Position numbers and translations under genes: made by a program
Shown: positions 1-64,000 of the stretch, one piece after another
How positions within the stretch are numbered: the first letter of the stretch is position 1
Layout of the letters: the number at the start of each line of letters is the position of its first letter
Assembly (NCBI GenBank): GCA_964645485.1
Contig: CAZXZO010000007.1
Coordinates: forward strand, 12,609-76,608
DNA length: 64,000 bases
Direction: 5' to 3'
DNA from: an uncultured Candidatus Poseidoniales archaeon
GTDB taxonomy: Archaea; Thermoplasmatota; Poseidoniia; Poseidoniales; Thalassarchaeaceae
The notes under the pieces: generated by a model
The model's input: only the letters and a program-made list of their open reading frames with translations
What the model was told of the DNA's origin: nothing
Database searches by the model: none

Positions 1-8
1 TTATTCTG

Positions 9-830
9 TTGCCACCGTTTATTTATCAAGTCGTTAAATTGAGGAAAAATGACCCTCAAACATTTTCACGTTTAGGTGAAAAAGATGTGTTGTTAGCAAT
101 TATTGGTTCTTCTATTTGTCTCTGGATCCATTTTGGTAGTTGGGTCTGGTCACTTGACCACACATCCTTGACTCATAGTCTGTTATTCGTTACCGCGCAC
201 CCTCTAGTTATTGTCACGGGGCTTTATTTCCTAGGAAAACAAATTTCGCCCGAGCAGACAAGCGGAGCACTTCTTGGGTTTCTTGGGGTAGGGATATGCT
301 TATTGGGTGTTACAAATGAAGGAGAAGTGACTCTAATCGGTGATTTGGCAGCTTTCATTGGTGCAATTGCCATTGTTGGATACTTAATTGCTGGCAGGGT
401 TCTTCGCGAGTGGATGCCTCTTTTCATCTACGCATTTCCTGTCACTTTAATTGCAAGCATTTTGCTTGGGCTTAGTTCAATTGCTCTCGAAGGTACTTCA
501 CTAAGCGGTTTGCCAGCAGTGAGTTCAGTATTTGGATGGCATGACATTGCTTGGCTACCGGCGATAGTTTACCTTGCACTCGGGCCTGGCTTAGTTGGAC
601 ATACAGGAATAAATGGAGTATTACGTTGGTTCCCACCACTTGTTATTTCGGTCGCGGTTCTTTTTGAACCGTTGATTGGTTCCTTAATTGGTTGGTTCCT
701 TGGTACAACAGAGATGCCCGGTCTCTACACTTGGATTGGTGGAATCTTCTTGATACTGGGTGTGATATTGGTAACAATTGGTCAGGCATCAATTGATGAA
801 TTACAAAACGCAGCAGATGAAGGTGAGTGA
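9..830 (+). CDS. EamA/DMT family transporter, probably 5'-truncated by the window edge
   Basis: Hydrophobic multi-TM protein with DMT-like segments (LLFVTAHPL, GDLAAFIGA, LFEPLIGSLIGW). The frame is open back to the window start. Confidence 0.8.
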   Translation: MPPFIYQVVKLRKNDPQTFSRLGEKDVLLAIIGSSICLWIHFGSWVWSLDHTSLTHSLLFVTAHPLVIVTGLYFLGKQISPEQTSGALLGFLGVGICLLGVTNEGEVTLIGDLAAFIGAIAIVGYLIAGRVLREWMPLFIYAFPVTLIASILLGLSSIALEGTSLSGLPAVSSVFGWHDIAWLPAIVYLALGPGLVGHTGINGVLRWFPPLVISVAVLFEPLIGSLIGWFLGTTEMPGLYTWIGGIFLILGVILVTIGQASIDELQNAADEGE

Positions 831-832
831 AT

Positions 833-1768
833 ATGAGTCATACTATTTTGGTTACTAATGATGATGGAATTAATGCACCTGGTATTACCGCTCTTGTTCA
901 GGGACTTCATGATTCTGGGTACAGGGTGGTAGTTTGTGCACCTGACCGTGAAAGGTCTGCATCCGCGATGCATCTCACTTTACATCGTCAGATGAAATTG
1001 AGGCGTAGAGAAGATTTACTTGAAATCTATAGAATAAGTGAAAGCGGGCCGGAAATTGATTTATTCGATCTGTCAGGCTTTCCTGCAGATTGTGTGTTGA
1101 CTGCGCTTGGTGGAGGGCTTCCGGACAATATTCCGACACCCTCTCTATGTATCAGTGGGATAAATCGAGGACCAAATATGTCCGTTGATGTATTACATTC
1201 AGGTACGATTGGAGGAGCAAGACAAGCAGGAACTTGTGGTCTGCCCGCGATAGCAACTAGTCTGGATACTTTTGAGCCAAACGACTATGCAAATGCTCTA
1301 CGCGCTACTCTAGAATTAGTTAAACAAGTCTGTCAGATTATTCCCGAAGAACCTCAAAACCTTGGCCGAGAAGGTGGAAGTGATACTAAACCAGTTGGCC
1401 GTAATGATGAAGAAATTTTGAGAAATGCATTGATATTAGGTGATATTTATGTCAATCTCAATGTGCCCGTTGGATGGAAAAGAACATTTTCTTCGACCCA
1501 TTTGGGAGGTAGGTGGTATCGAGGAGCCATAGAAATTGTCGGTGACAATTCTGTTGACAGAGATGAATGGGATATTCAATTAGGCGCAGCGAGCATTGAG
1601 GATGAACCCATAAAAAATGGTGATTCTCATCATGTACGATTAGGATTTGCAAGTATTTCTACTCTTGGAACATGGCCTCAAGGACACCCATTAGCGATTT
1701 CAGATGAATTATTGGCAACGGCTTACTCAGGTGAAGGATTCCCTTCATGGCTATTTATTGGTCAATAA
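833..1768 (+). CDS. surE: 5'/3'-nucleotidase SurE
   Basis: ILVTNDDGINAPG, SGINRGPN and SGTIGGA motifs. ATG at 833 follows AGGTGA (821-826). Confidence 0.95.
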   Translation: MSHTILVTNDDGINAPGITALVQGLHDSGYRVVVCAPDRERSASAMHLTLHRQMKLRRREDLLEIYRISESGPEIDLFDLSGFPADCVLTALGGGLPDNIPTPSLCISGINRGPNMSVDVLHSGTIGGARQAGTCGLPAIATSLDTFEPNDYANALRATLELVKQVCQIIPEEPQNLGREGGSDTKPVGRNDEEILRNALILGDIYVNLNVPVGWKRTFSSTHLGGRWYRGAIEIVGDNSVDRDEWDIQLGAASIEDEPIKNGDSHHVRLGFASISTLGTWPQGHPLAISDELLATAYSGEGFPSWLFIGQ

Positions 1769-2369
1769 TGGTATCCAGTAAATGGTGAACCACACCTATT
1801 GCAGTGTGTCCTTGAATCCATTTTTTACCTAGTGAGATAGATTTGGTATATTGTTCGAGAAGTTCGTTTTCATCATCTGTAAATGGTTGGTCATCTGATA
1901 AAATGAATCCGAGTTTCTCTGAGATAGAGGTGTTGTAGAGTTCAGAGAAGTCTTCTGCATCTGCATCTAATTTGACAATTTCAACATCTTCTTTCTTCCA
2001 TTCATTTAGTGTGACTGAGAGGTCTCCCCCAGAATGCCAAATTCCAGGCTGGTGCTCTATCCAGTGGCCACGAGCGGGGGTAGGTTCAAGCAATATTTTT
2101 CCAATTTGACCGGCAATTGCTCGCTCGTCTGGGTGTAGTCCCCAAACCTTATCACCATCAAACCAAATTCTCCTTGGCGGCCCTTCACCACCCATCAGGT
2201 GAATGGTAATGTGGGTATTCTTTCTGATGCCGTGAGATAAGAATAGAGCGGAATTAATTGCTCGGACAATTACATCCATTCTACCTGCGCTTCCGCTCAA
2301 ATCATTCAGATTCAATTTCCCATTACTTGTAGCACGGTGGCCAATAATGGCGAATCTTCTCTCTTGCAA
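1755..2369 (-). CDS. trmY: tRNA (pseudouridine54-N1)-methyltransferase (SPOUT)
   Basis: LNDLSGSAGRMDV, FLSHGIR, LHPDER and ISLG..W..GH motifs. Likely TTG start at 2369 behind AGGTGA; the ORF track starts at 2399, inside srp54. Confidence 0.9.
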   Translation of the reverse strand: MQERRFAIIGHRATSNGKLNLNDLSGSAGRMDVIVRAINSALFLSHGIRKNTHITIHLMGGEGPPRRIWFDGDKVWGLHPDERAIAGQIGKILLEPTPARGHWIEHQPGIWHSGGDLSVTLNEWKKEDVEIVKLDADAEDFSELYNTSISEKLGFILSDDQPFTDDENELLEQYTKSISLGKKWIQGHTAIGVVHHLLDTIIDQ

Positions 2370-2379
2370 ATGTTCACCT

Positions 2380-3735
2380 TCACATAGGCATGTCGACATC
2401 GTCCATATCGCCCATCATATCTTTCATTTGCTTGCGGAGTCTACGGTTTCCTCTTACGCCTTTCATCATTTTACGAGAGCGTTTCCATTGTGCTAGTAAA
2501 TCCTTAACGTCTCTCTCAGTAGTACCTGAACCTCCGGCGATTCTCTTGATTCTCTCTTGTTTGAGGACCAGTGGTTCGTTCTTTTCGTGTGAGGTCATAC
2601 TATCCATGATTATCTTGAATTTTTCAAGGTTGGATTGCATCTCAAGTTTTTGTTTTTTTGACATGTTTCCCATACCCATGAAACCCATTGGCATATGTGA
2701 CATAATTTTGTCAACAGTTCCAATTTTTGACATCATTTCCATCTGTTTATACATATCATTTAATGTAAATCTACCCGACATTAATCGTTCTGCAATTCTT
2801 GCTGCTTCTTCTGCATCTAAGTCTTCGGGGGCGAGGTCGATTAATCCTCTAATATCGCCCATTCCTAAAAGTCTTGAAATGAATCTATCGGATTCGAATT
2901 TCTCAAGGTCTGAAACCTTTTCACCTTCTCCAATATACACAATTGGCGCGCCTGTAGTTGCTACTGCTGAAAGTGCGCCACCACCGCGTGCGGTACCATC
3001 TAATTTTGTTACAATGACTCCTGTTACTCCAACTAAGTCATGGAAAGAGGCTGCAACTGGTCCAGCTGCTTGACCAACTTGAGCATCAATTACAAGGAAT
3101 CTTTCAGTTGCTTTTGCAACTCTATGAATAGCATCTAATTCTTCTTGTAAGCCTTGGTCTAATCTATCTCGGCCTGCTGTATCAATGATTACTAAGTCGG
3201 CCCCACCAACTTCTGCTAACCCGTTTTTCACGATTGTCAACGCATCAGTTTCTTCGGGTTCACCATATACTTCGACAGGGGAATCTGCGAGAAGTTGTTG
3301 TAATTGTGCATATGCACCGGGACGATGGACGTCAGCCTCGATGACAGCGATTTTCATATTGTACTTTTTTCGCCACCATTCAGCTAATTTAGCAGTGGTT
3401 GTGGTCTTTCCTTGTCCATATAGCCCAACCATCAGAATAGTCTGGTTATGAGGGATTATCTCCCTTGGAGTGCCAAGCATTCGAACCAATTCGGTGTAAA
3501 TGATATTCAATGCATGAGTTTGTAGGACTACTCCTGGACGAGGTTCTTCCTCCCTCATCCGTGATTCAAGTCGCTCTGAAATTTCTTTGGTTTGCCTAAC
3601 GTTGAAATCGGCTTCAAGTAAAGCCACGCGAATACTTTTGATCATCTCTGCAAGTTCAGCCTCATCCAACTTGCGTTTACCTTTAAGTGCGGTAATAGCA
3701 CCAAAGATTCCGGCCTTCAGTCCTTCAAGTGCCAT
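2380..3735 (-). CDS. srp54: Signal recognition particle protein SRP54
   Basis: GLYGQGKTTT, DTAGR and TKLDG GTPase motifs plus a Met-rich M domain. Confidence 0.97.
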   Translation of the reverse strand: MALEGLKAGIFGAITALKGKRKLDEAELAEMIKSIRVALLEADFNVRQTKEISERLESRMREEEPRPGVVLQTHALNIIYTELVRMLGTPREIIPHNQTILMVGLYGQGKTTTTAKLAEWWRKKYNMKIAVIEADVHRPGAYAQLQQLLADSPVEVYGEPEETDALTIVKNGLAEVGGADLVIIDTAGRDRLDQGLQEELDAIHRVAKATERFLVIDAQVGQAAGPVAASFHDLVGVTGVIVTKLDGTARGGGALSAVATTGAPIVYIGEGEKVSDLEKFESDRFISRLLGMGDIRGLIDLAPEDLDAEEAARIAERLMSGRFTLNDMYKQMEMMSKIGTVDKIMSHMPMGFMGMGNMSKKQKLEMQSNLEKFKIIMDSMTSHEKNEPLVLKQERIKRIAGGSGTTERDVKDLLAQWKRSRKMMKGVRGNRRLRKQMKDMMGDMDDVDMPM

Positions 3736-3835
3736 GCATCCACCGAACGGTCGGTTACACCCATCCCGTTTGAATGCGCCGGACTAGTAATTGTTGAAGC
3801 GGTGAATACATCAAGAGTCATCATCTCGCCCCACT

Positions 3836-4633
3836 ATGGCATTAGACCTGCCTCAGTATCAGGTTCAGATTCTAATTGCGCTTGGAACCCTCGGTGTATA
3901 CGTTGGTTGGCGAGGAGGAATGCAGAATATGGCTGGATTCTATGATATGCCAAATGCTACCAAACATCTTGCATTTGGGATTGTGCTTGGGGCGTTTAGT
4001 GGGGTACTGATTGACGGGCTTTTCATCAGCCTTGTTGCACAAACCGGGGCAGTTTTAATTGAAACCCTTGGTTTGATGATATTTCTAGGGCTGTTGCAGT
4101 CTCTTATTTTTCACTTTTTACTGTCAAGGGAAAAGGTCAGAATATTGCTTTCTTCTCCGACTTCGGGATGGACAATGGGGCTTGGAATGGGTGCACTGCA
4201 AGCCTCATATCTGATGATTAGGATGGCAGACCCAAATTGGATTGGATTTGTCTCTGGGTTCAACTGGCAAATGATATTGACGGGTTTTTGGATAACAATC
4301 ACTTTGCCAGCCATTGAAGCAGCACTCGGCTCCTGGCAAGGTGCTGCAGTAGTAGACAAAAAGCCACTGTCGGTAATGTGGCAGTCAGGTCTTTATCGGG
4401 GATTCATTCTAATCGTAGTTCTAGTAGGAATAACCGCTCAACCAATTTTATTGCTGGTGTTACCTATTGTGGCGATATATGGATTCTCCCTTGCGGAAGA
4501 AAAATGGTTACCGTCTGCATTAATCCCATCAATCAGGCAGGAATATTATCGTACAGTGCGGAAATCGTCTGAAAGAGCCCGTTTGAAGGCAGAAAGACGC
4601 CATGGGGATGTAGTAAACGAGTCAGAAGAATAA
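3836..4633 (+). CDS. Uncharacterised multi-pass membrane protein with basic C-terminal tail
   Basis: 265-aa ORF with about 7 hydrophobic segments. No family recognised. Confidence 0.7.
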   Translation: MALDLPQYQVQILIALGTLGVYVGWRGGMQNMAGFYDMPNATKHLAFGIVLGAFSGVLIDGLFISLVAQTGAVLIETLGLMIFLGLLQSLIFHFLLSREKVRILLSSPTSGWTMGLGMGALQASYLMIRMADPNWIGFVSGFNWQMILTGFWITITLPAIEAALGSWQGAAVVDKKPLSVMWQSGLYRGFILIVVLVGITAQPILLLVLPIVAIYGFSLAEEKWLPSALIPSIRQEYYRTVRKSSERARLKAERRHGDVVNESEE

Positions 4634-4686
4634 GGTACCAACCCTATCTATTACCTGATGTTAATGGAGAACCGTTATGGGGCTTA

Positions 4687-6267
4687 GTGGCGCAGAGTAG
4701 GATAATGCCGCGATGTCCATATTGTATGGCTCCCACTAGTGCGCTTAACCCAATATGCCACGGATGTGGGAGGGTAATCAGTGGGACTTCTGGCATGGGT
4801 GGGCGAGTTACCCCTTCAGGAGTGCCGAAGTACCATGGTGGTAGAGTACAGCATGGAATGAGCCCAACCGCTCGTGCACATCAAGTACAAATGAAACGCA
4901 AAAAGAAAAAATCAGGAAAACAATTCAAGAATCTTGTTTTAGTGATAATCATCGCTTTTATTTTCCTTTTCACCCCAGCTCAAGAACATGTTAACAAACA
5001 ATTGAGCATTTGGTTAGGAGATTTTTGGAAATCTATAGGACCTTCCCACGAATACCCGACCCATACTGAATATACTCTTGAAAGAACAGTAGAAATTGAG
5101 AACTTTGACTCTGGGGAAAGACAATTCCTCTACCGTTTACCAATTCCAATTCAACGAACCAATAGGGGTGTTGAAGATACTACCTTTGAAAGAAATGGGG
5201 TATCTGATATGGCAATGAATCTTCAATGGGTGAAAACTATGAAAGTGGGTTCTAGTTTTTCGCATATTGATGTTCCAGTTATGACCGTTGAATATCTAGA
5301 AGAATCATCTGCGATATCTTTGGGAGATGGATATTCATCTGTTCACTGGCCGACTTTAGGTGCAAGTGGGGATAGATGTGAATATACGAGGTGTTTAGTT
5401 TGGAAAGGTGATATTCCCGCCAATTCAATTGCAATCCTGACAGTAACGTACGAGATTTCTTCCTCAACCTATTCGTGGACGAGTGGAGAAACGATATCTA
5501 CTCCAATTACTGGCACTGCTCTAGGCATGGATATTTCTAACTCAGGCTCATTTAGTGATTTATCTAGGTCAGGGTGGGTCGGTGCCACGACTTCTTTGAT
5601 TGGAGAAGAACATCAGTGGTATGATAGAAATGAGGGGGGCTCAATTGAGAATTGGGCCGTTGATGGAGACCACCATCTCGTTAAATCTGCTGCGGATAAT
5701 ATTCAAGCAAGTCTTCCTTTGGAGCAACAAGACAACATTTTTGCTTTCTCACATGCAGCATTCATCTATGTTAGAGATAATGTCGTATATGGACCAGGAG
5801 CAGCATATCCCCCTAGAAATGGCCCAACTTGCTTAGCCCAGGGGATTGGCGATTGTGATGAACAGGCAAATGCTTGGATGAGTATTCTAAGAGTGAAAAA
5901 CATCCCAACTTGGTATGAATTTGGTGCATTAACTTCTATGAATCATGAAATTTGGGAAGCCCATGCATGGTCTGTGATTTTAATTCCTTACAATAATGCG
6001 TGGTGTGATGAAAATGGTATCGATTTGGATAGTTGCTACTTAGAAGGTTCAGTAGATGTCGTGAATAACAAATGGTTATTGCATACTCCAACCGCTTTTT
6101 CAGAATTTTTAGAACCATATAGTCCACAAGGAACAGCACCCGATGAATTCTATAAAGTGATGTCCATAAACGCATATGAGTACAATTGGGTTGAGAATTG
6201 GGATACTGTTGTTGGGCCAGATCACCTCGGTCCCACTTTTAAAGTTCCATACGTAACTGGAGAGTGA
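4687..6267 (+). CDS. Membrane-anchored transglutaminase-like (Cys-His-Asp) protein with N-terminal zinc ribbon
   Basis: GDCDEQA...LR...IP, HAW and a downstream Asp. N-terminal CPYC/CHGC, a KRKKKK patch, then one TM helix. Start may be ATG 4705. Confidence 0.8.
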   Translation: MAQSRIMPRCPYCMAPTSALNPICHGCGRVISGTSGMGGRVTPSGVPKYHGGRVQHGMSPTARAHQVQMKRKKKKSGKQFKNLVLVIIIAFIFLFTPAQEHVNKQLSIWLGDFWKSIGPSHEYPTHTEYTLERTVEIENFDSGERQFLYRLPIPIQRTNRGVEDTTFERNGVSDMAMNLQWVKTMKVGSSFSHIDVPVMTVEYLEESSAISLGDGYSSVHWPTLGASGDRCEYTRCLVWKGDIPANSIAILTVTYEISSSTYSWTSGETISTPITGTALGMDISNSGSFSDLSRSGWVGATTSLIGEEHQWYDRNEGGSIENWAVDGDHHLVKSAADNIQASLPLEQQDNIFAFSHAAFIYVRDNVVYGPGAAYPPRNGPTCLAQGIGDCDEQANAWMSILRVKNIPTWYEFGALTSMNHEIWEAHAWSVILIPYNNAWCDENGIDLDSCYLEGSVDVVNNKWLLHTPTAFSEFLEPYSPQGTAPDEFYKVMSINAYEYNWVENWDTVVGPDHLGPTFKVPYVTGE

Positions 6268-6316
6268 ACAGTCAAATGAGAGATGCTCGCCCGATTAAAT
6301 GCCAAAGGGTGCTTCC

Positions 6317-7726
6317 ATGAGGATAGTTATCGGGGGGGCCGGCGAAGTCGGTCGTGGAGTTGCAAAGGCCCTACGCAGTGAGGGTAGAGACGTAGTTCTC
6401 ATCGATACAGACCCTGTTTCCATCAAAGAGGCACAAGCCTTGGATGTCTTGGTGGTGCAGGGAGATGCAACATTACGAGAGGACTTGATGGAAGCCGAAG
6501 TACAAAATGCTGAGGTTTACATTGCCGCAACCCAACGAGATGAAATTAACATGATTTCGTGCGCTTTAGCGCGAGATATTTCTCAACAAGCAGGAAGTTC
6601 CAAATTAATGACAATTGCCAGAATTCATGATGCGAGTTTGATATCTAACGAAGAAATTGAAGATTTGACAAGATGGAGTGGAGTTCAACACGCGGTTTGT
6701 TCTGACTTGCTGGTAATTGAAGATCTAAAGGTTGGATTGCAGGGTGCTTCAATGGTTGAAGTTCTCCCACTTGGGCATGATGCTTGGATATCTGTAGGAG
6801 AAGTTCTTCCTTCGGCAGACAAATTGATTGGCTCAACTATTCAAGAGGCTAGAGATAATGTTGATGGATTACCAAGAATTTTTGGCATAAAAGCACCGGG
6901 TAAGAAGAGCCTTATCCCTGATTCCAACTCGGTTATTGTTGCAAATTCACTTGTTGCTTTCGCAACAATCGGAAAACACACTTTCAAAAGAATTCTTTTG
7001 GCGACTGGGCATGAACCTCCAGATTATCCTGACCACCCAAGAGTAATGATATTTGGTGCAACTAGATTGGGTCGCCAAATAGCAAAATCATACCTAGAAG
7101 ATGGCTGTAGAGTAACTGTCATCAGTGAGAATTTGGAACAAGCAAACGAATTAGCTGGTAGTGATTTTGCCAACACAGACCTTCTAGATTCAATTCATGG
7201 GAATCCCCTAGATGTCGGATTACTCCAAGAGTTAGATGTTGATGAACATCACATTGCGATTTCTGCTTTATCTGATGACCATGCTAACATGGCAGTTGCA
7301 CTTCATGCTACTGAATTAGGTGTTCCTCGAGTGGGGATGGTTCTAGATGATAGTCAAATGGCGCAAATTGCAAGAAGAATTGGTCATTCATTTGCAGTTA
7401 GCCGTAGAAGAGTTTCAATCAACTATATTCTTCGCCATGTTCACAGCAAGATAGAAGGAAATTATCATCTATTATCAACAATTCCAGATATTGTTGGAAT
7501 GTCTGCCGTCTTAGGACCAGGTCACAAAATGATTGGTAATCAGGTAAAAGTGTTAGAAAAGAACCTATGTCGGTTAGCATTTATTCATCGCACATCTCAG
7601 TCTTCTGGAATAGAAAGCATTCTGAGGGCATCTAGTGACCAAATCTTAATGGAAGGTGACCGATTGATGCTTTTCGCTAAAGTGGAAGACATTGAAAATG
7701 TTGAAAAACGACTCACAAGGAGTTGA
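6317..7726 (+). CDS. trkA: Trk K+ uptake NAD-binding subunit
   Basis: Two RCK_N/RCK_C units (IVIGGAGEVG; MIFGATRLG), directly upstream of trkH. Confidence 0.92.
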   Translation: MRIVIGGAGEVGRGVAKALRSEGRDVVLIDTDPVSIKEAQALDVLVVQGDATLREDLMEAEVQNAEVYIAATQRDEINMISCALARDISQQAGSSKLMTIARIHDASLISNEEIEDLTRWSGVQHAVCSDLLVIEDLKVGLQGASMVEVLPLGHDAWISVGEVLPSADKLIGSTIQEARDNVDGLPRIFGIKAPGKKSLIPDSNSVIVANSLVAFATIGKHTFKRILLATGHEPPDYPDHPRVMIFGATRLGRQIAKSYLEDGCRVTVISENLEQANELAGSDFANTDLLDSIHGNPLDVGLLQELDVDEHHIAISALSDDHANMAVALHATELGVPRVGMVLDDSQMAQIARRIGHSFAVSRRRVSINYILRHVHSKIEGNYHLLSTIPDIVGMSAVLGPGHKMIGNQVKVLEKNLCRLAFIHRTSQSSGIESILRASSDQILMEGDRLMLFAKVEDIENVEKRLTRS

Positions 7727-7730
7727 ATAA

Positions 7731-9293
7731 ATGAGAAATGATGTTCTCGCCTACGTGGTAGGTTTGACTCTAATGTTGTTATCAGGTCCTTTAGCATTGA
7801 TGATTATCGTTGGGGCCGTTTTCTTCGGCGACGTAGAATTAACCATGCGCTCGTTTTTGATACCCTTTGCTATTTCCCTTGGCGTTGGTTATTGGCTGAA
7901 GGTTTGGGGTGAAAAGAGAGGTGCTAGTTCAGAACGTCTGCGGGACAGGGAAGCATTTGCTGCTGTGGCATTGGGTTGGCCAGTAGTAGTAATGATTGGT
8001 GCTCTACCATATTGGTTTGGAGGAATGTTTCATGGGCCATTTGAATTGCTTAATGGTGACTCCAATTTAGTAGAGGTTCTGGGGGGTTATGTACGTGCTT
8101 TCTTTGAATCCATGTCAGGTTTTACAACAACAGGTGCTACAGTAATTGACCCTAGAACTAGTCCTGTTTGCCAGCCTAGTGTGCCGGATTGTATCAATGC
8201 GCAGGCCAAGATCCACCTATTGTGGCGAAGTCTGAGTCAATGGCTCGGGGGCATGGGGATAATTATGCTCGGGATGTTGCTATTGGCTCGCTATTTAGGT
8301 GGTGGGATGACAATGGCAAGGGCAGAACTGACTGGGCCTTCACTATCACGATTGAAGCCAAGAATTCAACAGACCGCAAAGATTCTTTGGGGAATCTATG
8401 CATTCTTCACAATTGTAGAAATTGCTTTACTCTACTATTTGGCGGGAATGGGGTTGTTCGACGCCGTTAATCATGGATTAACAACTCTGCCTACGGGTGG
8501 ATTTAGCACCTATGATGCAGGAATTATGTCTTTTGATAGTGTCACGGTAGAATGGATAATTACTGTGTTTATGGTAATAGCGGGGGTTAATTTCAGCCTG
8601 TATCATTTTATCTATAGAGGGGAGTGGAAGGCCGCGATAAAGGACCAAGAATTGCAAGTATATTTGGCTGTATTAGCCCTTGCGACTGTTACAATGGCTG
8701 CTAGTCTTTACTTCTTAGCAGAGTGGGATTTTGGAATTTCATTCCGCCACGCAGCCTTCCAAGCGGCTTCAATTGGGACGTCTACTGGATATGCGAGTTC
8801 AGACTTCGTGCTTTGGCCAACCTTAGCATTGATAATCCTATTATTCTTGATGATAGTTGGTGCGTCTGCAGGCTCAACAGGCGGAGGGTTGAAAATTTTA
8901 CGCTTGAGGATTGCATATTTACTTGCAAAGCGAGAAATTTCTCGGATTGCATCACCTAAGAAAATTCTCCTTGTTAGGCTAAACGGGAAAGTTGTTGAGG
9001 ATGAGAAACTTTGGACAATCGTAGGCATGCTTTCTTGGTGGGCTGTTTTATCAATGGCGAGTATCATCTTATTAGCGATAATCGAATCATCTCTTGATTT
9101 GGAAACAGTAATCTCAGTGGCTATTTCTTCATTAGGTAATACTGGTCCTGCCTTAGGTAGTTTAGGACCAACTCAAACCTGGGCTAGTTTACATTGGACT
9201 AGTCTACTAATAACTTCAACATTGATGTGGTTGGGGCGATTGGAATTACTTACGGTTATTGTTCTACTCTCAATTAGGGTGTGGAAAGAATAA
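7731..9293 (+). CDS. trkH: Trk K+ uptake membrane subunit
   Basis: Four pore-loop motifs (FTTTGAT, PTGGFS, TSTGY, GNTGP) and WLGGMGII. Confidence 0.95.
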   Translation: MRNDVLAYVVGLTLMLLSGPLALMIIVGAVFFGDVELTMRSFLIPFAISLGVGYWLKVWGEKRGASSERLRDREAFAAVALGWPVVVMIGALPYWFGGMFHGPFELLNGDSNLVEVLGGYVRAFFESMSGFTTTGATVIDPRTSPVCQPSVPDCINAQAKIHLLWRSLSQWLGGMGIIMLGMLLLARYLGGGMTMARAELTGPSLSRLKPRIQQTAKILWGIYAFFTIVEIALLYYLAGMGLFDAVNHGLTTLPTGGFSTYDAGIMSFDSVTVEWIITVFMVIAGVNFSLYHFIYRGEWKAAIKDQELQVYLAVLALATVTMAASLYFLAEWDFGISFRHAAFQAASIGTSTGYASSDFVLWPTLALIILLFLMIVGASAGSTGGGLKILRLRIAYLLAKREISRIASPKKILLVRLNGKVVEDEKLWTIVGMLSWWAVLSMASIILLAIIESSLDLETVISVAISSLGNTGPALGSLGPTQTWASLHWTSLLITSTLMWLGRLELLTVIVLLSIRVWKE

Positions 9294-10838
9294 TCAAAAT
9301 AGGGTTTTTTGCCCTTTATCTATTTGGGGTGCAGATTCTTCAATTGGCTCTAGCATCTGTTCATCCTCCTCATCAGTAGTTTTAACAAGAATACTTGCAT
9401 TGTATCTCTCAACAATTTCTTTAGTTGATTTTAGATTACTTCTGAGTCCGTGAAGCAAAGCGTGTTCATCACCATCCAAATTGAGTTCTTTGCTAATTGT
9501 GAAATCGTCGACATCAGTTGTCTCCTCTGATTCGTGTATTGCTGCTAGAGGTGGCCACAATTCTTCTCTTGCTGCTTGAATGCTACAACCTGAAAGAGCA
9601 CTTAATTTTCCAATCAATGCTTTTCTACGCCAAGGCTCCATACCGCGTTTCAAAAATGGTGGGAAAGATAGTGAAAACCTAGAAGTTGGATCATTTTTGG
9701 ATGAAACACTAGCAGATAATGCAGATAATTGGCCAGACCAATACCAACTTCGATATGCATTATTGCTGTACATTGTATGCAATGACTGGTCAGCAATTGA
9801 GCAAGTTTTAGTTGCTCTACTAAGGTCATCTCTACCCTTGAAAACTGAGGAATTATTCCATGAAACCCAAGCAACTAATTCTCTAGGTGTAATTTCAATA
9901 TCTCTCATCATTTCCGCAGCGTCCTTTGCTGTGGTACTTTTGTAAAGTTCTTCTAAGCCGGGGAATAAGTCAAGTTGTTGGTCTCGTAAACCACGACTCA
10001 GTTGAGTCTCAACTGCATCTAAGTCGATGTGATTAAAACCATCCTCGCATATCATTTGTAAATCTCTAACAAGTGCTCGGATATCACCAGGGTTAGCATT
10101 AACTAGCCTACTAAGAGCACCAGGGTCCGAGGAAACTCTTTCAGAATTTAGAATTCGTTTTGCAATTTTCAGCATTGCATTTGAGCTGGCTCTTCGGAAT
10201 TTGACTAACTCTGCTTGGCGCAAGAATCGGTCTCTTGCCGAAGCCCAATTGGAATTGCGCCGACCCCACAATCCCATAGGTTCATTACAAGTCATAATTA
10301 CAGGTTGAGTGGTATTTTTCAGCATTTTGAGAAGTTCGGCTTTACCGCCAGAATCGCCCTTTAGGGATGAAATAGAGCTATCTTCACCTCTTTTTTCTGC
10401 TAGAGAGCCCTCAATCCTTTTTTCACTAGCCTGCCGTAAACCCCCGTGTAAATGGTCAACTTCGTCTAACAGAATCAGTGTCTTTTTCGACCCGCCCAAA
10501 TCAAAGGACCCGTCCAACCCAAATGTGTGGTTTGTTGCCCCTCCACCAGCGGCTTTTCTTATTGAAGCGGCATTTCTTGCGTCACTTGCATTTAGTTCGA
10601 TTACAACCCAGCCGAAGTCTTCAGCGACTGCTCTAACAATGCTTGTTTTGCCAATTCCAGGTGGGCCCACCAGCAGAAGTCCCTTTTTGTCTGGTGTACC
10701 TTTTTTCCACGATTCTAGCCACATCGTTATTCTTTTTCTGGCGGCTTCATTGCCCTCTAAGTCTGCGGCTTTTTTAGGACGATAGCGCTCAGTCCAGTCG
10801 GATGGAATAGTCTGAACCTCGCCCATCAACACCCTCAC
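9294..10838 (-). CDS. rfcL: Replication factor C large subunit
   Basis: WTERYRP, GPPGIGKT, ELNASD and LDEVD motifs, with a long C-terminal region. Confidence 0.93.
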   Translation of the reverse strand: MRVLMGEVQTIPSDWTERYRPKKAADLEGNEAARKRITMWLESWKKGTPDKKGLLLVGPPGIGKTSIVRAVAEDFGWVVIELNASDARNAASIRKAAGGGATNHTFGLDGSFDLGGSKKTLILLDEVDHLHGGLRQASEKRIEGSLAEKRGEDSSISSLKGDSGGKAELLKMLKNTTQPVIMTCNEPMGLWGRRNSNWASARDRFLRQAELVKFRRASSNAMLKIAKRILNSERVSSDPGALSRLVNANPGDIRALVRDLQMICEDGFNHIDLDAVETQLSRGLRDQQLDLFPGLEELYKSTTAKDAAEMMRDIEITPRELVAWVSWNNSSVFKGRDDLSRATKTCSIADQSLHTMYSNNAYRSWYWSGQLSALSASVSSKNDPTSRFSLSFPPFLKRGMEPWRRKALIGKLSALSGCSIQAAREELWPPLAAIHESEETTDVDDFTISKELNLDGDEHALLHGLRSNLKSTKEIVERYNASILVKTTDEEDEQMLEPIEESAPQIDKGQKTLF

Positions 10839-10909
10839 GGCAGCGAGGGGTTTTGAATGTTCATTACTGAATTATACATGAAATGGTTAATCTGTTGATT
10901 AAACTGAAG

Positions 10910-12634
10910 TCAGAAAACCGATTGAAGAGAACCGCTTTGTAGATGGTGAATTAAATCATCTATTGATATTCTAATTTGAGATTGGTCATCACGTCTACGA
11001 ACTGTAACTGTGCCATCATCCAGTGATTCATAGTCAACAGTGATGGCCCAAGGCACACCAATTTCATCGGCTCTAGCATACCTTCTACCAATTGATTTGG
11101 TGCCGTCATAATAAACACCAATTCCTTTGATATCAAGAAGATTTGATTGCAATTCTTTGGCAATTTCTGTCATTCCATCTTTCTCGAATAGTGGTAAGAC
11201 AACTACTTCGTAAGGCGCAACCGATTCTGACAGGTGTAAAATGAGATACTCTTCTCCTTCTTTGCTCGTCATCTCATAACCATGGTCAAGTAGATGCCAA
11301 ATGATGCGGTCTAGGCCAAATGCAGGTTCAACCACATGAGGTAGGAACCATTCCCCCCGAATCGTCTCTTGAATTCTCACTACCTTAACCATAGAATCAT
11401 CAATATTGACAACATTTCCATCCTTCAGAGTCAATTCAAAAGGAAATGTTGTGGGAATTATCTCAAGTTCTGACAACGCTTCTGTTACTTGGCCAGCTTG
11501 TTGTTTGAAAGCAGGACCGACAACTGAGCCAATAGCAGAAACCACTTCCTTATCAATTTCTATTGGCTGATCAAATTCTCGCCATGCTCTCAACTCTTTA
11601 GTGCCAGTTGCTTCTTCATGTGCTGCCAAATCATAGCAACCGCGATGAGCGATTCCGACACATTCAATCCAGCCATAGGAACCGTTCATTTCTAAGTCCC
11701 AACAATCAGAAGCGTAATGTGCCATTTCATCAGATTCATGTTGTCTAAATCTTATTTTGGAGGGGTCTGCTCCAATACTTGTTAGGAAATCATATGTTTC
11801 TGCCATGAACATCGCCACGGTTGCGTGGCGAACGATGTTCTTTGCCAATGCTGTTCCTATGTCCATGTTTTTTGTTTCTTGTTCACCATCTCGGGGGTCA
11901 GGAATCAATTGGAAATCGACACCATCCCATTTAGAGAGGTCATGATGTGCCTCAACATTTGGGTCAATGAAATATTCTAATTCAGCCATATTGAATTCTC
12001 TTTGGCGAATCATACCTTGGCGAGGGCTTATTTCATTCCTGTATCCTTTACCCACTTGGATTGCTCCGAACGGAAGGCGATTCCTGAAATGGCGCTGAAT
12101 CATTGGGAATGTGAGGAACATTCCCTGAGCAGTTTCTGGCCGCATATAGGCCTGTCTTCCACCTCTTGTTGCTCCAATTTTGGTACTAAACATGAGGTTC
12201 ATTGGGCGCGAGTCTGCCCAATCCTCTTGGTTACAAGATGGGCAGGTGACATTATTGGCTGCGAGGATTGAATCTAAATCAGCCCCTGAAAGAGATTCTG
12301 GATTTTGATGATATTCTTCAACTAAATGGTCACTTCGAAAAATCCCATTGCAGGAATTACATTCTGATGCATGGTCATTGAAGGCAGACACATGTCCACT
12401 TGCTTGTAGAACAGATTCAGGAGTTATAGTCGGGCTATCAATTTCAACAATATTCCCTTTGGACAACCAGTGTTCGCGCCATTGTTGTTGCACATTTCGC
12501 AATAACCTGCCTCCCACAGGTCCATAATCAAACAAACCTGTGATACCGCCATAGAGTGAAAAAGCAGGGAAGATCATTCCTCTTCGTTTCAACATCGACA
12601 TCAAGGAGTTAACTCGCTCGCTGTCCCCGGTCAC
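10910..12634 (-). CDS. glyS: Glycine--tRNA ligase (archaeal/eukaryal alpha2 type)
   Basis: LFDYGP, RPETAQG, YRNEISPRQG, EPAFGLDR and an anticodon domain (IGRRYARADEIG). Confidence 0.97.
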   Translation of the reverse strand: MTGDSERVNSLMSMLKRRGMIFPAFSLYGGITGLFDYGPVGGRLLRNVQQQWREHWLSKGNIVEIDSPTITPESVLQASGHVSAFNDHASECNSCNGIFRSDHLVEEYHQNPESLSGADLDSILAANNVTCPSCNQEDWADSRPMNLMFSTKIGATRGGRQAYMRPETAQGMFLTFPMIQRHFRNRLPFGAIQVGKGYRNEISPRQGMIRQREFNMAELEYFIDPNVEAHHDLSKWDGVDFQLIPDPRDGEQETKNMDIGTALAKNIVRHATVAMFMAETYDFLTSIGADPSKIRFRQHESDEMAHYASDCWDLEMNGSYGWIECVGIAHRGCYDLAAHEEATGTKELRAWREFDQPIEIDKEVVSAIGSVVGPAFKQQAGQVTEALSELEIIPTTFPFELTLKDGNVVNIDDSMVKVVRIQETIRGEWFLPHVVEPAFGLDRIIWHLLDHGYEMTSKEGEEYLILHLSESVAPYEVVVLPLFEKDGMTEIAKELQSNLLDIKGIGVYYDGTKSIGRRYARADEIGVPWAITVDYESLDDGTVTVRRRDDQSQIRISIDDLIHHLQSGSLQSVF

Positions 12635-12723
12635 GCCTTCACCTAAGGGTCGCTCGGATGGAGAAGGGTTCTCAATGCTTCGCTATGAATAGACTCAAAA
12701 ATGCTAACTCTTTAGGTTATTTC

Positions 12724-13035
12724 ATGGGGCAAGCGATGGTTGAAATTACCAGCAAAGATTGCACCGGTTGTGACCTTTGTATTACCCACTGTCCTTTTGA
12801 GGCACTTTTGCCTCTTGCTGAATGTCCGCCAGAACACAAAAAGAGACCAGTTATTGTGCTCAATGAGAATTGTGTTGGTTGTCTAAGTTGTATTGGTTCT
12901 TGCCCAACCAATGCTCTGCATGAAGTTCGGGTGCCGATTATTGCTGAACACTCACCATTAATCTTCCAAGAATCACCTTCACCAAAAGTAGAGGTTTTCA
13001 ACCGTTGGGGAAAGAATGGGTCAAGATGGGCTTGA
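12724..13035 (+). CDS. 2[4Fe-4S] ferredoxin
   Basis: Two CxxCxxCxxxCP motifs (CTGCDLCITHCP, CVGCLSCIGSCP). Start at 12724 or 12736 rather than 12658. Confidence 0.88.
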   Translation: MGQAMVEITSKDCTGCDLCITHCPFEALLPLAECPPEHKKRPVIVLNENCVGCLSCIGSCPTNALHEVRVPIIAEHSPLIFQESPSPKVEVFNRWGKNGSRWA

Positions 13036-13139
13036 AATAAGCCATCAGCGTGCATAAAATCCTAATATTCTCCTTTTAATCCGAATTATTGATATAATGG
13101 TTCGTTGCGCTCTCGCATTACGAATAGGTTGGAGAATAT

Positions 13140-16100
13140 ATGGCTGAGATAGTATACTTGGATTCATACGAAGAATCTGAGGTGATTTTTAGTCAATTGT
13201 CCCAACCAGTGCGGGATTGGTTTAAGGATAAATTCCCCGATTTCACTGACCCACAAAAGATGGCTATTCCTTCCATTACTGCTGGGGATAACTTGTTGTT
13301 ATGCAGTCCTACAGGTAGCGGAAAAACATTGACTGCTTTTCTAGGTATTATTGATAAATTAATTCGAAAATCATTAGATGGGGCCCTTGAGAAGAAGGTA
13401 TACTGTGTTTATATTTCTCCAATTAAAGCATTAGCGAATGACATTCAGAAAAATTTGATTGAACCTTTAACCGAGATAAAATCAAGATTTCTGCCCGGTC
13501 GGTCTAAAGATATCAAAGTGGGTTTGAGAACAGGTGACACTAGTCAATCAGAACGCCAAAAAATGTTACGAAATCCTCCTCATATTCTGATTACAACCCC
13601 TGAAAGCCTCGGTCTTGCACTTGCTTCATCCAAGTTCCGGCCGTTGATGGCAGATTTGAATTGGATCATATTAGATGAGTTGCACAGCTTAGTTCCTTCC
13701 AAAAGAGGGACTCTGTTATCATTGACGATGGCACTTTTAGATTCTGTAATTACTACACCAGTGCAAAGAATTGGAATATCTGCCACCATGGAACCTTTAG
13801 ATGAAGTAGCAAGGTTTCTAGTTCCTGTTGGTGATGATACAGACGAAGTTAAAATTGCTAAAATAAGTGGGGCTAGAGAACTTGATTTAGATATCATTCT
13901 CCCACACGTAAGGTTTGGTGACCCAACTTTTGACCACAAACAAATTCTTGACGCCAACGTTGATCGGATTTTAGACCTAGTTGAAGCACATACAACAACT
14001 ATCGTGTTTGTCAACACAAGAAAAATGACTGAGGAAATTGTACAGAAACTTCGCCGCCTTGCAGGATGGGATGAAGAAGGGATAGAGGCCCATCACGGTT
14101 CAATGAACAAACAAATCCGGAAGGATGTGGAACAACGATTGAAAATGGGCGAATTAAGATGTTGTGTATCTTCATCTTCCCTAGAATTAGGTATTGATAT
14201 TGGAACTGTTGATTGTGTAATTCAACTTGGTTCTCCTGGAAGTATTGCAACGGCCCTACAACGAGTCGGAAGAGCAAGCCACCACGTAGGGGGGATACCT
14301 CGCGCAAGGTTCCTACCAACTGGGCCACACGATTTAGTCGAGTTAGTCGCTCTTCAAGGAGCGATAATGAGCGGTGAAATGGATTTGTTAAGATTCCCGG
14401 AAAATGCACTTGATGTGTTAGCCCAATTTATGGTTGGGTTAACTATTGTAGGGGAGCAAGATATAGACGAAGTCTTTGAATTGGTTACAACTGCGTGGCC
14501 ATATCGTTCACTTCCGTATGACGATTACATCGAAGTAATTGACATGTTAGAAGAAGAAAAGAGGTTGTGGGTAGATTGGGAGGAAAATACACTCGGAAAG
14601 AGAGGTTATTCTCAGATGATTTATTACACCAACCTTGGAACTATTTCACCGGATAATAACTACCTAGTTCTGAATACAGATGGTTCAATGATTGGGCAAT
14701 TATCTTCCTCATTCGTCTCTAGTGTGAGACCAGGTGATGTGATTCTTCTTGGTGGGACAACCTACAGAATACAGTCAATTCAGGGGTCTAGAGTGAATGT
14801 TACACCTGTAACGGGGTTCCGTCCTACCGTCCCATCTTGGTCTGGTGAAGCACTCTCGAGAAGTGCTGAACTATCTAACGCAGTGCTAAGACTGCAGAAA
14901 GGCACTATGTTGGCACTGCGCCGGCAGAGAGACCCTCGCCGGCTGTTAATGGAAGGTTACGGCCTTTCCCGGCAAATATCAGAGTCAGTTGCCCGATTCA
15001 TGGAGCAACACGTAGCGGAGTCGTTTGAAGTCCCGGGTCCAAACCGTATCATGATGGAACAAATTGTTGGCGGTGTTACAACATACATGGTGACAACATG
15101 TAGAGGGCGAGCATTCAATATGACGCTTGGCTACTTCTTTGCAGGTATCGCTTCTGCCCACGAAATCCAAGTCCATGAGATTTCTTTCGATGAAAACGGA
15201 TTTCTCATTAAGATGTCAGATGATATTGACCCCGCTGCCTTCCCAGCTGTATTCGAGGCAAATGACCACCGTAGGGTAATTGAAGGCTATTTGATGGACA
15301 CACAATTGTTTGCAAAGAGATTTCGAGAAGTTGCTGGTAGAAGTTTAATCATTCCTCGGCGCATTGGTGCTGAAGAAGTTTCACCACAACAATTCCAACA
15401 AAAAGCCGATGCTTTACTCAAAAACCATAGGGCAGCCGAAGGTTCTTTGCTGATGAAAGAAGTCTTCAATGAAATTTTCCATGCTGACCTTGATATGGTG
15501 GGATTAAATCAATTCGTTTCAGAGGTTGTTCAAGGCAGTTCTAGAATTTTACACACCAGAGTGAAGGTTCCTTCTCCAATCGGGATGAATCTTTACATGT
15601 CAGCATTTGAAGATTTACTTTCAATGAGGACTAGGGCATATTTGATCAAAGATATTGACCCTGAAATCCTAAGGCGATTACTCGGGCAGAGGGCCCTTGC
15701 TACTCAACTAGATGAGGAACAAGTCAATACTTACTATGATGATAAAGTTGCAATTCCTAAGGATGCAGATTCACTTCTAGACTTAATGGAAATGGGTGGA
15801 GGATTAGATAAGAATCATGAAAATCCACTCTACAGAGAAAAATTGGATGGCATCAAAAAAGAAGATATCAGAACTTGGATCCGACAACTCATCAAGGAGG
15901 AGCAAATTGTTAGAGTTTCAAATACAGGTCATGATGGGATTGACAATAAATGGTTCTCAAAAAGAATGGGAGACATACATGGGACACTTGGTGTCCTATC
16001 ATCAAATAATGCCGAAGAATTTGATGACCTTCGCCAGTTCTATCTTGGTGGAATGACCTATGATACCAGCACTAAATACAAAGACACGGAAGCAATTGAG

Positions 16101-18434
16101 TGGGAGCCAACCCCGCTGTCTGACCCACATGAGTGCCTTCGGGTAAAATTGGTTGACTTACTAGGCAGCGAAGGACCTCAAACATTAGAAGTACTAGTCG
16201 ACAGATTGCCCTTCCCTAAGGAAATGATAGAGAACATATTGCATGAGTTAGAAGTTCGCAACATAGTCACCATTGGATTCTATAGACAAACGGAAGAAGG
16301 TGAATTTATCTTAAGGGTAGATGAACACTATCTGACTGGTGGAGAGGAAGAAGTCATCGCTTATCGCAACCTGCAAAATTTACTGTTAACGAAATCTTTC
16401 AAATTACATGATGACCCATTAGGTGCACTTTCTTCCCACGTAATGATTCAAAAAATGCATGAATTATTAGACCGCGTGAAGGATTTCCGCTTCGCTGATT
16501 GGAAGGATATGAAACATGATTCAGATGTTTTGATGGGCCGTTTACTACACAATCGAATTGGATACACCAAAAAGGACCAAATGGGTTTACTTCTAGGCTT
16601 GAGACCAGAACCATGGATTGGTGATATGGAAGCCAAATTAATGACCAAAGTTCCGGCTGGAGAAAATGTAACAAGACAACAAATATTGATCGATATTCCT
16701 CGTGATGATGAATCTAAACATTTGATGAATCGGGCAAAATATGCTCTAAATAATATGGAACGTCAACTACTTTATGTCAAACAATATGAAGAGTTGCCAG
16801 AGAGAAAACGCAGTCTTTCCCTATTTCACCGGGTTCACGAAGTGTATCATCCATTACCTTTTGACGATGCATTAGTTGAGTTAATTAACAGAATAGGGCC
16901 GGTAAAAAGATACACTCTTGGCTGGTATATCAGTAGATCTGGCGATGAACTAGAAGATACCTTGAAATTGCTTTTAGAGCAAGGTAGAATCACTAAAGTT
17001 TCAGCGCTACAACCAGGTTTAACAGATTTCTATTGTATCCCATCTGATGTATCAGAAGTCAAAAAACGTATCCGCGAAGATAGGCAGATGCGAATCTTAA
17101 CCCAATCAGATCCTTTCTGTTCACGCTTCATTCAAGAAGTAAGATATGTACTGAAACAAGGTTGGTATTATCCTGTATTCAAAGGTGTAGACCCGGTTGG
17201 AAGGATATTGATGTACAAAGTAAATGATTACCTTGAAATCAAAGATATACACATTCCACATGCATACTTAGATGAATTTGTCGAGCAGTTTGAACGCCTC
17301 TTAGAAAATTATAGAGATACCCTAGTAGAAATTTCAGTATTAACTAATTTCAATGGTGAAAATATATCCGAGGCCAGACCAGAAACCATTGACGCGTTCA
17401 CTAGAATTGGATTTCAAGCGATTGGTGACGGGCGGAGGATGATTCGTGGCGGTGTTATGGACCCACGACCAGTCAAAGAATCTGTGAGAGTATTATTCTA
17501 TAATCATAAAATGCATCAAGACTCAAGAAGTGAAAATGAAACCATTGCTGTAAAAGACCTGATGGAAATTAGAGATGATTTCGCATTAAGAGGACGCAGT
17601 GAAGCGTATCGAGTTAACCTTTCTTCAATGGCTAGTGCTAACCAATTGCACCAGGGGACCAATTTAACCGGGCATAGAGTGTATGCTCCATATTCACATT
17701 TCCAGAAGTTGCTGACAATTCGAAATTTACCTCCTGATGAAGAATTATTAGATGTCTTGGAATTCTTCACTGATAATTCAGACCCTCAATTATTCATGGA
17801 TAGACATGCGTTACGGCGCTCGGAGTTCCGCAAACTCGCTCAACCACTAATTCGCTCAGGTCACTTAGTTCAAGACTACAGAGGAGGGTTCCGTACAGTT
17901 CATCCAACTATTATCACCGACCACTGGCAATTCAAACAAGATTATCTCATTGAATTGATAAAAGAAATTCCAGTTATCACCATGAAACAATGTGAAAAAA
18001 TGGCAGGCAAGCCATACAAACCTGAAGAAATCATGACGGTTCTTCAATATCTTGTGGATGAAGGACAACTAATCAAAGGATTCCTGTTAGAAGATTTGAA
18101 TCAAGTTTGTTGGGGTCGGAAAAAGATGCTTGAAAGTTCATCTGTAGTTCCCGTAATGCGGGATTTCGTTTTACCTCCGTCCGACCCTCTAGCACCATAC
18201 TTTGCCTCTTTGTTGAGAGAAAGATTCGGATTTGGTTCTGCCTATTTGGTATTCCACAATGAGGAACCAATTGCTGCATTCAAGGCAAATACAAGAGAGA
18301 ATATCATCGATGTCAAAGACATTGTTGCTGACCCGAAGTTGGAAAAGCAAGCATTGAGAGTTATGAAAGAATTCGCTTGGGAACATAGTATGCCTTTACG
18401 TGGTAAGGTTCTTGAAAAACTCAAGAAGCGTTAG
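13140..18434 (+). CDS. lhr: Lhr-family SF2 helicase with very long C-terminal extension (1764 aa)
   Basis: SPTGSGKT, PIKALANDI, ITTPESL, DELH, HHGS, LQRVGRASH and the YYTNLGTI winged-helix signature, followed by about 900 extra residues. Confidence 0.92.
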   Translation: MAEIVYLDSYEESEVIFSQLSQPVRDWFKDKFPDFTDPQKMAIPSITAGDNLLLCSPTGSGKTLTAFLGIIDKLIRKSLDGALEKKVYCVYISPIKALANDIQKNLIEPLTEIKSRFLPGRSKDIKVGLRTGDTSQSERQKMLRNPPHILITTPESLGLALASSKFRPLMADLNWIILDELHSLVPSKRGTLLSLTMALLDSVITTPVQRIGISATMEPLDEVARFLVPVGDDTDEVKIAKISGARELDLDIILPHVRFGDPTFDHKQILDANVDRILDLVEAHTTTIVFVNTRKMTEEIVQKLRRLAGWDEEGIEAHHGSMNKQIRKDVEQRLKMGELRCCVSSSSLELGIDIGTVDCVIQLGSPGSIATALQRVGRASHHVGGIPRARFLPTGPHDLVELVALQGAIMSGEMDLLRFPENALDVLAQFMVGLTIVGEQDIDEVFELVTTAWPYRSLPYDDYIEVIDMLEEEKRLWVDWEENTLGKRGYSQMIYYTNLGTISPDNNYLVLNTDGSMIGQLSSSFVSSVRPGDVILLGGTTYRIQSIQGSRVNVTPVTGFRPTVPSWSGEALSRSAELSNAVLRLQKGTMLALRRQRDPRRLLMEGYGLSRQISESVARFMEQHVAESFEVPGPNRIMMEQIVGGVTTYMVTTCRGRAFNMTLGYFFAGIASAHEIQVHEISFDENGFLIKMSDDIDPAAFPAVFEANDHRRVIEGYLMDTQLFAKRFREVAGRSLIIPRRIGAEEVSPQQFQQKADALLKNHRAAEGSLLMKEVFNEIFHADLDMVGLNQFVSEVVQGSSRILHTRVKVPSPIGMNLYMSAFEDLLSMRTRAYLIKDIDPEILRRLLGQRALATQLDEEQVNTYYDDKVAIPKDADSLLDLMEMGGGLDKNHENPLYREKLDGIKKEDIRTWIRQLIKEEQIVRVSNTGHDGIDNKWFSKRMGDIHGTLGVLSSNNAEEFDDLRQFYLGGMTYDTSTKYKDTEAIEWEPTPLSDPHECLRVKLVDLLGSEGPQTLEVLVDRLPFPKEMIENILHELEVRNIVTIGFYRQTEEGEFILRVDEHYLTGGEEEVIAYRNLQNLLLTKSFKLHDDPLGALSSHVMIQKMHELLDRVKDFRFADWKDMKHDSDVLMGRLLHNRIGYTKKDQMGLLLGLRPEPWIGDMEAKLMTKVPAGENVTRQQILIDIPRDDESKHLMNRAKYALNNMERQLLYVKQYEELPERKRSLSLFHRVHEVYHPLPFDDALVELINRIGPVKRYTLGWYISRSGDELEDTLKLLLEQGRITKVSALQPGLTDFYCIPSDVSEVKKRIREDRQMRILTQSDPFCSRFIQEVRYVLKQGWYYPVFKGVDPVGRILMYKVNDYLEIKDIHIPHAYLDEFVEQFERLLENYRDTLVEISVLTNFNGENISEARPETIDAFTRIGFQAIGDGRRMIRGGVMDPRPVKESVRVLFYNHKMHQDSRSENETIAVKDLMEIRDDFALRGRSEAYRVNLSSMASANQLHQGTNLTGHRVYAPYSHFQKLLTIRNLPPDEELLDVLEFFTDNSDPQLFMDRHALRRSEFRKLAQPLIRSGHLVQDYRGGFRTVHPTIITDHWQFKQDYLIELIKEIPVITMKQCEKMAGKPYKPEEIMTVLQYLVDEGQLIKGFLLEDLNQVCWGRKKMLESSSVVPVMRDFVLPPSDPLAPYFASLLRERFGFGSAYLVFHNEEPIAAFKANTRENIIDVKDIVADPKLEKQALRVMKEFAWEHSMPLRGKVLEKLKKR

Positions 18435-19344
18435 ACCGTTTTTTTGGTAAAAATGGATCCATCAATCTGAGAATGTTATTGTGAAGTTCGGGTAAGATTT
18501 CAAATAGCACAATTGCCATTAAAAACATAGCAAACAAACTACCAACTTTTGCTGCATAAGAATGAGCGAAATCAAACATTCCGATTCCTAACCATTGCCA
18601 GTCTCGATATGTCATGTCAAGATAAATAATGCCAGCGTTACGAAATACATTGAGAATATGTATTAGCGGCAATGTTATGATTAAGCCACGAATTCTCAAC
18701 TTCCAGGGTGATTTTTGCAGAGCAACTAAAGCGCCAACAAATACTATCATTGATTGCAGAGCACTACACGCTAAAATTATTGAAACACCTGTTGGAGAAC
18801 CGTCTGCGTACTCAATTGGAATAAAAAATCCTCCTTCCCCAAGTGGTTCAAGGTGAAGCCAAGGGTTCCCAGTGAACTCTGAAAAAAGTGTAGTTGAGCC
18901 ATCATAGTATTCTACATGAGCAGGGCCAACCTGAAGGTCTGCAATACCCGTCATTTTCAAAAACAAAACTGCCTGAATCGCGGTGAACCAAACAAGTGCA
19001 ACTGAGAGGTAAGGAATCCACGAGATTGCTAAGTAAGGAAGTGCAGACCAAAAGACAGCACCCTTTAACCAATATAATGCAGGCTCTTCTTTACCGGCTT
19101 TTTGTGAATTATATTCCCAAACTCCTAATGCAATCCCAATTGGCAATGTTGCACCAGACATCAGGATTAACACTGGGTCTGCTAATTCTATGTAATGAGG
19201 TGTGTCAAGGAAAAAGTAAGTACAAATGGATATCCAGCCAATAGCAGAGATTGCAGCCTTGTTATCCAGCTTACTGTGGAAGGTATAACCTAAGGTTGCA
19301 ATACCCAGCAAAGCAAAAACCAACCTCGCCTCTTCGATTGCCAT
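18421..19344 (-). CDS. artA: Archaeosortase (ArtA/exosortase family)
   Basis: Multi-TM protein with the catalytic Cys (IILACSALQSM), Arg (LNVFRN) and a later His (FAHSYAAK). The exact subfamily is less certain. Confidence 0.85.
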   Translation of the reverse strand: MAIEEARLVFALLGIATLGYTFHSKLDNKAAISAIGWISICTYFFLDTPHYIELADPVLILMSGATLPIGIALGVWEYNSQKAGKEEPALYWLKGAVFWSALPYLAISWIPYLSVALVWFTAIQAVLFLKMTGIADLQVGPAHVEYYDGSTTLFSEFTGNPWLHLEPLGEGGFFIPIEYADGSPTGVSIILACSALQSMIVFVGALVALQKSPWKLRIRGLIITLPLIHILNVFRNAGIIYLDMTYRDWQWLGIGMFDFAHSYAAKVGSLFAMFLMAIVLFEILPELHNNILRLMDPFLPKKRSNAS

Positions 19345-19450
19345 TTTTGTTCCCCCCCCCTGTTTTGTCGCGGTTAAAGCCGCCTCTTTGTATTGTCGTG
19401 GTTCAACAAGTCGTAAATAGGCTGTCTGTCAGCGATTGTTCAGTGGTGAC

Positions 19451-20035
19451 ATGGAGAACGTCGACTTCAGAGAATTTTTAGAGGTGTATAAAGGCGATTT
19501 AGTCTCAGCGATTAACTCCCTTAATCAAGCCGATTTGAATCAATTGACCAACGAAATCCTTTCCGTGATGGATAATGACGGCACAGTACATTTCATTGGA
19601 AATGGTGGTTCGGCTGCAACTCCATCCCACTCAGCAGGGGATTGGAGTAAAGAATTAGGACTCAAAACAATTTGTCACACAGATAATACCGCCTCATTAA
19701 CCGCTTGGGCTAATGATACTGGATATGGCAACATCTTCGCAGGTGCTCTTGGAACTTGGGCAAAAGTGGGAGATTTAGTTGTGGGATACAGTGGGTCGGG
19801 AAATTCTGAGAATGTATTGAATGGAATGGTCAAAGCCAAGGAAATTGGCTGTAGGACTGCTGCAATCACAGGAAATTACAAAGATGGTGGGGGAGGGAAA
19901 TTAGCAACAATGGTAGATGTTGCGATAATTTGTGAAACTACGTCTATGGAAAGAATAGAGGATTTACAACTCATTATTAACCACATGGTGAAGGAAGCCG
20001 TAAAATTAGAACGGAATCTTCCTAGTCATTCTTGA
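19451..20035 (+). CDS. gmhA: SIS-domain phosphoheptose isomerase (sedoheptulose-7-P isomerase)
   Basis: GNGGSAA..SH, SGSGNSENV and ERIEDLQLIINH. Adjacent to a gmhB-like gene. Confidence 0.8.
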   Translation: MENVDFREFLEVYKGDLVSAINSLNQADLNQLTNEILSVMDNDGTVHFIGNGGSAATPSHSAGDWSKELGLKTICHTDNTASLTAWANDTGYGNIFAGALGTWAKVGDLVVGYSGSGNSENVLNGMVKAKEIGCRTAAITGNYKDGGGGKLATMVDVAIICETTSMERIEDLQLIINHMVKEAVKLERNLPSHS

Positions 20036-20047
20036 GGTGAGTATTTC

Positions 20048-20692
20048 ATGTTACCATCACGTCATCAGTATGGTATCACTGACTTAGTCAAATTTCCACC
20101 TTTACCTAACAACCAAACTTGGGCGGGTGAAATTGCATACCTAGACCGAGACGGAGTTCTAAACATAGGCAGTGAGGATTACATCAATTCAGTTGATGAA
20201 TTAGAGGTTTTAGCCGGGGCTGCTTCTGCAGTTGCACGAATAAGACAGGCAGGATTTAGAGTGTGTATTGTGACCAATCAATCTCCTATAGGAAGGAGGT
20301 TGTGGGGTCATGAAAGACTTGGAGAGGTTAATTCAGAACTACAAACACGGCTTTTAGAAGAAAACGAGGATGCACATCTCGATGTTATTCTTTACAGTCC
20401 ATATGTTCCTTGGAGTAATGCTTGGGCTAGGAAAGGAAATCCTGGAATGTTACAGGTTGGACGGCAAATTATTGATGCCACTGAAAACGAAGCAGTAATC
20501 TCAGAATTTGATTATGGGGTTGATTATGTTGCTAGGGAAGAAGGTAATTCATTCATGGTGGGTGACAGAATGGCTGACATGAAGGCAGGATTAAATCATG
20601 GAGTGAGGACATTCCGTTGCAATCAACATATTGGGATTGCAGAGGTAGTAGAACGAGTCCTCGATTTCTCCGACATGGGCGATAGTCTCTGA
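20048..20692 (+). CDS. gmhB: HAD IIIA phosphatase, heptose-1,7-bisphosphate phosphatase-like
   Basis: LDRDGVLN, VTNQS, RK..PGML and MVGDR..D..AG motifs. Confidence 0.78.
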   Translation: MLPSRHQYGITDLVKFPPLPNNQTWAGEIAYLDRDGVLNIGSEDYINSVDELEVLAGAASAVARIRQAGFRVCIVTNQSPIGRRLWGHERLGEVNSELQTRLLEENEDAHLDVILYSPYVPWSNAWARKGNPGMLQVGRQIIDATENEAVISEFDYGVDYVAREEGNSFMVGDRMADMKAGLNHGVRTFRCNQHIGIAEVVERVLDFSDMGDSL

Positions 20693-20732
20693 AACGACGC
20701 CCTCAAGTGTTACTGCCACGCGGCCAACATCA

Positions 20733-21983
20733 ATGGCATGGATTGGTCTTGACGATACTGACTCTGTCGAAAGTGGTTGTACAACGTGGGATTTCCACCT
20801 TTTATTGACCCATTTAGAGGAATCCGGGTTCAGTATTGTAGGCGCACCGAACTTGGTAAGGTTATGGCCCTTTGCACCTGAAAGAACTAGAGGAAATGCA
20901 GCCCTTTCTGCAGAAATTAAATCGTCGTCATCTACAATTTCCCTTAATGAAATTTTAGAAATTTGGTTTTATCAACGTTATATTTCTGATAACCCATCAC
21001 TAGATGATGATAGGGTGGAGGCTGCTAGTCCAGTTCTGGTTTGTACCGAAAATAGGTTTCCTGAAAATTGGTATTGGGATGCAGTAAGGGGTTTTGTTGA
21101 TCCTAGTAACAGGTTAGATGATGTGTCAGCATTTTCTTCTGCTAGATTTTGGTCTGTGGAGGAAGATTCTAATTCTGCTCAAGTTATTAGAGGAATTGTA
21201 GGTGCAACAAGCGCCATTTCCTGGCGAGGAGAAAACGATTGGACATGGGAAGCAACTGCATGGAGGGAGGCTGAAAACATCGGTAAATCTCGCAAAGTTC
21301 CCGCGAATTTAGTAGGTACAATGTCAATAAAATTTCCTCAAACCATACTTAATCGAGACCCAAATGCAGGCGATTCGTTAATCACTCCTCGTACGCCGTG
21401 CCCTGTTCTATATGGAATTAGGTCGGAAGACTGTGAGGTTGCCAAGCAAGCACACGATTGGTTACAGTCTAGTGATGAGGTAGAAAATGCAGTTGCAATG
21501 TGCGTTCATCGAACAAATCAAGCAACTGATGATCATATTGAGAATATAGGCACCGGGGTGGTAATTTCAAGCGTTAGAGAAGTAAAAGGGGGCCATGCTT
21601 CTCTTTCTGTGTTTGACGGAGAACAACACTCAACTTTAGTTGCCTTCAAGCAAGGTGGTGATGTTAATCGATTACTGAAATCTCTTCTAGTCGGTGATTT
21701 GGTAGAATGGAGAGGGTTGCTTTCCCCTAAAGGTGAATTTCATTTGGAATCCCTAATGTGTTCAGATGCAGTGCCGCGACAACTTTCACGCCCTATCTGT
21801 AAATGTGCAGGCAAATTCTGTCGCCAAGGTGTTGGCCAGCCATTGCGTTGTGAGCAATGTGGCGCGAAAGAAAAGTCTGAATGGCTAAATTCTAAGTTTG
21901 ATTCTACCAAAATATGGGTGGAGCCCCCTAGTTCTAATCGTAGGCATCTGGCTAAACCACTAAACCGACAAGCGAAGAGGTAA
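20733..21983 (+). CDS. tiaS: tRNA(Ile2) agmatinylcytidine synthetase
   Basis: IGLDDTDS..GCTT, LVRLWP..P.RTRGN, P.TPCPVLYGIR, TNQATDDH, an OB fold and a C-terminal zinc ribbon. Confidence 0.92.
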   Translation: MAWIGLDDTDSVESGCTTWDFHLLLTHLEESGFSIVGAPNLVRLWPFAPERTRGNAALSAEIKSSSSTISLNEILEIWFYQRYISDNPSLDDDRVEAASPVLVCTENRFPENWYWDAVRGFVDPSNRLDDVSAFSSARFWSVEEDSNSAQVIRGIVGATSAISWRGENDWTWEATAWREAENIGKSRKVPANLVGTMSIKFPQTILNRDPNAGDSLITPRTPCPVLYGIRSEDCEVAKQAHDWLQSSDEVENAVAMCVHRTNQATDDHIENIGTGVVISSVREVKGGHASLSVFDGEQHSTLVAFKQGGDVNRLLKSLLVGDLVEWRGLLSPKGEFHLESLMCSDAVPRQLSRPICKCAGKFCRQGVGQPLRCEQCGAKEKSEWLNSKFDSTKIWVEPPSSNRRHLAKPLNRQAKR

Positions 21984-22009
21984 TTGAGGAGAGGTCGTCT
22001 CGGCATCTC

Positions 22010-22273
22010 ATGGTTGATTCAGTATCAATAGCATATGTTCTGTTGTTCATGGCCTCAGGAGCACTAGTATATCTCATCATCAAGATGATTAAGCGCAATC
22101 AACAATCAATAATTGCTGAAAATGCTCCAGTGATTGCTGGGTCAGATGAATTGGGTGGAAAGGCGAAAGATCCCGACCAATTCACTGAACCAGATGATGA
22201 TGCCTTAGAAGAAATGGCTGAGTTGTTAGCATCTGCTGCAGAAGCCCAAGGCATCGAGTACGAAGAAGACTGA
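22010..22273 (+). CDS. Small single-TM protein with acidic tail
   Basis: N-terminal hydrophobic helix, D/E-rich C-terminus, and a GAGGAGAGGT SD-like sequence upstream. Confidence 0.7.
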   Translation: MVDSVSIAYVLLFMASGALVYLIIKMIKRNQQSIIAENAPVIAGSDELGGKAKDPDQFTEPDDDALEEMAELLASAAEAQGIEYEED

Positions 22274-22276
22274 TGT

Positions 22277-22927
22277 TCAACTAAATCCTTCATCGTTTAT
22301 TTGCAATTGAATAATGTCGTCCCCAATTTGAAGGTTCCTTTTTTGTAATCCTTTTTCTGAACTTGTTAGCTGCCAATTTGAAGGTAACAGATGTTCGAGT
22401 AATTTTTTTCCGCGGATTTTCCATTCTTTCTGCCCGCTCGCATCCCCATACAGTGCTGAAGTAATTAGTAACTTACATCCTGATGGCTGCAGAATTGTGG
22501 CCAAAGAATCAATTGCTGAAATAGCCAACCTGTCTGCTTGGCCACTCCTTGGAGTCCAATCATCAATGACAAATAATTGTGGAGTTAATCTTTGAGCTAG
22601 TTTACTGCCAGTAAGAATTCCACCCGCAACTCCTTCACCACATTCCATCATGTGATATTTTGCTAATGCAACCACATCTACATCATTGAGAATCTGGCTA
22701 AACCTGAGAGGGTCAGGTGATTTTTCACACACCCAAATAACCCTTCCACCATCTAGTAATGTATCCCGTGCATATTGCAATGCTAATGAAGTTCCACCGC
22801 AGCCTTCCCCAACTGCCAAGTGCGTGATTGAGTGTAACAGAGGGAGGTCCACGCCTGTTGGTTTGTTTGGGGGTTCTTGAATACTTAGATTGAAAACCAA
22901 TCTTTCAACGGTAATCGCTATGACCAT
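22277..22927 (-). CDS. RecA-superfamily (RadB/KaiC-like) protein with degenerate P-loop
   Basis: VGEGCGGTSLALQ followed by GGRVIWV.E, and a Walker B-like LFVIDDW. Confidence 0.65.
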   Translation of the reverse strand: MVIAITVERLVFNLSIQEPPNKPTGVDLPLLHSITHLAVGEGCGGTSLALQYARDTLLDGGRVIWVCEKSPDPLRFSQILNDVDVVALAKYHMMECGEGVAGGILTGSKLAQRLTPQLFVIDDWTPRSGQADRLAISAIDSLATILQPSGCKLLITSALYGDASGQKEWKIRGKKLLEHLLPSNWQLTSSEKGLQKRNLQIGDDIIQLQINDEGFS

Positions 22928-22945
22928 GCACCATGTGGGGCTGCC

Positions 22946-23164
22946 ATGAGCAGTAGTCGAGATAAGGAAAGAATCCCTCGCCGGTCTCTCCCAGCCTTCG
23001 AGGAAGTTGATGGAGGGTTGAGTGGTGCATTACGCACTCATGGCTTGATTGGAACGGCCTTACTTGACAAGAATCAGTTTGGACCACAAGCAATGATTCT
23101 TCTACTAGTAATAACCGCAACTTGCACCGGTTTGGCGCTTGGTGGATTGATGTTAATCACTTGA
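22946..23164 (+). CDS. Small protein with C-terminal TM helix
   Basis: 72-aa ORF fills the gap between neighbours and has a hydrophobic C-terminus. Confidence 0.55.
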   Translation: MSSSRDKERIPRRSLPAFEEVDGGLSGALRTHGLIGTALLDKNQFGPQAMILLLVITATCTGLALGGLMLIT

Positions 23165-24506
23165 TTGCAACCCGCGCCAATGCAACTGCTTCATCTACCA
23201 ATTCTGCTGAAACTCCAAGATGGCTATTTGGGTCAAACAGAGCGTGCAATTCATCTCCATCAAATGCCGCCGCGATTGTTGGCGTCATTGCACAGACATC
23301 TTCCAAGTGGACTCCTTTCTGTAGGGATTCCATCGAAGCAGACCGAAGAACTTCATGTGCCTCATCTCTTGGTATTCCATTTTCAACTAGAGCGATCATA
23401 ACCTTTTCAGCCATGACTAATCCGTTTTGGGAATTGATGTTGCGTAACATATTGTCTTTGTCTACGACCAGTTTACCCAAGACACGGTCACACTTAGAGA
23501 GAACGTCATCTAACAGAACAACTGAGTGAGAGAGAGTGAATCGTTCAGCACTAGAATTAGCCAAATCACGCTCATGCCAAAGCAATGCATTTTCCCAAGT
23601 TGGTAACATCATTGCTCTAACTACACGGGCCAGGCCGCAGGCATTTTCGGCGGTAATTGGGTTTCGTTTGTGAGCCATTGTAGAGGAACCCACTTGCTTT
23701 TCAACATCAAAATATTCTCCAACTTCGGCGATTTCAGTGCGTTGTAGATTTCTAATTTCCTGTAACACCTTTTCGACACTTGTGGCTACATTTGCCATCC
23801 AGGAAACCCACTCAATGTATCTGTCTCGTCCGACAACTTGAGTAGTTACAAGAGGAATTCCTAGACCCAAGTGAGTCATTATGTGTGCTTGAAGTTCCCT
23901 CGCGTGCTCGCCCTGTGCTGCACCGGTCCCCACTGCTCCGAGGAATTTCCCAACACATACTCTTGGCGTGAGTTCTTGGAGTCGAATAAGGTGGCGTCTA
24001 AATTCATCTAGCCAAACTGCTACCTTCAATCCAAAAGTGATTGGCACTGCTGCTTGTCCATGTGTACGGCCAATGCAAACGGTGTCCCTCTCTCTTTCTG
24101 CTAAATCAGCAATTGTGGAAATTAAAGTACAAATTATCTGAGTTTGTTGATCGATTGAATCCCTGATTTGTAACGCCACTGCTGTATCTACAATATCGTT
24201 AGATGTAGCCCCAAGGTGTATACACCATCCTGCATCTCCGGCTTTTTCTGCCATTGCTTTTGTGAGCGCCATTATGTCGTGCTTAGTTTCAGCCTCAATT
24301 TCTTCAACTCTTTCCTTGGTTACAATGTCAGGGTCTGAGATCGCTGCAACTGTATCATAATCTGATTGAGAGACTTTCCCAAGTTCTTTGTGGGCCCAAA
24401 TCAAGGCTCTCTCCACCTCTAGTTGACGTGAGTGACGTCCGAGGTCAGACCAGATGTCTTTGACAGCGTCGCGACCGTACCGATAATCTAGTGGACAGAG
24501 TGGCAT
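23157..24506 (-). CDS. purB: Adenylosuccinate lyase
   Basis: PLDYRY, HLGATSND, GRTHGQ and the GSSTMAHKRNP signature. Likely ATG at 24506 behind GAGGA. Confidence 0.96.
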   Translation of the reverse strand: MPLCPLDYRYGRDAVKDIWSDLGRHSRQLEVERALIWAHKELGKVSQSDYDTVAAISDPDIVTKERVEEIEAETKHDIMALTKAMAEKAGDAGWCIHLGATSNDIVDTAVALQIRDSIDQQTQIICTLISTIADLAERERDTVCIGRTHGQAAVPITFGLKVAVWLDEFRRHLIRLQELTPRVCVGKFLGAVGTGAAQGEHARELQAHIMTHLGLGIPLVTTQVVGRDRYIEWVSWMANVATSVEKVLQEIRNLQRTEIAEVGEYFDVEKQVGSSTMAHKRNPITAENACGLARVVRAMMLPTWENALLWHERDLANSSAERFTLSHSVVLLDDVLSKCDRVLGKLVVDKDNMLRNINSQNGLVMAEKVMIALVENGIPRDEAHEVLRSASMESLQKGVHLEDVCAMTPTIAAAFDGDELHALFDPNSHLGVSAELVDEAVALARVAIK

Positions 24507-24561
24507 TGGAGTATCCTCAAACCGGCCGAGAAGGGACTTTGGTTTGAGCGTAACGCCCCAA

Positions 24562-25344
24562 TCATTCAGCAAAAGAAACGCCTTCAATCAATAAATGTCC
24601 CCTTTGACCAGTCCAAATAGGGTCTCCATTAATCTTTATTTTTTTGTTCATCCAAGGGGTTTTTAGGATAGTGGTTTCAAATTCTCCTCCCTCACCATCT
24701 ACTGAAAATCGGTGGATTCTAGCAAGTGATTCTAATTCAGTCAAATTAATACTATCCAGAGTCTTACCGACCCATTTTTCATCTAATCCTTCACAAGATA
24801 TCGAACTCAATAGGAATTCAAATCCATGATTGACAAGGTCACGCATGTGGTCTTTGGCTTTGTGGTGCCAGAGCGGGCAAAAAGATTTGACTCCAAGTCT
24901 TTGAGCCATGCGTTCAATTCTGGTTTTTTGATAATCGCTGCGTAGTGCACCTGTGACTATTGCATCTATAGGTGCATTCGGGATTAATTTGGTAATGGGC
25001 TGTGAATTATTGATGTTGAAGTCAAATAAATTGGAAATTTCACTACTTGTCAGAGTCTCTTCTGTGGTTGAAGAAGAATCGCCCTCAATAATTGGACGCA
25101 AATTATTCTCTAGTTCACCAATTTCTGTAGGTTCATCACCACTTATGTCGACAGGTAACCAAGGTATGCCACCCGAACTAGCTTGCAATCCTGCTACCGA
25201 AGTTGCTGGCACTTGGAACATCATGGAGTCTCCTCCTGTAATGTTGATAGTGACGATACCGGCGACATCCCACCCCTTTAGCAGAGACCACCAAATTGCG
25301 TAGCACGAATCTTTCCCTCCAGATGACAGGACAATGACTCGCAT
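24562..25344 (-). CDS. dph6: Diphthine--ammonia ligase (Dph6, PP-loop ATPase)
   Basis: LSSGGKDS, GALRSDYQKTR, PLWH and GEGGEFET. Likely ATG at 25344. Confidence 0.9.
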   Translation of the reverse strand: MRVIVLSSGGKDSCYAIWWSLLKGWDVAGIVTINITGGDSMMFQVPATSVAGLQASSGGIPWLPVDISGDEPTEIGELENNLRPIIEGDSSSTTEETLTSSEISNLFDFNINNSQPITKLIPNAPIDAIVTGALRSDYQKTRIERMAQRLGVKSFCPLWHHKAKDHMRDLVNHGFEFLLSSISCEGLDEKWVGKTLDSINLTELESLARIHRFSVDGEGGEFETTILKTPWMNKKIKINGDPIWTGQRGHLLIEGVSFAE

Positions 25345-25455
25345 GTAGTGCGGATGAAGCCGAGGGTGAAAAAGAAGTGGGCGATGCTTGAGATTGTGGT
25401 TCTTGGTTCTCAAGGTTCATAAGAGTCCGTCTGACAGCCGGGCTTAGGTGAGCAG

Positions 25456-26181
25456 ATGCAACCAAGCGGAAGAGGATACGACCACGGAATCACAACATTC
25501 AGTCCTGATGGCAGATTGTTTCAGGTAGAATATGCAAGAGAGTCTGTCAAAAGAGGTACAACGACTGTTGGATTGAAGTATCGTGGTGGAGTTTTACTTA
25601 TTGTTGACAAGCGAATTGCAAGCCGTTTGATTATTCCAGAGTCAATTGATAAAATCTACAAAATTGATGACCACATTGGATTTGCAACATCTGGACTTGT
25701 TGCAGATGCGCGACAACTTGTAGCACGGGCTCGGGCAGAGTGTCAGATTAACCGTATTACATATAGCGACAAAGTTCCAGTTGACATCTTGACAAAGAAA
25801 ATCTGTAATTTCAAGCAATCCTTTACCCAATATGGTGGGACTAGACCTTTTGGAACAGCCTTGTTGATTGCAGGCGTTGATGAAAACGGTATTCACCTTT
25901 ACGAAACCGACCCAAGTGGAGCATACCAATCCTACCACGCTGGTGCAGTTGGAAGAGGAAGGAACTCAGTTGTAGATTTCTTCGAAAACAAATGGAAAAA
26001 GAACATGACTCAGAATGCAGCGGTTAAACTCGGACTAGAAGCGCTACGTTCATCTTTAGAAGATGAGGATTTGAACAAGAACGCGGTACAGATTGCAGTT
26101 TTAGACAAAAATGGATTCCGATTGATGGACCTAGAAGAAACAATTGGACACATAGACAAGTTACCTGCTAAAGAAGATTGA
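25456..26181 (+). CDS. psmA: Proteasome subunit alpha
   Basis: GYD..ITTFSPDGRLFQVEYA signature. Confidence 0.97.
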   Translation: MQPSGRGYDHGITTFSPDGRLFQVEYARESVKRGTTTVGLKYRGGVLLIVDKRIASRLIIPESIDKIYKIDDHIGFATSGLVADARQLVARARAECQINRITYSDKVPVDILTKKICNFKQSFTQYGGTRPFGTALLIAGVDENGIHLYETDPSGAYQSYHAGAVGRGRNSVVDFFENKWKKNMTQNAAVKLGLEALRSSLEDEDLNKNAVQIAVLDKNGFRLMDLEETIGHIDKLPAKED

Positions 26182-26237
26182 TTTCAGCGAAGATGCTATG
26201 CGCATCTCCTCTCCTCGCTCATTTTGGAGGTACGCTC

Positions 26238-26927
26238 ATGGTCAGTATGGATGACGCCGTTATCGCCCGTCTAGAGAAAGGCGGAAAGAGGTATGAAGTG
26301 TTGGTTGACCCTGATTTGGTTCATCAATGGAAGGATGACCAAAGTAGTGTAGAACTAGATGATTTATTGGCAACCGATGAGGTGTGGCATGATGTCAAGA
26401 ATGGCGAAAGGCCAACGAGTGACAAATTAGAAGCAGTTTTTGGAACCGTTGAGTTAGAGCAATGCGTTCAAAAAATTCTATTGGAAGGGAGTATTCAACT
26501 CACCACTGACCAGAGGAAAAAAATGATCGAAGAAAAGACAAGACAAGTTATTGCCGACATTTGTATGCTAGGTATAGACCCTCAAACCAAACTCCCACAC
26601 CCGCCACAGAGAGTTGAGAACGCTCTTATTGAGGCTAGATTCAAAGCAGATCCATTCAAATCGGTTGAAAAACAGGTCAAAGATGCAGTTGCGATGATTA
26701 GGGAATTAATTCCTATTTCTTTTACGACAGTGAAGTTAGCCTTCAAAGTAGGTGGCACAAATTATGGCTCGGTATTTGCCTTAGTCAGGGAGGAAGTCCT
26801 ACGTGAGGATTGGTTAGAGAATGGTGATTGGGCTTTCACTGTGGAAATACCTGCTGGGATGAAAAATGATTACATCGCTAAAGTTGGGAAAAGAGCCCCC
26901 GATGTTGTGGTAAAAGAGTTGAAGTGA
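26238..26927 (+). CDS. Ribosome maturation factor SBDS/Sdo1
   Basis: ARLEKGGKRYEVLVDP, IQLTT.QR and PHPP.RVE. ATG at 26238 follows GGAGGT. Confidence 0.95.
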   Translation: MVSMDDAVIARLEKGGKRYEVLVDPDLVHQWKDDQSSVELDDLLATDEVWHDVKNGERPTSDKLEAVFGTVELEQCVQKILLEGSIQLTTDQRKKMIEEKTRQVIADICMLGIDPQTKLPHPPQRVENALIEARFKADPFKSVEKQVKDAVAMIRELIPISFTTVKLAFKVGGTNYGSVFALVREEVLREDWLENGDWAFTVEIPAGMKNDYIAKVGKRAPDVVVKELK

Positions 26928-26999
26928 ACTGACTCAATTAGTCATTTAATATGCAACGGTTATAGATGATGGGCCGGTCGGCCGGCTCGGAGAAGAAAC

Positions 27000-27704
27000 A
27001 TGAGTAATAGTGGCGCCTCGGATGGGCGCACTTTGGCTGCATCCGGCAGCCTGGTGATACCCGGCGATAAAATTAGTTCTGATACAAGTGGCCAACTTGG
27101 TCACGGAGTCATTAAAGTGAATGATGAATTGATAGCAACCAAACTTGGTTACTTGGTTGAAAAGTCGGGTGAAGTTTCAATTCTTCCAGTACATACGGCT
27201 TACTTTCCTAGACCTGGTGATTTAGTGGTCGGGTACATTGAAGGCATGAGATCTAATATTTGGTTTATTGACCTAAATGCCCCATTCAATGCTATTCTTC
27301 CTATGAGTCTCGCTCCAATGAAGATTGAATACGGCGGAACTCGAGATGCAATGGATGTAGGAACTACAATTTTGTGTCGCGTTCAGGAAGTAGATGAAGC
27401 CCACTCTTCAGTTGTAACAATGAAGGGAATGGGATTGAGGAAAGTTAATTCTGGATTCGTTGATACAATCCCTCCTCATCTAGTGGGTACAATTTCGAGT
27501 GGTTCAAATGCAATCATCCAGCAACTCAAAGATGCAAGTAATTGCAGAATAATCTTAGGTGCAAATGGCAGAATTTGGGTTGATGGAGAACCTGAAGGCA
27601 TTCGAATAGTGCGAGATGCATTAGCATACGCACGTGATAATCAACATTCAACTGAATTGGCAGCTGGTATTGCTAGCCAATTAGCAAACGGAAATGGAGA
27701 GTGA
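27000..27704 (+). CDS. rrp4: Exosome RNA-binding subunit Rrp4
   Basis: VIPGD, YFPRPGD.VVG S1 domain and GANGRIW KH-like motif; position in the operon fits. Confidence 0.92.
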   Translation: MSNSGASDGRTLAASGSLVIPGDKISSDTSGQLGHGVIKVNDELIATKLGYLVEKSGEVSILPVHTAYFPRPGDLVVGYIEGMRSNIWFIDLNAPFNAILPMSLAPMKIEYGGTRDAMDVGTTILCRVQEVDEAHSSVVTMKGMGLRKVNSGFVDTIPPHLVGTISSGSNAIIQQLKDASNCRIILGANGRIWVDGEPEGIRIVRDALAYARDNQHSTELAAGIASQLANGNGE

Positions 27705-28432
27705 TGAAAATGGGATATGGTGACGTCCAAATGATAGATGAGAACGGCAATCGCGTAGATGGCCGGAAAGCAGGGGATATACGACCCATTGAAATTGAAA
27801 TGGGAGTGGTTCCCGTTGCAGATGGTTCAGCAAGTATGCGATGGGGCACAAATTATGTTATTGCCTCGGTATATGGTCCTATGGAGGCTCATCCAAGAAA
27901 GATTCAACGCCAAGAGCGAGCGGTTCTTGATGTTCGCTACAACATGGCACCTTTTTCAACTACAGACAGATTCCGTCCTGGATTCAACAGACGCAGTCGG
28001 GAAATTAGCAAAGTGACAGCAGATGCTTTAGAGTCAGTTGTTTTACTCGAACTTTATCCACGAAGTAAAATACGTGTTGAAATTGAGGTCATTTGTGCTG
28101 AAGCAGGAACACGTTGTGTTGGCTTAACTGCGGCGTCACTTGCTCTAGCAGATGCTGGTATACCAATGACAGACATGGTAGTCAGTGTTGCAAGTGGAAA
28201 AATCAACGGTGTAGTTGTTTGTGACCTGAATAAGGAAGAGGATAATTATGGAGCAGCCGATTTACCCATGGGTGTCCTTCCAAACACTGGGGAACTTGTT
28301 TTCCTACAAATGGATGGTGACCTTTCACCTTCTGAATTCCAAGAGGCTTGGGATTACAATATGGAAGCCGCGTTAAAAATTCACGAATTAATGAAGGAAG
28401 CAATTGCTAACAAATACGGTGGTGGTCAATAA
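27701..28432 (+). CDS. rrp41: Exosome catalytic subunit Rrp41
   Basis: RVDGR, ADGSA, YNMAPFST, RRSREIS, AGTRC and DLNKEED. Confidence 0.96.
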   Translation: MMKMGYGDVQMIDENGNRVDGRKAGDIRPIEIEMGVVPVADGSASMRWGTNYVIASVYGPMEAHPRKIQRQERAVLDVRYNMAPFSTTDRFRPGFNRRSREISKVTADALESVVLLELYPRSKIRVEIEVICAEAGTRCVGLTAASLALADAGIPMTDMVVSVASGKINGVVVCDLNKEEDNYGAADLPMGVLPNTGELVFLQMDGDLSPSEFQEAWDYNMEAALKIHELMKEAIANKYGGGQ

Positions 28433-29211
28433 TGGCTCAACCCCTAGTTCCTGAATTACTGCGCGCTCACTTAGCAGAACTTGCATCTAGAGACCAAAGA
28501 GCAGATGGTCGAGGCCAATGGGAAGGCCGAGAACTCTCGGTGGAAGTGGGAGTACTTGACCGAGCAGAAGGTAGTGCAAAAGTGCAAATGGGAGATACAA
28601 TCGTATTTTGTGGTATCAAATTCCAACTTCAAACCCCTTATCCTGACAGACCTGATGAAGGAGGTCTGATGACTAGTGCTGAATTGAGACCATTAGCAGG
28701 GCGCCATATTGAACCCGGGCCACCAAGCCCTGAAAGTATCGAAATCGGTAGAGTTGTTGACAGAGGAATTCGCGAATCTGGTTGTATCGACACCAAGGAT
28801 TTGTGTATTATTCCAGGTGAAAAAGTCTGGCAAGTCATTATTGATTGCTTTGCTATCAGCGATGATGGTAATTTATTCGATGCCTTTGGATTAGCAGCGA
28901 TCGCTGCGCTCCACAACGCAACTCTTCCAGGCGAACGGTTTGATGTTGGTGAAGATAAGAAGTTACCAGTTAACAAAACCCCAATAATGTGTTCATTCCA
29001 AAAAGTAGGGGGAAGGTTCGTTTATGATTCAAATAGAGAAGAAGAAGTTGGTGGTGATGAAAGAATTCACATCACACTTGGAGAAGACGACCATGTCCAC
29101 TCTTTGCAGAAGGGATTAAAGGGAGTGTTCTCGGCGAGCGAATTCGTAGAAATCATGGATGCGGCTAAGCAACGATGTGCAGAGTTGAGAAAAATAGTAG
29201 ATTCATTGTGA
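28432..29211 (+). CDS. rrp42: Exosome subunit Rrp42
   Basis: RADGR, AEGSA.V, PYPDRP.EG, RVVDRGIRES and DDGNLFDA. Confidence 0.96.
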   Translation: MAQPLVPELLRAHLAELASRDQRADGRGQWEGRELSVEVGVLDRAEGSAKVQMGDTIVFCGIKFQLQTPYPDRPDEGGLMTSAELRPLAGRHIEPGPPSPESIEIGRVVDRGIRESGCIDTKDLCIIPGEKVWQVIIDCFAISDDGNLFDAFGLAAIAALHNATLPGERFDVGEDKKLPVNKTPIMCSFQKVGGRFVYDSNREEEVGGDERIHITLGEDDHVHSLQKGLKGVFSASEFVEIMDAAKQRCAELRKIVDSL

Positions 29212-29220
29212 GGTGTTTGA

Positions 29221-29628
29221 ATGGCAAAGCGAACTAAGAAAGCAGGACTCGAAGCAAGATTCGGAGCTAGATACGGTGTGAGTGTCAGGCGAAGAGCCTC
29301 ATCCGCACTAAGAAAGGTAAAGAGAGAATACTCTTGTCCAGTATGTCAATATCAAAAAGTAAGACGTGAATCTGCTGGTATTTGGGCTTGCAGAAAGTGT
29401 GGCCACACATTTGCTGGTGGAGTCTGGCAACCTTTTACCAGAGCATCTGATGCAAATAATAGGATTATTCGCAGGTCTGTTGAAGGAGCAACCGCTACTG
29501 ATATGGCATTGATAGCCCAAAATGCTGCTATTGAATATGAGCGTACTTTGAATGAAGAAGACCAAGATGCTCCACTAGAAGAAATTACCACCGAAGGAGA
29601 TGGTGATGATGGTAGCGAAGAAGAGTGA
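29221..29628 (+). CDS. rpl37ae: Ribosomal protein eL43 (L37Ae) with acidic C-terminal extension
   Basis: RFGARYG, CPVC..CRKC zinc finger and GIW.C. Confidence 0.95.
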   Translation: MAKRTKKAGLEARFGARYGVSVRRRASSALRKVKREYSCPVCQYQKVRRESAGIWACRKCGHTFAGGVWQPFTRASDANNRIIRRSVEGATATDMALIAQNAAIEYERTLNEEDQDAPLEEITTEGDGDDGSEEE

Positions 29629-29854
29629 TGTTTGTACTGCAACTCTCACTTTAAGTCAAAATATTGATGTTAATTCATTGGCTGCAGCTTTAGCAACTGA
29701 AGATGTAGACATCAAAACCGATTCATCTTCTCTCTCCGTGGAAGTATCTGCTGACAACATATCTGACCTTAGAGCAAGGCTCAATACTACACTTCGCTCA
29801 ATTCAGGCCGCATCCGAGTCACTTATTGAGGTCAACCGTAGCCGATTAGATTGA
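29600..29854 (+). CDS. pcc1: KEOPS complex subunit Pcc1
   Basis: V.ADNISDLRARLNTTLRSI motif, in the canonical position between rpl37ae and prefoldin. Exact start uncertain. Confidence 0.75.
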   Translation: MVMMVAKKSDVCTATLTLSQNIDVNSLAAALATEDVDIKTDSSSLSVEVSADNISDLRARLNTTLRSIQAASESLIEVNRSRLD

Positions 29855-29864
29855 GGGATAAAGA

Positions 29865-30185
29865 ATGGTAACCGAAGATATTAGGCAAAGATTGCAGATG
29901 GTAGTTGCTGAACTACAGAGTTCAGCCCAACAAGTCGCGTCTATTGGCGGACAAATTAAGGAGTTAGAAGCCACACTTGAGCACCTATCTACACAAGAAG
30001 AAGATAGAGCAGTTTATCGCCAATCCGGACCGCTTCTGTTAGAGGTAAGTGATAGGGAAAAATTGTCTGAGGATATTGAGGCGACCATTACCACACTCAA
30101 AGAGCATGAACAAAGATTAGTTACTCAAGAAGAGACCCTTCGAACTCAATACGATCAGATGGTAAAACAGTTTGAGGGTTCGTAG
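29865..30185 (+). CDS. pfdB: Prefoldin beta subunit
   Basis: Coiled coil-beta hairpin (VYRQSGPLL)-coiled coil pattern; operon position fits. Confidence 0.88.
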   Translation: MVTEDIRQRLQMVVAELQSSAQQVASIGGQIKELEATLEHLSTQEEDRAVYRQSGPLLLEVSDREKLSEDIEATITTLKEHEQRLVTQEETLRTQYDQMVKQFEGS

Positions 30186-31171
30186 TGACAGAGACAAATG
30201 ATGACCTCACAATGTTTCACCATTGGGTCACGGACAAATCTGAGAAAGGCGCAATTGCAATTGTTTCTCATAAAAATGGTGATATGGACACTATTGGCTC
30301 TGCTGTTTGCTTGGCATCTTTGATTGGTCCTGGTGCTAAAGCCTGTGGGATTTATGTTTCCAAGGTCGCAAAAAGAGTGTTGGCAGATGTTGAAGGTTCC
30401 TTTCATTTGATGGATTCTAACAGACCAATGTGGCCTAGAACATTAGCAGGAATAATTGTTGTAGATTGCGCTTCATATTCTCAAACAGGATTACAATTGC
30501 CTGCTGACGTACCAATTTGTGTAATTGACCATCATCAAGGCGGTAGTGAATGGCAAGAGGCAGAACTGGTCATCTGTTGGGATGTTAGTTCTACAACCGA
30601 AATAATTCATAGATATGCCGAACATTTTGATTTGAAAATGGATAATAATTCTGCAACTCTATTATTGGCTGGAATCGTGACTGACACAGGGAGATTCAAA
30701 CATGCAAATGGTGGGTCATTCATTGCTGCTGGCGAATTAATTGACAAATACTCTCTAGATTATGCAGCCTTCATAGAATCTATAGAGCGGGATGAATTGA
30801 ACCATTCTCAAAAAATGGCAATTGCAAAAGCCCTATCTAGATTAGAATCAATTGACGCTGGTGAATGGTTTCTTCTACACACATCAGGCAGCACAAATGA
30901 GGGTATTGTTGCCAATTCACTGTTGTCTGCAGGAGCAGATGTTGCATTAGTGGTAAGAAGGGCTGAAAATGAAACGAGATTGATTGGTAGAGCAAGTAGG
31001 TCAGCAGTGAATGATGGTGTCCATCTAGGTGAAATTATGGCAGAATTATGTGATACCTTAGGTGGGGAAGGCGGTGGCCATTCTGGCGCTGCAGGATGGT
31101 CTGGAGATGTCCCTAGCATCACAGCCCGCTCTGGATTTATCTCAGCGCTATCAAGCATTAGGAGAGATTGA
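30185..31171 (+). CDS. DHH/DHHA1 phosphoesterase (nanoRNase-like)
   Basis: H..GDMDTIGS, IDHH, GIVTDTGRF and GGGGHSGAAG. Confidence 0.9.
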   Translation: MTETNDDLTMFHHWVTDKSEKGAIAIVSHKNGDMDTIGSAVCLASLIGPGAKACGIYVSKVAKRVLADVEGSFHLMDSNRPMWPRTLAGIIVVDCASYSQTGLQLPADVPICVIDHHQGGSEWQEAELVICWDVSSTTEIIHRYAEHFDLKMDNNSATLLLAGIVTDTGRFKHANGGSFIAAGELIDKYSLDYAAFIESIERDELNHSQKMAIAKALSRLESIDAGEWFLLHTSGSTNEGIVANSLLSAGADVALVVRRAENETRLIGRASRSAVNDGVHLGEIMAELCDTLGGEGGGHSGAAGWSGDVPSITARSGFISALSSIRRD

Positions 31172-31172
31172 A

Positions 31173-32132
31173 ATGCCAACTGCGTTTGAATTGTATGAGT
31201 TGCATTGTGCCGAGCCATTATCTGATGATACCATCAAGAATTTTGAAGATCAATTTGGTTTAGCAGAGGCAGCAATAATTGCAGGAGATGTTGATTTTTC
31301 TTTGAAAATGGATGTATTTCTATCAGATGCTGAATCCAAATTCCTTAAGTTCCGCCACTCCCAATTAAACAATGATTTTGACGCTGCTCAAAATTTTCTA
31401 AAAGAAAGTGTAGAATCAAGTCGAAGTGCAAGTGAACGAAACCACACTTTGGAAGCCCGTTCTCGTATGGAATGGGGCTTGTTACGTTTCACTGCCGGAG
31501 AAGAAGAGGAGGCCGGTGTTGATTTGCGCTGGGCTATGGAGAGACTCAAGGCAATTGAGGAAGGGAGCATTGCTCATGGTATTGCGACTCTAAACTTAGC
31601 AGAATGGCACACTTCTAGAAATGAGGGAATTATGGCTTTAACGATTCTCTCAGATATTAATAGAGAAGGACCACATGAAGAACCAATAATCGCAACTAGC
31701 AGATTACAAATTTCTTGTCTTCTTTTTGAATTAGGAGATTATGTGTCTAGTCAGCGCCATGCATGGGTGGCATTTGATCTATGTTCTAGAAGTGAAATGA
31801 TGGAATCCGCGCACCAATCTGCGTTAATTTGGATGGACTTAAGCCTCACTAAGATTGACGATTCTTCGCCACGCATGGCTGAAATAGTTAGAGATGCGGC
31901 CCCAAGAGAAATAGGACAGAACACTAATTGTTCTGCCCATCGAGAAGACCTGAAAGAAGTTGTAGAATGGTGTACTAACAACTGGACCCTTGGATTTGAA
32001 GGGAAATCTAGGCCAGATATTGCAGTTTTATTAGAAGCAGAAAAAAATCTCGGTCTTGACAATTTTTCCAATATGGTAAGAGAATCTGAGAAAGCGGCTG
32101 ACCCAATTGTTCTCGCTATGATTGGTCACTAA
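31173..32132 (+). CDS. Uncharacterised alpha-helical (TPR-like) protein
   Basis: ATG at 31173 directly after the DHH stop; Ala/Leu helical repeat pattern. Confidence 0.65.
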   Translation: MPTAFELYELHCAEPLSDDTIKNFEDQFGLAEAAIIAGDVDFSLKMDVFLSDAESKFLKFRHSQLNNDFDAAQNFLKESVESSRSASERNHTLEARSRMEWGLLRFTAGEEEEAGVDLRWAMERLKAIEEGSIAHGIATLNLAEWHTSRNEGIMALTILSDINREGPHEEPIIATSRLQISCLLFELGDYVSSQRHAWVAFDLCSRSEMMESAHQSALIWMDLSLTKIDDSSPRMAEIVRDAAPREIGQNTNCSAHREDLKEVVEWCTNNWTLGFEGKSRPDIAVLLEAEKNLGLDNFSNMVRESEKAADPIVLAMIGH

Positions 32133-33108
32133 GGTGTCCTTTTGCCTCTTCTAAAAATGGAATGGCCCATTCTTCGCCACTTGTCACTAATCTTCTTGCT
32201 AGGAAAAATGCAGAAGAATATTCTTCATTTTTTAACAAATTTAATATATTTTCTTCATTATCACTCAGTTTTTCTTCAACCTCAGATTTCAACTCGTTTT
32301 CACTTTCAGAGGGAATTGCTACTTTTAGTGCTAAGGTTTCCATTTTCTTCAAGAATTTCACACGGGTACTACTATCTGGCTTAGCCCACTTTTCATTACC
32401 ACTATCGAGCCGAGATTCCATGCGGGCCCGAAATTTATCCCGTGGAGTCATTTGAGGAAAATGAGTCTGGGCTTGGTCATAACAAAACCATGCTTCATCG
32501 TATTCTTGCCGCTTTTCATGCAAGTGCCCAAGTTCTATCCAGGCTTCATGATTGAATGGTCTTTGGGCGAGTAATTTTCGTACTAGGCGAATAAATAATT
32601 GTTCATCTACTAATCGAACTCTTTCTAGTCTTCTTCCAAATAAAACATTAGCGCGCGGGTCGGTTAAATCCAAGGTAAAGAATCTAGCCTCTAATTCACC
32701 TAAAAATTCAGGAGTGATGAGTTGTTCCCAATATTCAGGGTCAAGTGGGTCTGCTGTTAGAGAGGCAGACAGTAAAGAAAAGCCGTGTTCAAGCATATCG
32801 ACTTCTACAAGTTGTTGCAAATGTTCCGGGTCTCTTCCTAATACTGCAAATAAATCCTCTAATACCGCTCGTAATCCGATTTCATCTGCCGCTAAAGTTT
32901 TGATTTCTGCAAGAATTCTCCAATTTTCTTCGTGGGTAAAATCATGTAGGACTGCTTGGCGAGCACTCTGTTCTGCCCACTTCAAGTTTTGAGATGATGT
33001 TTCTGGGGTTTTTTGGGCTAATGCTAGAAACTTCATAGCTTGAGAGCGATGTCTATTGCCAAGACTACGGCGAGGATGTTGTAATGAGGAGCCACTACTA
33101 TTCGCCAT
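32116..33108 (-). CDS. TPR-containing protein
   Basis: TPR consensus HEAWIELGHLHEKRQEYDEAWFCYDQA. Likely ATG at 33108. Confidence 0.72.
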   Translation of the reverse strand: MANSSGSSLQHPRRSLGNRHRSQAMKFLALAQKTPETSSQNLKWAEQSARQAVLHDFTHEENWRILAEIKTLAADEIGLRAVLEDLFAVLGRDPEHLQQLVEVDMLEHGFSLLSASLTADPLDPEYWEQLITPEFLGELEARFFTLDLTDPRANVLFGRRLERVRLVDEQLFIRLVRKLLAQRPFNHEAWIELGHLHEKRQEYDEAWFCYDQAQTHFPQMTPRDKFRARMESRLDSGNEKWAKPDSSTRVKFLKKMETLALKVAIPSESENELKSEVEEKLSDNEENILNLLKNEEYSSAFFLARRLVTSGEEWAIPFLEEAKGHLSDQS

Positions 33109-33157
33109 GACCTGCTCTGATGGTTGGTTCAATTGAAGTTTGCCAATTATTGAGTGA

Positions 33158-34423
33158 CTATAGTACTGATGTGAATGGCTTCTTGTCTCTGCCAAATGGG
33201 ATGGTTGCATCATAACCAATTTTTGAGGTCAATCCATCATCTGTTCTAGTTGGATCGAGGCTACTGCCTCGCTGGTTGCTTAGAATTACTGTGTCTTTGT
33301 CCGGTTGCCATCTTGTCATCAACGCCCACTCAACTCTTATCGGGTCTGCTGGATTAATATCGGTATCAACTATAGTTACCGCTTTCATAGAGGGGTGGCC
33401 TTCAAACGCGGCCATAATCGCATTGTTTGCATCTTCGCTAGATTGAGGTTCTATCTGAACAACTGCTGCAAGCCACCCTGAGCCTCCTGAAGTCATAACA
33501 ACATCTCGGCAATCACAAACTTTGGAAACACTTGAGAAAATTGTCGGTGCGCGTGGGAGACCCATTAGTGCATGATGTTCTGCTAATCCCGGTAGTATTG
33601 CATGAAAAATAGGGTTGTCCCTGTGGTGAATGGAGTGCACTTCTATGACTGGTTGTTTTCGAACGTCATCAATTGTGCCCGTTATATCGATGTATGGACC
33701 TTCATCATCGTCTTCACTAGTGATTGATGCACACATAGCGTATTCAGCATCTGCAGGTACAGTTACACCATTTTCTAACGAGATAACTTCCATTGGTTTG
33801 CCGTAGAATTTTTGATATAAGGAAGAAGCCACAGTAAGTTCATCAATTGGTTCATTGAATGACATTGCGGCTGCTAACAGCAGACAAGGGTCTGCTCCAT
33901 TTACTATAGCAATATCAACAGAATCACCCTTCTCTCTGGCTTCATCAACCATTGTTCTGAGGTGCCTTGGCACTAATCTGGCTACCAGATGATTTTCATC
34001 TCGGACAAATTGGCGGTGGAAAGAAACATTGCGTATTCCATCATATTCTGCTATGATAATACTAGCCGACATGTATCGCCCTCTATCTTGTGGGTAATGA
34101 TGCGGGATTGGTAGTTTCCTCAAGTCCACAGGCTCGATGGAATTCTCCATCACTGGGGCCTCTCCTTCACAATTAATTGGGGTAGAACGGTTATCCATTG
34201 CCCATTCTAAAGAAGTTAGTAATTGAGCAGGTTCAATTCCAAATTGTCGGGCCATGTTGTCTCTAAGGCAAACATTTGCCGCGGCTGAATGGCCGTCAAC
34301 TCCCACGGGATTAGTGAACATTATGGCATCCTTAGGATTTGATTCGATTGCTAATCTCATCTCGTTAATTGGGTTTGTTTTGTCAAGCGTGACGGCCCCA
34401 TTGAGATGGTCTCTAAATGCCAT
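33158..34423 (-). CDS. UbiD-family prFMN decarboxylase (short archaeal type)
   Basis: RNVSFHR, EGPYIDITGT, VDTDIN....VEWA..TR, GSSLDP and KIGYDAT. Confidence 0.9.
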   Translation of the reverse strand: MAFRDHLNGAVTLDKTNPINEMRLAIESNPKDAIMFTNPVGVDGHSAAANVCLRDNMARQFGIEPAQLLTSLEWAMDNRSTPINCEGEAPVMENSIEPVDLRKLPIPHHYPQDRGRYMSASIIIAEYDGIRNVSFHRQFVRDENHLVARLVPRHLRTMVDEAREKGDSVDIAIVNGADPCLLLAAAMSFNEPIDELTVASSLYQKFYGKPMEVISLENGVTVPADAEYAMCASITSEDDDEGPYIDITGTIDDVRKQPVIEVHSIHHRDNPIFHAILPGLAEHHALMGLPRAPTIFSSVSKVCDCRDVVMTSGGSGWLAAVVQIEPQSSEDANNAIMAAFEGHPSMKAVTIVDTDINPADPIRVEWALMTRWQPDKDTVILSNQRGSSLDPTRTDDGLTSKIGYDATIPFGRDKKPFTSVL

Positions 34424-34573
34424 TATGACGGCGACTTAGATACATCGCTTGAAGGTTGGGGGACATCTAATTGAGTAAGGCTGAAATCGGCACCCTGCGC
34501 TTATGTCGAATGATTCCTTGCCGATGGCCTCATATATGCGGGGTAGGTCGGCGGCTTGCTTCAAGGTGTAATC

Positions 34574-35002
34574 ATGGGTAGAGGACTCTTTGCAGGTGCG
34601 AAAATGAAGCGAGACAGACAGCGATTTCGCTGGAAGGACCGTGGTTACAAAAAGCGAGTTTTGAAACTCAAACAAAAGTCTGACCCTCTTGGAGGTTCAG
34701 CACAAGCCAAAGGCATCGTAATTGAGAAGGTTGGTATTGAAGCCAAGCAACCTAACTCAGGTATTCGTAAGGCAGTAAAAATTAGTTTAATCCGTACTGG
34801 AAACAAGTTGACTGCGTTCGCACCAGGTGATGGTGCGATCAATTTCATAGATGAACACGATGAAGTCATGGTCGAAGGAATTGGTGGCCGCATGGGTCGT
34901 TCATACGGAGATATTCCTGGAGTTCGATTCAAGGTAATCAAGGTCAATGGCGTTTCACTTAATGAAATGGTTAGAGGCCGTAAAGAGAAGCCAATTCGCT
35001 GA
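34574..35002 (+). CDS. rps12: Ribosomal protein uS12
   Basis: [11 protein letters not shown] and [10 protein letters not shown]. Confidence 0.98.
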
Positions 35003-35011
35003 GGTGGAAAA

Positions 35012-35653
35012 ATGAGTGATGAAGTTGAAGAAGAAGTTGCAGAAGAACCTGCAGAAGAGAAAATCGTCAACGAAGCACCCATTGCAGGAATTGGTACACT
35101 TGTTTTCAACAAATGGGATGCAACTACAGTATCATGTGAAGACCCAGGTATTGCACCTTACATCAATCTCAAGACTGTCGGTGTGCCACACACTGGTGGT
35201 CGACATGCAAATGCTTGGTTTGGTAAGAGCAAGTTGTCCATTGTTGAGAGATTTATCAACGGATTGATGAGAACTGGAAAATATACCGGCAAGAAAACCA
35301 CTGCCACAAAATCCTTCGAGAACGCATTAGACCGTATCGCTGCAAGAGATGATACGAACCCTCTACAAGTATTCGTAGATGCAGTAGCAAATTCAGCACC
35401 GATGGAAGAGATTACTCGGATTAAATTCGGGGCAGTTAGTCAGCCAAAGGCTGTTGACAGCGCCCCAATGCGCCGGATTGATGTTGCTATCAGACACTTG
35501 GCTACAGGTTCTACTCAAGCAACGCGAAAAAGTACGAGGACCCTCACTGAAGGAATTGTTACAGAAATTTCCAAAGCAGCCAATGGAGATGTTACGTCCT
35601 ATGCAATTGGTAAGAAAGAGGAAGTAGAAAGAATCGCTGCTTCTGCTCGCTAA
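35012..35653 (+). CDS. rps7: Ribosomal protein uS7
   Basis: IVERFIN.LM, NPLQV.VDAV.NSAP.EE and KKEE.ERIA.SAR. Confidence 0.97.
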   Translation: MSDEVEEEVAEEPAEEKIVNEAPIAGIGTLVFNKWDATTVSCEDPGIAPYINLKTVGVPHTGGRHANAWFGKSKLSIVERFINGLMRTGKYTGKKTTATKSFENALDRIAARDDTNPLQVFVDAVANSAPMEEITRIKFGAVSQPKAVDSAPMRRIDVAIRHLATGSTQATRKSTRTLTEGIVTEISKAANGDVTSYAIGKKEEVERIAASAR

Positions 35654-35670
35654 TCTTTCCGGATTTTTTT
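35654..35670 (+). terminator. Possible oligo-T archaeal terminator after rps7
   Basis: T7 run (ggattttttt) a few bases after the rps7 stop, followed by an AT-rich spacer. Confidence 0.4.
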
Positions 35671-35769
35671 CAAGTCCATGGAATTGCTTTAACTTGGATA
35701 TTCTATACTTGAAGTTAATAGTGCTAATTCAATCACAATAAAATTACTAACAAGAGGTCTAGTGGTTAT

Positions 35770-36927
35770 ATGTCAGATTTAACAGACAATCCTAGTCCAA
35801 TAAAGTATAATTGGGTAAATGCAGTTTTTCTTTTTGCAACTCCTATTTTGGCTCTAATTGGAGCAATATGGCACGGTTTTACTTATGGAATCACTTGGGT
35901 TGAAATTTGTATATTTTTCTTCTGGTATTTTGCGTGTGGATTGTCTATAACGGTTGGATATCACAGATTATTCTCCCACCGAAGCCATTCCGCAGTTTTA
36001 CCTCTTAGAATTCTATATGCTCTGTTTGGGGCTGGCGCGTTTCAAAACTCAATTTTAGAATGGTGTAGTGATCACAGAAGACACCACAAAGATACGGATA
36101 AAGAAGGTGACCCATATAATGCGACAAGAGGTTTTTGGTGGAGTCATTTCTTTTGGATTATAATTGATGAAGAAGATGGCGAAGTAGACTATTCAAATGT
36201 ACCAGATTTGCAAAAAGACTGGGTTGTAAGGCTTCAACATCGTTTTATTTTCACAATCGGATTTCTGGTAGGAATGGTAGCCCCTGCGATAATCGGCTAC
36301 CTTCTTGGTGGCATTCCAACTGCAATTGGTGGGTTTGTATGGGGTGGTTTAGTTCGCACCGTTTTTGTCCACCATGGAACATTTTTGATAAATTCAGCAG
36401 CACATGTATGGGGTAAACAATCGTACACAACAAGTAACAGCAGCAAGGATTCTAATTGGCTTGCCTTTTTTACATTCGGAGAAGGGTATCACAATTTTCA
36501 TCACGCATTCCAAGCTGATTATCGAAACGGAATCAGATGGTGGCAGTGGGACCCGTCAAAATGGTGGATTAGGGCTTTCTCACTAGTAAAATTTAATTCC
36601 AATCTGAAAAGGACTCCAACTGCATCAATTGAGACTGCTAAAATGAGAACGTCTTTTTCTAAAATTGCCAATCAATCAGAACAAAACCATAATGAAACTA
36701 CGATGAATGTTTTTGAATTAAGGAGCAATGAATGCATACAGGCTATGCGTGACGCGTTGAGATATCTAGATGAGACGCGGGCGCAATTAAGCCGCTCGAG
36801 TTCAAACGCAAGGGACATCATTGTTGAGCAAATCACTCAAACGAAAAATAAGATTAATGCAATCAATTTAGAGTTTCAAGCCATTTTAGATGAAATGACG
36901 AAACCTTCTCATCAACCATCCGTATAG
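35770..36927 (+). CDS. Membrane delta-9 acyl-CoA/acyl-lipid desaturase (Ole1/DesA-like)
   Basis: Three His boxes (GYHRLFSH, DHRRHH, GEGYHNFHH), plus NSAAH.WG and WWQWDPSKW. Confidence 0.93.
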   Translation: MSDLTDNPSPIKYNWVNAVFLFATPILALIGAIWHGFTYGITWVEICIFFFWYFACGLSITVGYHRLFSHRSHSAVLPLRILYALFGAGAFQNSILEWCSDHRRHHKDTDKEGDPYNATRGFWWSHFFWIIIDEEDGEVDYSNVPDLQKDWVVRLQHRFIFTIGFLVGMVAPAIIGYLLGGIPTAIGGFVWGGLVRTVFVHHGTFLINSAAHVWGKQSYTTSNSSKDSNWLAFFTFGEGYHNFHHAFQADYRNGIRWWQWDPSKWWIRAFSLVKFNSNLKRTPTASIETAKMRTSFSKIANQSEQNHNETTMNVFELRSNECIQAMRDALRYLDETRAQLSRSSSNARDIIVEQITQTKNKINAINLEFQAILDEMTKPSHQPSV

Positions 36928-37015
36928 GCTCCTTGCCCATCAGGAATTGAGGCTCTTGCCCCTTAATATGAATTACAAGGGTGGTGGCCTTTATGAACCG
37001 ATGTTAGGTCGGCCG

Positions 37016-37032
37016 CTTCACCGAAGGTGAAG
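37016..37032 (+). promoter_or_regulatory. Hairpin CTTCACC-GAA-GGTGAAG covering the EF-2 Shine-Dalgarno
   Basis: Perfect 7-bp inverted repeat; GGTGA lies 6 nt before ATG 37037. Confidence 0.45.
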
Positions 37033-37036
37033 ACTG

Positions 37037-39244
37037 ATGGGACGAAAAGAAGACAACATCGCAAAAGCAACAGAAGTGATGCATGATAGAGACCGTATTC
37101 GTAATCTCTGCATTGCTGCTCATATTGACCACGGAAAAACAACTCTCTCAGATAATTTGATTGCTGGAGCAGGAATGATGAGTGAAGACCTTGCTGGTAA
37201 AAGCAGGGTTTTAGATTTCGATGAGCAAGAATCTGCAAGAGGAATTACCATCAATGCAGCGTCTGCCTCTATGGTTCACGCAGTTGAGGGCACAGATTTC
37301 CTAATCAATTTGATTGATACACCTGGTCACGTAGATTTCGGTGGCGACGTAACTCGAGCAATGCGCGCAGTAGATGGATGTTTCATCTTAACTTGTGCAG
37401 TTGAAGGAGCAATGCCACAAACAGAAACTGTGGTGCGCCAAGCCTTGAAAGAAAAGGTGAAGCCAGTTCTATTCATTAACAAGGTTGACCGTTTAATAAA
37501 CGAATTACAAGTAACTCCTGAGGATATGCAAGAGAGATTCATGGATCAGATTACCAAAGTAAACAAATTAATTCGCCAATTTGCTCCTGATGAATACAAG
37601 AAATCTTGGCAAGTCAGTGTTTCAGATGGCACAGTTGCTTTCGGATCTGCTTACCACAACTGGGGTATTACTGTACCATATATGCAGAAATCTGGTATTT
37701 CGTTCAAGGATATCTTTGATTATTGTAATAATGAAGAGCAAAGAGAATTATCCAAGAAAGCACCAGTACACGAGGTTCTCTTAGACATGGCAGTTACTCA
37801 ATTACCAAGTCCAGTGGTTGCACAACCATACCGTATTCCTAATATTTGGTCTGGGGATTCCGATTCAGAGATGGGTCAAGCAATGATAAACTGTGACCCA
37901 GATGGTCCTCTTGCGCTCATGATTACTAAGATTTGGATGGACCCTCATGCTGGAGAAGTAGCTGTTGGCCGTCTTTATTCTGGAACTATTAACCACGGAG
38001 AGAGTTTGTGGGCTATTGGGGGAAGTAAAGCAGAGCGAGTACAACAGGTTAGCATGATGGTTGGTGGAGACCGCATCTCAATTCCAAAAATCGTTGCAGG
38101 AAATATAGCCGCATTAACTGGTATTCGTTCCGCTGCAGCCGGTGTTACCGTTGCGAGGGATAAGGATATCATTCCTTTCGAAGCAATCAGGCATTATTCA
38201 GAACCAGTAGTTACAGTCGCTGTAGAGCCTAAATCAATGAAAGACCTACCAAAATTCATTGATGCACTTCGTTCACTTGCAAAAGCAGATGCTTCCCTAC
38301 AAGTTACAACCAATGCTGAAACCGGTGAGGCATTGCTTGCTGGAATGGGTGAACTTCACCTTGAAATTACAACTTACAGAATTGAAGAAGAACAGGGAAT
38401 CAAAGTCTCCGTTTCTGAACCAATTGTGGTATATCGAGAAACAACTGCAGGCAACAACCATGGGCGACCTTTCGAAGGTAAATCACCTAATCGCCACAAT
38501 AGATTTTACATTGAAGTTGAACAACTTCCAATTGAAGTTGTAGATGCTCTGCGCCAAGGAGATATCGGTTCAGGTACTATTCGGCCAAATGACGCAAAAG
38601 AAATTGGCAGGAAATTCGCTGAATACGGCATGGACAAAGATTTGATGCGCAAAACTTACGCTATCAATGGTACTAATGTTTTGGTCAATGATACTAAGGG
38701 TATTCAATACCTCCACGAAACAAAAGAATTGCTAATCGAAGCTTTCAATGAAGTATGCAAAAAAGGACCTATTGCTGAAGAACCACTAATGAGTGTCATG
38801 GTCAAACTCAAAGATGCAAAACTCCACGAAGATGCTATCCACCGTGGCCCTGCTCAAACAATTCCAGCAATGAGAAATGCCATCAAGGGTGCTCTAGTAA
38901 GGGCTAATACTGCTCTAATGGAGCCTATGCAAAAAATGCATGTTTCCGTACCTAATGACTGGTTAGGTGGAGTCACAAGAGAAATTACTCAACGCCGTGG
39001 AGAAATAGAAGACATGCCATCTGATGGTGAAATCACCACAGTTATTGGAAAAGTTCCAGTTGCAGAAACATTTGGTTTCTCAAACGATATTCGGGCTGCA
39101 AGTCAGGGTAGAGCGGTATGGAATTCTGAAAATTGTGGATTCGAAGAATTGCCAAGATCACTTCTAGAGAAAGTAGTTGGAGAGATTCGTCAGCGAAAGG
39201 GTATGAAACCTGAAATCCCAGGTGAATCATATTATTCTGATTGA
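37037..39244 (+). CDS. fusA: Translation elongation factor aEF-2
   Basis: AHIDHGKTT, DTPGHVDF, NKVD and the diphthamide loop HEDAIHRGPAQ. Confidence 0.98.
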   Translation: MGRKEDNIAKATEVMHDRDRIRNLCIAAHIDHGKTTLSDNLIAGAGMMSEDLAGKSRVLDFDEQESARGITINAASASMVHAVEGTDFLINLIDTPGHVDFGGDVTRAMRAVDGCFILTCAVEGAMPQTETVVRQALKEKVKPVLFINKVDRLINELQVTPEDMQERFMDQITKVNKLIRQFAPDEYKKSWQVSVSDGTVAFGSAYHNWGITVPYMQKSGISFKDIFDYCNNEEQRELSKKAPVHEVLLDMAVTQLPSPVVAQPYRIPNIWSGDSDSEMGQAMINCDPDGPLALMITKIWMDPHAGEVAVGRLYSGTINHGESLWAIGGSKAERVQQVSMMVGGDRISIPKIVAGNIAALTGIRSAAAGVTVARDKDIIPFEAIRHYSEPVVTVAVEPKSMKDLPKFIDALRSLAKADASLQVTTNAETGEALLAGMGELHLEITTYRIEEEQGIKVSVSEPIVVYRETTAGNNHGRPFEGKSPNRHNRFYIEVEQLPIEVVDALRQGDIGSGTIRPNDAKEIGRKFAEYGMDKDLMRKTYAINGTNVLVNDTKGIQYLHETKELLIEAFNEVCKKGPIAEEPLMSVMVKLKDAKLHEDAIHRGPAQTIPAMRNAIKGALVRANTALMEPMQKMHVSVPNDWLGGVTREITQRRGEIEDMPSDGEITTVIGKVPVAETFGFSNDIRAASQGRAVWNSENCGFEELPRSLLEKVVGEIRQRKGMKPEIPGESYYSD

Positions 39245-39278
39245 GTAGTTAAAAATTAAACTATAAAATAGTCATTGA

Positions 39279-40967
39279 CTATGAAATCCTAATGAGTTGC
39301 CAGTCTGTTAATTGTCTGAGAATTGACAATGCAGGTGAATCGGGTAATTTGTCTAAACATGAATGGGCTAATTGATGGTATTCCATCGCTCTATCCTTTG
39401 CATAAGAGATAGAACCAGAAGCCTGTAATTCACAAAGAACTTCATCAAGTGTATCTCGAGGAGTTTCCTCATTTCGAGATGCAAACACCTCGTTGAATGT
39501 TGGTAACTCACTTGGCTCTAAACTTAATGCATGAATTGCAATCAGAGTTCTCTTTCCTTCTACAACATCGCTGCAGGCTGGCTTGCCTAATGTCTCACTA
39601 TCGCCGGTAGCATCGATTAAATCATCCATTAATTGGAAGCAAAGACCGAGGTTTTCGCCCCAATTAGCCAGATTCTCAATTACATCTGCCTTTGCACCAG
39701 AAAGTATAGCACCTGTTCGTGCGCAAGTTGTGAACATAGCAGCGGTTTTTCCCGAGATCATAGCCAAGTATTCTTCTTCACTCACATAATCTCTGTTTTC
39801 AAAATCCATGTCTAGTTGTTGGCCTTCTGAGACCTTACGAACCATTTTCCCGATTATTGAAACTAAAGAACGGAAATCCTCAGATGAGATTTCATCTGCT
39901 TCACTCAAGATCTCAAAGGAGACTGCCAACATTGCGTCACCAGCGTTGATTGCTGTAGGCATATCATATGCAATGTGGACCGCTTCTCTGCCTCTTCTCA
40001 ATTCATCATTATCCATTATGTCATCATGTACTAGAGTGAAATTATGAATGATTTCTATTGCAGCACCTAGGTCATACAATGAATCAGAAGAGCCGCCACA
40101 TGCATCTGCTACCAACCATGGTAATATTGCCCGGAGTCGCTTCCCTCCACCTTCAATTAGGTGCATCATGGCATTTTTCAGACGTTCATGGTTTGATTTG
40201 TCTAATGCTGTAATTATCCTACTTTCTACTTCCGAAGCATGGTCTTTTAATGCCTCGAGTAAAGTAGAATCAGCGCTAGAAACAACATCTCCAATGTGAT
40301 GTACCACATTTTCTTGAAGAGAACTTACTTCATCAAGGTGACCCCACCAGTTGGAGGCGAACCTTGTATAAATCTCATAGAACCAAGGGGCAATAATTTC
40401 GCCGTTTTCTGGCGAATTGGTGATTAAATCTTCTAATTGTGATTGGTTTACCCAGCGGACTTCAGATATTTCATTGGGATTAATGTGTAATTCTACATCA
40501 GCGCGAATTAACAGAATATGGTCTAATTCATGTTCGATCCATTTTTCGTCTGCTCTTGCTCTATAATGCATCCTGGTTATTAGATGAAAATTCTCAATCG
40601 GTAATTGTTCAGAAGTGATTCCAAGTTCTTGTTCCATCTTACGAATTGCAGCACGTTTGACTCCGAGGTCATCTTCCATTTCAGTTTCGCCTTCAATGTC
40701 AAGGGGGTGGCTGCAACAAGAGTTTGCCCACACTGATGGAAATGTAATCTTAGTATCTGCTCGTTTTTGGATTAACATCTCATTTGAGGAGTTGAACATT
40801 AAGATACTGAAAGCGCGATGAAGAGTTCCTTCTCCGAGGTGACTATCTACTTTTGACATTGAGCCGATTTGACAATCATTTTCATCAACTAAGATTACCA
40901 TTTCTTTCATCATTTCACTTTGTTCTTCATCATATTCAGCGCCAAGGAATGGACTGTTCTCGCTCAT
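39279..40967 (-). CDS. Fusion of type-1 (Nudix) IPP isomerase and geranylgeranyl-diphosphate synthase
   Basis: N-half: LHRAFS, WANSCCSHP, EQELG, EHELDH. C-half: GGKRLR, HNFTLVHDDIMD, QLMDDLID. ATG at 40967 follows GGTGAGG. Confidence 0.93.
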   Translation of the reverse strand: MSENSPFLGAEYDEEQSEMMKEMVILVDENDCQIGSMSKVDSHLGEGTLHRAFSILMFNSSNEMLIQKRADTKITFPSVWANSCCSHPLDIEGETEMEDDLGVKRAAIRKMEQELGITSEQLPIENFHLITRMHYRARADEKWIEHELDHILLIRADVELHINPNEISEVRWVNQSQLEDLITNSPENGEIIAPWFYEIYTRFASNWWGHLDEVSSLQENVVHHIGDVVSSADSTLLEALKDHASEVESRIITALDKSNHERLKNAMMHLIEGGGKRLRAILPWLVADACGGSSDSLYDLGAAIEIIHNFTLVHDDIMDNDELRRGREAVHIAYDMPTAINAGDAMLAVSFEILSEADEISSEDFRSLVSIIGKMVRKVSEGQQLDMDFENRDYVSEEEYLAMISGKTAAMFTTCARTGAILSGAKADVIENLANWGENLGLCFQLMDDLIDATGDSETLGKPACSDVVEGKRTLIAIHALSLEPSELPTFNEVFASRNEETPRDTLDEVLCELQASGSISYAKDRAMEYHQLAHSCLDKLPDSPALSILRQLTDWQLIRIS

Positions 40968-41026
40968 TGCCTCACCCACTATCTTATCTGAGGGGTTTTG
41001 CCTCTATAATGAGATGGTATAATCTC

Positions 41027-41848
41027 CTATGGAGATTCAGGAATTATCCTCGTTCCTAATGTTGTACCATCTGTTACGAGTTCTACAATTCGTTCTGGAT
41101 GTTCACCGTCAATAATCCAAACATTAGGTACATGGGCAGAAATTTTTCCCCCAACACTTAATTTCAGATAAATGCCTCCAGTAACATCAATTTCGGATTT
41201 ATGTACACCTTCAAATGGTTGGTTGGGTGACCACTCAGGAATTAGTTTTGCAGTAGAATCAGTGGGTGGTGAAGACATCAATCCTGGTGCACCTCCCATT
41301 GCAAAAAGCATATGGCTCGCTTCTAGTTCTATGGCCAGTCTATAGCAAATGTCATCGCCGCTTAAAATACCAAATTCTCTATCATCAGAACATTCGACAA
41401 CATCTCCATATGTAATGTGAACTAATTCACCATTTAAGTTGAAACGATGTAAATCTCCCACAAATTCCTTACCTGTTCCTACAGCCCATTCATGTGGTGG
41501 GTGTGAGGATGTAGAAATTCCTAACTTTTGTAGTTCAATAGAAACTAATTGATTCAGATTTAACATATCCCTTCTCACTGATTGGATAGCCTCATCTTGG
41601 GAACTTAGACTATTAGTTGTAGGTAAATCTTCGTTAATTCTTCCTTTGTGTAGTTTCCAAGTTTTAGCTTTCAGGTGACCATAACTTCCAGCGCCATGAA
41701 CAATGATTACGCGTAAATTCAATTGGGTTAGTTGCTCAACTATTTTTGCTAAGTTTCGGATTACATCAATTTTTGGGGTACACAAGTTCTCTTTTTCTGT
41801 GATTAACCCGCCGCCAAATTTGATGATGACGGGCCCTTCCATAGTCAA
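41027..41848 (-). CDS. ipk: Isopentenyl phosphate kinase
   Basis: IKFGGGLIT.K, VHGAGSYGH, ILSGDD and DVTGG; adjacent to the IDI-GGPPS gene. Confidence 0.9.
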   Translation of the reverse strand: MTMEGPVIIKFGGGLITEKENLCTPKIDVIRNLAKIVEQLTQLNLRVIIVHGAGSYGHLKAKTWKLHKGRINEDLPTTNSLSSQDEAIQSVRRDMLNLNQLVSIELQKLGISTSSHPPHEWAVGTGKEFVGDLHRFNLNGELVHITYGDVVECSDDREFGILSGDDICYRLAIELEASHMLFAMGGAPGLMSSPPTDSTAKLIPEWSPNQPFEGVHKSEIDVTGGIYLKLSVGGKISAHVPNVWIIDGEHPERIVELVTDGTTLGTRIIPESP

Positions 41849-41940
41849 CCCGAAAGAGCACTCTATGAAGTCAATTGCTATTGGCCTCAGTATAAAATTG
41901 ACCCACCGCGTTGATTAGGGTAGATATGGTGCGGTGATTC

Positions 41941-42273
41941 ATGGAAGATGGTGCCACTGTAAACCAACTGCAAAGATATCTGCAGGATCAGTTGGTTGAG
42001 GCAGAAGATATATCTAATCTCGAAGAACGGAAAAAGAGAATATTAATCTTAGAATCATCATTATTTGAGGTGATTAAGTTTCTCAAATCGGTTGAAGAGA
42101 GAGAACTCATAGAATCAGTGATTTTTGAAGAATCTTCTTCGGTCAGACTAATTTCGTCTTCTGATAAGGGCGACATTGAGAATACTTCTAACTCTGAAGT
42201 ATGCGTAAAGTGTGATGAACCAAAAAGCGCCGAGTTTGATTTTTGTCAAGTATGTGGATACCAGAAAAAGTAA
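41941..42273 (+). CDS. Uncharacterised protein with C-terminal zinc ribbon
   Basis: Helical N-terminus and a CVKC-x9-CQVC C-terminus; GCGGTGA SD upstream. Confidence 0.7.
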   Translation: MEDGATVNQLQRYLQDQLVEAEDISNLEERKKRILILESSLFEVIKFLKSVEERELIESVIFEESSSVRLISSSDKGDIENTSNSEVCVKCDEPKSAEFDFCQVCGYQKK

Positions 42274-42960
42274 TTACTCTTCTTCTCCCCATTCATCAAG
42301 CATTAGTGCATATTCTGTATTATCATAAGGCACGTGTGCACAGAATTGAGCATCAACTATTTCTGTAAGGTAAACCGTTGTCCCAGCATGGTAAACAGTG
42401 TAGCCGGATGCTTGCATCTGGATAATATCGATTTCGATTATTGCTGGTCGCGAATGGTGAACTGCGCCCGCATTTGCTGCATTTGTGATGGTCTTTGAAA
42501 GATGTACCCATTTTCTCCCACCAGGATGAATTCCACCTTCAAGATGAACATCCAATTCGTCCCTTGAAACAGGGTAAAAGAGTAATTCAGGAATATTGTC
42601 TGAAGGTAAGTCAAGTTCAATTTCTACTGTGTGTGCATAAGTTGCTCTCACATTACCGCCTCGAATTTCGTAACGACCCTTGGGATCTGTATCTACAATC
42701 GCTTGGATATGACGGTCCCTTAGCCAATGTTTGCGCTTATCTTTAGCAGAAATCCCATTAGATAATTCCCTTATACTAACCCAACCATTGATATCCATCT
42801 CTAAATCAAATTTTTCTGGAAAATGACGAAGGATTCCAGCCATTCTTCTGGCTATCTGGTCTCTTTCCCTTCCATTCATTACGAATTTGCCTTCGCTATT
42901 ACAGGCTGGACAAAGTTCACCTTCAAAGGTACCATGCAGTTCACACTCTCGTAGCATCAA
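42274..42960 (-). CDS. kptA: RNA 2'-phosphotransferase (Tpt1/KptA) with N-terminal zinc ribbon
   Basis: GILRH, NGWV, KGRYE, VRATYAH and VHLS; N-terminal CELH...CPAC. Confidence 0.9.
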   Translation of the reverse strand: MMLRECELHGTFEGELCPACNSEGKFVMNGRERDQIARRMAGILRHFPEKFDLEMDINGWVSIRELSNGISAKDKRKHWLRDRHIQAIVDTDPKGRYEIRGGNVRATYAHTVEIELDLPSDNIPELLFYPVSRDELDVHLEGGIHPGGRKWVHLSKTITNAANAGAVHHSRPAIIEIDIIQMQASGYTVYHAGTTVYLTEIVDAQFCAHVPYDNTEYALMLDEWGEEE

Positions 42961-43065
42961 GCGGGCCGACTCGCGCCCTATTGATAACCGCGCCGGTTTA
43001 GGTGTCTCTGCCTATGTAGGCGTGAATAGGAACTCATATGACCCTTGGAGTTACTCAAGGGTTTC

Positions 43066-44094
43066 ATGGCATTCCGGAAGAAGCCTGTGAAGGGAACCAA
43101 AGGCTTAGGCGAAGCGAAGGAGAATTTGACCGCCTTAGATGACGGAGATTGTCCTCGTTGTGGTGGTGGAAGTAGTAGTTCGTCTATTCCTGGTTACCTT
43201 GCTTGTGACCGTTGTCAATATGAATGGGCTGACCCAAATAGTTCATCATCAGGTGGTAGAAGAGCTCGTGAATCGGTTCGCTCAGAATCCAAATTGATTG
43301 AACAGTTCAAAACAGAAATAGAATCAGGAACAGGATTATCCAGAGTTCTTGGGATTGATGAAAATTTAACCCGAGAACAGGAACAAGGATTAACTCGCCT
43401 GCAGGATAAATGGATGGAAGGAATGCAAGGACACTTCAATGTCGCAGAAGAACAGCGCAAACCGTTGATGATCAATTTTGATGAAGATGATAACATTCTC
43501 GAGACAGAAGTTGGTAAATTGACTCTAAAGACTAACGATTTTGATGGAGGGGAAGAAGTCAGAATTGAATATCCGGGCAAGGGTACTGAATTTTACTTGT
43601 TAAATGAAGATTCAAGCACAGGGTGGAGGCGTGGGAGAACAATAGCAGATACTGCCCGCAATATCGCTTCTGTGATTAATAAAACTAGCAAGTTTGTATA
43701 TGCTGACAATGTGGATAATGTAGTAACTTTTGAGTTAAGAGATAACCGACTAAAGGCGTCTTCTTTAGTACTCTATATTGACGACCCGGGTGGCAAAGAT
43801 ATTGTCGCTGAAAAGGACGGTGTGGTACTCGACCCGACCGCCGTAGGAATTGAATCGGACTATCAAACCGCAGTAGAACTAGTACTTTCAGATGGGGTGA
43901 TAACTCCTAGTGAAGACCAACTGCTCTGGGCGATGCGGCAACATCTAGGAATTTCGGAAGAAAGACATGTACAGATTGTCATGACCCTGTTTGGTGAAGG
44001 GGTTACCAAAGAGTGTACTGGTTGTGGAGAGGGGGCACCTCTCTATTCAGAACACGCCGCTTGGTATTGTGATGGCTGTGAAATGTGGCTATAA
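43066..44094 (+). CDS. Uncharacterised protein with N- and C-terminal zinc ribbons and a TerB-like motif
   Basis: CPRC/CDRC, SDGVITPSEDQLL..MRQHLGI and CTGC/CDGC. Start at 43066 (ATG) or 43045 (TTG). Confidence 0.7.
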   Translation: MAFRKKPVKGTKGLGEAKENLTALDDGDCPRCGGGSSSSSIPGYLACDRCQYEWADPNSSSSGGRRARESVRSESKLIEQFKTEIESGTGLSRVLGIDENLTREQEQGLTRLQDKWMEGMQGHFNVAEEQRKPLMINFDEDDNILETEVGKLTLKTNDFDGGEEVRIEYPGKGTEFYLLNEDSSTGWRRGRTIADTARNIASVINKTSKFVYADNVDNVVTFELRDNRLKASSLVLYIDDPGGKDIVAEKDGVVLDPTAVGIESDYQTAVELVLSDGVITPSEDQLLWAMRQHLGISEERHVQIVMTLFGEGVTKECTGCGEGAPLYSEHAAWYCDGCEMWL

Positions 44095-44171
44095 ATCAAG
44101 AGGCTTTGTAAACAATTGTTAGGGATTATTGATATACCGTCCCCTTCGGAGCGTGGACTACGGTGAATACA

Positions 44172-45194
44172 ATGGCGAACGAGACTCTTTACATCGGTGT
44201 AGACCTAGGTACGTTTAGGTCAGTCATGGTTTCAAATGATAAACACGAAGAACAAGTGTTAACAGTTATCGGCACTCCAAAGGATTCGATTGCCAAAAAC
44301 TTCCTCCGTAGAGATGTTTTATTCGGGGAAGAAGCTCTGAAAAACAGACTCGCATTGAACCTATACCGACCTCTAGAACATGGAGTGATTAAGGACACAC
44401 CTGAAGATAAGAAATTCATTGCTCACTTCATTAATCACATGATGAATTTAGCTGACCCTGAGGAGTATGATAGAGTAGTTGCTGTAATCGGTGCTCCTGC
44501 TGAGGCAAGTCACGTTGACAAAACCGCAATTTTTGATGCTGCTGCTGGAACTGTCAACGCTTGCATGATTATTTCCGAACCTTTCGCAGTTGCTTATGCT
44601 CTAGATATGCTTGACCATACAATGGTTGTAGATATAGGTGCAGGAACAACTGATATTTGCCGGGTTTACGGCACCATACCAAGGCCGGAAGACCAATTGC
44701 ACGTAAATCAAGCAGGTGATGCAATTGATGCTGCTCTGATAGAAGCCATTCAACGCAAATACGTTGGCGCTCAAATCACTAAGGATATGGCAAGACGTTG
44801 GAAAGAACAATTTTCATTCACAAATACTTCACCGCCAAAAGACCCGGTTGTTGTTGACTTTTCAATTGATGGAAAAGCAATGTCACTTGACATCACAGAT
44901 TGTATCTCATCTGCTTGTGAATCAATTATCAATCCAATTGTTGATAATTTGAAGGCTCTAATTGCAGATTCAAATCCAGAATATCATGATGGCTTCCGAC
45001 AAAACATCATCCTAGCAGGTGGGGGTTCTGGAATCAGAGGCCTAGGAGCCTCAATTGAAGAGAGACTAGCAGATCTAGGTGGCATCACTGTACACATTGT
45101 CGAAGACCCTGTCAGATTAGGAGCGATGGGTGCACTAAGGCTAGCGCAAGAAGTACCAGAAGAATATTGGAAAAACCTAACCCTTTCAGAATAG
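44172..45194 (+). CDS. Actin-superfamily protein, MamK/Salactin-like
   Basis: VDLGT, IGAPAEAS, SEPFAVAY, VDIGAGTTDIC, KEQFSF, QNIILAGGGSGIRGL and GALRLAQEVPEEYW. ATG at 44172 follows GGTGA. Confidence 0.9.
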   Translation: MANETLYIGVDLGTFRSVMVSNDKHEEQVLTVIGTPKDSIAKNFLRRDVLFGEEALKNRLALNLYRPLEHGVIKDTPEDKKFIAHFINHMMNLADPEEYDRVVAVIGAPAEASHVDKTAIFDAAAGTVNACMIISEPFAVAYALDMLDHTMVVDIGAGTTDICRVYGTIPRPEDQLHVNQAGDAIDAALIEAIQRKYVGAQITKDMARRWKEQFSFTNTSPPKDPVVVDFSIDGKAMSLDITDCISSACESIINPIVDNLKALIADSNPEYHDGFRQNIILAGGGSGIRGLGASIEERLADLGGITVHIVEDPVRLGAMGALRLAQEVPEEYWKNLTLSE

Positions 45195-45201
45195 TTAGGT
45201 A

Positions 45202-45867
45202 TCATTCCTCTTCGCTTGAGAACTTAGCAACGATTTCATCTGAAACTAGTTTTTCTTGGCAATTTGGGCAAAGATCAGACCCACTCAATTCTAAGGGTTT
45301 TACTGCTAGAATAGACAAACAATGTGGGCAAGAAGCCATCATTTCGTTAGTTTCTAGATTAGATGAAGCAAGAATATTGGTCGATTGACCGATATACCAG
45401 GCCATAAACATAGGATTTGAAAATGTTGTAAATCTCTTTACCATTCCAACTATTATGAAAATCAACATTATTGCCATTATTGCTGACATTATGCTTCCTT
45501 GAAGTCCTGAAATCAGGTCTAAGACTGTTATCAATGAGCATATTAGAATTAAGAAAATCCAATGCATAATCGCCAATCTATAAGCCCAGATTTTTCTCCT
45601 TGAAAAGCCAAAATATATTGCCAATCCTGCTGATAAAGTAAGTATTGAAGCGAAAGTACCAATTTGTAATAATGTTCCTTCTAAACTCAATGAGAAGGTC
45701 AGTAACAAAAAGAAAAACAAGAGAGTTAACCAAAGGAGAGTGCTAGACATACTACGATGAACACGCTCAATAGTAGCGAGGTCCCTTTCCATAACCCTTC
45801 CAATTTGTCTAACTAATTCAGTTTGATGGAACCGATAGCCGTAAAGGATACCACCAAATCGGACCAT
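45202..45867 (-). CDS. Four-TM membrane protein with C-terminal zinc ribbon
   Basis: Four hydrophobic helices then CPHC...CPNC. True start may be downstream of 45867. Confidence 0.7.
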   Translation of the reverse strand: MVRFGGILYGYRFHQTELVRQIGRVMERDLATIERVHRSMSSTLLWLTLLFFFLLLTFSLSLEGTLLQIGTFASILTLSAGLAIYFGFSRRKIWAYRLAIMHWIFLILICSLITVLDLISGLQGSIMSAIMAIMLIFIIVGMVKRFTTFSNPMFMAWYIGQSTNILASSNLETNEMMASCPHCLSILAVKPLELSGSDLCPNCQEKLVSDEIVAKFSSEEE

Positions 45868-45870
45868 CTA

Positions 45871-47079
45871 ATGAGTGAAACTAGTGACATCGGTGTAGAT
45901 GTCACTTCTGACACCCTACTTGACAAACATGTGCTAGTTGCCATTAGTGGCGGAATTGCAGTTGTAGATAGTGTGAGGTTGCTTAGGGAACTAAGGCGCC
46001 ATGGTGCTCAAATCACTGTAGTAATGACTCACTCAGCCCAGGAAATGATTTCCCCTTTAGCCATCGAATGGGCAAGCCAATCTCAGATAATAACTGACTG
46101 GGATTCAGACATGGCTCAACTTGACTTAGTTGATGCAGTTCTAATATGTCCAGCAACTCGTCATACAATCGGTTGTCATATTCACGGAATTTTAGATACC
46201 CCGATGCAAATGGCACTAACTGCAGCCCGAGGTCGGAAAATACCAATGCTGTTTATTCCAAGTATGCATAACTCATTATCAGACGATGAGGTAACCCAAG
46301 ACCTTTGTTTGGAATTGGAAAAGTTTGGACATCACATATTTTGGGGTGAAGAAATAGAGGGGCGCAGAAAACAACCTGATGTAATACAGATAGTGGGCAC
46401 TCTTTCACATATAATTAACAAAAATCGTGCCAACAGGAAGAGAGTTGCACTGACTTTGGGTGCTACCCGAAGCGCAATTGATTCAGTAAGGTGGGTTCAA
46501 AACACATCTAGTGGGAAAACAGGATTCGAGATTTCAGATTATCTCTATAGAATGGGCCATGAAGTAGTAATTTTCAAGGGAGTTGTAACCACAAATTCCC
46601 AGTTAAACCACCAAGATATTAGAGATTGTAAAGAGCCTGAATCAATGCTTAATCAACTGATTGATTTCAGCCAGAGTGATAATCCTCCAGATGCCTGGAT
46701 CTTTTCTGCTGCTGTTCTAGACTACACAGTGACTAACACCTGGAGTACGAAATTAAGTTCAGGTATGGATAATTTCTCAATAGAATTACAAAAATCGGAG
46801 AAGCATATAGACATAATTAGTCAATCATGCAAGGATGATTTGAAAATTGGATTCAAATTACAATCAGGATTTACTAAGGGTGAATTAATAGAAGCTGCCA
46901 AAAATTCGTTAGAACGTAACGGTTTAGATGCAGTGGTTGCTAACCATTTAGAGAATCGCAATGAGGGGCCAAATCGGGCATTTTGGGTAGATTCAAATGG
47001 CACAATAATCGACCTAAAGGACAACTATTCTATGGCAAAAGTAATTGATAAGAAATTATCAGAACCTAAAGATGACTGA
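45871..47079 (+). CDS. coaBC: Bifunctional phosphopantothenoylcysteine decarboxylase/synthetase
   Basis: VLVAISGGIA, VVMT.SA, PAT, PSMH, then LTLGATR..ID.VRW..N.SSGKTG, AAVLDY, IGFKL and VVAN. Confidence 0.9.
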   Translation: MSETSDIGVDVTSDTLLDKHVLVAISGGIAVVDSVRLLRELRRHGAQITVVMTHSAQEMISPLAIEWASQSQIITDWDSDMAQLDLVDAVLICPATRHTIGCHIHGILDTPMQMALTAARGRKIPMLFIPSMHNSLSDDEVTQDLCLELEKFGHHIFWGEEIEGRRKQPDVIQIVGTLSHIINKNRANRKRVALTLGATRSAIDSVRWVQNTSSGKTGFEISDYLYRMGHEVVIFKGVVTTNSQLNHQDIRDCKEPESMLNQLIDFSQSDNPPDAWIFSAAVLDYTVTNTWSTKLSSGMDNFSIELQKSEKHIDIISQSCKDDLKIGFKLQSGFTKGELIEAAKNSLERNGLDAVVANHLENRNEGPNRAFWVDSNGTIIDLKDNYSMAKVIDKKLSEPKDD

Positions 47080-47362
47080 ATCGACAATAGCATTTGATAG
47101 CCTCGAGCCAATTACTAATTTAGCCGCGTATATTGGAATGTTGTGCATTTTGATGGCATTTATTTTAGAAACACGGGGGTACCTCAATAGTCGAGGTTTG
47201 CAATATCTAATGTTAATGGCAGTTGGTTCCGCAATTTTGGGAATTCGTGCTTTACATACTGGGGAATGGGCATTTGTCGTCCTAGAATTAGTTTGGATGC
47301 TTGCGGCGGTAATAGCAATTTTTAACCCAACTCGGCCTTCTAACCCCGATACGGTAGCGTAG
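47072..47362 (+). CDS. Small 3-TM membrane protein (CBU_0592-like)
   Basis: IGM..ILMAF, Y..LM.VGS.ILG and FVVLE.VW pattern. Confidence 0.65.
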   Translation: MTESTIAFDSLEPITNLAAYIGMLCILMAFILETRGYLNSRGLQYLMLMAVGSAILGIRALHTGEWAFVVLELVWMLAAVIAIFNPTRPSNPDTVA

Positions 47363-47394
47363 TATTCAAGCCGGATGGGTAGACCGGCGACAAC

Positions 47395-48888
47395 ATGGGT
47401 GGCCAAGGTAAAGCGAAGCGGGGAATTCCTGCCAAGGCTGATTTTAATGCTTGGTACCCAGCAATTGTTGAAATCGCTGACCTAGTTGACAAGAGATATC
47501 CAATCAAAGGGATGGATGTTTGGCGCCCATATGGCTGGAAGGCAATGAAGTACATTGATGCATTGACTCATGCAGAGATGGAAAGAACTGGCCACGATGA
47601 AGTCAACTTTCCTCTTTTGATACCCGAAGACCTTCTAGAAAAAGAAAATCAACTAGTAGCCCGTTTACAAGCAGCACGTGAGGCAGGAGTTGATGTCAGT
47701 GAACTTAGGTTTGATGAGGAAGTAGAAGGATTTAGCAAAGAAGTCTATTGGGTAAAACATGCAGGAGAGACTGAATTAGATGTTCCAATGTTCCTACGGC
47801 CTACTTCGGAGACAGCAATGTACACTTTGTTCCCGTTATGGATAAGGAGTCACTCCGACTTACCATTGAAGACTTACCAAATTGTCAATACTTTCCGTTA
47901 TGAGACAAAACAAACTCGAACGTTTATCAGAGTTAGAGAGATACACTTTTTTGAAGCACACACTGCTCACAAGGATGAGGATGATGCATCTGCTCAAATT
48001 CAAGAGGACCTTGAGATTGTAGACAATATAATGTCAGACCTATGTCTTCCTGTAATCATTTCCAAACGCCCTGTGTGGGATACTTTCCCAGGGGCGTGGT
48101 ACACAATTGCAATCGACGTGATAATGCCAAATGGACGAACTCTTCAGGTAGCTTCTTGCCATCATTACCGAGACCAGTGGGCTGAGGCTTTTGGTATGAC
48201 ATACGAAGATGTGGATGGAACACACAAAAATTGTCACCAGACAACTTACGGAATGTCTGAAAGATTGTTAGGAGCGGTTGTTGGCACTCATGGTGATGAT
48301 AACGGCTTAATTTTCCCCCCAAAATCTGCGCCTATTCATGTTGTTATGATTCCAGTTGCCGCACATAAAAGTGAGGCGGTTATGGAAACTGTGAATTCTA
48401 TCACTAGCCAACTAAAATCTGCAGGGTTACGTGTGCATATTGATGACCGCGATAAAAGAGCAGGCAAGAAATTCTATGACTGGGAAATTAAGGGCGTTCC
48501 ACTTAGACTAGAGATAGGGCCTAGGGATGTCGAAAATGGTACAGCATTTGCTGCTAGAAGAACTGGTGGCAAGCAACCAATCAAAATTGATGATATTGTC
48601 GAAGAAGTTTCTAATGAATTGGACGCAATAGAATCTGAATTAGAATTAAGGACATCCTCAATCATGGATGAAATGGTTGTAAGTTTGATATCTCTAGAGG
48701 CTGACATAGAAGAAGGCATAGTCTACGAAATTGCATTTGATGGAAGTGATGCAGATGCAGAAATTCTTGAAAAATCGACTGGATTAACAATCCTCGGCGA
48801 ATGTATGACTCCTTATGAGGATGAAAGACCATGCATTGTCACTGGCAAAATGACAACTAAGAGAAATCATCTGGCACGAATGTACTGA
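47395..48888 (+). CDS. proS: Proline--tRNA ligase (archaeal/eukaryal type)
   Basis: FNAWY, LRPTSET, FRYETK.TR.FIRVREI.FFEAH, YGMSER, GVPLR.EIG and C-terminal ARMY. Confidence 0.97.
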   Translation: MGGQGKAKRGIPAKADFNAWYPAIVEIADLVDKRYPIKGMDVWRPYGWKAMKYIDALTHAEMERTGHDEVNFPLLIPEDLLEKENQLVARLQAAREAGVDVSELRFDEEVEGFSKEVYWVKHAGETELDVPMFLRPTSETAMYTLFPLWIRSHSDLPLKTYQIVNTFRYETKQTRTFIRVREIHFFEAHTAHKDEDDASAQIQEDLEIVDNIMSDLCLPVIISKRPVWDTFPGAWYTIAIDVIMPNGRTLQVASCHHYRDQWAEAFGMTYEDVDGTHKNCHQTTYGMSERLLGAVVGTHGDDNGLIFPPKSAPIHVVMIPVAAHKSEAVMETVNSITSQLKSAGLRVHIDDRDKRAGKKFYDWEIKGVPLRLEIGPRDVENGTAFAARRTGGKQPIKIDDIVEEVSNELDAIESELELRTSSIMDEMVVSLISLEADIEEGIVYEIAFDGSDADAEILEKSTGLTILGECMTPYEDERPCIVTGKMTTKRNHLARMY

Positions 48889-48908
48889 TTGATAATGGGA
48901 ATACTGTT

Positions 48909-49463
48909 CTACCTTTTCAAGTAGGTCCAGATTAATGCAATTATTCCAACCCCAATCACTGCAATATCAGGGATTCCAATACTTCCCTCAAAAAGCGGAG
49001 GAGACCAACCCCAACCATCGCTCAGGTTCCCCACACTAGCCCAATTCATTCGCGAATGACCATCTGCAGGGCAACCTCCACCTGTGCAATCATTTCCTAA
49101 AAAGGAAAATATGCCGAAAAGGTTTGCAACCCCAGCCGCTAAAATTGTTGAACCTAATGCTAAGCCAGCCTTACTCATCCCCTGAGGTTCTGGGTCGACA
49201 GGTGGGGTGGTGGGAGCCTCAAATGGTTTGATGTCGGATTCAAAAGGAGGAATCACCTCTATCATTAAATCAGCATCATCGTCCTCTGCAAGACTCTCAG
49301 AAAGTGCACGTTTTGATTCGCCTCTGGATAAGCCCATTTTTTCTAAGAATTCCTCACCGTAAATTCTCTCTGCTAATTTTGCAAGAATTGGGTCTTCCTC
49401 CAATGCTTCGGGGCCTAAATCGCCATCTAGCAACTTCTTCAATTTATCAGAATCGTTGCTCAT
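48909..49463 (-). CDS. Uncharacterised two-TM protein with acidic N-terminal region
   Basis: Acidic/Pro-rich N-half; TM, a CTGGGC loop, TM. Confidence 0.65.
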   Translation of the reverse strand: MSNDSDKLKKLLDGDLGPEALEEDPILAKLAERIYGEEFLEKMGLSRGESKRALSESLAEDDDADLMIEVIPPFESDIKPFEAPTTPPVDPEPQGMSKAGLALGSTILAAGVANLFGIFSFLGNDCTGGGCPADGHSRMNWASVGNLSDGWGWSPPLFEGSIGIPDIAVIGVGIIALIWTYLKR

Positions 49464-49538
49464 GGTTAATGCTCCTACCCTTGTGGAAATGCTATGTGTT
49501 CATCAAAGCATTGATTGAACGGTTAATCAAATAACTAG

Positions 49539-50474
49539 TTACTTACGTTGCATTACTCGCTGTGCTGCAGCAACAATATGGCTCGCACCCATCGAATATT
49601 CTTCCAATAATTCGTCCCCATCACCAGATTGTCCGAAGTGGTCAGATACACCAATTCTTTCTAATGGGCTGGGGCATTTTTCCGATAAATGTTCAGCTAC
49701 TGCTCCACCAAGGCCACCAATAACAGAATGGTCTTCAGCAGTGACAAAGCAACCACATTTCTCAGCGAGTTGTGAGATTAGTTTCCCATCAAGTGGTTTT
49801 ATTGTATGCATATCTACCACAGTTGCGTTTATTCCGTTTGCCTCAAGGTTTTGTGCTGCTTCAAGAGCCCTTGAAACCATCACACCACAAGCAATAATGG
49901 CTACATCATTGCCTTCAACTAGGATTGAACCTTTTCCAATTTTTAAATTCGAAGCAGCCTGTTCGTCATAAATAACCGGGGTTTTATTTCTCGCTGTACG
50001 GGTGTAGGATGGCGATTTAGTTTGTGCTAATTGAAGTGTTAATTGTTCTGTACTATTGAAATCACTTGGATGCATAACCACCATATTCGGAAGACTGCGA
50101 TAAATTGCCAAATCTTCTATAGATTGGGCGGAAGAACCATCAGTCCCAGTGTGAATTCCTCCGTGACTGCCACAGATATGGACGGGAATATTAGGTCTAG
50201 CAATGCCATTTCTGACTTGCTCAAAGGCCCTTTCTGTAAAAATAGCAAATGTTGATGCAAAGGGTTTGTATCCACTTGTTGCTAAGCCTGCTGATACTAA
50301 CATCATATTTTGTTCAGCAATACCTAGAGATATCGTTCGTTCAGGGAGCAATTTTCTAAAGTTTTGACTTTTAGTTGATTTGCCCAGATCAGCTTCAACA
50401 ACGATTACTTCTGGATCTGTTGCAAGTTTGACAAGAGCGGAGCCATATCCATCTCTAGATGCAACTAAACTCAT
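49539..50474 (-). CDS. Transketolase, C-terminal (pyrimidine-binding) subunit
   Basis: GIAEQNM, FA.F..RAFEQVR, TGTDGSSAQ and EDHS..GGLG. Confidence 0.95.
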   Translation of the reverse strand: MSLVASRDGYGSALVKLATDPEVIVVEADLGKSTKSQNFRKLLPERTISLGIAEQNMMLVSAGLATSGYKPFASTFAIFTERAFEQVRNGIARPNIPVHICGSHGGIHTGTDGSSAQSIEDLAIYRSLPNMVVMHPSDFNSTEQLTLQLAQTKSPSYTRTARNKTPVIYDEQAASNLKIGKGSILVEGNDVAIIACGVMVSRALEAAQNLEANGINATVVDMHTIKPLDGKLISQLAEKCGCFVTAEDHSVIGGLGGAVAEHLSEKCPSPLERIGVSDHFGQSGDGDELLEEYSMGASHIVAAAQRVMQRK

Positions 50475-51373
50475 TCTAATTCCTCCATAGCAACTCGAAG
50501 TTGGTCATCGTTGGGAGCGGCGCCATGGAATGATGGGTTATCTTCCATGAAAGAGACTCCTTTGCCTTTGATTGTATGTGCTACTACCACGGCTGGTCCG
50601 TCGGTTACCGAATCCATCCACTCTATTGCCTCAACAATTTCATTCATATTATGGCCATCACATTCGCGTACTGCCCATCCAAATCCTCCCCACTTAGCAG
50701 CAACATCAAACATTCTCATTTGTTTTTCACAAAAGTCATCATTTTGTATGCGATTTCTATCGACGAATACTTTGAGGTTCCCAACTTCGTGATGTACCGC
50801 TGCCATAGCAGCTTCCCAAACTTGTCCCTCTTGTAATTCTCCATCACCTAACATCACATACGAAGTTCGAGGTGAATCATCTAGGGTTGCTGCAAGAGCG
50901 GTACCTAGACCAAAGGAAAGACCCATGCCTAAACTACCCGCAGAGAAGTCAACTCCTGGAGTCCATTTCATATCGACATGACCTTGGCAAACCCCACCCA
51001 TAACCCGGTAGGTTGACAAATCTTCTTCGGAAAGAAATCCCATTTCATGTAAAATAGCGTAAACTGCTGGCGATGCATGCCCTTTACTCATGATGAATCG
51101 GTCTCTCTCAGGGTCATCAGGGTTAGATGAATCAACATTCAATCTAGTTTTGTATAGAGCAACAAGTATGTCAATAGCGGAGAGTGAACCCCCTGGATGG
51201 CCAGCATTAGCCCGGTGAACCATTTGTACTATGTTTCTACGACATTTTTTAGCAGTGTCGAGAAGTTCGTCAATAGACGAATAATCTTCTGACATCTCGT
51301 TTTCTGGACTCATCACAGTTGTTCCCCATCGGGGTTGCATTTCTGTAAGCCTTTGATGGTTTCTAATCAACAA
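50471..51373 (-). CDS. Transketolase, N-terminal (TPP-binding) subunit
   Basis: GHPGGSLS, DRFIMSKGHA, GSLGMGLS and GDGELQEG..WEA. True start probably 51313 or 51295. Confidence 0.95.
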   Translation of the reverse strand: MLIRNHQRLTEMQPRWGTTVMSPENEMSEDYSSIDELLDTAKKCRRNIVQMVHRANAGHPGGSLSAIDILVALYKTRLNVDSSNPDDPERDRFIMSKGHASPAVYAILHEMGFLSEEDLSTYRVMGGVCQGHVDMKWTPGVDFSAGSLGMGLSFGLGTALAATLDDSPRTSYVMLGDGELQEGQVWEAAMAAVHHEVGNLKVFVDRNRIQNDDFCEKQMRMFDVAAKWGGFGWAVRECDGHNMNEIVEAIEWMDSVTDGPAVVVAHTIKGKGVSFMEDNPSFHGAAPNDDQLRVAMEELE

Positions 51374-51386
51374 GGAAATTCAAGGG

Positions 51387-53474
51387 TTAAGGGACCTTCA
51401 CCTTGTCAATTACCCGACGAGCCCCATCTACTATCACAGAAGCCCAGTTAAACAGTAAGGAAAAAGGTCTCTTAGCAGGTGGAAGGCTTCTAGTTACTAA
51501 CCAAGTAAACACCCCAAAGAACCACAAAAAGAACACCGTTGAGAAGAAAGGCCCAAGAGTTCCTAGGAAGGGCAACCAATTATCTGGTCTAGGTAATGGT
51601 GAGAAGGATGATAGTACTATGAAAGCCGCAACGACAACACCCATCAAGGCTTCTCCTGCAATCAAACCAGCCGAAAGTAAAGTGCCTCTACTAACAAGTT
51701 CTTTTCCGGATTTGACTGCCTTTTCAGTTGGCTCTCCTGCAAGTGAATCGTCAACTCGTAGATGTGCAGTCCTCGTTACCAAGTGGTTGAGAACCCCACC
51801 CAAAAATATGGTTGCAGAGAGATAGAAAGGTAGGTACATTCCAATGGCAATTGACATTATTGGTAATGCTGGGCCATTTTTTCCTAGGTACCAGCGAGCA
51901 CCAATAATTAGTCCGGCAACTAAGATTCCTAATCCAAGCATTGGAGTGTTTACGGTTCCACCAAATATGCCTTCAATCAGCGTCCCAATAATTTCAGCCT
52001 GCGGTGCTTCCAAAACATTTGAACAACCCGTTACGGGATGTGGGTTCGCCGCACAATAGGTTGGTGTAATTCTAAAAGCCTCATTTAGAATAGTTAATGT
52101 CAAAGGAGCCACAATTGCACCAATAATTACTCCAATAAGTTCAGCAGTTTGTTGCTTCCAAGGTGTCGCTCCAACGAGATACCCTGTTTTCAAATCCTGC
52201 ATTACATCACCAGCTATCGCAGCATTTACAGCAACAATGGAGGCAATGATCAAAGTTGCATACATCAAGTCATCTTGTTCCATATCGAGGAATACTCCGC
52301 CGACAAGCCAAACAATGAGAGAAGTTGCCATCAAAGTAGCAATTGTCATTCCTGAAACAGGTGAATTTGAAGAACCAACTACTCCAGCGATATACCCAGC
52401 GACTGCAGAAAAGAAGAATGCAGTAATAGCCAAAAATATACCACCAACAATTGCTAATATTAGGGAACCGGTTTTCCACCAGTAGAAAAGAAAAGTCAGT
52501 ATTGCAATTACAGCTAGGCCAATGAATGCCCTGTTCATTGGGATATCCTGCTCCGTTCTAATTGTTGATATTTCAGAATCAGTTAGGCCTGAACCAAGTG
52601 CCTTCTTTAGGCCACTTGCAATCGTTTTTCTCATGTCAATAAGTGTCCAAAGCCCTCCAACAACCATACAACCCACACCGACAAATCGAATGTGAGTTGA
52701 CCAGAGAGTTTTGAACCCATGCGCCAAATCAGCGTCTACTGGCCAACCATAAGTCATACCAAAAATGGGGGTAAGAATAAACACACCTAAAACCGCACCA
52801 AAAAAGATGTATGAGGCAATGTTGAGTCCAACAATCCATCCAACTGCAACTAACGACAATGAATAATCTAGGGCTGAGTATAATCTTACACCAACTACTT
52901 CCACTGCCACTTCAATTTTAGGTTGAGTCAATTTGAACCCTTTTACCATCCAGCCATAAAGTGCGCCTAAACCTAATGCATATAGGATTACGATAAGATG
53001 AGAACCTCCCTTTTCACCTGCTACCAAAACTTCCTCACAAGCGATGCCTTCTGGATAGAGTAGGGCTTCCTCAACAATAAACACTCTTCGCAAGGTAATT
53101 GTGAAAATTGTTCCAAGAATACCACCTAGAATTGCTACAATAAATGTAGTGAGTGTATCCATTTCTCTACCCATTACGAGGAGAGCAGGCATAGTGAAGA
53201 TGACACCGGCTGCTAGACTTTCACCGGCAGAAGTCATTGTCTGCACGACATTATTTTCTAGAATGCTTACCTCCTTGAATCGCAACATTCGGAGGAGTAG
53301 CATTGACATAACTGCGGCTGGAATTGATGCAGATACAGTCATTCCAATATAGAGTCCAAGATATGTATTCGCCGCAGTCATCAGTGCGCCTAAGACTAGA
53401 CCTAGCAGAAGTGCTCTAACTGTCAATTCTGGGAGAGATTCAGACGCAGGTACGTATGGTTGGAACTCGCCCAT
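51387..53474 (-). CDS. OPT-family oligopeptide transporter
   Basis: ELTVRA, GMTVSASIPAAV, ENN.VQT, YPEG.AC, SPVSGM, MQDLKTG.LVGATP and APQA. Confidence 0.93.
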   Translation of the reverse strand: MGEFQPYVPASESLPELTVRALLLGLVLGALMTAANTYLGLYIGMTVSASIPAAVMSMLLLRMLRFKEVSILENNVVQTMTSAGESLAAGVIFTMPALLVMGREMDTLTTFIVAILGGILGTIFTITLRRVFIVEEALLYPEGIACEEVLVAGEKGGSHLIVILYALGLGALYGWMVKGFKLTQPKIEVAVEVVGVRLYSALDYSLSLVAVGWIVGLNIASYIFFGAVLGVFILTPIFGMTYGWPVDADLAHGFKTLWSTHIRFVGVGCMVVGGLWTLIDMRKTIASGLKKALGSGLTDSEISTIRTEQDIPMNRAFIGLAVIAILTFLFYWWKTGSLILAIVGGIFLAITAFFFSAVAGYIAGVVGSSNSPVSGMTIATLMATSLIVWLVGGVFLDMEQDDLMYATLIIASIVAVNAAIAGDVMQDLKTGYLVGATPWKQQTAELIGVIIGAIVAPLTLTILNEAFRITPTYCAANPHPVTGCSNVLEAPQAEIIGTLIEGIFGGTVNTPMLGLGILVAGLIIGARWYLGKNGPALPIMSIAIGMYLPFYLSATIFLGGVLNHLVTRTAHLRVDDSLAGEPTEKAVKSGKELVSRGTLLSAGLIAGEALMGVVVAAFIVLSSFSPLPRPDNWLPFLGTLGPFFSTVFFLWFFGVFTWLVTRSLPPAKRPFSLLFNWASVIVDGARRVIDKVKVP

Positions 53475-53591
53475 GTACTTCGCAGGGCGATTAGTTAGTC
53501 AATGCTACGGATAAAACTGTTATGTTTGAGGATGGGAAATTGACCCGCGTCTACAAATAGGATTCCCAATGTGCTCCCGAAGGGGGAGCGG

Positions 53592-56513
53592 ATGCCATCT
53601 CAAAATCCACATACAGAAACCAAGAGTGACTCACCAGAGCCACTTTGGCATTCGATACCATTGGAAGATGTCTTTTCGAAATTAGGCACATCCAACGATG
53701 GCCTTTCAACAGAGGATGTTATTCGGCGTCGTTTAACTCATGGAGAAAACAAATTAGAAGGCAAAAAGCCACGACATCCGCTTCTGAAAATGATTGACCA
53801 TTTTAGAGACCCGATGGTATATTTGTTGTTATTCGCTGCCATTATTGCATTTATTGCAGATAGAGAAGACTTAGGGACTCCAATTTTCATTTGTATTGCT
53901 TTAACATTAAATGCAGTATTATCGTATATTCAGGAGGCTAAAGCAGAGAAAGCAATGGATTCTCTAAAAAAGATGCTCGTCTGTCATTGTATTGTTCTTA
54001 GAGATGGTATGGAACATAGGTTATCGATTGAGGAAGTAGTGCCTGGAGATATCGTTTGGTTAGAAGACGGGCTAAATGTACCGGCTGATATTAGATTACT
54101 AGAAGTGAACCAACTATCAATCAATGAATCATCCTTAACGGGTGAGTCAGATGTTGTCTACAAAGAGATAGAACCTAGTGAAGATGATGCAATTCTCCAA
54201 GAAATGTCAAACATGGCGTTCATGGGCACAGTTGTCTCCTCTGGTCGTGGATTAGGAGTTGTAGTAAAAACAGGGATGAGTACTAGGGTTGGTGACATTG
54301 CAACTGGAATTAGTGAGGTTGAATCACCAAAAACCCCTCTTGAAATCAAATTAGGCTCTTTAGGCAGATATCTTGCTTTCATCGCAATAATTTCTGCCTT
54401 TGCCATAGTTGGATTCACAATAACACTCGCAATCATAAACGGAGTTACTGGGTCTGAGTTGAAGGATATAATCGCTGAACAATTCATCATTGCTGTGGTT
54501 ATATTTGTGGCAATCGTTCCAGAAGGTTTACCCATTATCTTGGTTATTACCTTAGCCATCGGCATGCAAAATATGTCTTCGAGGAACGCAATCGTATCGC
54601 GGATGAAAGTGGTTGAAACATTAGGTTCTGCAACTATTATTTGCACAGATAAAACTGGCACCCTAACAAGAAATGAAATGTCTGTACGGTCATTTTATTG
54701 TGGTGATGATTTGTACTCAGTGTCTGGTTCTGGATTTGACCCTACTTATGGCAAATTAAGACTAGGCGGAGAGGATATTAGTGAACAAGATTTTGCTGAA
54801 TTGAAAGTTCAAAAGGGATTCAAATTAGCAATGGCCTGCTCCTTACTTTGTCAGAATAGTAATGTAAGAAAGATTGACAATGAATGGAGAGGAATTGGAA
54901 ACCCAACCGACATCGCATCAGCGGTGTTTGGGTGGAAGATGACAGAATCAGTTGACACATTCCGAAGAAATCATCCTAGGTTTAGAGAATATACTTTTGA
55001 TAGAGAAAGAAAAAGAATGACCACTATTCATGAGTATGAAGGAGAAAGATGGGTATTTTCCAAGGGTGCTATAGGGCCTTATCTCTCAAGGATTAGTCAT
55101 GTTGTAGAAAAAGGACATGTAATCCCAATTGCTGACAAACACAGGGACAAAATCGGTGCAGTCAACCTAGAGATGGCAACCCAAGCGCTCAGAGTAATCG
55201 CACTGACTGCTAGACCATTAAGCGGTGAAGAAGATAAGGAAGATATCGAATCGGTGGAATCTGGTTTGATTTTCTTGGGGTTAATCGGAATCATGGACCC
55301 ACCAAGAAAGGAAGTTGCCAGTGCGATTTCAATGTGTGATGCAGCCGGGGTTAGAGTGATGATGATTACTGGTGACCAACAAATGACTGCTATGGCAATT
55401 GGAGATGAGATCGGTATCATCAAGGAGGATTCAGAATTCCTAACAGGAAAACAATTGCAGGAATTAACTGATGAAGAATTAGATTCAAAACTTGAAAAAG
55501 TTGCTATGTTCTCAAGAGTTACACCAGACCAGAAGTTAAGGATTGTAACTAGACTACAATCAATCGGACATGTTGTTGCAATGACTGGTGATGGGGATAA
55601 CGATGCACCAGCATTATCGCGCGCGAATATAGGAATCGCCATGGGAATTGCCGGTACAGATGTGGCAAGAGATGCTGCCGATATGGTGTTGAAGGATGAT
55701 AATTTTTCATCCATTGTAGGTTCAATTGAGGAAGGAAGAAAAATTTACTTGAATATTCGTAATTTCGTTAGATATCAAATATCTACAAATGTGGCAGCAG
55801 TTTTACTGATTATTATTGCAACCTTTATTTTAGGTTGGAATTTACCGATGACAGCAACACAACTATTGGTCATAAATATCCTAATGGATGGGCCACCTGC
55901 CCTAGCACTAGGAATAGAAAAACGACATGGAGATGTGATGAACGAAGCACCGCGCGCCCTAACTGAACCCTTACCTAATGTGATGGATAAACGGATAATT
56001 GGTTTCCTTGGGATTGTGATGGTTATGGGCACCCTTGCCATTTTTTCACTTGCGGGTGGAGGGCTAATCACTGGAGAGGCTTGTCAAGGGCTCGATATTG
56101 CAACCTCGCCAGAATTCTTCACTGAGAATGGAGAGTGTGATTTAGAGAAGTGGGATAATTATGCTCAAGAGAAATTTGAGTATGCTCGTACCATGGCATT
56201 TGCCGCATTTATTATGTTTCAACTCTTCAATGTTGTAAATAGCCGAAGTATTGACAAATCTGCATTTGAACTTGGCATATTCCAAAATATGTTCATCAGT
56301 GCTTCATTTGCTATCAGCCTAGTTTTACTTGTGGTGATAGTTCAAGGTTCGGCTGTATTAGTACCAATAATAGGGATTACTGTAGGCAGTTTCTTGTCAA
56401 CAATTCCGTTGGAATTTACAGATTGGGCAGTAGTTTTCTTGATTGCATCTTCTGTATTTTGGATAGAAGAATTTAGAAAATTTATCTTCAAATTTAGACG
56501 AACGAAAAATTGA
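53592..56513 (+). CDS. P-type ATPase, type IIA (Ca2+/Mn2+)
   Basis: LTGES, PEGL, CTDKTGTLT, KGA, DPPR, MITGD and MTGDG.NDAPAL. ATG at 53592 follows GGGGAG. Confidence 0.93.
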   Translation: MPSQNPHTETKSDSPEPLWHSIPLEDVFSKLGTSNDGLSTEDVIRRRLTHGENKLEGKKPRHPLLKMIDHFRDPMVYLLLFAAIIAFIADREDLGTPIFICIALTLNAVLSYIQEAKAEKAMDSLKKMLVCHCIVLRDGMEHRLSIEEVVPGDIVWLEDGLNVPADIRLLEVNQLSINESSLTGESDVVYKEIEPSEDDAILQEMSNMAFMGTVVSSGRGLGVVVKTGMSTRVGDIATGISEVESPKTPLEIKLGSLGRYLAFIAIISAFAIVGFTITLAIINGVTGSELKDIIAEQFIIAVVIFVAIVPEGLPIILVITLAIGMQNMSSRNAIVSRMKVVETLGSATIICTDKTGTLTRNEMSVRSFYCGDDLYSVSGSGFDPTYGKLRLGGEDISEQDFAELKVQKGFKLAMACSLLCQNSNVRKIDNEWRGIGNPTDIASAVFGWKMTESVDTFRRNHPRFREYTFDRERKRMTTIHEYEGERWVFSKGAIGPYLSRISHVVEKGHVIPIADKHRDKIGAVNLEMATQALRVIALTARPLSGEEDKEDIESVESGLIFLGLIGIMDPPRKEVASAISMCDAAGVRVMMITGDQQMTAMAIGDEIGIIKEDSEFLTGKQLQELTDEELDSKLEKVAMFSRVTPDQKLRIVTRLQSIGHVVAMTGDGDNDAPALSRANIGIAMGIAGTDVARDAADMVLKDDNFSSIVGSIEEGRKIYLNIRNFVRYQISTNVAAVLLIIIATFILGWNLPMTATQLLVINILMDGPPALALGIEKRHGDVMNEAPRALTEPLPNVMDKRIIGFLGIVMVMGTLAIFSLAGGGLITGEACQGLDIATSPEFFTENGECDLEKWDNYAQEKFEYARTMAFAAFIMFQLFNVVNSRSIDKSAFELGIFQNMFISASFAISLVLLVVIVQGSAVLVPIIGITVGSFLSTIPLEFTDWAVVFLIASSVFWIEEFRKFIFKFRRTKN

Positions 56514-56546
56514 ACATAGTGGCTGACACCCATTAAAGCAGGTGAC

Positions 56547-57797
56547 TTGTGCGCTGACCTGAGAGAGACGGATATGACATCACCATTTCATTGGCGTACA
56601 ACCTTCGAAATCCCTTCACAGAAGGCTATTGGTGAGAACATCAAAGGGATTGGATTGGAATCATTTAAGACATTGAATCCAAAGATTATGGCTACCTTGA
56701 ATAAAGTATTATTGGGACAAAGACTCACTGTGGATGAAGGGGTTCATTTGCATGATAATTGTGACCTTCCCATTCTTTCCCAAGTAGCGAACATCTTGAA
56801 AGAGAGAAGATATGGAAAAGCTGTTTTTTACAATCGTAATTTACATGTGAATCAAACAAATGTCTGTGTCTTGGCTTGCAAATTTTGTGCCTTTAGAAGA
56901 GGGAAAAATGCCTCGGACGCATATTCCCTTTCAGTTCAAGAATACCTAGATAGAATCAACCCATTTTCAGAAATTATTACTGAGGTTCATTCAGTAGGTG
57001 GATTACACCCCGAATGGGATATAGAGTACTATGAAGGATTATTTCAAGCCTTTACCAATGAGTATCCCAATATTAGTTTGAAGGCTTTGACAGCCGTGGA
57101 AATAAAACACCTAGCAGAAATTTCTAATCTATCCATATCAGAGACAATTACTCGCTTGCATAATTCAGGATTAAGTTCAATTCCTGGGGGTGGGGCTGAA
57201 ATTCTAGTTGATGAAATCAGAGATGAAATTTGCAGAGGGAAAGAATCCTCAGAAGAGTATATAGAAATCCATAAAACGGCACATGAACTCAATATCCCCA
57301 CTAATTGTACTATGCTTTTTGGGACTGTTGAGACGACTCGCCACAGAATGATTCACCTTGATAAATTGCGGGAATTACAAGATGAGACAAAGGGATTCCA
57401 ATGTTTTGTTCCCTATCCTTATTTACCGGATTCTTCAAGATTACCAGAGGCTCAGTTAGCAACCTCTAATGAAATTTTGAGAATGATAGCGATGTCTAGA
57501 ATTATGTTAGACAACATTCCCCACATCAAGGCTTATCGAATGAATATTGGAGACCATGTTTCTGCATTAGCATTACTTAGTGGGGCCGACGATATTGATG
57601 GAACAGTTAGCCATGAAGAAATAATGCATCTTGCAGGTTCAAACACACCACTGGATAAAATGGATATAGACTTAGCAACATTAGTTGAATCGGTGGGCGG
57701 AATACCAATTGAGAGAAATACTGACTATACCAAATTTAGAAATTTTAAGAGACAAGATCCACCAGATAATCAAGGTTTACCAATGATTTCTATCTAG
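56547..57797 (+). CDS. mqnE: Aminofutalosine synthase (radical SAM)
   Basis: HVNQTNVCVLACKFCAF, SIPGGGAEI, TNCTMLFG and PHIKAY (MqnE-like rather than MqnC). Start may be ATG 56574. Confidence 0.82.
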   Translation: MCADLRETDMTSPFHWRTTFEIPSQKAIGENIKGIGLESFKTLNPKIMATLNKVLLGQRLTVDEGVHLHDNCDLPILSQVANILKERRYGKAVFYNRNLHVNQTNVCVLACKFCAFRRGKNASDAYSLSVQEYLDRINPFSEIITEVHSVGGLHPEWDIEYYEGLFQAFTNEYPNISLKALTAVEIKHLAEISNLSISETITRLHNSGLSSIPGGGAEILVDEIRDEICRGKESSEEYIEIHKTAHELNIPTNCTMLFGTVETTRHRMIHLDKLRELQDETKGFQCFVPYPYLPDSSRLPEAQLATSNEILRMIAMSRIMLDNIPHIKAYRMNIGDHVSALALLSGADDIDGTVSHEEIMHLAGSNTPLDKMDIDLATLVESVGGIPIERNTDYTKFRNFKRQDPPDNQGLPMISI

Positions 57798-57813
57798 ATA
57801 GGGAGGAATTAGT

Positions 57814-58608
57814 CTGGTTAATTGGTCAAATATCATTGGTCGTGTTTCGTTCGTCAATTGTGACCCATTATTCCATAAATTACCCAAAGAGTGGTCAGTT
57901 CTCCCTGCCCCTCCAGCATGGTTAACAGGGCATTTACTCAGGAAAGATTGTCTTGTAGCGCCCATTCCAGTAGCAGATTATGCTACTAATTCTACAGAAT
58001 TAATTTTACTTCCTGATATCGGAATTGCATCTGAAGGACCAGTTGGTAGTGTGTTGTTATTCAGCAATAAAGAATTGGACCAAATTGCAGATATTGCTTT
58101 ACCTACAGATTCATCCACATCGAGTAAATTGGCATTATACCTCTTGGCGCGATTAGGAATCCACCCAGATACGGTTGATATGGGGCCAGACCTTGATGAA
58201 ATGTTATCAAAGTGTGATGCTGCATTATTGATTGGAGATAGGGCTTTAGACGAAGCACAGCGCAATCCAGAGTTAGTAAAGATTGACCTTGGTGAAGAAT
58301 GGCAGAAACAAACTGGCCTTCCAATGGTGTTTGGAGTCTTCGCTGCCCCTATTTCTGCCCCAATCAAAAATTTAGAACAAGCCCATACTGATTTATTCGA
58401 TAATGCAATCAAATTCAGAGATGATAACCAAAGGAAACAAGATGTGATTCAAGAAACGGTGATTAGGAGTGGATTTTCAAACCCAAGAATCACTAGATAT
58501 TTCAATGAAGTAACCAATATACTGACTGAAGATTCTGTTCGTGGATTAGAATTTTTCCTTTCAGAAGTTTGTGGATTAGAGACTGAAATTAAATGGTTAG
58601 ATATTTAA
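57814..58608 (+). CDS. mqnA: Chorismate dehydratase (futalosine pathway)
   Basis: Frame open from 57802: GRVSFVNCDPL, IAS.GPVGSVLL, S.TS..L, LLIGDRAL, DLGEEW...TGLPMVF.VF. The ORF track starts too late (58051); inferred CTG start at 57814. Confidence 0.85.
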   Translation: MVNWSNIIGRVSFVNCDPLFHKLPKEWSVLPAPPAWLTGHLLRKDCLVAPIPVADYATNSTELILLPDIGIASEGPVGSVLLFSNKELDQIADIALPTDSSTSSKLALYLLARLGIHPDTVDMGPDLDEMLSKCDAALLIGDRALDEAQRNPELVKIDLGEEWQKQTGLPMVFGVFAAPISAPIKNLEQAHTDLFDNAIKFRDDNQRKQDVIQETVIRSGFSNPRITRYFNEVTNILTEDSVRGLEFFLSEVCGLETEIKWLDI

Positions 58609-60977
58609 TTTGATTTGCGTCGTTTGACTTTTCTTCTTTTCTTCTTCTTTGTATCTTCTTCTACTCCAGTAGAAGGTGTGTCAGATACAGTAGATTTTGT
58701 TGAATCCTTTATCATTGAAAGTGCAGCTTTGATATCTGATTCTTTATCATCATTAGTTGATTCGGATTCATTCACAGCGGTCTCAGACGCAACTTCTTGA
58801 GCAATTTCCAAAATTGCTATATCTGCTTGGTGGAATTCCTGTGCTTCCCCGTAAGGGTCTGCAGAATCAGGGTCGTCTTTGTCCCAGTATGCACCATGGT
58901 CTGAATAATCCCATTGTTCTCCTTCAGGTGCCTCACCGCTTTGTGTGGTTGAGCCAGGTACTCTCTTTACCCTTCGAACGGATGGTTCATCTGTGGGTCG
59001 CTTTGCCGGTTGTCTCCTTTGTACAGTCGGTTCTTGGGGCCTATGTACTGGTTGTGGCCTTCCTGTTGAAGAGACAATTTCGGGTGTATTCTTTCTTTTT
59101 GTTGACCTTCTTCTAGATGTGACTTCCTTGAAATCTTCATCATCATCATCCAAATCAAATAACAACCTGTTTCTTCTCCGTGTTACTAATATTATTATTA
59201 ATGAAAATCCAACAATTATACTAATTGGAATAAAATAATTTTGTTCTATCCATGATATCGATTTCTCCAAAAAGGTTGGTTCAGGTTCTGGAGGTGCTTC
59301 TATGTTGATTGTCATAACAGGACTATTACCATGAATAGGGGATTGATAGAAAACAGTATCACCACCGTGGCTTAAGGTGAAGGAAAATGGTGAGTTCGGC
59401 GTAATTTGAGCAGCTGTATTGGATGGTGGGGAAACAGACGGGTTGAAGGTCATATTGAAGGGTCTAGGAATGTTATTGGACATGGTTATTTCAATGAACC
59501 AACGTAGTTCAATACGAGTTCTAGAATCGTGTTTTTCAGTATCAATCAATCCTAATTTAGCATCACACCTTACAGTAGTGTCAATAATTGCGGAATTGTC
59601 AATTTTGACTGCAGCGTTCCAATCTGAATTAATTTGATTTGCATTAGTTCCACTACAGAACATTCTTTCCATCTTAATTGCTTCACCTTGACTGACTACT
59701 CCATCAGATGATACAGAGGAGGAGGCTAATTCCCTAATAGGCGCACTCATGCTGGAATTCAACTGATACCTATCTTGAATAGAAATCTTGTTGCGGTTAA
59801 TTGTGATTCCAACTTGTCGGATTAAATTCGGGTCGGGGTGGATGTGACAATCACTTCCTTCAGCACATGAGAATTCAAAATCGTCACCTAAACCATCACC
59901 ATCATCATCCCCATCGTAATTGTCTGGGGTTCCATCTCCATCGATGTCTGAACCTGGTAATCCAAAGTAAGGTTGCCACGCATTCTCGCTGAACGCTGAA
60001 ATGATACCTGTATTGGTGGTAACCATGAATTCTGAGATAATTGGAGACTTTGCAAATTTTGTAACTTGATGACCTAACTCAAAAGTTTTGATGGTAGAAT
60101 AATCCGTTGCATTGAAAATTGTCATTAATTCAGTAGAAGATTCAATTAAAACCCATAATTCATCACCATTCTCTGCCCATTCTAACTGGAATGCTGTCCC
60201 TACCAAATTTAGGGTAGTGATGAATTCACCACTAGGGACAGAGCGAACTTGGAGTAGAGAATTCGTAATCCAAGCCAATTGGCTGCCATCAGGGGATAAG
60301 GAACAATCTGTAATACTGAAACCTACTTGCCAAGTTACATCAACTTCGGCAGATGATCTATTCCAAAGGAACACATTGCCATCCTTCCCACCTGTAACTA
60401 ATTGCTGTCCATTTGGTGAATGGTCTAGACAAGTTATATCTGAGGTGTGTTGCCCGTCGTAAGTTGTAATCGCATTGGTGGAGTCTTCAATATAATACTC
60501 TGAAACACCGTTGTTTTCATTAGCAGAAGCAAATATAGAAGAATTCGATAGTATCGAAATATCAGTGACTTCCTTTCCATCCTCATTTACACCTATACGT
60601 GCCCAATTTGTAGTATCGTATACAGCCATGGCTAAAGTGCTCATAAATGGGCTTTCAAGGCCTACAAGCAGAGCAGAATCATCATTAGAAAACGCCAGCG
60701 ATAAAATCTTATTTCCAATACTAATATCTTTGATAAAAGTACGATATTGAGAATTTAGTATTACCACATTAGAATTGAATGCAACTGCAATCAATCCTCC
60801 ATCATTTGAATATGTTATTTCAGAAGACCCGGATAATGAATAAGGATTTTGTAGGCTTCCACTAAAAGGATAATTTTCCTCTGTTCCTGCTTTCACCTCA
60901 GGCAAAACTGGCATGTATGAGAGCAATAATATTAGGCATATGAAAATCCCGATGAAAGTGGGTGAGGTTTTCCTCAT
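58605..60977 (-). CDS. Secreted WD40 beta-propeller protein with Ca-binding DxDGDG repeat, one TM helix and a long disordered tail
   Basis: Signal-like N-terminus, WD repeats (HTSDITCLDHSPNGQQLVTGGKDGNVFLW), DIDGDGTPDNYDGDDDGDG, TM at FIPISIIVGFSLIIILV. Confidence 0.78.
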   Translation of the reverse strand: MRKTSPTFIGIFICLILLLSYMPVLPEVKAGTEENYPFSGSLQNPYSLSGSSEITYSNDGGLIAVAFNSNVVILNSQYRTFIKDISIGNKILSLAFSNDDSALLVGLESPFMSTLAMAVYDTTNWARIGVNEDGKEVTDISILSNSSIFASANENNGVSEYYIEDSTNAITTYDGQHTSDITCLDHSPNGQQLVTGGKDGNVFLWNRSSAEVDVTWQVGFSITDCSLSPDGSQLAWITNSLLQVRSVPSGEFITTLNLVGTAFQLEWAENGDELWVLIESSTELMTIFNATDYSTIKTFELGHQVTKFAKSPIISEFMVTTNTGIISAFSENAWQPYFGLPGSDIDGDGTPDNYDGDDDGDGLGDDFEFSCAEGSDCHIHPDPNLIRQVGITINRNKISIQDRYQLNSSMSAPIRELASSSVSSDGVVSQGEAIKMERMFCSGTNANQINSDWNAAVKIDNSAIIDTTVRCDAKLGLIDTEKHDSRTRIELRWFIEITMSNNIPRPFNMTFNPSVSPPSNTAAQITPNSPFSFTLSHGGDTVFYQSPIHGNSPVMTINIEAPPEPEPTFLEKSISWIEQNYFIPISIIVGFSLIIILVTRRRNRLLFDLDDDDEDFKEVTSRRRSTKRKNTPEIVSSTGRPQPVHRPQEPTVQRRQPAKRPTDEPSVRRVKRVPGSTTQSGEAPEGEQWDYSDHGAYWDKDDPDSADPYGEAQEFHQADIAILEIAQEVASETAVNESESTNDDKESDIKAALSMIKDSTKSTVSDTPSTGVEEDTKKKKRRKVKRRKSN
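59870..59950 (-). repeat. Thrombospondin type-3-like DxDGDG Ca-binding repeat within the WD40 protein
   Basis: DIDGDGTPDNYDGDDDGDGLGDDFE. Confidence 0.7.
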
Positions 60978-61031
60978 CGGTACTGCGAATACGGATTCAG
61001 CCAAAGAATTATCCTATTAAATGTTTAATTT

Positions 61032-61526
61032 TCACTCATATTCCAAGGAGTCGTTTGTAGTCCATTCCAACAAATCAAGAGCAACTTCACATGATTCTGA
61101 AACAATAACGCAGTCATCATTCAGATATTGTTTCAATACACCTAATGACCTAGTGTCTCCAATTGCACCCAATGCTTCGGCAGCTTCGTGCCGTACAATT
61201 GAATCTTCTTCCCCATCAGCTAATCTTTCAATTAATGCATCTATAGCATAACTATCCTGCATCTGCCCTAAAACATAAGCAACCTCATGTTTCAGTAGTA
61301 CGGATGCACTTGCAAAACTGGCGACTAAAGCATCTATTGCTTCTTGGCCTCCAATATTCCTCAATGTAAAAAGGGCCCTCATACGTTGAAACATTCTTGA
61401 GTTCTCATCACACAATACAGACCGAAGTTCTCCTATTGACCTATTCTTACTCGGTGGTGCTGGGTCGACCGAGTCGTACTCTTTATCCTCGGGCGAATTC
61501 TGTTGTTCATCTTCAACTGGCATCAT
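61032..61526 (-). CDS. Half-size deoxyhypusine hydroxylase-like HEAT-repeat protein
   Basis: YDSVDPAPP, RALFTLRNIGG, LLKHEVAYVLGQMQD, VRHEAAEALGAIG and ESCEVALD; two His-Glu motifs. Confidence 0.85.
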   Translation of the reverse strand: MMPVEDEQQNSPEDKEYDSVDPAPPSKNRSIGELRSVLCDENSRMFQRMRALFTLRNIGGQEAIDALVASFASASVLLKHEVAYVLGQMQDSYAIDALIERLADGEEDSIVRHEAAEALGAIGDTRSLGVLKQYLNDDCVIVSESCEVALDLLEWTTNDSLEYE

Positions 61527-62383
61527 TATGCACCAATAAATTCTATTGATTTAGGGTCAAAACTCTGATTAATCATCCCAATTTGTTTACCTTCTGTTAG
61601 GAATTTTACAATACTTTCCCGGCCGTCATCACCAAAATCAATAGTTCTCGAATTTACATACATTTGGACGAATTTGGAATTTGTTTCTTCATCAATTCCA
61701 CGACCCCATTGCCTGGCAAATTTCAATGCTTCATCAGGATTCAAAATTGCGATTTCAATACTTTGTTTGACCCAATCTGTGATTTTGTCACACAATTCTG
61801 GCCCTAAATCCTTCCTGACAACGTTTCCACCTAATGGCAAAGGAAGTCCGTTTGTCCTTTCATTCCACCATATCCCTAAATCTAGAAGTAAATTCATGCC
61901 ATGAGATTCCCAGGTTAACTGCCCTTCATGAATAATAACTCCACTGGCAAATTCACCGGCTTGAATACGTGGCATGATTTCGTCAAAAGGAACAATAACA
62001 GTCTCAACATCACCAACAGCCATCTTCAATGCTAAATGGGCGGATGTCTTTAGTCCGGGAATCGCAATTGGTTTGGAACACGCTTCTGCTAAGGTCATAG
62101 GTTGTGAAGATACAAGCATTGGGCCGTAACCTTCACCCATGCTCGCACCACAATTCATCAAAGAATATTTATCAGAAATTTCTGGAAATGCGTGGATACT
62201 TACAGCACTAACTTCATACTCTTCAGCAATTGCTTTTTTGTTGAGAGTCTCAATATCTAATAGAACATGCTCAAATTTAAATCCTGGTGTATCAATTATT
62301 CCCGTTGTTAACGCATGGAACATAAATGCATCATCTGGGTCAGGAGAATGTCCGACTCGCACAACCCGTTCTTCATCACTCAT
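61526..62383 (-). CDS. mqnD: 1,4-dihydroxy-6-naphthoate synthase
   Basis: VGHSPDPDDAFMF, DIETLN, GASMGEGYGP, IIHEGQ and LPLPLGGN. Likely ATG at 62383. Confidence 0.92.
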   Translation of the reverse strand: MSDEERVVRVGHSPDPDDAFMFHALTTGIIDTPGFKFEHVLLDIETLNKKAIAEEYEVSAVSIHAFPEISDKYSLMNCGASMGEGYGPMLVSSQPMTLAEACSKPIAIPGLKTSAHLALKMAVGDVETVIVPFDEIMPRIQAGEFASGVIIHEGQLTWESHGMNLLLDLGIWWNERTNGLPLPLGGNVVRKDLGPELCDKITDWVKQSIEIAILNPDEALKFARQWGRGIDEETNSKFVQMYVNSRTIDFGDDGRESIVKFLTEGKQIGMINQSFDPKSIEFIGA

Positions 62384-62499
62384 GTGATGGGGCGACAGCA
62401 ATTGATTTGTGAACTTTATGCATAAATTATCTGAGAATTTTAACCACTCAATGAACAGGCTCAAAGACTTGACTCCCCCACCCATGTTTAGGTAGTATC

Positions 62500-62694
62500 A
62501 TGCCAGATGTCTCAAGATTAGGAATTCACTCAGGGGAAATAGGGCCAATTTGCGACTTTTGTGGCGCAAGACTCACATTTGGCGAATCATTGCCAATAGA
62601 CGATAAATTTTCATGCTTTGATTGCTATAAATCAGAAACTGGTACAATACCTTCCTCAGATGGTAAAGCCGTGTCAGGATTGCCAATGGACTAA
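62500..62694 (+). CDS. Small zinc-finger protein
   Basis: 64 aa with CDFC-x17-CFDC; fills the gap before priS. Confidence 0.6.
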   Translation: MPDVSRLGIHSGEIGPICDFCGARLTFGESLPIDDKFSCFDCYKSETGTIPSSDGKAVSGLPMD

Positions 62695-62739
62695 TCGCGT
62701 CGTTCAAGTGCCGTGGTGCTTTAGGGTGCTGTGATATAG

Positions 62740-63957
62740 ATGGTTGAGAGTAATTGGGCCCGTGCTGCCCACCGCTTTTCGAAGTGGTATTCTCAAATTG
62801 GAGAATCGGACTTCTGGTTTCCTCCAAGATTAAGGACAAGAGAATGTATGTTTCAGATGTGGTCATCGAATTTATTTGATCGACATATCAATTTTGATAC
62901 TCCAAAAAATGTGTTAAATTACTTACATCAAAGAGGACCTAAGAGTTGTTTTTATTCAACTGCATATTACGGTAAACCGTTAGAGAGGAAAATGGCAGAT
63001 AAAGACTGGAAGGGGGCTGATTTAATCTTTGATTTAGACGGGGACCACCTTGACCACGTGGACCCATATAATTTTCCAGAAATGCTTGAAATCATACAAT
63101 TACAGACTCACGATTTATGGGAGGATTTTCTTTCTACTGAATTTGGATTTAAAGAACAATATTTGCACGTTACTTTTTCAGGTCACAGGGGATTCCATCT
63201 CCACTATAGGGACCCTAATATTTTGGGTTTAGATAGTTCCGCGAGAAGAGAACTCGTGAACTATATTAGAGGTGAAGGGGTTGAAGTTAGTGCGCTCATG
63301 AATAATAGTGGCGATGGGGGTTGGAAAACTAGATTAGAAGATGGGACAATCAACATTTTGAACAAGTTAGATATAGCCTTTCAAGATAATACAGAAGGAA
63401 ATAAAATGACTAAAGAACTCTGTAAAATTATTGAATTGAGGGCTAAATCTCCTAGTAGTCCAGTTGCAAAATGCGGCACACAAAAAATGAAAACACTTGC
63501 GGAGAAGGTCCAACATCCGCAACGACGGGAAACAATCCTCAGTGGTACTTACAATGTACTGGGTGGTACAAAGAATCAGTATGCACATTTATTTCTTGAA
63601 CTTGTAAAAGGTGACCGTTCATTCATAGTTGGCAAAGCCGGTGAAACTGATGAGGCAGTTACGGTTGATATCAAGAGGCAAATTCGTTGGCCAAACAGCC
63701 TTAATGGAAAGTGTGGATTAAAGGTAGTAACTCTGCCTTTAGACCGATTACATCCTGATGGTAGTAATGCATTTGATGCTCTTAATGAGGCATTACCAAG
63801 GTTCGATGATAACACTAGAGAGTTAGAAATAATTACTGAACGTTGTGTACTCAGATTGGGTGGCGAGGAGAAAGAGTTCAGTCAAGGTGATACATTAGTT
63901 GCGGAATCAAATATCGATACGTTTTTGACTCTTAAGGGATGGGCTAAGCCAATTTGA
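62740..63957 (+). CDS. priS: DNA primase catalytic (small) subunit
   Basis: F.STAYY..P, W.GADLIFDLDGD, FSGHRGFHLH, D..VT.D..R.IR.P.SL.GK.GL. Confidence 0.95.
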   Translation: MVESNWARAAHRFSKWYSQIGESDFWFPPRLRTRECMFQMWSSNLFDRHINFDTPKNVLNYLHQRGPKSCFYSTAYYGKPLERKMADKDWKGADLIFDLDGDHLDHVDPYNFPEMLEIIQLQTHDLWEDFLSTEFGFKEQYLHVTFSGHRGFHLHYRDPNILGLDSSARRELVNYIRGEGVEVSALMNNSGDGGWKTRLEDGTINILNKLDIAFQDNTEGNKMTKELCKIIELRAKSPSSPVAKCGTQKMKTLAEKVQHPQRRETILSGTYNVLGGTKNQYAHLFLELVKGDRSFIVGKAGETDEAVTVDIKRQIRWPNSLNGKCGLKVVTLPLDRLHPDGSNAFDALNEALPRFDDNTRELEIITERCVLRLGGEEKEFSQGDTLVAESNIDTFLTLKGWAKPI

Positions 63958-64000
63958 CGTAGTAAAACTACGTAGGCAGAGTTTTTCAGATTAAGCCAAT

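What the first reader, a model, noticed from the sequence alone, without database searches (positions are those of the whole stretch)
61032..61526. Half-size DOHH-like protein: candidate homodimeric archaeal deoxyhypusine hydroxylase or pre-duplication ancestor
Seen: a complete 164-aa ORF whose ATG overlaps the mqnD stop (TAATG), so no N-terminal half is missing upstream. It has two His-Glu motifs (KHEVAYVLGQ at 61284-61289; RHEAAEALGAIG at 61185-61190). Established: eukaryotic DOHH is an internal duplication of about 300 aa with four HE motifs. As I recall the human structure, each iron is bound by two His from one half and a Glu from the other half. No DOHH orthologue is generally recognised in archaea, although some archaea make hypusine. 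From recalled human sequence, this protein mixes both halves: RALFTLR, LLKHE.AY.LGQMQD and VRHEA.EALGAIG resemble the N-half, while Y.SVDPAPP, DE..F.R, RN.GG and ESCEVALD resemble the linker and C-half. Inference: a symmetric homodimer could rebuild the diiron site, making this either the missing aIF5A hydroxylase in this lineage or the single unit from which DOHH arose. Coupling to mqnD leaves open a different substrate, such as a quinone-pathway hydroxylation.
Basis: partly seen in the sequence, partly recalled or inferred. Interest (0 to 1): 0.88.

Follow-up and report, generated by a model that had tools for sequence, protein, structure and literature searches.

The report
Half-size archaeal deoxyhypusine hydroxylase homologue
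This marine archaeon carries a well-conserved gene for exactly one lobe of the two-lobed iron enzyme that eukaryotes use to finish the hypusine modification of translation factor 5A. Published reviews say archaea lack this enzyme, and two copies are predicted to pair up and rebuild the active site.

Summary
Window 61032-61526 (-) is a complete 164-aa ORF whose ATG overlaps the mqnD stop. It matches human DOHH (4D4Z) at E=3e-70, aligning to both lobes, far above generic HEAT proteins. Both His-Glu pairs (H80-E81, H113-E114), G87 and the SVDPAPP motif are invariant in 22 relatives.

A homodimer is predicted: ipSAE 0.88 against 0.01 for the best control. The mark was reached by 20 of 30 solved pairs and 1 of 23 single chains. 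The pass could come from memory of the human structure.

The genome has deoxyhypusine synthase and an aIF5A with the target-lysine loop.

The same half-size gene is found in 157 of 201 Poseidoniales genomes. It also occurs in at least eight other Thermoplasmatota families, where it is not next to mqnD. It occurs in genomes with no MqnA/MqnD, has been cleanly lost beside an intact mqn cluster, and is found only in families that carry haem-copper oxidase. The mqnD coupling is therefore a lineage-specific gene arrangement.

Trees join these proteins with both eukaryotic lobes (100/99). They are not nested in crown eukaryotic C-lobes. Whether they branched before the duplication is unresolved, though that tree had the best likelihood.

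No biochemistry exists. The scan has noted this protein family on other genomes (74 notes).

The parts
61032..61526 (-). Half-size DOHH homologue: 164 aa (P0001), four HEAT hairpins, stop codon included
   Evidence: ORF and translation. Human DOHH 4D4Z at E=3e-70 on both lobes. AF2 model pLDDT 88.9 with eight helices. Best PDB fold match 4d4z, E 2.6e-10, TMq 0.79.
61452..61472 (-). S19-P25 'SVDPAPP' clasp motif, the counterpart of the inter-lobe linker of eukaryotic DOHH
   Evidence: Aligns to human YLSVDPAPP. S19, D21, P22 and A23 are invariant in 22 relatives. Residues 17-24 lie in the predicted dimer interface and touch 148/152 of the partner.
61284..61289 (-). His80-Glu81, first His-Glu motif (counterpart of human H56-E57 / H207-E208)
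   Evidence: Alignment. Invariant. Roles of the human residues from PMC9117371.
61185..61190 (-). His113-Glu114, second His-Glu motif (counterpart of human H89-E90 / H240-E241)
   Evidence: Alignment. Invariant. H113 lies at the predicted dimer interface.
61526..62485 (-). MqnD-like gene (VitK2_biosynth) directly upstream; its stop overlaps the start of the DOHH half by one base
   Evidence: Pfam PF02621 at 2.3e-67. The adjacency is kept in both large Poseidoniales families and inverted as a unit between them.
56547..58608 (+). MqnC-like radical SAM gene and MqnA-like gene: the rest of the local futalosine cluster (context, not part of the enzyme)
   Evidence: Pfam hits; synteny.

Best explanation
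The gene encodes a single-lobe deoxyhypusine hydroxylase. Each 164-aa chain is four HEAT hairpins carrying two His-Glu motifs. Two chains are inferred to associate about a two-fold axis, each clasped to the other by its N-terminal SVDPAPP segment. This would bring together four His and four Glu and rebuild the diiron site that the eukaryotic enzyme forms between its two covalently linked lobes. [quoted passage not shown]

Shown here: homology specific to DOHH, conservation of the ligand and substrate-binding residues, the fold, the presence of the substrate pathway, and the distribution. Inferred: dimerisation (model only), iron binding, and the substrate.

The overlap with mqnD is a Poseidoniales-specific operon arrangement without a required functional link. 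The gene is dispensable, as LIA1 is in yeast, and has been lost cleanly in several genera.
For: Sequence and fold:
- Specific homology: 4D4Z at E=3e-70, with 110 bits to the N lobe and 127 bits to the linker plus C lobe. After Marine Group II relatives, the next best database hits are eukaryotic DOHH at 42-54% identity.
- Core identity is 46.7% to C lobes and 42.5% to N lobes. That is as close as eukaryotic C lobes are to each other (47.3%) and closer than N lobes are to C lobes (37.1%).
- The best PDB fold match is 4d4z.
- H80, E81, G87, H113 and E114 are invariant in 22 sequences spanning three families. They are the counterparts of human iron ligands H56/H207, H89/H240 and E90/E241, and of substrate-binding E57/E208 and G214 (PMC9117371).

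Dimer:
- ipSAE 0.88 in three runs, best control 0.01. The mark was reached by 20 of 30 solved pairs and 1 of 23 single chains.
- At least 71% of contacts agree between runs, and partner pLDDT is at least 87.
- The interface includes 17-24, 87-90, 109-113 and 140-155.

Substrate pathway and distribution:
- The genome has DHS (308 bits) and an aIF5A with the KPGKHGSAK loop 3 kb upstream of the window.
- Strong conservation: found in 157 of 201 genomes of the order and in other Thermoplasmatota families (f29 17/18, f10 7/9, f26 3/3).
- It was found only in families that also carry COX1. It was not found in the families without COX1 (0/12, 0/44, 0/24); the single weak match in a fourth (1/43, E=3e-9, 32% identity) is not counted. 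This fits an O2-dependent enzyme.
Against: No experiment exists for any member. The protein has four HEAT hairpins, not the eight that define the known enzyme. The dimer prediction may simply recall the solved human pseudo-dimer. The gene is missing from high-quality genomes of the same family (G002 98% complete, G005 96%), so it is not essential. No hypusine measurement exists for these uncultured archaea. The tight, conserved coupling to mqnD, including one in-frame MqnD fusion, is not explained by this function.
Confidence: 0.72

Rival explanations
1. The protein works with MqnD in the futalosine (menaquinone) pathway. It might act as an O2-dependent hydroxylase or an accessory subunit acting on a naphthoate or quinone intermediate, not on aIF5A.
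For: Start and stop overlap with mqnD. The MqnD then DOHH-half order is kept in every locus examined from the two large families, and the pair is inverted as a unit between them. One genome (G015) has an in-frame MqnD-DOHH-half fusion with no stop or start at the junction.
Against: The DOHH half is present in genomes with no VitK2_biosynth gene at all: f2 G004 (93% complete), G001, G196, and f29 G440. In 20 loci from other Thermoplasmatota families, no Mqn gene lies within 3 kb. MqnD is present without the DOHH half in G002 (98% complete), G005 (96%) and others, and there the gene is cleanly absent from an otherwise intact cluster. The residues that bind the deoxyhypusine side chain in the human enzyme are invariant. 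To my knowledge, no hydroxylation step is known in the futalosine route.
Confidence: 0.06
2. Rival view of the origin, with the same function. The archaeal gene is an ancient truncated copy of the linker plus C lobe of a eukaryotic DOHH, taken up by a Thermoplasmatota ancestor. It is not a form that predates the eukaryotic duplication.
For: Free ML trees put MGII (with or without f29) beside the eukaryotic C lobes in all three data sets. The N-terminal SVDPAPP and the C-terminal 'LEY' tail are shared with C lobes only. HMM scores are higher to C lobes (160 against 131 bits). The close type was found here only in one archaeal phylum, and patchily.
Against: Support for the C-lobe grouping is weak (58/72, 63/63, 49/41). 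With wider archaeal sampling, the tree that holds N and C lobes together, with archaea outside, has a log-likelihood 9.8 higher than the free tree (p-AU 0.63). The crown C-lobe clade excludes the archaea (95/81). A second archaeal group (f10, f18, f26, f28, f48) branches outside N lobes, C lobes and MGII together (92/76). Other archaeal phyla carry more distant half-size relatives.
Confidence: 0.3
3. It is a HEAT-repeat protein that kept the DOHH-like residues but has another role. It might hydroxylate a different protein or small molecule, or act as an iron-binding or scaffold protein.
For: Only repeat-level Pfam families match (HEAT_PBS, HEAT_2). There are weak sub-threshold NCBIfam hits to NblB and CpcE. 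The gene is dispensable in some lineages.
Against: About 47% identity to a single-substrate enzyme, with all catalytic and substrate-binding residues invariant. The NCBIfam scores are 27 bits against cut-offs of 300 or more. The protein is in a 100/99 clade with the eukaryotic enzyme.
Confidence: 0.12

Closest known systems
Eukaryotic deoxyhypusine hydroxylase (human DOHH, PDB 4D4Z/4D50; yeast Lia1; EC 1.14.99.29)
   Same: Same HEAT-hairpin fold. About 43-47% identity to either lobe. Same two His-Glu motifs per lobe. Same Gly and Glu that bind the deoxyhypusine side chain. Same SVDPAPP segment and the same C-terminal tail as the C lobe. The substrate pathway (DHS, IF5A) is present. Dispensable, as in yeast.
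   Different: One lobe (four hairpins, about 160 aa) instead of two fused lobes (eight hairpins, about 300 aa). The diiron site must therefore form between two identical chains, with two clasps instead of one linker. It is found in archaea, where the literature says the enzyme is missing. In Poseidoniales it sits in an operon with mqnD.
Half-size 'two-VRHE' HEAT proteins of Nitrososphaerota (169 aa) and DPANN-like archaea (117-168 aa; L010/P0390)
   Same: Also single-lobe, about 130-170 aa, with two His-Glu motifs and a Gly-Gln after the first. Some are auto-named deoxyhypusine monooxygenase by JGI.
   Different: Only about 30% identical to the window's protein. They lack the SVDPAPP clasp and are separated by a long stem (1.0-2.8 changes per site, 100/98-99) from the clade of Thermoplasmatota plus eukaryotes.
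PBS-lyase HEAT-like proteins (CpcE, NblB) and small archaeal HEAT proteins (MTH187, 1TE4)
   Same: Same repeat type (Pfam HEAT_PBS).
   Different: Scores are far below family cut-offs (27.6 against 300). 1te4 matches at E=1e-4 and CpcE at 1.5e-4, against 3e-70 for DOHH. These proteins have no conserved His-Glu pairs.

Membership tests
Deoxyhypusine hydroxylase (EC 1.14.99.29) | Sequence homology specific to DOHH rather than to generic HEAT repeats | tested here: met
   4D4Z at E=3e-70, covering both lobes. Eukaryotic DOHH are the best non-archaeal hits. The clade with eukaryotic lobes has 100/99 support.
Deoxyhypusine hydroxylase (EC 1.14.99.29) | Two His-Glu motifs per lobe that anchor the diiron centre (human H56-E57, H89-E90 / H207-E208, H240-E241) | tested here: met
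   H80-E81 and H113-E114 align to them and are invariant in 22 relatives. Roles are taken from PMC9117371.
Deoxyhypusine hydroxylase (EC 1.14.99.29) | Residues that bind the deoxyhypusine side chain (human E57/E208, G214 and its N-lobe counterpart) | tested here: met
   E81 and G87 are invariant.
Deoxyhypusine hydroxylase (EC 1.14.99.29) | Eight HEAT hairpins in two lobes on one chain | tested here: not met
   164 aa with eight helices, that is four hairpins. There is a single copy in the genome. All 40+ archaeal loci examined are single-lobe. A homodimer is predicted instead: ipSAE 0.88 against 0.01 for the best control. The mark was reached by 20 of 30 solved pairs and 1 of 23 single chains.
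Deoxyhypusine hydroxylase (EC 1.14.99.29) | Fold like the solved enzyme | tested here: met
   Foldseek top hit 4d4z_B: E 2.6e-10, TMq 0.79, rmsd 2.4 Å, 49% identity. Atlas TM 0.84-0.86 to eukaryotic DOHH models.
Deoxyhypusine hydroxylase (EC 1.14.99.29) | Substrate available: deoxyhypusine synthase, and IF5A with the target lysine | tested here: met
   DHS at 308 bits, plus a 140-bit paralogue. aIF5A at 104 bits with the KPGKHGSAK loop.
Deoxyhypusine hydroxylase (EC 1.14.99.29) | Two Fe per active unit, O2 activation, and hydroxylation of deoxyhypusine-IF5A | not testable with these tools
   Only indirect evidence: the gene was found only in families that also have haem-copper oxidase.
Futalosine-pathway (Mqn) component | Co-occurs with the pathway genes | tested here: not met
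   Present without any PF02621 gene in G004, G001, G196 and G440. Absent beside an intact mqn cluster in G002, G005, G045 and G049. Not linked to mqn genes outside Poseidoniales.
Phycobilin lyase / NblB HEAT proteins | Reaches the curated family score | tested here: not met
   NblB 27.6 bits against a cut-off of 300; CpcE 26.4 against 330.

The most novel reading that the evidence does not exclude
The single-lobe, homodimeric enzyme of Thermoplasmatota represents the ancestral state of deoxyhypusine hydroxylase. The eukaryotic two-lobed enzyme would then have arisen from such an archaeal gene by tandem duplication and fusion, keeping one SVDPAPP clasp as the inter-lobe linker. On this reading hypusine, not only deoxyhypusine, predates eukaryotes, and a 'eukaryote-only' enzyme has an archaeal origin.
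Probability: 0.4. Interest if true: 0.85.

Novelty: new variant of a known kind. Interest (0 to 1): 0.74.

Why it matters
The hypusine literature has long stated that archaea have deoxyhypusine synthase but no DOHH homologue, although some archaea contain hypusine (PMC5178350, PMC7773846). This gene gives a concrete and abundant candidate that can be tested with standard assays, at least for aerobic Thermoplasmatota. It would also be a natural 'split' version of an unusual diiron enzyme whose site lies between two pseudo-symmetric lobes. That makes it useful for asking how the site is assembled and how the eukaryotic enzyme evolved. It does not by itself explain hypusine in Sulfolobus and its relatives. 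The more distant Nitrososphaerota-type family seen here may bear on that question.

Tried and rejected
Its 'Acidobacteria' hit (L009) is a fungal-like, intron-containing full-length DOHH on a contaminant contig, not a bacterial gene.
- PF01287 missed aIF5A. TIGR00037 found it.
- I tried to name the eukaryotic representatives used in the trees. The look-up returned no organism names, so I could not ask whether a particular eukaryotic group is closest.
- The long 'open frames' of 285-666 aa in GC-rich genomes looked like possible fusions or two-lobed forms. They are stop-free upstream DNA; every gene is single-lobe.
- I could not compare the predicted dimer with the intramolecular lobe packing of 4D4Z, because no coordinates were available.
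- Archaeal phyla other than Thermoplasmatota (for example Asgard) could not be searched for the close type, because no genome handle was available there.
- PMC1324997 (the DOHH cloning paper) is not held.

Full report
**The feature.** Window 61032-61526 (-) is a complete 164-aa ORF (P0001). Its ATG shares one base with the TAA of the upstream gene at 61526-62485, which is a VitK2_biosynth/MqnD protein (PF02621, 2.3e-67). The genome (1.94 Mb, 55 contigs, about 82% complete) holds no second copy and no missing half. Pfam sees only repeat-level families, HEAT_PBS and HEAT_2. NCBIfam gives only far sub-threshold hits to NblB and CpcE.

**What it resembles.**
- Against all PDB sequences, the best match by far is human deoxyhypusine hydroxylase 4D4Z (E=3e-70). 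The query aligns twice: to the N lobe (110 bits) and to the linker plus C lobe (127 bits).
- An AlphaFold2 model (pLDDT 88.9, eight helices) finds 4d4z as its best fold match (E 2.6e-10, TMq 0.79, 49% identity), ahead of designed alphaRep proteins.
- The human iron ligands are H56, H89, E90, H207, H240 and E241. The substrate-binding residues are E57, E208 and G214 (review PMC9117371).
- Their counterparts here are H80, E81, G87, H113 and E114. All are invariant in an alignment of 22 relatives from three families, as are S19, D21, P22 and A23 of the SVDPAPP motif.

**Family and distribution.**
- The large protein database holds thousands of relatives. The closest are 147-163-aa proteins at 63-89% identity, from MAGs labelled Euryarchaeota or Thalassarchaeaceae. 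Next come eukaryotic DOHH at 42-54%.
- JGI auto-names some of these archaeal proteins deoxyhypusine monooxygenase, as NCBI does for one relative in another Thermoplasmatota family.
- In species-representative genomes, the half-size gene was found in 157 of 201 genomes of the order. It occurs in all three families, always as a frame of roughly 150-210 aa apart from contig-end or interrupted fragments, the G015 MqnD fusion and the G153 read-through frame.
- It is not confined to that order. In 351 genomes of the phylum it was also found in f29 (17/18, 52-58% identity), f10 (7/9), f26 (3/3), f28 (2/6), f18, f33, f34 and f48.
- All of these are single-lobe genes with [ST]VDPAP, LLRHExAYxLGQ and MVRHE motifs. 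The long 'open frames' reported there are GC-rich stop-free upstream DNA.
- A look-up labels them Thermoplasmatota or Thermoplasmata MAGs.
- A more distant half-size family with two VRHE motifs exists in Nitrososphaerota (169 aa) and DPANN-like archaea.

**Is it tied to menaquinone synthesis?** Within Poseidoniales, MqnD followed by the DOHH half is universal in the loci I read. The pair is inverted as a unit between the two large families. One genome (G015) has an in-frame fusion of the two. The link is nevertheless not functional in any required sense.
- f2 genomes (G004, 93% complete; G001), G196, and an f29 genome carry the DOHH half but no VitK2_biosynth gene at all.
- Twenty loci from other families have no Mqn, DHS or aIF5A gene within 3 kb. 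Their neighbours are unrelated housekeeping genes.
- MqnD is present without the DOHH half in G002 (98% complete), G005 (96%) and others. In those genomes the gene is cleanly missing from an otherwise intact PriS-MqnD-(WD40)-MqnA-MqnC cluster, with no remnant.

Two overlapping genes cannot easily be separated, which is enough to explain the conserved pairing.

**Support for the hypusine role.**
- The genome has a canonical deoxyhypusine synthase (308 bits) plus a paralogue.
- It has an aIF5A 3 kb upstream of the window with the KPGKHGSAK loop.
- Every family in which the DOHH half was found also has haem-copper oxidase. The large families without that oxidase (f5, f6, f16, f19) lack the gene, apart from one weak f16 match (E=3e-9, 32% identity) that I do not count. 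This fits an O2-dependent enzyme, though kinship limits the weight of this pattern.
- Loss in some genera fits the known dispensability of hydroxylation in yeast (PMC5178350).

**Dimer.**
- Two copies with two Fe gave ipSAE 0.88 in all three runs, against 0.01 for the best of three controls.
- The mark was reached by 20 of 30 proteins solved as pairs and by 1 of 23 solved as single chains.
- The runs agree in at least 71% of contacts, and partner pLDDT is at least 87.
- The symmetric interface holds residues 17-24 (the SVDPAPP clasp, touching 148 and 152 of the partner), 87-90, 109-113 and 140-155.
- H113 lies next to residue 110 of the other chain, near the axis.
- Because the human pseudo-dimer is solved, this pass may reflect likeness to it rather than independent evidence.

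**Origin.**
- Core identity is 46.7% to eukaryotic C lobes and 42.5% to N lobes. N and C lobes share 37.1% with each other. The archaeal protein therefore sits 'between' the lobes.
- Trees (LG+C20 PMSF) place Thermoplasmatota proteins and both eukaryotic lobes in one clade (100/98-99), on a long stem from the Nitrososphaerota/DPANN-like type.
- Free searches put the Poseidoniales group beside C lobes, but weakly (58/72; 63/63 on core columns; 49/41 with wider sampling).
- With wider sampling, Poseidoniales is sister to f29 (94/89). Crown C lobes exclude the archaea (95/81). A second archaeal group branches outside N lobes, C lobes and Poseidoniales together (92/76).
- AU tests reject nothing. 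Holding N and C lobes together gave p 0.21 in the first data set. In the wider set that tree had a log-likelihood 9.8 higher than the free tree (p 0.63).
- Holding all archaea together was also slightly better than the free tree (p 0.53).
- A recent truncated transfer from a crown eukaryote is therefore not supported. Both a pre-duplication position and an ancient C-lobe origin remain open.

**Literature and earlier notes.** Papers in the library state that no DOHH homologue has been identified in archaea (PMC5178350 from 2016 and PMC7773846 from 2020). No held paper links deoxyhypusine with Marine Group II. This scan has already noted the same family on other genomes (74 notes), including half-size relatives in ammonia oxidisers.

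**Verdict.** This is a real, strongly conserved, single-lobe homologue of DOHH. It is most likely a homodimeric aIF5A deoxyhypusine hydroxylase of aerobic Thermoplasmatota. Function, metal content and oligomeric state all await experiment.

Noticed in passing
L025 (G015:C2), - strand, 3986-5374: In one 96%-complete genome, MqnD and the DOHH half form a single 463-aa open frame, with no stop and no start codon at the junction. This is either a natural fusion or an assembly error. In G153 the two genes are in the same frame, separated by one stop followed by ATG.
   Followed up: partly
L009 5412-6480 (contig MNJR01000114.1, labelled Acidobacteria MAG): A full-length two-lobed DOHH split into three pieces, as if by introns, and fungal-like in sequence. 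The contig is probably eukaryotic contamination of a soil MAG.
   Followed up: partly
L010 5926-6429 (+) and proteins P0390-P0508: A separate half-size HEAT family with two VRHE[AS]A motifs in Nitrososphaerota (169 aa, ending RAPRP) and DPANN-like archaea. It is about 30% identical to the window's protein and may bear on hypusine formation in other archaeal phyla.
   Followed up: partly
G000 C2:78558-79466 (L001) and C18:18567-19466 (L002): There are two deoxyhypusine-synthase homologues per genome (308 and 140 bits here). The same pair was seen in all five other Thermoplasmatota genomes checked, whether or not they carry the DOHH half. The role of the second copy is unknown.
   Followed up: no
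window 57800-58608 (+): The MqnA-like gene is listed from a GTG at 58051 (185 aa), but its frame stays open and MqnA-like for about 80 more codons upstream with no ATG, GTG or TTG. It may use an unusual start codon.
   Followed up: partly
window 58605-61004 (-): A 799-aa protein with a WD40 beta-propeller, a membrane span and a lysine/arginine-rich tail sits inside the mqn cluster. It is present in some lineages and absent in others (for example L007, L024).
   Followed up: no
tree rows eukN_P0270 and eukN_P0368: The N lobes of two eukaryotic DOHH representatives group inside the C-lobe clade (91/80). This hints at a lineage-specific re-duplication or gene conversion, or it may be a long-branch artefact.
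   Followed up: no
L057 2152-2958 (+): In one non-Poseidoniales genome, the gene just upstream of the DOHH half is a VIT1-family iron transporter. This is a single case.
   Followed up: no
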